32,000 bases of DNA from Streptococcus rubneri (GTDB taxonomy: Bacteria > Bacillota > Bacilli > Lactobacillales > Streptococcaceae): contig NZ_SRRP01000002.1 in the NCBI RefSeq assembly GCF_004785935.1, positions 49,616-81,615 on the forward strand. The letters are read 5' to 3'. Of this stretch, positions 1-32,000 are shown one piece after another (positions within the stretch are counted from its first letter, which is position 1; each line of letters begins with the position of its first letter). The notes beneath the pieces were generated by a model. The model had not been told where the DNA came from, did no database searches, and saw nothing but the letters and a program-made list of their open reading frames with translations. Both the position numbers and the translations under genes were made by a program.

Positions 1-351
1 GATCCGAAAACCATCGAATCCAAATATGATGGGGCCTATTCTTACAATGCTTGTCGACTACCGTACAACTTAGCGCAAAGTCAGGATAAGACTAGTCAGA
101 AACTGGTTAAAAAGATGTTAGACTTCTTCATGAAGCAACGGAATATCTATGCTGGTTACGACCTAAAAGGAAATACCTTAAATCAACACCAGGCAGCTAG
201 CTTTATTGCACCAGTTGTTTATGCGGCAGCAGATGAAAACGACTACCTCAAATTGGTCCAACAAAGTAAATATATTTTTATGCAAGATCTTCCGTTAGGG
301 AACTATTATGATGCGACCATGACGACGATGATTGCCTTGGATCTCTTCTAA
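1..351 (+). CDS. C-terminal fragment of glycosyl hydrolase family 8-like protein (5' end outside window)
   Basis: Open frame continues from base 1 (DPKTIESKYDGAYSYNACRLPYNLAQ...) into ORF 115..351; the 'YNACRLPYNLA' stretch resembles the GH8 'DACRxPW' region. Confidence 0.6.
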   Translation, partial: DPKTIESKYDGAYSYNACRLPYNLAQSQDKTSQKLVKKMLDFFMKQRNIYAGYDLKGNTLNQHQAASFIAPVVYAAADENDYLKLVQQSKYIFMQDLPLGNYYDATMTTMIALDLF

Positions 352-398
352 GAAGCCAATCAGCTACTGAGTCTTGCAGTTATTGCTATTATTAATCG

Positions 399-428
399 AA
401 GGCTGGGTACTTACCCCAGCCTTTTTTT
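399..428 (+). terminator. Rho-independent terminator
   Basis: AGGCTGGG-tactta-CCCCAGCC followed by TTTTTTT. Confidence 0.85.
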
Positions 429-587
429 CTGTCAAAAAAAAGACTGGATAGGGAAAAGTCGTACACTTTTAGAAGAATTTATAGGAAAAAATCTGGAATA
501 ATCTACTGAATTGACTTTCTTAAGCAGAATTCTTTCAATATCAAAGGATTTTATATATAATATTTTATACAGGAAATGGAGAGAAAG

Positions 588-980
588 ATGTATCAAGTAA
601 TTGAGATGTATGGAGATTCTGAACCTTGGTGGTTTTTAGAAGATTGGGAAAAAGACATCGTCAGTAGTCGCCACTTTGATGATTACTATGAAGCCTTGAA
701 ATATTATAAGCAGAAGTGGCTAGTCCTAAGAGGACAATCTCCTCTTTTCAAAAGTCGAAGTGACCTAATGACCATATTTTGGGATCCTCAAGATCGAAGA
801 TGGTGTGAAGAATGTGTAGAATATGTTCAGCAGTATCATTCCATTGCTTTGTTAGAAAATGACGAAAAAATACCAAACAGTAAACTACGTCCTGGCTATG
901 AAAAAGGGAATGGGCACAGAATCCACCGCTCTTGCAAAATTGGGTTCGACACAAAGAAAATAGAAACGAGAAATCCGTGA
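588..980 (+). CDS. DUF1033 family protein
   Basis: MYQVIEMYGDSEPWWFLEDWEKDI...; small protein immediately upstream of the comG operon as in other streptococci; likely start 588 with GGAGAG upstream. Confidence 0.8.
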   Translation: MYQVIEMYGDSEPWWFLEDWEKDIVSSRHFDDYYEALKYYKQKWLVLRGQSPLFKSRSDLMTIFWDPQDRRWCEECVEYVQQYHSIALLENDEKIPNSKLRPGYEKGNGHRIHRSCKIGFDTKKIETRNP

Positions 981-1044
981 AGTGCATAGGATTTCTCTTT
1001 TTTTATCCATTTTTTTGATGAGAGGATGATTTAAGGGAATCTTT

Positions 1045-1052
1045 TACGAATA
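1045..1052 (+). promoter_or_regulatory. com-box (SigX/ComX-dependent late competence promoter)
   Basis: Exact TACGAATA, 21 bp upstream of the comYA ATG at 1073, after a T-rich run. Confidence 0.9.
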
Positions 1053-1072
1053 TTATAGTGAAAGGAGGAAAT

Positions 1073-2014
1073 ATGGTTCAAGAAATTGCCCAAGCTATTA
1101 TTCGTAGAGCCCACCAAGAAGAGGCTCAGGATATTTATTTTGTGCCTCGTGCTAGAGAATACCAGCTCTATTTGAGGATTGGAGATGAAAGGCGCTTTGT
1201 TCAATCGTATGAGAGAGAGCAGATGGCAGCGGTCATCAGTCATTTTAAGTTTGTAGCAGGGATGAATGTCGGAGAGAGGCGAAGGAGTCAGTTAGGTTCC
1301 TGTGATTATGCTTTAGGAGACATCGTCTTATCCTTACGTCTATCCACCGTAGGAGATTACCGAGGGGATGAAAGTCTTGTCATTCGCCTCTTACATAATC
1401 AGGAACGAGAACTCCGCTTTTGGTTTGATCAGCTTCAGGAGTTAGAAGAAAAGGTGAGTGGGAGAGGGCTTTATCTATTCTCAGGCCCAGTCGGATCGGG
1501 GAAGACGACCCTGATGCATGCCTTGGCCAAGGGGAAATTTGCAGGCCAGCAGGTCATGTCCATCGAAGACCCGGTAGAAATCAAACAAGAAGAAGTCTTG
1601 CAACTGCAACTAAATGAAGCGATTGGTATGACCTATGATTCTTTAATCAAACTTTCCTTGCGGCATCGCCCAGATTTATTGATGATTGGTGAAATCCGAG
1701 ACCAAGAGACAGCCAGAGCTGTTGTTCGGGCTAGCTTGACAGGTGTTACAGTTTTTTCGACCATCCATGCAAAGAGTATTCCAGGAGTCTATGAGCGTCT
1801 ACTGGAGCTAGGAGTGAGCGAGGAGGAATTAAAGATTGTACTCCAAGGGGTTTGCTACCAGCGCTTGATTAAGGGAGGAGGTGTCACAGACTTTGTCACC
1901 AAAGACTATCAACAGCATTCCAGCAAAAAATGGAACCAACAAATTGATGCACTTTATGAAGCTGGATATATCCAGCTGGATCAGGCGCAAGCCGAAAAAA
2001 TTATCGATTGCTAA
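1073..2014 (+). CDS. comYA: Competence type IV pilus ATPase ComGA/ComYA
   Basis: Secretion ATPase motifs: Walker A GPVGSGKTTLMHAL, HRPDLLMIGEIRDQETA; AAAGGAGG RBS before ATG 1073. Confidence 0.95.
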   Translation: MVQEIAQAIIRRAHQEEAQDIYFVPRAREYQLYLRIGDERRFVQSYEREQMAAVISHFKFVAGMNVGERRRSQLGSCDYALGDIVLSLRLSTVGDYRGDESLVIRLLHNQERELRFWFDQLQELEEKVSGRGLYLFSGPVGSGKTTLMHALAKGKFAGQQVMSIEDPVEIKQEEVLQLQLNEAIGMTYDSLIKLSLRHRPDLLMIGEIRDQETARAVVRASLTGVTVFSTIHAKSIPGVYERLLELGVSEEELKIVLQGVCYQRLIKGGGVTDFVTKDYQQHSSKKWNQQIDALYEAGYIQLDQAQAEKIIDC

Positions 2015-2978
2015 ACAAAGTCATGTGATTGAGCTTTTCCATAATCTATATTGCAGTGGTTTTCACCTGTCTGAGATTATTGACTTTCTAGGACGCAGTC
2101 AGTTGGTAGAGCCAGCTTTTGTAGAAGCCATGCGGACCAGCCTGGCTAACGGCAAGTCCCTATCTGGAATTTTATCCGATTTAGGCTTCTCAGATCAGGT
2201 AACGACCCAATTGGCCTTGGCAGAGCTCCATGGAAATGTGACCCTTAGTTTGGAAAAGATTCGTAGCTATTTAGAAAATTTGACCCAGGTCCGCAAAAAG
2301 TTAGTGGAGGTTGCGACCTATCCCCTCCTCTTATTGGGCTTTTTAGTCTTGATTATGCTAGGCTTAAAAAATTACCTGCTTCCCCAGTTGGATAGCCAGA
2401 ATGGGGCGACCCGTTTTATCAGTGTCTTTCCTCAGTATTTTTTGATAGGAAGTTTCCTTTTTGCGCTCATCGGCTGTTTCCTCTTTATCGTAGGACGCCG
2501 ATCGAGACGTTTGCCTTTAGTTAGCTGTTTAGCTCGTCTCCCTCTTATCCGTCCTTTTTTGCAGGATTACCTGACGGCCTATTACGCTCGTGAATGGGGG
2601 AATATGATTGCTCAAGGTTTGGAGTTGAGCCAAGTGTTTCCTATGATGCAAGCTCAACGTTCTCAGCTTTTTCGCGAGATTGGACGGGATTTAGAGATGG
2701 CTTTAGCCAACGGTAGATCCTTTTCAGAGCACATTCAGACCTATTCCTTCTTTAAGAATGAATTGACTCTCATGATTGAGTATGGGGAAGCTAAGTCCAA
2801 GTTAGGAAGTGAGTTAGAAGTGTTTGCAGATAAGACCTGGGAAGGTTTTTTTCATCGCTTGAATAAAGCCATGAATCTGGTCCAACCCTTGGTGTTTATT
2901 TTTGTCGCTCTGATGATTGTTTTACTCTATGCAGCCATGTTGCTGCCGATCTATGAAAATTTAGAGGTACATCTATGA
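1947..2978 (+). CDS. comYB: Competence pilus assembly membrane protein ComGB/ComYB
   Basis: Polytopic GspF-like protein (IELFHNLYCSGFHLSEIIDFLGRSQLV...); probable start within the ORF at M(HFMKLDISSW) about 1947; overlaps comYA. Confidence 0.9.
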   Translation: MHFMKLDISSWIRRKPKKLSIAKQSHVIELFHNLYCSGFHLSEIIDFLGRSQLVEPAFVEAMRTSLANGKSLSGILSDLGFSDQVTTQLALAELHGNVTLSLEKIRSYLENLTQVRKKLVEVATYPLLLLGFLVLIMLGLKNYLLPQLDSQNGATRFISVFPQYFLIGSFLFALIGCFLFIVGRRSRRLPLVSCLARLPLIRPFLQDYLTAYYAREWGNMIAQGLELSQVFPMMQAQRSQLFREIGRDLEMALANGRSFSEHIQTYSFFKNELTLMIEYGEAKSKLGSELEVFADKTWEGFFHRLNKAMNLVQPLVFIFVALMIVLLYAAMLLPIYENLEVHL

Positions 2979-3292
2979 AATCATTTCACAAATTGAAAGT
3001 ACAAGCTTTTACTCTGATTGAAATGCTTGTTGTTTTGCTGATTATCAGCGTTCTTCTTTTGCTCTTTGTTCCGAATTTGACCAAGCAGAAAGATTCGGTA
3101 ACAGATACAGGAAATCGTGCGGTGGTCAAAGTTGTAGAGAGTCAGGCTGAACTCTACGAACTCAATCATACCAATGAAACAGCCAGCCTTTCTAAGCTGG
3201 TGGCAGAAGGGCAGATCACCCAAAAACAAGCAGAGGCTTATCGAGCCCATTACAAAAAGAATACAGGTGATCAGCGTGCGGTTGCAGATTAA
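2975..3292 (+). CDS. comYC: Major competence pseudopilin ComGC/ComYC
   Basis: Prepilin motif QAFTLIEMLVVLLIISVLLLLFVPNL; 4-nt overlap with comYB. Confidence 0.95.
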   Translation: MKSFHKLKVQAFTLIEMLVVLLIISVLLLLFVPNLTKQKDSVTDTGNRAVVKVVESQAELYELNHTNETASLSKLVAEGQITQKQAEAYRAHYKKNTGDQRAVAD

Positions 3293-3686
3293 GGCCTTCA
3301 CTTTGCTAGAAAGCCTGTTGACATTGGGAATTGTAAGTCTTGCCTGCTGGCTTTTATCAGGATCGATCTATCAAGCCTTTGATCAGGTGGAAGAAAAGCT
3401 CTTTTTTTCTGAGTTTGAGCGGGTCTACCAAGAGACGCAAAAGATGAGTATAGGAAGAGAGGAGAAAGGGATCCTCACCATCGATCAGAAGGGGGTCCGT
3501 AGCCCTTATCAAGAACTTTCCCTTCCGAAGGGTGTTCAACTTATCAAAGAGAGCCAAATTGTCTTTAATGGAGCGGGAGGAAATTCTTCCTTGACTAAGA
3601 TTCAATTTCAAACGGAGAAAGAGGTGGTGACCTATCAGTTGGCGATTGGGAATGGAAAAATTAAGAAATCAACGACTCCGCGCTAG
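3267..3686 (+). CDS. comYD: Competence pseudopilin ComGD/ComYD
   Basis: KAFTLLESLLTLGIVSLACW prepilin motif; likely GTG start at 3267 overlapping the comYC 3' end. Confidence 0.88.
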   Translation: MISVRLQIKAFTLLESLLTLGIVSLACWLLSGSIYQAFDQVEEKLFFSEFERVYQETQKMSIGREEKGILTIDQKGVRSPYQELSLPKGVQLIKESQIVFNGAGGNSSLTKIQFQTEKEVVTYQLAIGNGKIKKSTTPR

Positions 3687-3945
3687 TCTTTTGTTTGAAG
3701 GTTTGATTGCTCTAGCCATTTTTGCCTCTCTGACGACACTTTTGCTGGGAGAAATACGTCAATCTCGTCAAAGAAGACTAGAGGAGTTACAGAAGGCAGA
3801 AGTCTTGCGAGTCGCAAAAATGGCTATCCAGACAAGGCAGGATCAATTGACCATCAACCAGGTCAGTGTTCAAGTGGAGAAATCTGCCAAGTCCTTAAAG
3901 GTCTATCATGAGGGAAAGGTTGTGATTGCTGTTGAAAAGAAATAA
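3646..3945 (+). CDS. comYE: Competence pseudopilin ComGE/ComYE
   Basis: RASLLFEGLIALAIFASLTTLLLGEI N-terminal hydrophobic helix; operon position. Confidence 0.85.
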   Translation: MGMEKLRNQRLRASLLFEGLIALAIFASLTTLLLGEIRQSRQRRLEELQKAEVLRVAKMAIQTRQDQLTINQVSVQVEKSAKSLKVYHEGKVVIAVEKK

Positions 3946-4381
3946 ACTTCCAGCCTTTACTTTATTGGAGGCCTTGGTTGCCCTGCTCGTTATCAGTGGT
4001 GGTTTATTGGTGTTTCAAGGATTGACAAGCCTCTTGCGTCAAGAACTCCAGTACCAAAGCCAAATCAAGCAAGAAGAGTGGTTGCTTTTTCAGGACCAAC
4101 TGGACATTGAATTATCTCGGAGCCAATTTGAAGGGGTCAGAGACAATAAACTCTATCTTGTTCAGGATCAGAAACCCATAGCCATTGGATTGGCTAAAGG
4201 GGGAGATATCCGAAAGACAGATGCGACTGGCCGTGGCTACCAACCGATGATAGAAGGCGTTGAATCCGCCTTGATTGAAAAAAGTGGGGATCTGGTGTCT
4301 ATTCAACTGCGTTTTGAAGAAGGGTTAGAAAGGGAGGTGGTCTATCGTGTGGTGGAAAAGGATAAAAAAGAAGCAGATTGA
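3926..4381 (+). CDS. comYF: Competence pseudopilin ComGF/ComYF
   Basis: LPAFTLLEALVALLVISGGLLVFQGL; ComGF-like body (WLLFQDQLDIELSRSQFEGV). Confidence 0.88.
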   Translation: MLLKRNKLPAFTLLEALVALLVISGGLLVFQGLTSLLRQELQYQSQIKQEEWLLFQDQLDIELSRSQFEGVRDNKLYLVQDQKPIAIGLAKGGDIRKTDATGRGYQPMIEGVESALIEKSGDLVSIQLRFEEGLEREVVYRVVEKDKKEAD

Positions 4382-4793
4382 GGCTGGAATCCTCCTTTAT
4401 GCCCTCTTTATGTCGGCGGTTTTTAGTCTTTTGCTTCAGTTCTATCTGAATCGGCAAGTGGCAGAGAGACGGATCCTCCTTGCTAGTCAGCACCGGATTC
4501 AGGCTTATGCGCAAGCTCAATTGGCTGTTGATACTTGGGACCGGGAAGAAAAAACAATGACCTTCTCAACTGGCCGAGTCGATTTGGAAGAAAAATCGGA
4601 CTTTGCTGAGGTCAGCAGTCACTTAGAGGATGGGAGAACCTACCATTTCACCTTTGCCCTTCCTCCTAGCGAGAAGAAAAAAACCGACAAGAAGAAAAAG
4701 CAGAAGCAAGCTCCAGATTCAGCTACAGACCACTCGACCACAACTGAGGAAGAGAAGCCTCAGGTCTTCGAAAAGCATAGCGAAAACTCTTAA
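4347..4793 (+). CDS. comYG: Competence pilus protein ComGG/ComYG
   Basis: KKKQIEAGILLYALFMSAVFSLLLQFYLNRQVAERR; operon position, overlaps comYF. Confidence 0.82.
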   Translation: MWWKRIKKKQIEAGILLYALFMSAVFSLLLQFYLNRQVAERRILLASQHRIQAYAQAQLAVDTWDREEKTMTFSTGRVDLEEKSDFAEVSSHLEDGRTYHFTFALPPSEKKKTDKKKKQKQAPDSATDHSTTTEEEKPQVFEKHSENS

Positions 4794-4824
4794 AATTTGA
4801 TATGATTAAGAGATGGAGGAAAGC

Positions 4825-5778
4825 ATGAATTTCGAAAAAATTGAGAAAGCCTACGGCTACCTATTAGAAAATACCCAAACTATTCAAAATGATTTGCAGA
4901 GCAACTTTTATGATGCTCTAGTGGAGCAGAATGCCATCTATCTGGATGGGCAAACAGAGTTGACTCTAGTGAAGGGAAACAACCAGCGGCTGAAGGACTT
5001 GAACTTGAACAAGGAAGAATGGCGTCGCTCCTTCCAATATCTATTGATGAAGGCAGCCCAAACAGAGCCCCTACAAGCCAATCACCAATTTACGCCAGAT
5101 GGGATTGGATTTCTTCTGGTCTTTCTAGTGGATCAGTTGGCTAGTTCTGACAAAGTAGATGTGCTAGAAATGGGAAGTGGAACAGGAAACTTAGCCCAAA
5201 CCTTGATGAACAACTGTCAGCGCTCGTTAGATTATTTGGGATTGGAAATCGATGATCTCTTGATTGACCTTGCGGCCAGTATGGCAGAAGTGATGAAGGC
5301 AGATGTGAATTTTGCCCAAGGTGATGCCGTTCGGCCACAGGTTTTGAAGGAGAGCGATGTGATTATCAGCGATTTACCTGTCGGTTATTATCCAGATGAT
5401 GCCATTGCGAGTCGTTACCAGGTCGCTTCCCCTCAGGGCCACACCTATGCCCATCATTTATTGATCGAACAATCACTAAAATACTTAAAACCGGGTGGCG
5501 TCGCTATTTTTCTAGCTCCGAATGATCTTTTGACGAGTGAGCAGAGCCCACTGTTGAAAAAATGGATGCAAGATCATGCTCAGGTCTTGGCCATGGTGAC
5601 CTTGCCAGAGAACCTCTTTCGATCAGCCAATCTGGCAAAAACCATCTTTGTTTTACGCAAGCAAGAAGAAGCGGTAATCCAACCATTTGTCTATCCCTTG
5701 ACCGATTTGCAAAATCAGGAAGACGTTATGAAATTCCGTGAAAGTTTTCAAAACTGGAATAAAGAAAGTGAAATTTAA
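4825..5778 (+). CDS. comYH: Class I SAM-dependent methyltransferase (ComYH-like)
   Basis: VLEMGSGTGNLAQTL and 'VIISDLPVGYYP' (N6-MTase-like) motifs; conserved last gene after comYG, followed by ackA. Confidence 0.85.
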   Translation: MNFEKIEKAYGYLLENTQTIQNDLQSNFYDALVEQNAIYLDGQTELTLVKGNNQRLKDLNLNKEEWRRSFQYLLMKAAQTEPLQANHQFTPDGIGFLLVFLVDQLASSDKVDVLEMGSGTGNLAQTLMNNCQRSLDYLGLEIDDLLIDLAASMAEVMKADVNFAQGDAVRPQVLKESDVIISDLPVGYYPDDAIASRYQVASPQGHTYAHHLLIEQSLKYLKPGGVAIFLAPNDLLTSEQSPLLKKWMQDHAQVLAMVTLPENLFRSANLAKTIFVLRKQEEAVIQPFVYPLTDLQNQEDVMKFRESFQNWNKESEI

Positions 5779-5801
5779 ACAAAATTTTGCTATAATAGGA
5801 G

Positions 5802-5815
5802 TGAAAACGCTTAAA
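5802..5815 (+). promoter_or_regulatory. cre (CcpA) site overlapping the ackA start region
   Basis: TGAAAACGCTTAAA matches TGWAANCGNTNWCA at 13 of 14; -10 TATAAT at 5791-5796. Confidence 0.75.
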
Positions 5816-5826
5816 GAGGTAAAAAA

Positions 5827-7023
5827 ATGACGAAAACAATTGCAATTAATGCAGGTAGTTCAAGTTTGAAATGGCAATTATACCAAATGCCAGAAGAAAC
5901 AGTTTTGGCAAAAGGGCTCATCGAGAGAATTGGACTTAAAGATTCCATTTCTACAGTAAAATTTGATGGTCGAGCAGAAAAACAGGTTTTAGATATTGAG
6001 AACCACACACAAGCGGTTAAAATTCTACTTGATGATTTGATTCGTTTTCACATTATTGCATCTTACGATGAAATCACTGGAGTGGGACACCGTGTCGTTG
6101 CAGGTGGTGAGTATTTCAAAGAATCTGCTCTTGTAGATGAAGAAGTGATTCAAAAGGTTGAGGAACTTTCTTTGTTGGCTCCATTGCACAACCCTGCCAA
6201 TGCTGCTGGGATCCGTGCCTTCAAAGAATTGTTGCCAGATATTACCAGCGTTGTTGTATTTGACACCTCTTTCCATACAACAATGCCTGAAAAAGCTTAT
6301 CGTTATCCTCTTCCGACTAAATATTATACTGAAAACAAGGTTCGTAAATATGGAGCCCATGGAACCAGTCATGAGTATGTAGCCCACGAAGCGGCCAAGC
6401 TTCTTGGAAAACCAATCGAAGAGTTGAAATTGATCACCTGCCACATTGGGAATGGTGCTTCTATTACAGCGGTAGATAAAGGGATTTCTGTAGATACTTC
6501 TATGGGCTTCACGCCACTTGGTGGAATCATGATGGGAACACGTACAGGGGATATTGACCCTGCCATTATTCCTTACTTGATGGAGCACACAGAAGATTTC
6601 AAAAATCCAGAAAATATCAGTCGTATCTTGAACCGTGAATCTGGTCTTCTAGGGGTGTCTGAGCTTTCTAGCGATATGCGTGATATTCACGAAGCTATGC
6701 GCAGTGGGAATGACAAAGCACTCTTGGCCAACGATATTTTTGTCGACCGTATTAAGAAATACATCGGTCAATACTTTGCCGTCTTGAACGGAGCAGATGC
6801 CATTGTCTTTACAGCTGGTATCGGGGAAAATTCTAAAACGATCCGTGGACAAGTCATTGATGGGATGACTTGGTTTGGCTGTGCTGTGGATCCAGAAAAG
6901 AACGTCTTTGGTGCAGAGGGAGATATTTCAACACCGGATGCTAAGGTGAGAGTCTTGGTCATTCCAACAGATGAAGAGTTAGTCATTGCCCGTGATGTAG
7001 AACGGTTGAAAAATAAGCAATAA
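5827..7023 (+). CDS. ackA: Acetate kinase
   Basis: [38 protein letters not shown]..., FTAGIGENS. Confidence 0.97.
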
Positions 7024-7041
7024 AATGAATGAAACATGCAG

Positions 7042-7072
7042 AAAGAGGTGGCTTTTCTAGCCCCTCTTTTTC
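7042..7072 (+). terminator. ackA terminator
   Basis: AAAGAGGTGGCT-tttct-AGCCCCTCTTTTT. Confidence 0.8.
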
Positions 7073-7171
7073 ATCTGCTAACCATTTAGATGAGTTCTAT
7101 AGACAACAGGCTTGCTGAGCTTACATATCTATGGTATACTAGAAAAATAGTTTGAACATAGAGGTAAAATA

Positions 7172-7858
7172 ATGAAAAAATGGATGAAAAAGAAATGGAT
7201 TTCGAATGGTTTATGGCTACTGATCGGGACAGCCCTATTTCTAGCGACTCAGCTTCCTATGGTGGCTTTGTTTTACGGAGTTCAATATGCTTGGTCTGAC
7301 TTGATGATCAATGCCCTTGTCCTGGGAATGACAACTCTGCTTGTCTGTCTCCTTTGGTGGTTTATGAAGTGGAGCCCTTTAGATCGGCTAGATTTTTCAC
7401 AGATTTCGGGTCGAGATCTTGGAAGAAATTTCCTTTTCTTTTTGCTTCTACTTGCAAATAATTTTGTGGGAGCTACAGTGCTTCAGAATATAGGAGAGAC
7501 CACTACAGCCAATCAGGAAACAATTCAGGGGCTTTCTTCGGTGGCTCCTCAGCTGGCGATGGGTTTACTTCTTGTTGTTGTGGCGCCTTTAGGAGAAGAA
7601 ATTATCTGTCGGGCAGTCGTTCCCCGATTAGTCTTTAAAGGTTATGAAAAAATTGGTTATTTAGTCGGAGCTGCAGTCTTTGCTTATTTGCATGGTCCAA
7701 GTAATCTTGGTTCTTGGATCATCTATGGTGGAATGTCCCTCATCTTGACTTGGGTCGCTTATCGGTATAAACGTGTAGAATATTCGATTTTATTGCACTT
7801 GACCTTGAATAGTTTTGCCTTTCTGGTAACTATCCTGCTTTCTTTTCTTCCCGCTTAA
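7172..7858 (+). CDS. CPBP family intramembrane (CAAX-like) metalloprotease
   Basis: Multiple TM segments with APLGEEIICRAVVPR and AYLHG..; HLTLNSFAFL motif. Confidence 0.9.
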   Translation: MKKWMKKKWISNGLWLLIGTALFLATQLPMVALFYGVQYAWSDLMINALVLGMTTLLVCLLWWFMKWSPLDRLDFSQISGRDLGRNFLFFLLLLANNFVGATVLQNIGETTTANQETIQGLSSVAPQLAMGLLLVVVAPLGEEIICRAVVPRLVFKGYEKIGYLVGAAVFAYLHGPSNLGSWIIYGGMSLILTWVAYRYKRVEYSILLHLTLNSFAFLVTILLSFLPA

Positions 7859-7950
7859 AATATGGTAGAATGGTATCACCAATGGGTTTATTGAGGGAAC
7901 TTGGGGATTTCGACAGAGTCAGTCAACTAAGTGCAGAAAAACTAGAACTC

Positions 7951-7980
7951 AGAGGTTAGAATGATTCTGACCTCTTTTCT
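7951..7980 (+). terminator. Terminator-like hairpin in the intergenic/leader region upstream of folP
   Basis: AGAGGTTAGA-atgat-TCTGACCTCT followed by TTTTCT; starts 69 bp before the folP ATG. Confidence 0.6.
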
Positions 7981-8012
7981 ATGCCCTATAGGATGCCCAT
8001 ATAGAAAGATAG

Positions 8013-8975
<963 letters not shown>

Positions 8976-8991
8976 AGAAAAGAGAAGAGAT

Positions 8992-10296
8992 ATGACAGTA
9001 GATCTCAGTTGGTTAGCTACGTATCGTTCTTCCGAACCACATTTTGGTTTGGAGCGAATGGAAGCCATACTCGCCTTAAGGGGGAATCCTCACTTAGTCT
9101 GTCCTGTAATCCATTTAGCTGGAACCAATGGAAAGGGTTCGACTATAGCCCATTTACGATCTTTACTAGAGGTTAGAGGATTGCGGGTGGGGGTTTTCTC
9201 CTCTCCCTATCTAGTTTCTTTTAATGAGCAAATCGGTATCAATGGGGTTCCCATTTCGGACAAAGATTTAGAAGATTATTTGGCTCTGTATCGGGATCTG
9301 CTTGAAAGAAATAGTTCTGATCAGACCTTGCTCGGTTTGACAGAGTTCGAATTGATAACGGCCATGGCTTTTGATTATTTTGCAGCAGAGAAGCCAGATG
9401 TGGTCATTATGGAAGTAGGCATGGGTGGCCGTCTCGACAGTACCAATGTTTGTCAGCCTATTTTGACGGCCATCACCACCATTGGTCTGGATCATGTGGC
9501 CCTCTTAGGACCGGATGTGGCCTCGATTGCGCGGGAAAAGGCGGGGATTATCAAGGAAAAAATTCCTGTTTTGCTAGGGCGGATAGAGTTAGAAGCTCAA
9601 GAAGTCATTGTTCAAGAGGCTCATCGTCTATCAGCACCAGTAGAAGTATTAGGACAGGATTTTCTGGTTTGCTACCAAGAGTCACTGGCAGACGGGGAAG
9701 TTTTTACCTACCAGAGTCAGAATCGCTCAGAAGTCCAATTAAAAACAGGCCTTCTGGGAATTTATCAAGTAGACAATGCTGGTCTAGCGCTAGCTCTTTG
9801 TGATGCCTTTTTTCAAGAAAGGGGACTTTCACTTTTAAGTCAGGACGAAATCATCCAGGCCTGGTCCCAGGTTCAATGGCCAGGTAGGCTAGAAATCATT
9901 TCGACTCAACCCCTTATCATTCTGGATGGGGCCCATAATCCACACGCAGTAAGGCCTCTCATAGAAACCTTGCAGGAACGTTATGCCCAGTTGGACAAGC
10001 AAGTATTGTTTACCTGTATCCAAACCAAGGCGATTGAAGAGATGCTAGATCTATGGTTGGAACTGGAAGGAAGTCAATTGACCTTGACGACCTTTGAGGA
10101 TCCGCGAGCCTATTCAGTAAAAGAAACACAGGAGATAGCTCTCCAAAAAGGCTTACCTCATCAGGAGTGGAAGCTATTTTTAACGAATTATATAGAAAAA
10201 GAGTCGCAACAATCTGATCTCCTCTTAGTGACGGGATCCTTATACTTTTTGGCTCAAGTCAGAGCCTTTCTAATCGAAAAAATCAGTAGGAGATGA
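8992..10296 (+). CDS. folC: Bifunctional folylpolyglutamate synthase/dihydrofolate synthase
   Basis: [53 protein letters not shown]. Confidence 0.95.
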
Positions 10297-10297
10297 A

Positions 10298-10852
10298 ATG
10301 GATACAAAGAAAATTCAAGAAGCCGTGAAGATGATCATCGAAGCAGTCGGTGAAGATGGAAACCGTGAAGGGCTACAAGAAACCCCAGAGCGCATTGCCA
10401 AGATGTACCAGGAGATTTTTGCTGGTCTCAATCAAACTGCTGAAGAGCACTTATCTAAGTCTTTTGAGATTATTGATAACAATATGGTGGTAGAAAAAGA
10501 TATTTTCTTCCATTCCATGTGTGAGCACCATTTCTTGCCTTTCTACGGCAAGGTTCACATTGCCTATATCCCAAATGGACGCGTAGCGGGTCTCTCTAAG
10601 CTGGCTCGGACGGTAGAAGTGTATGCCAAAAAACCTCAAATCCAGGAACGTTTAACTGTGGAAATCGCAGATGCCTTGATGGAGTATCTGGGAGCGCAAG
10701 GAGCCTTGGTATGGGTAGAAGCAGAGCATATGTGTATGAATATGCGAGGAGTCCGGAAACCTGGAACTGCAACGGTAACAACAGCAGCGCGTGGTTTGTT
10801 AGAGACAGATAAAGACTTGAAAAATGAAGCCTACAAGTTGATGGGGCACTAA
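10298..10852 (+). CDS. folE: GTP cyclohydrolase I
   Basis: [34 protein letters not shown]; [17 protein letters not shown]. Confidence 0.97.
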
Positions 10853-10878
10853 TTTCTAGATCAACAGAGGTAAAAAAA

Positions 10879-11703
10879 GTGGATCAATTACGAATTAAAG
10901 ACTTGGAAGTCTATGCTTATCATGGAGTTTTCCAAGCTGAAAAAGAAATGGGGCAACGCTTTGTCCTAGATGTTTGTATCGATTATGATATGACGCGAAC
11001 AGCTCGTACCGAGGACCTAACGTCATCTATTCATTATGGGATTTTAGCCGAGCAGTTGACAGGATGGATGCAGGGAGATCAGGTTGATTTGATTGAAACG
11101 GTAGCCTTCCAGCTGGTTCAACACATCTTTGAAACCTATAATTTTGTTAGTAAGGTTCGTTTAGAGGTAAAAAAACCTTGGGCACCAGTTGCTCTACCTT
11201 TGGATACTTGTTCTGTCACGATTGAGCGGGAGAAAAAACGGGCCTTTATTGGTCTTGGTAGCAATATGGGAGATAAGGGACAACAGTTAGCAACAGCTGT
11301 ATCTAAATTAGAAGAAAAGGGGATTATGATTCTCCAAACCTCTTCTCAGATTGAGACAGCGCCTTGGGGAGGGGTCGAGCAGGATAGCTTCCTTAACCAA
11401 GTCGTAGAGGTCGAAACCTGGTTTACGCCCCAAGACTTGATTGAGACCTTGCTAGAAATCGAGCTAGAAATGGGTCGGGTCCGTGAGGTCAAATGGGGAC
11501 CACGTGTCATCGATTTAGATCTCCTTTATATGGAGGATTTGATCCTCTATAGTCCGGATTTGATTCTCCCTCATCCTTATGTGGCAGAACGGGCATTTAT
11601 CCTAGAATCCTTAAATGAAATTGCCCCTTACTTTGTGGATCCTGTCCAACGAAAACAGATCCGACAATTGTGGGAGGCTGTGAAAGAAACAAAAGGTAGT
11701 TGA
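10879..11703 (+). CDS. folK: Bifunctional dihydroneopterin aldolase / HPPK (FolB-FolK, SulD-type)
   Basis: N-terminal DHNA domain ([20 protein letters not shown]) fused to C-terminal HPPK ([16 protein letters not shown]...[12 protein letters not shown]...[13 protein letters not shown]); GTG start. Confidence 0.93.
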
Positions 11704-11727
11704 TCCAAGGGTCAACTACCTTTTGTT
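11691..11727 (+). terminator. Terminator of fol operon overlapping the stop codon
   Basis: AAAAGGTAGTTGATCC-aa-GGGTCAACTACCTTTT, 16-bp stem with one G-U; TGA stop lies inside the left arm. Confidence 0.85.
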
Positions 11728-11789
11728 TCTTGACAGGTTGATTGAGCAGGAGTATACTAAGCCTAATTAGACTAGGAGTGGAGGGGCTG

Positions 11790-11945
11790 ATGAAATCTTA
11801 TCTTGTAAAATGGTTGATCGCGATTGTCTTAGCTGTTCTTTTCCTTTGGTTGAGTTTGGAAACGGACTTTCTTCCAAAAGAAGTGTATCCCATTCTTCTT
11901 GTCCTGATACTGGCTGTGGTTCTCTATCTTTTTAAGGAGAGGTAA
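11790..11945 (+). CDS. Small hypothetical membrane protein
   Basis: GGAGG RBS then ATG at 11790: MKSYLVKWLIAIVLAVLFLWLSLETDFLPKEVYPILLVLILAVVLYLFKER, two predicted TM helices. Confidence 0.65.
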   Translation: MKSYLVKWLIAIVLAVLFLWLSLETDFLPKEVYPILLVLILAVVLYLFKER

Positions 11946-11970
11946 TTCTCTATCCAACTAAACTATGAAA

Positions 11971-12015
11971 AAACCCCTGGGTGCCAACTATTTCAGGCAT
12001 CCAAGGGATTTTTTG
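11971..12015. terminator. Bidirectional terminator between convergent genes
   Basis: AAACCCCTGGGTGCC-aactatttca-GGCATCCAAGGGATTTTTT. Confidence 0.8.
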
Positions 12016-12054
12016 TATACGGAGCTAGGACGAAAGGTCTAGCCTTGGTTTTCT

Positions 12055-13539
12055 TTATTTGCGGTACAAGCGATCGTATTGGTAAACCGGATCCATAGTG
12101 ACATGGATACCCAGTTTGCGAAGAACGTTCTTATCTTCATCTGTCAACATCACTGTTGAATGGGCTTCGCTCCCTTTCAAACGCTCCAATTCTTGCATGG
12201 CAAGATTCGCCTCTGGATGGTTCATAGCTGTAATGGCTAGGGCGATGAGGATTTCATTTGAATGGAGGCGAGGGTTGTGACTGCCCAAGTGGTTGATCTT
12301 TAAGCCTTGGATTGGTTTCACATATTCTGGCTCAATTAACTTGGTTTCTTTATCAATATGGGCTAATTTCTTGATGGCGTTGATGAGAACAGCTGCCGTT
12401 GGACCAAATAAGTCAGAAGTCTTACCTGTCACGGTTTCTCCGTTCGGCAATTCGAGGGCCAAGGCAGGATCGCCAGTTTCTTCTTCTTTCTGGCGGGCAA
12501 GGATGGTGACTTGGCGATCTTTTGGTGAAATGCCTAAGTCATTCATCAAGAGTTCAATTTTCTTAATAGCCCCACTTCCAACACGCTCCGCTTTTACATC
12601 CAGAATGGTTTGGTAGTAACGGCGGATAATTTCTTGCTTAGAGGCTTCAATCGCTGCATCGTTGTCCACGATGGCAAAGCCGACCATGTTCACTCCCATA
12701 TCCGTTGGGGAAGCATAAGGAGATCTTCCTAAGATGCGTTCCAACATTCGCTTCAAGACAGGGAAGATTTCGATATCTCGGTTGTAGTTGACCGTTGTTT
12801 CGCCGTAGGTTTGAAGGTGGAATGGGTCAATCATATTGACGTCGTCTAGATCTGCTGTGGCAGCTTCATAGGCTAGATTCACCGGGTGGTGCAAAGGCAG
12901 GTTCCAAACTGGGAAAGTCTCGAACTTAGCATAACCAGATTTGATGCCATTCAGTTGATCATGGTACATATTGGACATGCAGGTAGCCAATTTACCAGAA
13001 CCAGGACCAGGAGCTGTCACGACAACGAGGTTGCGACTGGTCTGAATGTAGTCGTTTTTCCCCATTCCCTCAGGAGAGATGATATGGTCCATATCCGTTG
13101 GGTAGCCCTTGATTGGGTAGTGGAGGTAAGAGGCAATGCCATTCTTTTCCAACTGTTTGCGGAAGAGGTCTGCAGCAGGCTGCCCAGAGTACTGTGTGAC
13201 AACGACAGAGCCCACATAGATGCCTAATTCGTTAAATTTATCGATCAAGCGGAAAACTTCTTGATCATAGGAGATACCGAGGTCGCCACGCGCTTTTGAG
13301 TGCTCGATGTTGCTGGCATTAATGGCAATGACAATTTCCACTTGTTCGCGGAGTTCTTGGAGAAGTTTAATTTTATTGTCTGGTTCATAACCAGGGAGGA
13401 CGCGGGCAGCATGGAAATCTTCCAGCATTTTTCCTCCAAACTCTAGGTAGAGCTTGCCATCAAATTGGTTGATGCGCTCGAGGATATGATCGCGTTGCAA
13501 ATTCAAATACTTTTCAGAACTAAAAGCTTGTTTCTTCAT
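12055..13539 (-). CDS. DUF1846 / UPF0371 family protein
   Basis: 494-aa protein [50 protein letters not shown]...; matches the characteristic UPF0371 N-terminus. Confidence 0.9.
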
Positions 13540-13652
13540 TTAAACCTCCAATAAAGAAGCGAGGGTGATCTTTAGCGGTGCTCCGCCTTCCACGCAAGGA
13601 AAGGGGAGTGCAAAAGAACACCCGTTGCAATATTCATTCAGTATTATATCAA

Positions 13653-13677
13653 AAAAACCCCAAAATGGGGGTTTAAA
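13653..13677 (-). terminator. pepA terminator
   Basis: Minus strand AAACCCCC-atttt-GGGGTTTTTTT. Confidence 0.8.
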
Positions 13678-13697
13678 ACAATTATTTTGAAAAAATA

Positions 13698-14762
13698 TTA
13701 ATAATTCTTAATTAAGTCAACGGTTGAACGATCCAATTTTTTTACCAAGGCTTGAAGGAAGGCTTGGGCTTGAAGGAAATCATCCATAGCGTAGAGGGTT
13801 TGGTGAGAGTGGATGTAGCGCGCACAGACTCCAATGGTAGTTGATGGCACTCCGCCACTTCGTAAGTGGGCTACTCCAGCATCCGTTCCCCCTTTTCCAC
13901 AGTAGTATTGGTACTTGATGCCTGCTTCTTCAGCAGTGGTTAGGAGGAAATCCTTCATATTTGGCAACATGAGGTGACCTGGGTCAAAGAAACGAAGGAG
14001 GGTTCCCTCACCGATGGCTCCTTGGCCTCCGTAGACATCTGCAGCTGGAGAACAGTCAACAGCCAGGAAGATTTCCGGATCAAACTTGGTCACAGAAGTC
14101 CCAGCACCGCGTAGTCCGACTTCTTCTTGGACAGTCGCTCCAACATAGAGTTCGTTTGCTAGGGCTTGTCCGGAGATGGCTTGTGCCAATTCGCTGACCA
14201 TCAAGACCCCATAACGGTTGTCCCAAGCTTTGGAGATGATGTTTTTCTGATTAGCTGTTAAGATTGCAGTGCTTTCAGGGACCAAGGTGTCGCCTGGACG
14301 GATCCCAAAGCTTTCTGCTTCTTCTTTGTTGGCAAATCCACCATCAAAGACAATATCCCCGATTGCTGGAAGAGTAGGACCGTTTGCGCCCCGTGCCAAG
14401 TGAGGGGGAACAGAACCAGAAATGACAGGGTAGGACTGGCCATCACGTGTTAAAAGGGTGAAACGTTGGCTGCTGACCACCATAGGGTTCCAACCACCAA
14501 TTTCAACCACACGGAAGGTGCCGTCTGCCTTGATCTCACTGACCATAAAGCCAACTTCATCCATATGGCCTGCGACCATGATGCGAGGAGCATCAGCCAC
14601 TTCTGAGTGGCGGACCCCAAAAATGCTGCCCAAGCCATCTGTGACCACTTCATCCACATGTGGAGTGATCTGTTTGCGTAGATAATCGCGAACAGGCGCT
14701 TCATGGCCGGAGATGGCAGGAAGTTCTGTTACTTCTTTGATTTTAGAAAATAAATCAGTCAT
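13698..14762 (-). CDS. pepA: Glutamyl aminopeptidase, M42 family
   Basis: MVAGHMDEVGFMV, TVQEEVGLRGA, AVDCSPAAD, GGTDAGVAH, RYIHSHQ. Confidence 0.93.
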   Translation of the reverse strand: MTDLFSKIKEVTELPAISGHEAPVRDYLRKQITPHVDEVVTDGLGSIFGVRHSEVADAPRIMVAGHMDEVGFMVSEIKADGTFRVVEIGGWNPMVVSSQRFTLLTRDGQSYPVISGSVPPHLARGANGPTLPAIGDIVFDGGFANKEEAESFGIRPGDTLVPESTAILTANQKNIISKAWDNRYGVLMVSELAQAISGQALANELYVGATVQEEVGLRGAGTSVTKFDPEIFLAVDCSPAADVYGGQGAIGEGTLLRFFDPGHLMLPNMKDFLLTTAEEAGIKYQYYCGKGGTDAGVAHLRSGGVPSTTIGVCARYIHSHQTLYAMDDFLQAQAFLQALVKKLDRSTVDLIKNY

Positions 14763-14909
14763 AAGTTACCTTCTTTCTGATTGTTATTTTATCACTTTTT
14801 TAGTCGGGATGGTAGTGGCAGTTGAAGGAAAACAGACGAGAGGTTACTTGTTAGGTGTGCCATTCTCCTTTCGTTGTCCCAGCTTGTATTTTGTGTTACA
14901 ATATGAGGT

Positions 14910-15200
14910 ATGAAAGCTAAAAAAATCATTTTATCCAGCCTTGCAGTAGCTAGTGCAAGTGCTCTTGCCCTTGGGGCCTATAAAATTGCCAAAGATCAAA
15001 AACGTTTGCGGACGCAAGAAGAGTTAGTCGCAGAAGTCCGTGAGCAGATGGAGAATATGGGAAAGATTGCGACCCTTTATGTGGAACTCTATGAGTCAAG
15101 CGAAGAACGTCTGGTCGGAGGGCTCGTATTTGAGGATGAGCGCCACTATCGCTTTGTCTATGAAGAGGGCCTCCTTCAGTATGAAGAGGAAAAACTATGA
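14910..15200 (+). CDS. DUF4651 family protein (N-terminal TM anchor)
   Basis: MKAKKIILSSLAVASASALALGAYKIAKDQKRLRTQEELVAEVREQMENMGKIATLYVELYESSEERLVGGLVFED. Confidence 0.75.
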   Translation: MKAKKIILSSLAVASASALALGAYKIAKDQKRLRTQEELVAEVREQMENMGKIATLYVELYESSEERLVGGLVFEDERHYRFVYEEGLLQYEEEKL

Positions 15201-15514
15201 TCATACCACAGTCCTTAGAGGAATTAGCCCGCTACGTCGAGCAAGAAGGAAAGAAGGTTTTCTTCTTTTCAGCGGATTGGTGTGGCGATTGCCGGTATAT
15301 CCAGCCATTTTTGCCAGAGATTGAAGCAGAAAACCCTGAATTTACCTTCATTTTGGTCGATAGAGACCAGTATCTAAACTTGGCTAAGCTTTGGGATATC
15401 TATGGCATTCCGAGTTTAGTGGTCCTAGACAAGGATCGGGAACTGGGTCGTTTCGTCAATCGTGATCGCAAAACCAAGGCTCAGATTTCAGAATTTTTAG
15501 CAGGATTGAAGTAG
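15197..15514 (+). CDS. Thioredoxin-family protein
   Basis: VFFFSADWCGDCRYIQPFLPEIE, GIPSLVVLDKDREL; active site WCGDC. Confidence 0.88.
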   Translation: MIIPQSLEELARYVEQEGKKVFFFSADWCGDCRYIQPFLPEIEAENPEFTFILVDRDQYLNLAKLWDIYGIPSLVVLDKDRELGRFVNRDRKTKAQISEFLAGLK

Positions 15515-15528
15515 GAGAAAGAGAAAGA

Positions 15529-16155
15529 ATGATTGTAACCTATAATAAAGAACAAGTCGGTGATGTCTTAATGCTCACCTTGAAAAATAGTGGAGATGCC
15601 AAGTTAGCAGTAGAGCGCAAAGGCAAAGTAGCCCGTGTCTACCGTGAAGACAAGCAAGAAACCGTAGCCTGGAATATTTTTGAGGCTTCGACTTTCTTTG
15701 CTCTTGAAGGCAAGGGGCAACTTTTCTTGAGTGATGAGCAAGTTGCACGCCTCAATCAAGAATTACAAGCTGAAGGATTTGCAGAGGTCTTGGTCAATGA
15801 CAAGGAGCCTAAGTTTGTCGTGGGGCAAATCGTTGAAATGGTTGCTCATCCAGATAGTGACCACCTCAACATCTGCCAAGTGGCTGTTGGACCAGACAAA
15901 ACGGTTCAGATCGTAGCAGGTGCGCCAAATGCACGTGAAGGCCTCAAGACAATCGTGGCTCTACCAGGTGCGATGATGCCAGATGGCAGCTTGATTTTCC
16001 CAGGAGCCCTTCGTGGAGAAAAGAGCTTTGGCATGATGTGTAGCCCACGCGAATTGCACTTGCCAAATGCGCCACAAAAACGTGGGATTATTGAATTGCA
16101 AGATACAGAAGAGGTGGGAACTCCATTTGACCCCGCCCGTCACTGGCAAGGATAA
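15529..16155 (+). CDS. ytpR: YtpR-like tRNA-binding domain protein
   Basis: FVVGQIVEMVAHPDSDHLNICQVAVGPDKTVQIVAGAPNAREGLKTIVALPGAMMPDG. Confidence 0.88.
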   Translation: MIVTYNKEQVGDVLMLTLKNSGDAKLAVERKGKVARVYREDKQETVAWNIFEASTFFALEGKGQLFLSDEQVARLNQELQAEGFAEVLVNDKEPKFVVGQIVEMVAHPDSDHLNICQVAVGPDKTVQIVAGAPNAREGLKTIVALPGAMMPDGSLIFPGALRGEKSFGMMCSPRELHLPNAPQKRGIIELQDTEEVGTPFDPARHWQG

Positions 16156-16330
16156 GAGAGTGGGACAAAAGTCCGGCCCCTCAATTGTCTTTGGATTGTC
16201 GAGCAAGACGCAGTGGTTGAGTGGGCTCTACTACGCTGATTTCATCAGCTTTTACAGCCCTACTCAACTGTGCGGAGGTGGGACGACGAAATCGAATTCT
16301 AACGAATTACCGATTTCTGTCCCACTCTCT
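16155..16330. repeat. 176-bp intergenic palindromic element bounded by a perfect 13-bp inverted repeat
   Basis: AGAGAGTGGGACA (16155-16167) / TGTCCCACTCTCT (16318-16330) with further nested hairpins inside; ends in a T-tract (terminator-like). Confidence 0.7.
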
Positions 16331-16362
16331 TTTTTTATTTTTTCCTCAAATGGCTAAAAAAC

Positions 16363-16370
16363 TACGAATT
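16363..16370 (+). promoter_or_regulatory. com-box-like SigX promoter element of ssbB
   Basis: TACGAATT (7/8 to TACGAATA), 22 bp upstream of the ssbB ATG; ssbB is a late competence gene in streptococci. Confidence 0.75.
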
Positions 16371-16391
16371 ATATAAGTAGGAGGAAGAAAT

Positions 16392-16787
16392 ATGTACAAT
16401 AAAGTAATTTTAATCGGGCGTCTAGTGGCAGATCCGGAGCTTCATAAGACCAGTACGGACAAGTCCGTTGCGCGTGCGACCCTGGCTGTCAATCGGCGTT
16501 ACAAGGATCAAAATGGCGAGCGTGAGGCGGACTTTATCACCCTAGTGGTCTGGGGGAAATTAGCAGAGACTCTTGTCTCCTATGCCAACAAGGGGAGCTT
16601 GCTCTCAGTAGATGGCGAGCTTCGAACCAGACGTTATGAGAAGAATGGGACGACCCAATATGTGACAGAAGTGCTCTGTCAAGGCTTCCAGCTCCTAGAA
16701 AGTCGCGCTCAACGAGCGATGCGGGCTAATGGAGCGGGAGGGGATCTAGCGGATCTCATCCTCGAAGAGGAAGAACTTCCATTTTAA
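16392..16787 (+). CDS. ssbB: Single-stranded DNA-binding protein, competence type SsbB
   Basis: MYNKVILIGRLVADPELHKTSTDKSVARATLAVNRRYKD..., 131 aa, C-terminal EEEELPF. Confidence 0.92.
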   Translation: MYNKVILIGRLVADPELHKTSTDKSVARATLAVNRRYKDQNGEREADFITLVVWGKLAETLVSYANKGSLLSVDGELRTRRYEKNGTTQYVTEVLCQGFQLLESRAQRAMRANGAGGDLADLILEEEELPF

Positions 16788-16795
16788 AAGAAGAA

Positions 16796-16829
16796 AACGG
16801 TGCAGTTAGTCAGCTGTATCGTTTTTTCT
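16796..16829 (+). terminator. ssbB terminator
   Basis: AACGGTGCAG / CTGTATCGTT (two G-U) followed by TTTTC. Confidence 0.65.
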
Positions 16830-17006
16830 TTTTCGAAACTTCTTACTGAAGTTGTAGGGAGAAGTTATTATCTAGATAGAGTCGTAAAACGCATTCATTT
16901 TCGTAAGACCTTCAAGCTCTTGGTAAAAAATGCTATAATAAAAGGTATTAAATGCGAACGAAAATATTTGATGTAGCAAAATAATTCGTTTTTAAGAGGA
17001 GAAGGG

Positions 17007-17993
17007 ATGGAATTAGAAGAGGAAATTGTTCAAAAGAAACGGTATCGAACCATGGTTTATACAATCATTTGCAGTCTGGTGTTTGTGGTGGTTGTAATCT
17101 ATGTAAATGCTAGCCAAATAAGACCGATAAAAGGGCAGATGCGGGTCGGTGTGACCTATATGACCATGAACAATGAATTCTATCAAACACTGAATGCAGA
17201 GATTGAACGAGTGGCTGACGAAAAAGGGGACTTGCTTCTAGTTCGTAATCCAGAGTTAGACGAAGAAAAACAAAGTCAACAGATTGATTATTTTTGTCAA
17301 CAAAAGGTCAATGTGATTGTGATTAACCCAGTAAAAGGAGATAGCCCTAAAATCATTGCTTCCCTGAAGAGAGCCAAACAGGCAGGAATTAAAATCATTG
17401 CAGTGGATAGTCAGCTCAGCCATTTCACGGTGGATGCCAGTGTGGTGTCGGATAATTACCAGGCAGGGGTCTTGGTCGCCCAGCGCCTGATGAAGCAGAA
17501 AAATGAGGCGAAAATCCTACTCTTAGAGCATAAGGGGACAGTATCGGCTGAGCAACGTATTCAAGGGTTCTTAGATACGATTCAGTCGGAGCCTGCCTAT
17601 CAGGTTGTTGGGAGAGAAGAGACTCGTGGTCAAACAGAATTGGCCTTGCCAGCTGTTTCCCAGGTCATTCAGGATGGTCTGGTATTTGATACCGTCGTAG
17701 CCTTAAATGATCGAGCGGCCATCGGAGCCCTTGCGGCAATCAAGGAAAACCAACTAGCCATGCCGATTTCTATCTATGGAATCGATGGCTCTCCAGATAT
17801 GAAGGTATTGCTCTCAACGACGGATGATATCGAAGGGACGGTTGCCCAATCTCCTCTTAAAATGGGGAGACAGGTGATGCAAGTGATTGAGTGCATGAGG
17901 ACAGGTAAATCCTACAAGGAGCAATATAAGATTCCAGTTGAGATGATTGATAAGGATAATGTTGACCGATACGATGTCAACGGGTGGCAGTAA
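17007..17993 (+). CDS. Membrane-anchored periplasmic-binding-type sugar sensor (LevQ-like)
   Basis: N-terminal TM, then substrate-binding fold of RbsB type (VTYMTMNNEFYQTLNAEIERVA..., QAGIKIIAVDSQL, VVALNDRAAIGALAAI); overlaps the histidine kinase gene. Confidence 0.8.
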   Translation: MELEEEIVQKKRYRTMVYTIICSLVFVVVVIYVNASQIRPIKGQMRVGVTYMTMNNEFYQTLNAEIERVADEKGDLLLVRNPELDEEKQSQQIDYFCQQKVNVIVINPVKGDSPKIIASLKRAKQAGIKIIAVDSQLSHFTVDASVVSDNYQAGVLVAQRLMKQKNEAKILLLEHKGTVSAEQRIQGFLDTIQSEPAYQVVGREETRGQTELALPAVSQVIQDGLVFDTVVALNDRAAIGALAAIKENQLAMPISIYGIDGSPDMKVLLSTTDDIEGTVAQSPLKMGRQVMQVIECMRTGKSYKEQYKIPVEMIDKDNVDRYDVNGWQ

Positions 17994-19312
17994 TGACCAA
18001 GCTTCGTGGCATTCGTTATAGTTTAATTTTATTGAAAATTATTAATTTCATCGCCATTTTATTTAGCAGTTCGCTCTACCTACATGCGACCAATTACATC
18101 ATTGCCAAGGGGCAAGGTTATCAATTGTTGGAGCAATTAAGAGAAATACCGAGTTCACCAGCTCAGAATTTTTTGATCTCCATCCTTCTCTTTGGAGGGA
18201 TTCTTCTCATTACCTTCTATCGGATGCGCCAAGGGACACAGGAGTGGTCGGTTTTTGACAAATGGAATATTCTAGAAATACTGCTGATGTTAGGTGTCAT
18301 GATGTCCCTCAGCTTTTCCTACAATGGGATCATCCTTTTGGTGTTTGCCGATATCTTTTATGGCTCCAAAGAGTTTAGCAGTTCCAAGGATAGGCGTTAC
18401 TGGTTTGCCTTTATCCTTCTGAGTTTTATAGTCCTCCTTGTGACCAATTATGACATTCTCTCTCTAGTTGTGCAGTTGCCGTCGCTAGATGCCTATATCG
18501 CCTTTTATCCTTCATCGATTCGGATGCTTATTCTATTTGCTAAAAATGCGCTAGCTTCCTTAAATATGGTTGTCTTTATTATTTCTCTTCTCTTTTACAT
18601 TTTATCGGTAGTAGCAGAGCACCATCGGATCGAAAAAGAGTTAGCAATGGTATCGCAGGTCAATACGGAATTAAATAGCTACATGGCCCTTTCGGAAAAG
18701 ATTGCGGAGGACCGGGAGCGTAAGCGGATAGCACGGGAAATTCATGATACTCTAGGCCATGCCTTAACCGGCATCTCTGCTGGGATTGATGCGGTTGGGG
18801 TTCTGATTGATATTGACCCTGGTCGTGCCAAGACCCAGCTGCAATCAGTCTCTACGGTGGTACGGGATGGAATCAAGGACGTCCGGGGCTCTTTGAACAA
18901 GCTTCGGCCAGGTGCCCTAGAGGATCATACCTTGAGGGATGCGGTTTTGAAATTGGTTCACGAATACCAAGCCATCTCCCACCTGCAAGTCGATCTCACC
19001 TATGACTGGGATGAGGTTGATCTGGATGTCATGGTGGAGGATACCGTCTTTCGCGTGATTCAGGAATCCATGACCAATTCTGTCCGCCACGGTCATGCCA
19101 GCCATATGCAGATTTCCTTTTTGGTGGAAGATGCCTATATCATGATTCTCCAAGATAATGGGGTCGGTTTTGACCACCTGCAGGTTGGCTACGGCTTGAA
19201 ACAAATGCGAGAGCGGGTTTCTATCTTGGGAGGAAGGATCGAATTTGCCAATCGAAATGGATTTTATACACGAATTGAATTGCCCAAAGAAAAAGGAGGA
19301 AATCTTTTATGA
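17984..19312 (+). CDS. Sensor histidine kinase, HisKA_3/NarL-type (LevS-like)
   Basis: KRIAREIHDTLGHALTGISAGIDA; VFRVIQESMTNSVRHGHAS; DNGVGFDHLQVGYGLKQMRERV. Confidence 0.88.
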   Translation: MAVMTKLRGIRYSLILLKIINFIAILFSSSLYLHATNYIIAKGQGYQLLEQLREIPSSPAQNFLISILLFGGILLITFYRMRQGTQEWSVFDKWNILEILLMLGVMMSLSFSYNGIILLVFADIFYGSKEFSSSKDRRYWFAFILLSFIVLLVTNYDILSLVVQLPSLDAYIAFYPSSIRMLILFAKNALASLNMVVFIISLLFYILSVVAEHHRIEKELAMVSQVNTELNSYMALSEKIAEDRERKRIAREIHDTLGHALTGISAGIDAVGVLIDIDPGRAKTQLQSVSTVVRDGIKDVRGSLNKLRPGALEDHTLRDAVLKLVHEYQAISHLQVDLTYDWDEVDLDVMVEDTVFRVIQESMTNSVRHGHASHMQISFLVEDAYIMILQDNGVGFDHLQVGYGLKQMRERVSILGGRIEFANRNGFYTRIELPKEKGGNLL

Positions 19313-19995
19313 TCAAAGTAATGATTGCGGATGATCAAGCGCTGATTCGCGAATCGCTCCAAATTATTTTGTCTGCTCATCAAGATATTCAGGTGACTTC
19401 TGCAGTGGCAGATGGTCATGAAGTGCTAGAGCGAATCCCCCAAGATCGACCAGATCTTGTATTGATGGATATTCGTATGCCCAAGATGGATGGTGTGATG
19501 GCGACAAAAGAAGTCAAGGAACGCTTCCCTGAGGTAAAAATCATCATTCTAACCACCTTCGACGATGATGATTTCATCTTTCGGGCTCTGAAATATGGAG
19601 CTTCAGGGTATTTGCTCAAAGGGGCTTCCACAGAGGAACTCTACCAAGCCATTCAAATTGTCTATCACGGGGGAGCCATGATTAATCCCAATATTGCCAG
19701 TAAGGTTTTTCAGATTTTTTCTCAGATGGCTCAGAGCAATTACACAATCTCCGTTTCTGAAGAGTATGTGAGCGACTTATCCCTGACCGAATGGCGGATC
19801 ATCCAGCAGGTTGGTTTTGGGGAGTCTAATAAGGAAATCGCAGCCAAATTGTTCCTGTCAGAGGGAACGATTCGGAATTACCTGTCAACCATTTTGTCTA
19901 AGTTGAACCTGCGGGATCGGACCCAGTTGGCTATTTGGTCTGTTCAAAAAGGTGTGACCACTAAGGATTTTGGAACAGAAAGTGATAGCCGATGA
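19309..19995 (+). CDS. LuxR/NarL-family response regulator (LevR-like)
   Basis: MIKVMIADDQALIRESLQIIL...DLVLMDIRMPKMDG; C-terminal HTH LTEWRIIQQVGFGESNKEIAAKLFLSEGTIRNYLSTILSKL. Confidence 0.9.
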   Translation: MIKVMIADDQALIRESLQIILSAHQDIQVTSAVADGHEVLERIPQDRPDLVLMDIRMPKMDGVMATKEVKERFPEVKIIILTTFDDDDFIFRALKYGASGYLLKGASTEELYQAIQIVYHGGAMINPNIASKVFQIFSQMAQSNYTISVSEEYVSDLSLTEWRIIQQVGFGESNKEIAAKLFLSEGTIRNYLSTILSKLNLRDRTQLAIWSVQKGVTTKDFGTESDSR

Positions 19996-21299
19996 AGAAA
20001 AAACGTAAGATTCGAGGCTCCAGATTGTTTCTAGGCTTGCTTTTGCTTTTTCTAGTTGCTGGAGGGATTTGGTGGTGGCGTCAGCCTAAGCTTGTCCGCT
20101 TGGGGGTTTACGCTGGATCTAGCTGGGATGTGCCCACCCAAACGGAAGAAAAAGTCTTGGATCAAGCGATTGCTCGTTTCGAAAAAACGCATCCAGGGGT
20201 AAAGATTGTCTACGAAAGTGGGATTCCGAAGAATCAGTATGCGAGTTGGTTAGCCAATCAGATCCTCCATGGACAGGAGCCAGATCTATATATGGTATCC
20301 AGTACTGAGCTCCCGGTGTTAGCTGCGCGTGGGGCGGTAGAAGATTTGACTCCCTTGATGGACAAACAGGTCGATCCTTCTCATTTTTATCCAGTTGCCC
20401 TAGAAGCAGGCAAATACAAGAACCGTCAGTATGCCCTCCCATTTGAGAGCAATCCTGTTTTGATGTGTGTCAATAAGGATTTATTGGAAAAGGAAGGGAT
20501 TGCTATTCCGAAAGAGGGGTGGACCTTGGAGGAATTTTATACGATTTGTCAAAAAGTGACGCGGGATACAGATGGAGATGGTGAGCTAGATCAGTTTGGA
20601 AGTACAGATTATACCTGGAGGGAGGCCTTGGCAGCCCATGGTGGCCAGCTTTTCCGTCAGGATAGCATTAATCTAACGAGTAAAGAAATGAAGCGCTCGC
20701 TCTATTTTGTCGAAAAACTCGAAGCCCTTCATGGGAATTTCAATGTTACTTCTAAGGATTTTGATGAAGGCAAGGTCGCTTTTTATCCGATGACCTTGGC
20801 CCAGTACCGAACTTATAAACCTTATCCCTATCATGTTGCCAAATATTCGAATTTCACTTGGACCTGTATCCCTATGCCCGGGGCTTCTGGATCAACTCCG
20901 TCAACCTTAGTGGATACGTCCTTGTTTGCTCTGTCTTCTCGGGCCAGTGCTAGCAAGGAGGCCAAGGAATTCATGGAATTTTTGACCCAGGACCAGCAGG
21001 TCCAGCAGGAACTCTTCCGGCAGTCGCAGGGAACCTCTGTTCTCCCTTCGGTGGTCAATAGTTCGGAAAGTCGGGACCTTCTTAAAGCGGATGATTTCGG
21101 GGTTGATTCCTTGACGAATCGGACCCTGGACCAGATTATGAAAAAGGCTGTCCTAAGTACTCCTGGCAACCTACCCGATGATATCTGGGATCGATTGGAT
21201 TATTTGATTCATAATGCTCTAAAAGCAAAGGATATTGATAATCAATTGCCTCAAATTCAAAAGATTATTGAGGAAATGCTTCGGGAGAAGTTTCGTTAA
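19992..21299 (+). CDS. Extracellular sugar-binding protein of family 1 type (LevT-like)
   Basis: N-terminal TM; LRLGVYAGSSWDVPTQTEEKVLDQAIARFEKTHPGVKIVYESGIPKNQYASWL; ABC solute-binding-like fold without adjacent permeases. Confidence 0.85.
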   Translation: MKKKRKIRGSRLFLGLLLLFLVAGGIWWWRQPKLVRLGVYAGSSWDVPTQTEEKVLDQAIARFEKTHPGVKIVYESGIPKNQYASWLANQILHGQEPDLYMVSSTELPVLAARGAVEDLTPLMDKQVDPSHFYPVALEAGKYKNRQYALPFESNPVLMCVNKDLLEKEGIAIPKEGWTLEEFYTICQKVTRDTDGDGELDQFGSTDYTWREALAAHGGQLFRQDSINLTSKEMKRSLYFVEKLEALHGNFNVTSKDFDEGKVAFYPMTLAQYRTYKPYPYHVAKYSNFTWTCIPMPGASGSTPSTLVDTSLFALSSRASASKEAKEFMEFLTQDQQVQQELFRQSQGTSVLPSVVNSSESRDLLKADDFGVDSLTNRTLDQIMKKAVLSTPGNLPDDIWDRLDYLIHNALKAKDIDNQLPQIQKIIEEMLREKFR

Positions 21300-21310
21300 G
21301 AGCAACTAGG

Positions 21311-21340
21311 CATCTGTCAAGTGACAGATGTCATTTTTTT
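21311..21340 (+). terminator. Terminator after LevT-like gene
   Basis: CATCTGTCA-ag-TGACAGATG followed by TCATTTTTTT. Confidence 0.8.
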
Positions 21341-21377
21341 ATTGACAGATGTCAACTTTTCTTTGTGACAAATGACA
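21321..21377 (+). promoter_or_regulatory. Three direct repeats of KTGACARATGNCA upstream of the PTS operon
   Basis: GTGACAGATGTCA (21321-21333), TTGACAGATGTCA (21342-21354), GTGACAAATGACA (21365-21377); first copy overlaps the terminator arm. Confidence 0.6.
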
Positions 21378-21380
21378 ATA

Positions 21381-21394
21381 GTAAAACGCTTTCA
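21381..21394 (+). promoter_or_regulatory. cre (CcpA) site upstream of the PTS operon
   Basis: GTAAAACGCTTTCA (12/14 to TGWAANCGNTNWCA), upstream of -10-like TACAAT at 21402-21407. Confidence 0.7.
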
Positions 21395-21433
21395 AAAACA
21401 ATACAATAAGGTCATCATAAAGGAGGAGAAAGG

Positions 21434-21874
21434 ATGAAGTATCTGGTATTGGTCAGTCATGGTGGACTGGCAGAAGGTCTGAAAAGTTCGCTGGCAATGT
21501 TTGCTGGGGATAAGATCGATCAGGTGATTGCGGTCGGACTGAAAGAAGGCAAATCGGTAGATGATTTTGCTCATGATTTTGGTCAGGCTCTAGCACCTTT
21601 AACAGATGAGGACTCTGTCTTAGTTCTAGCAGACATTGTAGGTGGCAGTCCTTTGACAACGGCAGCGACAGTGCTAGAGGAGCAAGGAAAGCTGAGTACA
21701 GCCTTGATCTTAGGTGGTATGAACTTGACCATGGCGCTGACAGCAGTTGTGATGAAGGACATGATGGAGGGGGCTGATTTAGCCCAGGTGATTTTATCCG
21801 AAGCTTCCACAGCCTTGCAAGAATTTACCCTTGCCCCGGTAGAGGGTGACGATGATGAAGAAGATGATATTTAA
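21434..21874 (+). CDS. PTS Man-family EIIA component (LevD-like)
   Basis: MKYLVLVSHGGLAEGLKSSLAMFAG; DSVLVLADIVGGSPLTTAA. Confidence 0.88.
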   Translation: MKYLVLVSHGGLAEGLKSSLAMFAGDKIDQVIAVGLKEGKSVDDFAHDFGQALAPLTDEDSVLVLADIVGGSPLTTAATVLEEQGKLSTALILGGMNLTMALTAVVMKDMMEGADLAQVILSEASTALQEFTLAPVEGDDDEEDDI

Positions 21875-21891
21875 CTAAGGGAGGTTAAAAA

Positions 21892-22386
21892 ATGGTAGTA
21901 TCATTTGTACGGATTGACGACCGTATGATCCACGGTCAAACAGTAACTCGATGGGCTAAAGAAAAGCCTTGTGATGGCTTGATCGCCGTCAACGACGCAG
22001 CAGCTTCCAACAAGGTCTTGATCCAAGCCTATAAAGGGGCTTCAGATAAGAAAACCTTTGTTTGGACCAAGGAAGCTTTCAAAGAAAAATCTGCAAAAGT
22101 AACCGAATCAGAAACTCGCTATTTCTTGATTACCAAGAACCCCATCGATATGAAAGAAATTTTGGTCGACCAAGGGTTTGTCCCAGGGGATGTTAAAGAA
22201 ATCATTGTTGGTCCTGCAAATGACCGTCCAGGTGCTGTGAAATTGGGGAACAACCAATCCATCACCCAGGAAGAAGCAGAAGCCATTGAAGCTATTCAGG
22301 CTGCCGGCTACAAGGTAAAATTCCAGTTGCTGCCAGATGTTTCCATCGGTTATTGGGATGATTTTAAATCAAAATTCGGATTCTAG
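21892..22386 (+). CDS. PTS Man-family EIIB component (LevE-like)
   Basis: VVSFVRIDDRMIHGQTVTRWAKEKPCDGLIAVNDAAA. Confidence 0.92.
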   Translation: MVVSFVRIDDRMIHGQTVTRWAKEKPCDGLIAVNDAAASNKVLIQAYKGASDKKTFVWTKEAFKEKSAKVTESETRYFLITKNPIDMKEILVDQGFVPGDVKEIIVGPANDRPGAVKLGNNQSITQEEAEAIEAIQAAGYKVKFQLLPDVSIGYWDDFKSKFGF

Positions 22387-22448
22387 GGGGGAGAGCATCC
22401 TAGCTCTTCGTCACTAAACTATACTTACAAACAAAAGGAGCGTTTGTT

Positions 22449-23291
22449 ATGACAGTTTCATGGATTCAAGCAATCTTGCTTGGTATTTTCGCCAGTTTGT
22501 CTTCAATGCCTGGTATGGGTGGTACCAGTATCGGGAACTATACTCTTGGACGTCCTCTAGTCGGAGGGTTGATTTCAGGGTTGATCCTTGGAGATGTGAC
22601 AACCGGTATCATGGTCGGGGTTGCCCTTCAAGTCGTTTATATCGCCTTGGTAACACCTGGTGGTACCGTATCTGCCGATGTGCGGGCTATCTCTTATATC
22701 GGAATTCCTCTTTCTATCTTATTTGTTCATGCCAACAATATCACGGGTGAGGCAGCAATTGCAGCGGCAGCAGCCCCTATCGGTGCAGCCGTTGGGACCA
22801 TCGGTACCGTTCTTTTCTACGGTACTGCAACCATGAACTTGCTTTGGCAACACATCGGTTGGAAAGCCGTTGAAGAAGGAAACTTCAAAAAACTCTACGC
22901 AGTTGACTGGGTTTACCCATGGATTTCTCACTTCCTCTTTTCTTTCCTTCCAACGATGATTATCACCAAATACGGTGAAAACATGGTGGATTTGATGAAA
23001 CAATACCTTCCAATGGATGGTTACTGGATGAAAGCCCTCTTTACAGTCGGTGCTCTTCTTCCATGTGTCGGTATTGCCATCCTCTTGAAGCAAATCGTTA
23101 CAGAAGTGAGAGACTTCATTCCATTCTTTGTTGGATTCACCTTGGCAAAATCTCTTGGCTTGAACTTGGTAGCGAGTGCGGTGGTTTCATTGATCTTTGC
23201 GGTAATCTACTATGAACTTGAAGTGATTAAAACAATGAAAGTCGTCTCTGCTGGAGCAAATGACTTTGACGATGATGAGGAGGATATCTAA
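22449..23291 (+). CDS. PTS Man-family EIIC component (LevF-like)
   Basis: Polytopic; TLGRPLVGGLISGLILGDVTTGIMVGVALQVVYIALVTPGGTVSADV. Confidence 0.92.
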   Translation: MTVSWIQAILLGIFASLSSMPGMGGTSIGNYTLGRPLVGGLISGLILGDVTTGIMVGVALQVVYIALVTPGGTVSADVRAISYIGIPLSILFVHANNITGEAAIAAAAAPIGAAVGTIGTVLFYGTATMNLLWQHIGWKAVEEGNFKKLYAVDWVYPWISHFLFSFLPTMIITKYGENMVDLMKQYLPMDGYWMKALFTVGALLPCVGIAILLKQIVTEVRDFIPFFVGFTLAKSLGLNLVASAVVSLIFAVIYYELEVIKTMKVVSAGANDFDDDEEDI

Positions 23292-23292
23292 G

Positions 23293-24129
23293 ATGGCTGA
23301 TAAAAAGAAAATTTCAAAGAAAACGCTAACCAAAGCATTCCATCATTGGTATTATGGTCACTTGACCTGTTTCTCTCAAGAACACATGCAAACCTTTGGG
23401 TATTTGACTTCTATGCTTCCAATCGTAGAAGAAATGTATGATTCCAAAGAAGAACAAAAAGAAGCTATGCAAACCTATACTGCCTTCTTTAATACCGAAC
23501 CACAACTGGGATCACTGGTTGTAGGGATTACAGCTGGTTTGGAAGAAGCGCGTGCCAATGGAGATGCAGTAGATGGCGAAACCATCAACGGGATGCGTGC
23601 TGGTCTGATGGGACCAATCGCCGGGATTGGTGACTCCTTGGTTGTTGGGACCTTAATCCCTGTACTTCTCGGGATAGCCCTTGGTCTTTCTAAAGACGGA
23701 AACATTACAGGAGCTCTCTTCTACATCGTCGTTTGGAACCTTTTGGTATACTTGGGAATGCGTTTCGCCTTCTTCAAAGGTTATCACTTAGGGGACAAGG
23801 CTGTAGAATTCCTTGTAGGACCAAAAGGACAAGCCCTTCGCAAAGCGATCAGTGTAGTCGGTGGTATGGTCATCGGTGCTGTAGCAGCGACTTGGGTCTC
23901 TGTTACAACAGCCCTCGAATTCAAAAATGCTGACGGAGAAGCCTTCCTTAAAATCCAAGAAAAGATTGATGGTGTTTATCCAGGTCTCTTAACTGCTACC
24001 TTTATCACTCTTTGCTGGTGGCTAATGGCGAAGAAGAAAGTTTCACCAAACAAGGTCATGCTTCTTTTGGTCATCATCGCCTTGGCTGGGGTAGCTCTTG
24101 GAATCTTTGATCCAGGTCTCAAATACTAA
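23293..24129 (+). CDS. PTS Man-family EIID component (LevG-like)
   Basis: KISKKTLTKAFHHWYYGHLTCFSQEHMQTFGYLTSMLP...; INGMRAGLMGPIAGIGDSLVVGTLIPVLLGIA; likely ATG at 23293. Confidence 0.92.
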   Translation: MADKKKISKKTLTKAFHHWYYGHLTCFSQEHMQTFGYLTSMLPIVEEMYDSKEEQKEAMQTYTAFFNTEPQLGSLVVGITAGLEEARANGDAVDGETINGMRAGLMGPIAGIGDSLVVGTLIPVLLGIALGLSKDGNITGALFYIVVWNLLVYLGMRFAFFKGYHLGDKAVEFLVGPKGQALRKAISVVGGMVIGAVAATWVSVTTALEFKNADGEAFLKIQEKIDGVYPGLLTATFITLCWWLMAKKKVSPNKVMLLLVIIALAGVALGIFDPGLKY

Positions 24130-24163
24130 GAGAAAACTAGAAACAGTTTATTGCAACCGGAGC

Positions 24164-24211
24164 ATTGAGAATGAAGTACGTGACCTCCTTTACGAATACT
24201 TCATTCTCAAT
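24164..24211 (+). promoter_or_regulatory. Intercistronic stem-loop upstream of levX-like gene
   Basis: Perfect 15-bp inverted repeat ATTGAGAATGAAGTA / TACTTCATTCTCAAT with an 18-nt loop containing CCTCCTT. Confidence 0.75.
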
Positions 24212-24231
24212 TCTTATTGAAGGAGGCATTT

Positions 24232-24525
24232 ATGCACACCAGACAAGAATTAATAAAGGGGTATGAGACGGAAATTCACTACCAACGCCATATGTTGGAA
24301 AACTTGGGTCGCTGGTTTAGTGTGCTCTTTCTCATGGCCAGTATTGGTGGACTGCTGATTTATTTCTTTCACAAAACTTCTCTACTATTTTTGATCTTAG
24401 GTAGCTTGATTGCCCTATTTGGGCTAGTAGGGATGTTGCTAGTGGGGTATGGGATGTATCGTGGTCGAGCCAACTTGCAAAAAGTCATCCAAGCTTACCA
24501 ACAAAAGCTAAATTTAGTTGGCTAG
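24232..24525 (+). CDS. Small membrane protein (LevX-like by position; two TM segments)
   Basis: MHTRQELIKGYETEIHYQRHMLENLGRWFSVLFLMASIGGLLIYFF...; AAGGAGG RBS at 24220-24226 supports start at 24232. Confidence 0.7.
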   Translation: MHTRQELIKGYETEIHYQRHMLENLGRWFSVLFLMASIGGLLIYFFHKTSLLFLILGSLIALFGLVGMLLVGYGMYRGRANLQKVIQAYQQKLNLVG

Positions 24526-24532
24526 AAATCGA

Positions 24533-24560
24533 AAGCACTTCGAGATTGAGGTGTTTTTTT
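24533..24560 (+). terminator. Terminator of lev PTS operon
   Basis: AAGCACTTC-gagatt-GAGGTGTTT plus T tract. Confidence 0.7.
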
Positions 24561-24561
24561 C

Positions 24562-24589
24562 TTGACTATTTTTGACCAAGTGATACAAT
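24562..24589 (+). promoter_or_regulatory. groESL promoter
   Basis: TTGACT - 16 nt - TACAAT directly before CIRCE. Confidence 0.8.
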
Positions 24590-24600
24590 AGAAACATAAC

Positions 24601-24627
24601 TTAGCACTCGATGTCAAAGAGTGCTAA
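24601..24627 (+). promoter_or_regulatory. CIRCE operator (HrcA)
   Basis: TTAGCACTC-gatgtcaaa-GAGTGCTAA, perfect match. Confidence 0.97.
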
Positions 24628-24649
24628 AATACAGGAATGGAGGAACGAT

Positions 24650-26580
<1,931 letters not shown>

Positions 26581-26587
26581 TCTGATA

Positions 26588-26620
26588 CCAATGATTGGTG
26601 CTAAAGCACCGAATCATTGG
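26588..26620 (+). repeat. Strong hairpin immediately downstream of groEL
   Basis: CCAATGATT-GGTGCT-aa-AGCACC-g-AATCATTGG, 15 bp with one bulge. Confidence 0.8.
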
Positions 26621-26652
26621 ACGGTAGTCGCTATGTTGCGGCCTACCTAATC

Positions 26653-27353
26653 ATCTTACTAAGAAAACAAAGAAGGCATTATCGGCCTTCTTTATTTTCT
26701 GTCGTAACCTGTGTGTTTGATTGAGGCTTTGCCTCTAATCATTTGACGCCAACCACTATCAGGTGGCTTGGCTAAACGTCTTACTAGCTCAAAGGGAGGA
26801 AAGTATCGTTCCTCCCTTTTCACGTCGTAACCCCGTGGTCAATTTATTAGGTGGCTTTGTAGTTTACGGCAAGCACCATGGTGCCTTACCGAAGTGTCTT
26901 ACTAAGAAAACAAAGAAGGCAATATCGGCCTTCTTTATTTTCTGTCGTAACCTGTGTGCTTGATTGAGGCTTCGCCTCTAATTATTTGACGCCAACCACT
27001 ATCAGGTGGCTTGGCTAAACGTCTTACTAACTCAAGGGGTTAGTAGAATCTTTTCAATCTTCGACCAATCATAGGATGAACTGTCTGACGCAGTAGCTGA
27101 TTGGTTTCTTCCTTCGCTTTTCCAAGCTTGGAAGAGTCCTAATCAGCCTTGCGGGGGCGAGACAACGAACGAATGATTAAAATATTCGTTCTATCTCGCT
27201 CCCTTTTCACGTCGTAACCTATGTAATGGCAAGCACTATTGTGCCTTACCGAAGTGTCTTGCTAAGAAAACAAAGAAGGCATTATCGGCCTTCTTTATTT
27301 TCTGTCGTAATCTGTGTGCTTGATTGAGGCTTCGCCTCTAATCATCTTACGAA
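26653..27353. repeat. Tandem array of hairpin modules with alternating GTCTTACTA / GTCGTAACC linkers
   Basis: Three copies of the core starting at 26655, 26898 and 27259 (first two 132 bp and nearly identical, third missing about 37 bp); 11 linkers alternate strictly. Confidence 0.85.
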
Positions 27354-27480
27354 CTCAAAGGGAGGAAAAGGTGTTCTTTTCATCTTTATTTTAATGAGTT
27401 TCCATAAAATTTCACAATCTTAAAAAGGTTTCTGTTTTACTTATTTTCTTTTGTGTTTCAAAACATTGGAATGATAAAAC

Positions 27481-27588
27481 AACATAGATATATTATTGTC
27501 GAGCGAAATGAGTTGTGCCTTTTTCTTTTATTTTTTAATCTGATATCAATCAGAAGTGTTAAAAAAGACAGCTCATTCACACTATGTT
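27481..27588. repeat. Nested inverted-repeat element
   Basis: Four co-nested arm pairs: AACATAG/CTATGTT, AATGAG/CTCATT, TTTTTTAA/TTAAAAAA, TCTGAT/ATCAGA. Confidence 0.55.
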
Positions 27589-27684
27589 TATTTTACTCTT
27601 GGTAATTCTTCTGCTTCCTCTTTGCTATTAAAATGCAATACAAAATCCTTTGTCTTGTAACATTTTTAGTGTAAACTAATAGAA

Positions 27685-27878
27685 GTAGATAAAAGATCTA
27701 CATCGGGGCAAGGACAGGATTACTTCCCACATATTTGCCTTAAGACAATAAAACTTGATCGAACAAGCGGGTCTCTCAGGAGTTCCTAAAAACTTTTATC
27801 GACCTTTTTCATATTAAAAAATATTTTTGCCTGTCCTTGCCAATTAGCTCCTCCAGAATTTTCTGGGGGAGTTTTTTT
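27685..27878 (+). ncRNA. Candidate structured small RNA with own promoter and terminator
   Basis: Perfect 12-bp long-range pairing GGCAAGGACAGG (27707-27718) / CCTGTCCTTGCC (27830-27841); 5' hairpin GTAGAT/ATCTAC; promoter-like TTGTCT-16-TAAACT upstream; strong terminator at the end; no ORF. Confidence 0.55.
27848..27878 (+). terminator. Rho-independent terminator of the candidate small RNA
   Basis: CTCCTCCAGAA-tt-TTCTGGGGGAG-TTTTTTT. Confidence 0.9.
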
Positions 27879-27988
27879 ATTTCATAAACATTTCACATTT
27901 CTTTTCTATAATAACTATAACAAATGATGAAAGCGAGTCCAGTTTCTATCAATAAACTGGGAGTCTTTCTTTTAGATGGAGGTAGGAG

Positions 27989-29254
27989 ATGTTTCTCTTG
28001 CAACAGGCAATCGCTTATATTTCTCGAAAAAGAACGAGGAATCTGGTTCTCTTTCTGATTCTCCTCTTGATCCTCTCTTGCTTGTATTTCTGTTTTTCAC
28101 TGATGCAAGTAGGAGGAAGACTGGAGGACCATATCAAGCAGTCGGCTGGGACCAGTTTTGCTCTGACCAGTAAACAGGGGACTGCCCCCTTTGCTCTGAA
28201 GGAAGCTAAAAAAGTGCAGCAACTAGCTGGGGTAGGATCCATGGTCCCCCAATATGAAAGTCCCGTTCGCATTCTTGATAAAGAAGCGGTGACGGGACAG
28301 CAGTCGGTGGAGCGAGACGATTTGGGGCAGGAAGCCAAGCAAGCGCTAGGCGCTGTATTCACCCAGAAGACAGACCAGCACCTGGATTTCCGCAGTGGTA
28401 GTTTCCAACTGATGCAAGGCAAACACTTATCCGACAAGGCTCGCGGGCAGATCTTGATCCACCAAGAGTTGGCTAAGAAGAACAAGCTAAAGGTCGGAGA
28501 TTCCTTGACTTTATCCAGCTTTCAGATGGGAGAGACTCCTGCCAAAGAGCAAACCTTTAAAATCGTTGGGATCTTTTCGGGTAAGAAACAGGAAAAATTC
28601 ACAGGAATGACCTCTGATCTGAGTGAGAATCAAGTCTACCTCCCTTATGAGGATGCGACTAAGCTTCTTGGTCTCAGTCAGCAAGAAGTGACCCAGGTCA
28701 CCTTTGGAGTCAAAGATCCTGAGAAAATCGATGCCCTCTTGAAGCAAGTTAAAAGCTTGGATCTGGATTGGCAATCTCTGCGCGTGGTCGAAGATCGCAA
28801 GGCCTTTGACCAGATGAAGGAATCCTCTCAGACACTAGAAGGGCTAGTAAGGATCATGATGATCGTCCTCCTAGTGACTGGAGCCGGTGCCCTATCGCTC
28901 TTACTGAGTCTCTGGACACGGGAGCGGATCCATGAAATCGGGGTGCTCTTATCCATTGGGAAGAGCAAGGGACGGATCTTTGGACAGTTCCTCTTGGAAG
29001 TGGTGCTGGTATCCTTACTAGCGGTGATCCCAGCCTTTCTCATCGGACGGATGGTCAGCCATCGTTTCTTAGAGCAGTTTGTCGGACAGACAGGTCAACA
29101 GCAGACCCTAGACTTGCTCAACCAAATCCCTCAAGGCCTTTCCTTAGGAATCGCCTATGCTAGCCTCTTGTGCTTGATCCTTCTGTCGCTCGGTGTAACT
29201 ACCAGCATGATCTGGCGCAAGACCCCAAAAGAAATATTAACAAAAATGAGTTAA
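27989..29254 (+). CDS. ABC transporter permease, FtsX/MacB-like (Vex-type)
   Basis: N-terminal TM, large extracellular domain, three C-terminal TMs (LVRIMMIVLLVTGAGALSLLLSLWTRERIHEIGVLLSIGKSKGRIFGQFL). Confidence 0.88.
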   Translation: MFLLQQAIAYISRKRTRNLVLFLILLLILSCLYFCFSLMQVGGRLEDHIKQSAGTSFALTSKQGTAPFALKEAKKVQQLAGVGSMVPQYESPVRILDKEAVTGQQSVERDDLGQEAKQALGAVFTQKTDQHLDFRSGSFQLMQGKHLSDKARGQILIHQELAKKNKLKVGDSLTLSSFQMGETPAKEQTFKIVGIFSGKKQEKFTGMTSDLSENQVYLPYEDATKLLGLSQQEVTQVTFGVKDPEKIDALLKQVKSLDLDWQSLRVVEDRKAFDQMKESSQTLEGLVRIMMIVLLVTGAGALSLLLSLWTRERIHEIGVLLSIGKSKGRIFGQFLLEVVLVSLLAVIPAFLIGRMVSHRFLEQFVGQTGQQQTLDLLNQIPQGLSLGIAYASLLCLILLSLGVTTSMIWRKTPKEILTKMS

Positions 29255-29260
29255 GGAGAA

Positions 29261-29902
29261 ATGACACATATGTTAGAACTCAAGAATGTAGCCTATAGTT
29301 ACCAAAGCTATAGTGAAGATATCCTCTCAAATGTGAACTATCAGTTCGAAAATGGGACATTTTACAGTATTATCGGTCAGTCAGGAACTGGGAAATCTAC
29401 CCTCCTCTCTCTCTTGGCTGGTCTGGACAATCCCAAGAAGGGGCAGGTTCTCTTTGATGGGGAGGACATTCAGACCAAAGGGTCTAGCTACCACCGCAAG
29501 CACCATGTCTCCCTAGTCTTTCAGAATTACAATCTGATTGATTATTTGACGCCACTTGAAAATGTCCGCCTGGTCAACAAACAAGCTGGGAAAGACATTC
29601 TCTTGGAATTGGGATTGGATGAAACGCAAATCAAACGCAATGTTCTTCAATTGTCTGGAGGGCAACAGCAACGGGTGGCCATTGCGCGTGCACTCGTCTC
29701 AGAAGCACCTGTCATCTTGGCAGATGAGCCGACAGGAAACTTAGACGAACAGACAGCCGGTGATATCATTGCTATTTTGAAGAAGTTGGCCAAGGAACGC
29801 CAAAAATGTGTCATCGTCGTCACCCACAGTAAGGAAGTGGCAGAGGCCTCCGATGTGGTCTTGGAATTGAGTCGACGTAGCCTCGTTGAGAAGAGCAAGT
29901 AA
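29261..29902 (+). CDS. ABC transporter ATP-binding protein (Vex2-like)
   Basis: Walker A GQSGTGKSTL, LSGGQQQRVAIARALVSEAPVILADEPTGNLD. Confidence 0.95.
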   Translation: MTHMLELKNVAYSYQSYSEDILSNVNYQFENGTFYSIIGQSGTGKSTLLSLLAGLDNPKKGQVLFDGEDIQTKGSSYHRKHHVSLVFQNYNLIDYLTPLENVRLVNKQAGKDILLELGLDETQIKRNVLQLSGGQQQRVAIARALVSEAPVILADEPTGNLDEQTAGDIIAILKKLAKERQKCVIVVTHSKEVAEASDVVLELSRRSLVEKSK

Positions 29903-29914
29903 GGAGGGAATGCT

Positions 29915-31291
29915 ATGTTACGCAATGCTTTTGCTTATATCACACGTAAATGGCCCAAGTCTCTCTTGCTCTTTGCCATCATTCTCCTCATGGGGACCTT
30001 GAGCTTGATCGGACTCTCTATGAAGGGAGCGACCCAACAAGCTTCATCGGAAAGCCTGGGATCCATCACCAATAGCTTCTCCATGCAGATCAACCGCCGG
30101 ACCAATCCGGGAACCCCTCGGGGAGCTGGGAATCTCAGAGGAGAAGATATCGAAAAAATCAGCCAGGTAGAGGGGATCACTTCCTCCATCAAGCGGATCA
30201 ATGCCATCGCAGATATCCTAGACCACGAAATCATTGAGACTGAAGAAACCTTACAAAACCAATCTCCAGAGCGGGCTAAACACTTCAAGAATACCTTGAT
30301 GGTGACAGGGGTCAATGACTCTTCAAAAGAAGATAAGTTTGTCTCTGGGGCCTACAAACTGGTCCAAGGGGAGCACCTGACTGATAAGGACAAAAACCAA
30401 ATCCTCATGCACGAAGATTTGGCGAAAAAGAATGGCCTCAAGGTAGGCGATAAGGTGCGCCTCAAGTCTAACCTCTATGATGCTGACAATGAAAAAGGGG
30501 CTAATGAAACCGTCGAAGTGACCATTAAAGGCTTGTTCTCAGGAAAAAACCAAGCTCCTCTAACTTACGCCCAAGAATTGTATGAAGATACGCTGATCTC
30601 TGACTTGGATACAGCTGCCAAACTCTATGGCAATACCGTTCAAACAGCTACCTATGAGGATGCGACCTTCTTTGCAAAAGGGGATCAGGATCTGGATAAA
30701 TTGATCGAAAAAATCAAAGCCTTGGATATCCCATGGAATTACTTTGACTTGGTTAAGAGCTCTTCCAACTACCCAGCCTTGCAAAAATCTATCAGCAGCA
30801 TGTTCCAAGTGGCGAACTACTTGTTTATCGGTAGCCTCATCTTTGCTAGTTTGCTTCTCACCCTTCTCCTTGTCTTGTGGCTCAATGCCCGTCGCAGAGA
30901 AGTGGGTATCTTGCTGGCTCTAGGGCTTTCCAAAGTGCAGATTGCAGGGCAATTTGTGGCAGAATTGGTCATGATTTCCATTCCAGCCTTCCTCCTCTCC
31001 TATGAAGTCGCAGGTCTTCTTGCCAAAGCAGTGGGAGATACGGTGCTCAAAAACGTCACCAGTGGCATTGCCAAACAAATGGCTCAAGAATCCTCTGCAG
31101 CCAACCTTGGTGGAGGAGCTGAGGCGGAAAGCTTCAGTAAGACCCTGACAGATATCCATATGGACATCCAACCGAGCCAATTGCTCGTGATTGTTTTGGT
31201 CGGTGGGCTTCTCTTGATTCTTGTATCCATCCTTTCTTCTCAATGGCTCTTGCATAAGAAACCAAAGGAACTCTTGGTGGATGTCGAATAA
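29915..31291 (+). CDS. ABC transporter permease, FtsX-like (Vex-type)
   Basis: NSFSMQINRRTNPGTPRGAGNLRGEDIEKI..., ...LVLWLNARRREVGILLALGLSKVQIAGQFVAEL; resembles pneumococcal Vex permeases. Confidence 0.88.
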   Translation: MLRNAFAYITRKWPKSLLLFAIILLMGTLSLIGLSMKGATQQASSESLGSITNSFSMQINRRTNPGTPRGAGNLRGEDIEKISQVEGITSSIKRINAIADILDHEIIETEETLQNQSPERAKHFKNTLMVTGVNDSSKEDKFVSGAYKLVQGEHLTDKDKNQILMHEDLAKKNGLKVGDKVRLKSNLYDADNEKGANETVEVTIKGLFSGKNQAPLTYAQELYEDTLISDLDTAAKLYGNTVQTATYEDATFFAKGDQDLDKLIEKIKALDIPWNYFDLVKSSSNYPALQKSISSMFQVANYLFIGSLIFASLLLTLLLVLWLNARRREVGILLALGLSKVQIAGQFVAELVMISIPAFLLSYEVAGLLAKAVGDTVLKNVTSGIAKQMAQESSAANLGGGAEAESFSKTLTDIHMDIQPSQLLVIVLVGGLLLILVSILSSQWLLHKKPKELLVDVE

Positions 31292-31361
31292 GAGATTGTT
31301 TCCTAAAATAGAAATAGGGTATAATAGGAGGTAGAAGTTTCTTAGATAAAAAGGAAAGTGT

Positions 31362-32000
31362 ATGAAGATACTAATCGTAGAAGATGAAGTCTTGATTCGA
31401 GAAGGGATGAGCGACTATCTCATGGAATGTGGCTATGAGGTCTTTGAAGCAGGCAATGGGCAGGAGGCCCTGGACCTCTTTCACAGAGAAGCGCCGGATC
31501 TAGTCTTGCTGGACATCCAGCTTCCTATCCTCAATGGCTTGGAAGTCCTCAAGACCATTCGCAAGACCAGCTCAGTCCCTGTCCTCATGCTGACGGCCTT
31601 CCATGACGAGGACTATAAGTTGACAGCCTTTGGAGAGTTGGCAGATGGCTATCTGGAAAAACCCTTCTCCTTGTCCCTCTTGAAGGTCCGTATCGAAGCT
31701 ATTTTTAAAAAGCTCCAGCCTTCCCGGGTCTTCACCTATGGAGAGGCACGAGTGGATTTTGAGAGCTACACAGCCAGCATAGCAGGCCAAGCCATTTCCA
31801 TGAATGCCAAGGAGTTGGAAATCTTGGAATACTTGCTCCAGCATGAGGGCAAGGCCCGGACCCGCTCTCAGATTCTCGATGCCGTCTGGAAGGAGACGGA
31901 GGAGATTCCTTTTGACCGGGTGATCGATGTCTATATCAAGGAACTACGAAAAAAACTGGAGCTGGACTGTATCGTTACGGTACGCAATGTCGGCTATAAA
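31362..32000 (+). CDS. OmpR/PhoB-family response regulator (VncR-like), 3' end outside window
   Basis: MKILIVEDEVLIREGMSDYLMECGYEVFEAGNGQEALDLFHREAPDLVLLDIQLPILNG...; winged-helix C-terminus TRSQILDAVWKETEEIPFDRVIDVYIKELRKKL; frame open to window end. Confidence 0.88.
   Translation, partial: MKILIVEDEVLIREGMSDYLMECGYEVFEAGNGQEALDLFHREAPDLVLLDIQLPILNGLEVLKTIRKTSSVPVLMLTAFHDEDYKLTAFGELADGYLEKPFSLSLLKVRIEAIFKKLQPSRVFTYGEARVDFESYTASIAGQAISMNAKELEILEYLLQHEGKARTRSQILDAVWKETEEIPFDRVIDVYIKELRKKLELDCIVTVRNVGYK

Follow-up and report, generated by a model that had tools for sequence, protein, structure and literature searches.

BOX and BOX-type repeats, described from S. pneumoniae and S. mitis and from S. 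suis (Martin 1992; Croucher 2011, PMC3049150), are the closest known relatives in kind of the locus reported here. BOX elements are interspersed in more than 100 copies, lie in either orientation and are bounded by boxA and boxC with inverted ends. SPRITE, another dispersed pneumococcal family, resembles a Rho-independent terminator (Croucher 2011, PMC3049150), and low-density matches to both BOX and SPRITE have already been reported for S. parasanguinis HSISM1 (PMC3875467, Table S9). The array that we describe lies in Streptococcus rubneri directly behind groEL, in a window of 32,000 nt (the whole stretch of DNA that was analysed, within which all coordinates are given). It has in common with BOX that it is streptococcal and intergenic and that it is made of short hairpin modules in variable number and permutation; both are often found at gene 3' ends, co-transcribed. 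Unlike BOX, however, the array occupies a single locus, is always co-oriented with groEL and has neither terminal inverted repeats nor detectable similarity to boxA, boxB or boxC. The many copies in either orientation that characterize BOX dispersal are absent. In place of BOX boundaries, the groEL stop codon marks one end of the array, and the other end falls within the left arm of a hairpin of the type called C below. The terminal inverted repeats, target-site duplication and dispersed copies of a MITE are lacking as well.

BIMEs, the mosaics of REP units found in enterobacteria, are thought to stabilise the upstream mRNA or to terminate transcription. They and the S. rubneri array are alike in being hairpin arrays placed after genes, with alternating linker types and a variable copy number. 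In BIMEs, however, REP units switch orientation from one to the next, run to hundreds in a genome and are linked to RAYT transposases, whereas the present array runs in one direction at one locus, with neither the alternating orientation nor the genome-wide distribution of REP units. Nor is it a CRISPR array, in which unique spacers lie between identical repeats of 23-50 nt: the linkers here are 9 nt long and of two types and the "spacers" are themselves repeated. We class it as a modular hairpin array, or structured minisatellite, at a gene 3' end; its modules are undescribed.

Anatomy of the array behind groEL

The array is situated between the groEL stop codon (26578-26580) and the gene for a MacB/FtsX-type ABC permease (27989-29254), both genes being on the plus strand. 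A perfect CIRCE operator upstream of groES identifies the operon as an HrcA-controlled groESL operon. In a homologue search with GroEL, all 120 matches listed were 96-100% identical. The features of the locus are:

24601-24627, plus strand: perfect CIRCE operator, TTAGCACTC-N9-GAGTGCTAA, upstream of groES
24958-26580, plus strand: groEL, its protein 100% identical to S. rubneri GroEL
26653, 26778, 26896, 27021, 27256 and 27344 (first bases), plus strand: the six T-linkers (RTCTTRCKA, 9 nt), located by pattern search
26701, 26824, 26944, 27211 and 27304 (first bases), plus strand: the five G-linkers (GTCGTAAYC, 9 nt), located by pattern search
26581-26652, plus strand: unit 1, block P, with bulged hairpins h1 (26588-26620) and h2 (26623-26647)
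26653-26661, plus strand: T-linker 1, ATCTTACTA, its first base in the closing helix and covarying (C-G 9, U-A 5)
26662-26700, plus strand: hairpin A, copy 1, with 16-nt arms and one C.A mismatch, then ATTTTCT
26701-26709, plus strand: G-linker 1, GTCGTAACC
26710-26777, plus strand: unit 2, block B, with h1 (26719-26740) and h2 (26748-26772)
26778-26786, plus strand: T-linker 2
26787-26823, plus strand: hairpin C, with an 11-bp stem AAAGGGAGGAA/TTCCTCCCTTT at 26791-26819, then TCAC
26824-26832, plus strand: G-linker 2
26833-26895, plus strand: unit 3, block D, with h1 degenerate and h2 (26868-26890) carrying a C.A mismatch
26896-26952, plus strand: T-linker 3, hairpin A copy 2 (26905-26943) and G-linker 3 (26944-26952)
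26953-27029, plus strand: unit 4, block B copy 2, with h1 (26962-26983) and h2 (26991-27015), and T-linker 4 (27021-27029)
27030-27139, minus strand: BOX-type remnant, reversed, with a boxC'-like part (~27036-27110) and a boxA'-like part (27106-27139), boxB being absent between 27105 and 27106
27153-27210, plus strand: long terminator-like hairpin (27153-27203), then TTTTCAC, which restores a C-type 3' end
27211-27264, plus strand: G-linker 4, shortened block D' with h2 (27228-27250), and T-linker 5, GTCTTGCTA (27256-27264)
27265-27312, plus strand: hairpin A copy 3 (27265-27303) and G-linker 5, GTCGTAATC
27313-27373, plus strand: truncated block B' (h1 only, 27322-27343), T-linker 6, ATCTTACGA (27344-27352), and a C-type left arm (27353-27373)

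These features follow a plan of about 120 nt in which a unit consists of a G-linker, a G-to-T block (h1 and h2, both bulged), a T-linker and a terminator-like hairpin of type A or C. The array in the window amounts to 5.5 such units (P-A, B-C, D-A, B-long, D'-A and B' with the C left arm) and ends at 27373, after which the flank is unique. The groEL stop codon, TAA, lies inside GATGTAATC (26574-26582), which aligns with the G-linker GTCGTAATC, and since the bases that follow it (26581-26652) are a G-to-T block of type P, the unit runs from stop codon to terminator. The G-linker itself contains TAA and both linker types carry stop codons. Copy 1 of hairpin A is the first terminator-like hairpin past groEL and closes unit 1 at 81 nt after the stop.

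The types of G-to-T block are related to one another (alignment against shuffles gave z = 5.2 for B and P, 3.5 for B and D, and 13.6 for Q and D), type Q being a chimera with a P-like h1 and a D-like h2. Homology of the A and C hairpins found no support in the corresponding alignment (z = 0.1). The loop of h1 in block P contains GTGCTAA, a CIRCE half-site; this is probably a coincidence, because the related type Q carries GTGCTGA there.

The 11 linkers, spanning 26653-27352, are of two types that alternate strictly between hairpin blocks, as the original prediction described. Seven of its linker coordinates were correct and four (27257, 27345, 27212 and 27305) were each one base too high; similarly, its long T-to-G spacing of 191 nt is in fact 190 nt, all of its other spacings being right. 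In the window we counted 10 matches to the T pattern, where 1.69 would be expected; none of 100 shuffles reached 10, and six of the matches are inside the array. The G pattern has six matches against 0.13 expected, five of them inside the array. At a larger scale the array is built on a super-unit of 243 bp, T-A-G-B-T-C-G-D, repeated about 2.6 times, with repeat copies at 26644-26796, 26887-27039 (93%) and 27247-27399 (68%). Its 153-nt core is present in three copies at spacings of 243 and 360, the head-to-tail arrangement of a tandem repeat or minisatellite, although Tandem Repeats Finder reported no array because of the large indels. Since the super-unit that was tandemly duplicated carries T, G, T, G, strict alternation of the linkers follows; the 11 linkers are not 11 independent events and their alternation is largely a by-product of nested duplication. 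Across loci the linkers are nearly invariant, the T-linker reading (G/A)TCTTACTA in 128 of 133 cases and the G-linker GTCGTAA(C/T)(C/T) in 103 of 104, and the modules that they join are only 53-59% identical between types.

Folding and covariation of the units

The array folds far better than its shuffles on either strand (z = -9.9 for the plus strand and -11.1 for the minus strand). The hairpins quoted in the original prediction exist, with 16-nt arms that are 94% complementary and occur three times, and its view of the blocks as genuine hairpin modules is upheld by stems that covary. In every type, h2 consists of 5 bp, a one-base bulge (C or T) and 4 bp, and both h1 and h2 keep their single bulged base on the 3' arm. 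Taking the nine pairs of h2 together, 522 of 585 cells are Watson-Crick and five of the nine pairs have changed on both sides between types. The outer helix of h2 is 93.8% paired, compared with 79.9% in shuffles (none of 500 was as high), with double changes at three of its five pairs.

An RNAalifold consensus of 14 groEL-proximal units predicts that a three-way junction, composed of a 4-bp closing helix, h1 and h2, precedes the terminator hairpin. In the closing helix, the bases right behind the stop codon pair with the final three of the block and with base 1 of the T-linker, which accounts for the G/A variation at that base; in block P of the window the helix is formed by TGAT (26583-26586) and ATCA (26650-26653), and encloses h1 and h2. 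Compensatory changes were found in 19 of the 38 pairs of the first unit, including the long-range closing helix, and 98.7% of its cells are paired, as against 81.9% in shuffles and 31-48% with slid partners. Covariation among types P, B and Q was seen in helices 1-3, although it is drawn from a handful of module types and so represents few independent events. The original prediction had also proposed that TTAC and GTAA in the two linker types pair with each other. This pairing does appear in the predicted minimum-energy fold around the A hairpins (helix 4), where covariation is uninformative because the bases never vary. The loops are conserved as well: hairpins A and C share A[T/G]TATCG, and the h2 loops have TAT on their 5' side. 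Counts of G.U wobble pairs (29 on the plus strand and 17 on the minus strand for h2; 0 and 11, respectively, for hairpin A) and the equal folding favour neither strand, and thus a reading of the array at the level of plus-strand RNA is unproven.

All three A hairpins were called as intrinsic terminators on the plus strand (26669, 26912 and 27272) in a sequence scan; hairpin C was not called by this simple scan, although TTTTCAC follows its stem. A crude consensus scan found no sigma-70-like site on the plus strand within 26581-27450. The nearest promoter-like site past the array on that strand is at 27466-27494, beyond the last feature (27373), and the sole site scoring 10/12 is at 27885-27912, before the ABC transporter gene; the region upstream of this downstream operon thus has a promoter-like site of its own and also a terminator-like site (27846-27873). 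No unit was found with its own promoter before its terminator, as independent small-RNA genes would have, and the suggestion of a multi-unit small RNA locus is unsupported, given the lack of an internal promoter-like site on the plus strand and the terminator-like hairpin with which unit 1 ends, although the array may still act as an RNA in trans.

A scan of Rfam had been proposed along with the original prediction, and its covariance models gave zero matches in the array at gathering thresholds. The best matches below threshold, to mir-14 (22 bits, threshold 53) and AniS (19 bits, threshold 50), are spurious, the former merely outlining the long hairpin at 27153-27203. Searching literature text for the linker sequence returned unrelated primers only. 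Being structured and non-coding, with two near-invariant linkers and no Rfam family, the modules bear out in part the suggestion that this is an undescribed structured repeat.

Distribution of the array and a BOX-type remnant within it

A T-linker followed by 25-40 nt, TTTTC, 1-2 nt and a G-linker was searched for in 185,579 species, each represented by a single genome. This returned 62 stretches, of which 53 were streptococcal (S. parasanguinis, S. australis, S. lactarius, S. gingivalis, S. taoyuanensis, S. xiaochunlingii and relatives). The streptococcal matches come from about 50 genomes of the S. parasanguinis/australis/rubneri clade and all lie immediately 3' of groEL, one array per genome, in the same orientation as groEL. 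The nine others are coding sequence or arose by chance, as holds for the matches in Chryseobacterium and Bdellovibrionaceae. In 892 kb searched, HMMs of both block classes likewise matched only groEL arrays, always co-oriented, and found nothing in the 370 kb of S. mitis-group DNA that this includes; within the 32-kb window there was no further module copy except for a 20-nt match that led to the boxC'-like fragment described below. One locus (L011) is an apparent exception in which a second array stands 2.2 kb further on, behind three tandem lipoprotein-like genes; this array too starts exactly at a stop codon, that of another gene (AAG TAA CC TGATACC). The idea of a MITE-like composite or dispersed repeat does not survive this distribution: with T-hairpin-G and module HMM matches confined to a single locus at the 3' side of groEL, in a single orientation, the array is not a MITE or a dispersed repeat.

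Among 57 loci we found 53 distinct architectures, of 1.5 to 6 units. The first block is P, B or Q and the first hairpin A or C, even among S. australis strains whose GroEL proteins are at least 98.8% identical; within this species, each of the junctions P, B and Q and each of the terminators A and C is found in first position at one locus or another. Module adjacency is promiscuous across the T-linker, the G-linker and the h1/h2 joint, and there are hybrid hairpins with one arm of each type. At locus L005, where GroEL is identical, the stretch between two copies of CTCCCTTTTCACGTCGTAACC is missing, and L005 differs from L001 either by a direct-repeat deletion or by assembly collapse. The groEL-proximal blocks fold better than the internal blocks (-0.468 and -0.309 kcal/mol per nt, respectively; Mann-Whitney p = 5e-12) and have fewer broken h2 pairs per hairpin (0.10 and 0.63; p = 0.002), a comparison that is confounded by which block types sit where. 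The degenerate D type, with its unpaired h1, was never first in an array. These data fit a picture in which the first unit is under selection and constraint on the later copies is relaxed.

An HMM was built from 19 authentic A1B1C1 BOX elements retrieved by the BOXA1R primer sequence. With nhmmer it found no match in the array of the window, and local alignments of the array modules to BOX were equal to those of dinucleotide shuffles (z -0.1 to 0.8). In four relatives (L012, L014, L061 and L068), however, it does find a boxB module within the long T-to-G block, lying on the minus strand (E-value ~1e-11; 2e-13 to 3e-11 in a smaller search). This boxB falls exactly at a 51-nt gap in the window, at 27105/27106 within the block of 181 nt (27030-27210), and on that ground 27030-27139 is a boxB-less remnant of a clade-specific BOX-type element, its link to BOX being indirect and made through the relatives. 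The original prediction, which named no matching family, is supported for modules A, B, C, D and P, which are unlike pneumococcal BOX; it had overlooked the BOX-type remnant in this 181-nt T-to-G block.

A second boxC'-like fragment is located at 350-417, right after the stop codon of another gene, and its 3' part forms a terminator (401-428) together with the next bases. S. parasanguinis has a BOX-type element of its own, with GAGAGAGTGGGACA inverted ends, that is dispersed (L025, L030 and L040), and in several strains this element takes the place of the 21-22-nt core in an A or C hairpin of the array. The embedded pieces extend BOX-type repeats to S. rubneri and suggest a preference of these repeats for landing in terminator hairpins. 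By eye the linkers are also reminiscent of BOX joints (boxB has GTCTTA(T)CTA..CTCAAA, boxA ends in GCCTTGCCGTAG and boxC begins with AACCTG); we rejected this resemblance as unproven because the alignments equal shuffles and nhmmer gives no match. The reverse complement of BOXA1R had one unrelated, high-GC match in viral contigs.

Compared by description only, hairpin A is similar to SPRITE in its AT-rich duplex of ~16 bp with A-rich and T-rich flanks; an HMM of the A and C hairpins had no match in 370 kb of S. mitis-group DNA, a weak negative, and de novo recovery of SPRITE from S. mitis-group loci was swamped by BOX. With VNTR minisatellites and tandem terminators the array shares head-to-tail copies, copy-number differences among strains, a possible direct-repeat deletion (L005 vs L001) and terminator-like hairpins; it differs from minisatellites in its diverged module types, compensatory stem changes, invariant joints and combinatorial reassortment. 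The CsrB and RsmZ sponge RNAs, in which repeated stem-loops display a short conserved motif, are a functional analogy only: the array has no homology to them, lacks both the GGA motif for CsrA in its loops and a promoter of its own, and its first unit ends in a terminator.

Origin and possible roles of the units

We consider it probable, if by no means certain, that the array is a locus-bound stack of ~120-nt units of the S. rubneri groESL operon, each running from stop codon to terminator, which have been duplicated, recombined and partly decayed behind the first unit. The first unit, starting from the groEL stop and probably the one that functions, would be the 3'UTR of groESL with its intrinsic terminator. 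The others would be tandem duplicates that were reshuffled by unequal or homologous recombination at three joints (T, G and h1/h2); as spares they have decayed in part, and in unit 4 a BOX-type mobile repeat has inserted. Anatomy, confinement to one locus, co-orientation, covariation, module shuffling and the better folding of the first unit are observations, from which we infer termination and stabilisation as functions and recombination as the source of the array. If the spare units function at all, they may do so as back-up terminators or as 3' stem-loops. In either form they would keep groESL read-through out of the MacB-type ABC transporter operon that lies downstream, and spare units could in addition be donors able to replace the groEL-proximal cassette.

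The main fact that this reading leaves unexplained is the near-invariance of linkers and loops in all copies. Near-invariant internal linkers are unlike the outcome of passive duplication and decay and thus hint at sequence-specific recognition or at very fast copy turnover. This hint is taken further if the three-hairpin unit is a clade-specific RNA module of the chaperonin operon, in which the GUCUUACUA and GUCGUAACC linkers and the loops would be protein or RNase sites, the whole would be a multivalent platform that tunes the fate of groESL mRNA or titrates a factor, and the downstream copies would be a reservoir of cassettes; we regard this as a tentative proposal with a rather low chance of being correct. 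The broader notion that the units are functional RNA modules, their invariant linkers and loops being bound or cut by a sequence-specific protein or RNase, strikes us as rather unlikely. Whether still within the groESL 3'UTR or cut out of it, such RNA could work as a sponge or a processing cassette, or could switch the stability of chaperonin mRNA. It would account for linkers that are nearly invariant beside modules that are 41-47% diverged, for the conserved loops, for the bulges kept in h1 and h2, and for covarying stems, among them the long-range closing helix, which would be superfluous in a DNA cruciform. What argues against it is that the array has no plus-strand promoter-like site inside and a terminator-like hairpin at the end of unit 1, that copy number ranges from 1.5 to 6 units with the internal copies decayed, and that there is neither an Rfam relative nor a strand bias in the wobble pairs.

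That the whole array is itself a mobile composite, BOX-type or MITE-like and assembled from box modules as in S. suis, is improbable in our estimation, despite permutable hairpin modules that resemble BOX (Croucher 2011, PMC3049150), a true BOX-type piece in unit 4 and BOX-type copies dispersed in the clade (PMC3875467, Table S9). Modules A, B, C, D and P and the linkers were seen only behind groEL, one array per genome in about 50 genomes and in one orientation, they show no similarity to pneumococcal BOX (z ~0; no nhmmer match), and the array ends have no inverted repeats or target duplications. If a recombinase or transposase recognized the hairpins and fixed motifs in single strands or cruciforms of the DNA, the locus would be a hot spot for recombination and insertion, with stem complementarity kept by template-switch correction of quasi-palindromes and not by selection. 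The IS200/IS605 and RAYT enzymes use bulged hairpins and tetranucleotides in this way, for example TTAC and TCAA, the IS608 sites. At each T-to-C joint of the array TTAC, TCAA and AAAG occur together, folding and wobble pairs show no strand preference, BOX-type elements have replaced the cores of A-type and C-type hairpins in relatives, and a three-gene cassette sits inside the L011 array. The tetranucleotide matches are too short to weigh, however, no transposase gene adjoined the arrays examined, the array is not dispersed, and the closing helix covaries over ~67 nt, which hairpin-templated correction does not account for; we think this mechanism quite improbable. Decayed coding sequence, finally, is hardly credible. 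Two short ORFs of 43 and 66 aa do overlap here, but these are the longest, neither has a Pfam match, and the original prediction that no convincing ORF covers the region is borne out. The block lengths (31-68 nt) are not multiples of three, stop codons are present in both linkers, conservation follows the paired stems, and no protein homologue extending over several units was found.

The preferred reading, a stack of stop-codon-to-terminator units bound to groESL, describes a gene 3' end that evolves as exchangeable hairpin cassettes, with BOX-like modularity but without mobility. For strain typing in the S. parasanguinis/australis/rubneri group the locus offers a ready-made marker, and it is also a likely site of assembly collapse. 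If the linkers are indeed recognition sites, they would define a new structured 3'UTR element of the heat-shock chaperonin operon.

The ends of the array and the flanking operons

In block P, the first G-to-T block after the groEL stop codon, the apical part of the first hairpin is the palindrome GGTGCTAAAGCACC (26599-26612), which contains GTGCTAA, the core of the CIRCE half-site as found in the operator of the same operon. The resemblance is probably fortuitous, given that Q, the related block type in relatives, has GTGCTGA instead. Among the matches listed, some database GroEL entries of the clade exceed 540 aa by 31-54 residues:

P0001, 594 aa
P0002, 591 aa
P0113, 571 aa

The additional residues may come from a lost stop codon, with translation running on into the array, or from a start codon called at another position.

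At the opposite end, the C-type left arm that follows the last T-linker provides a Shine-Dalgarno-like GGGAGGAAAA, after which come a GTG and an ORF of 7 codons (MFFSSLF; all within 27359-27394), an arrangement that is likely due to chance. The MacB-type permease gene is preceded by two further features, the second directly after the first:

27846-27873, strong terminator-like hairpin (12 pairs, then a T-run)
27885-27912, promoter-like site TAAACA-16-TATAAT

Other repeat sequences in the window

The left end of the window carries a second BOX-type sequence:

350-417, + strand, boxC'-like BOX-type fragment, matching 27036-27110 in reverse

It is located directly 3' of the stop codon of an ORF running off the window's left end. 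Its 3' part supplies the left arm for the hairpin GGCTGGGTACTTACCCCAGCC (401-421), and a run of seven Ts (422-428) comes right after. Tandem Repeats Finder also returned 2.7 tandem copies of a 23-nt unit, AGTGACAGATGTCAATTTTCTT, at 21320-21379, in the intergenic gap between two genes.

Genes and BOX-type copies in relatives

The array of L011, a stretch from one Streptococcaceae gut isolate, encloses three tandem paralogous genes (~202 aa, lipoprotein-like), and its second part begins exactly at the stop codon of the last cassette gene (AAGTAACCTGATACC):

L011 1362-3277, minus strand, three-gene cassette
L011 3411-3734 and 1115-1359, array parts

A BOX-type element, ~170-230 nt long, with inverted ends GAGAGAGTGGGACA and a boxB-like core, occurs in S. 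parasanguinis and is found in these stretches of relatives' DNA:

L040 ~7650-7870, L025 ~7150-7370 and L030 ~4700-4990, dispersed copies
L009, L011, L026, L028 and L030, copies within groEL arrays

At the groEL array this element replaces the central 21-22 nt of A-type and of C-type hairpins, both terminator-like, and its presence in place of these hairpin cores suggests a preference of the element for terminator hairpins as landing or exchange sites.
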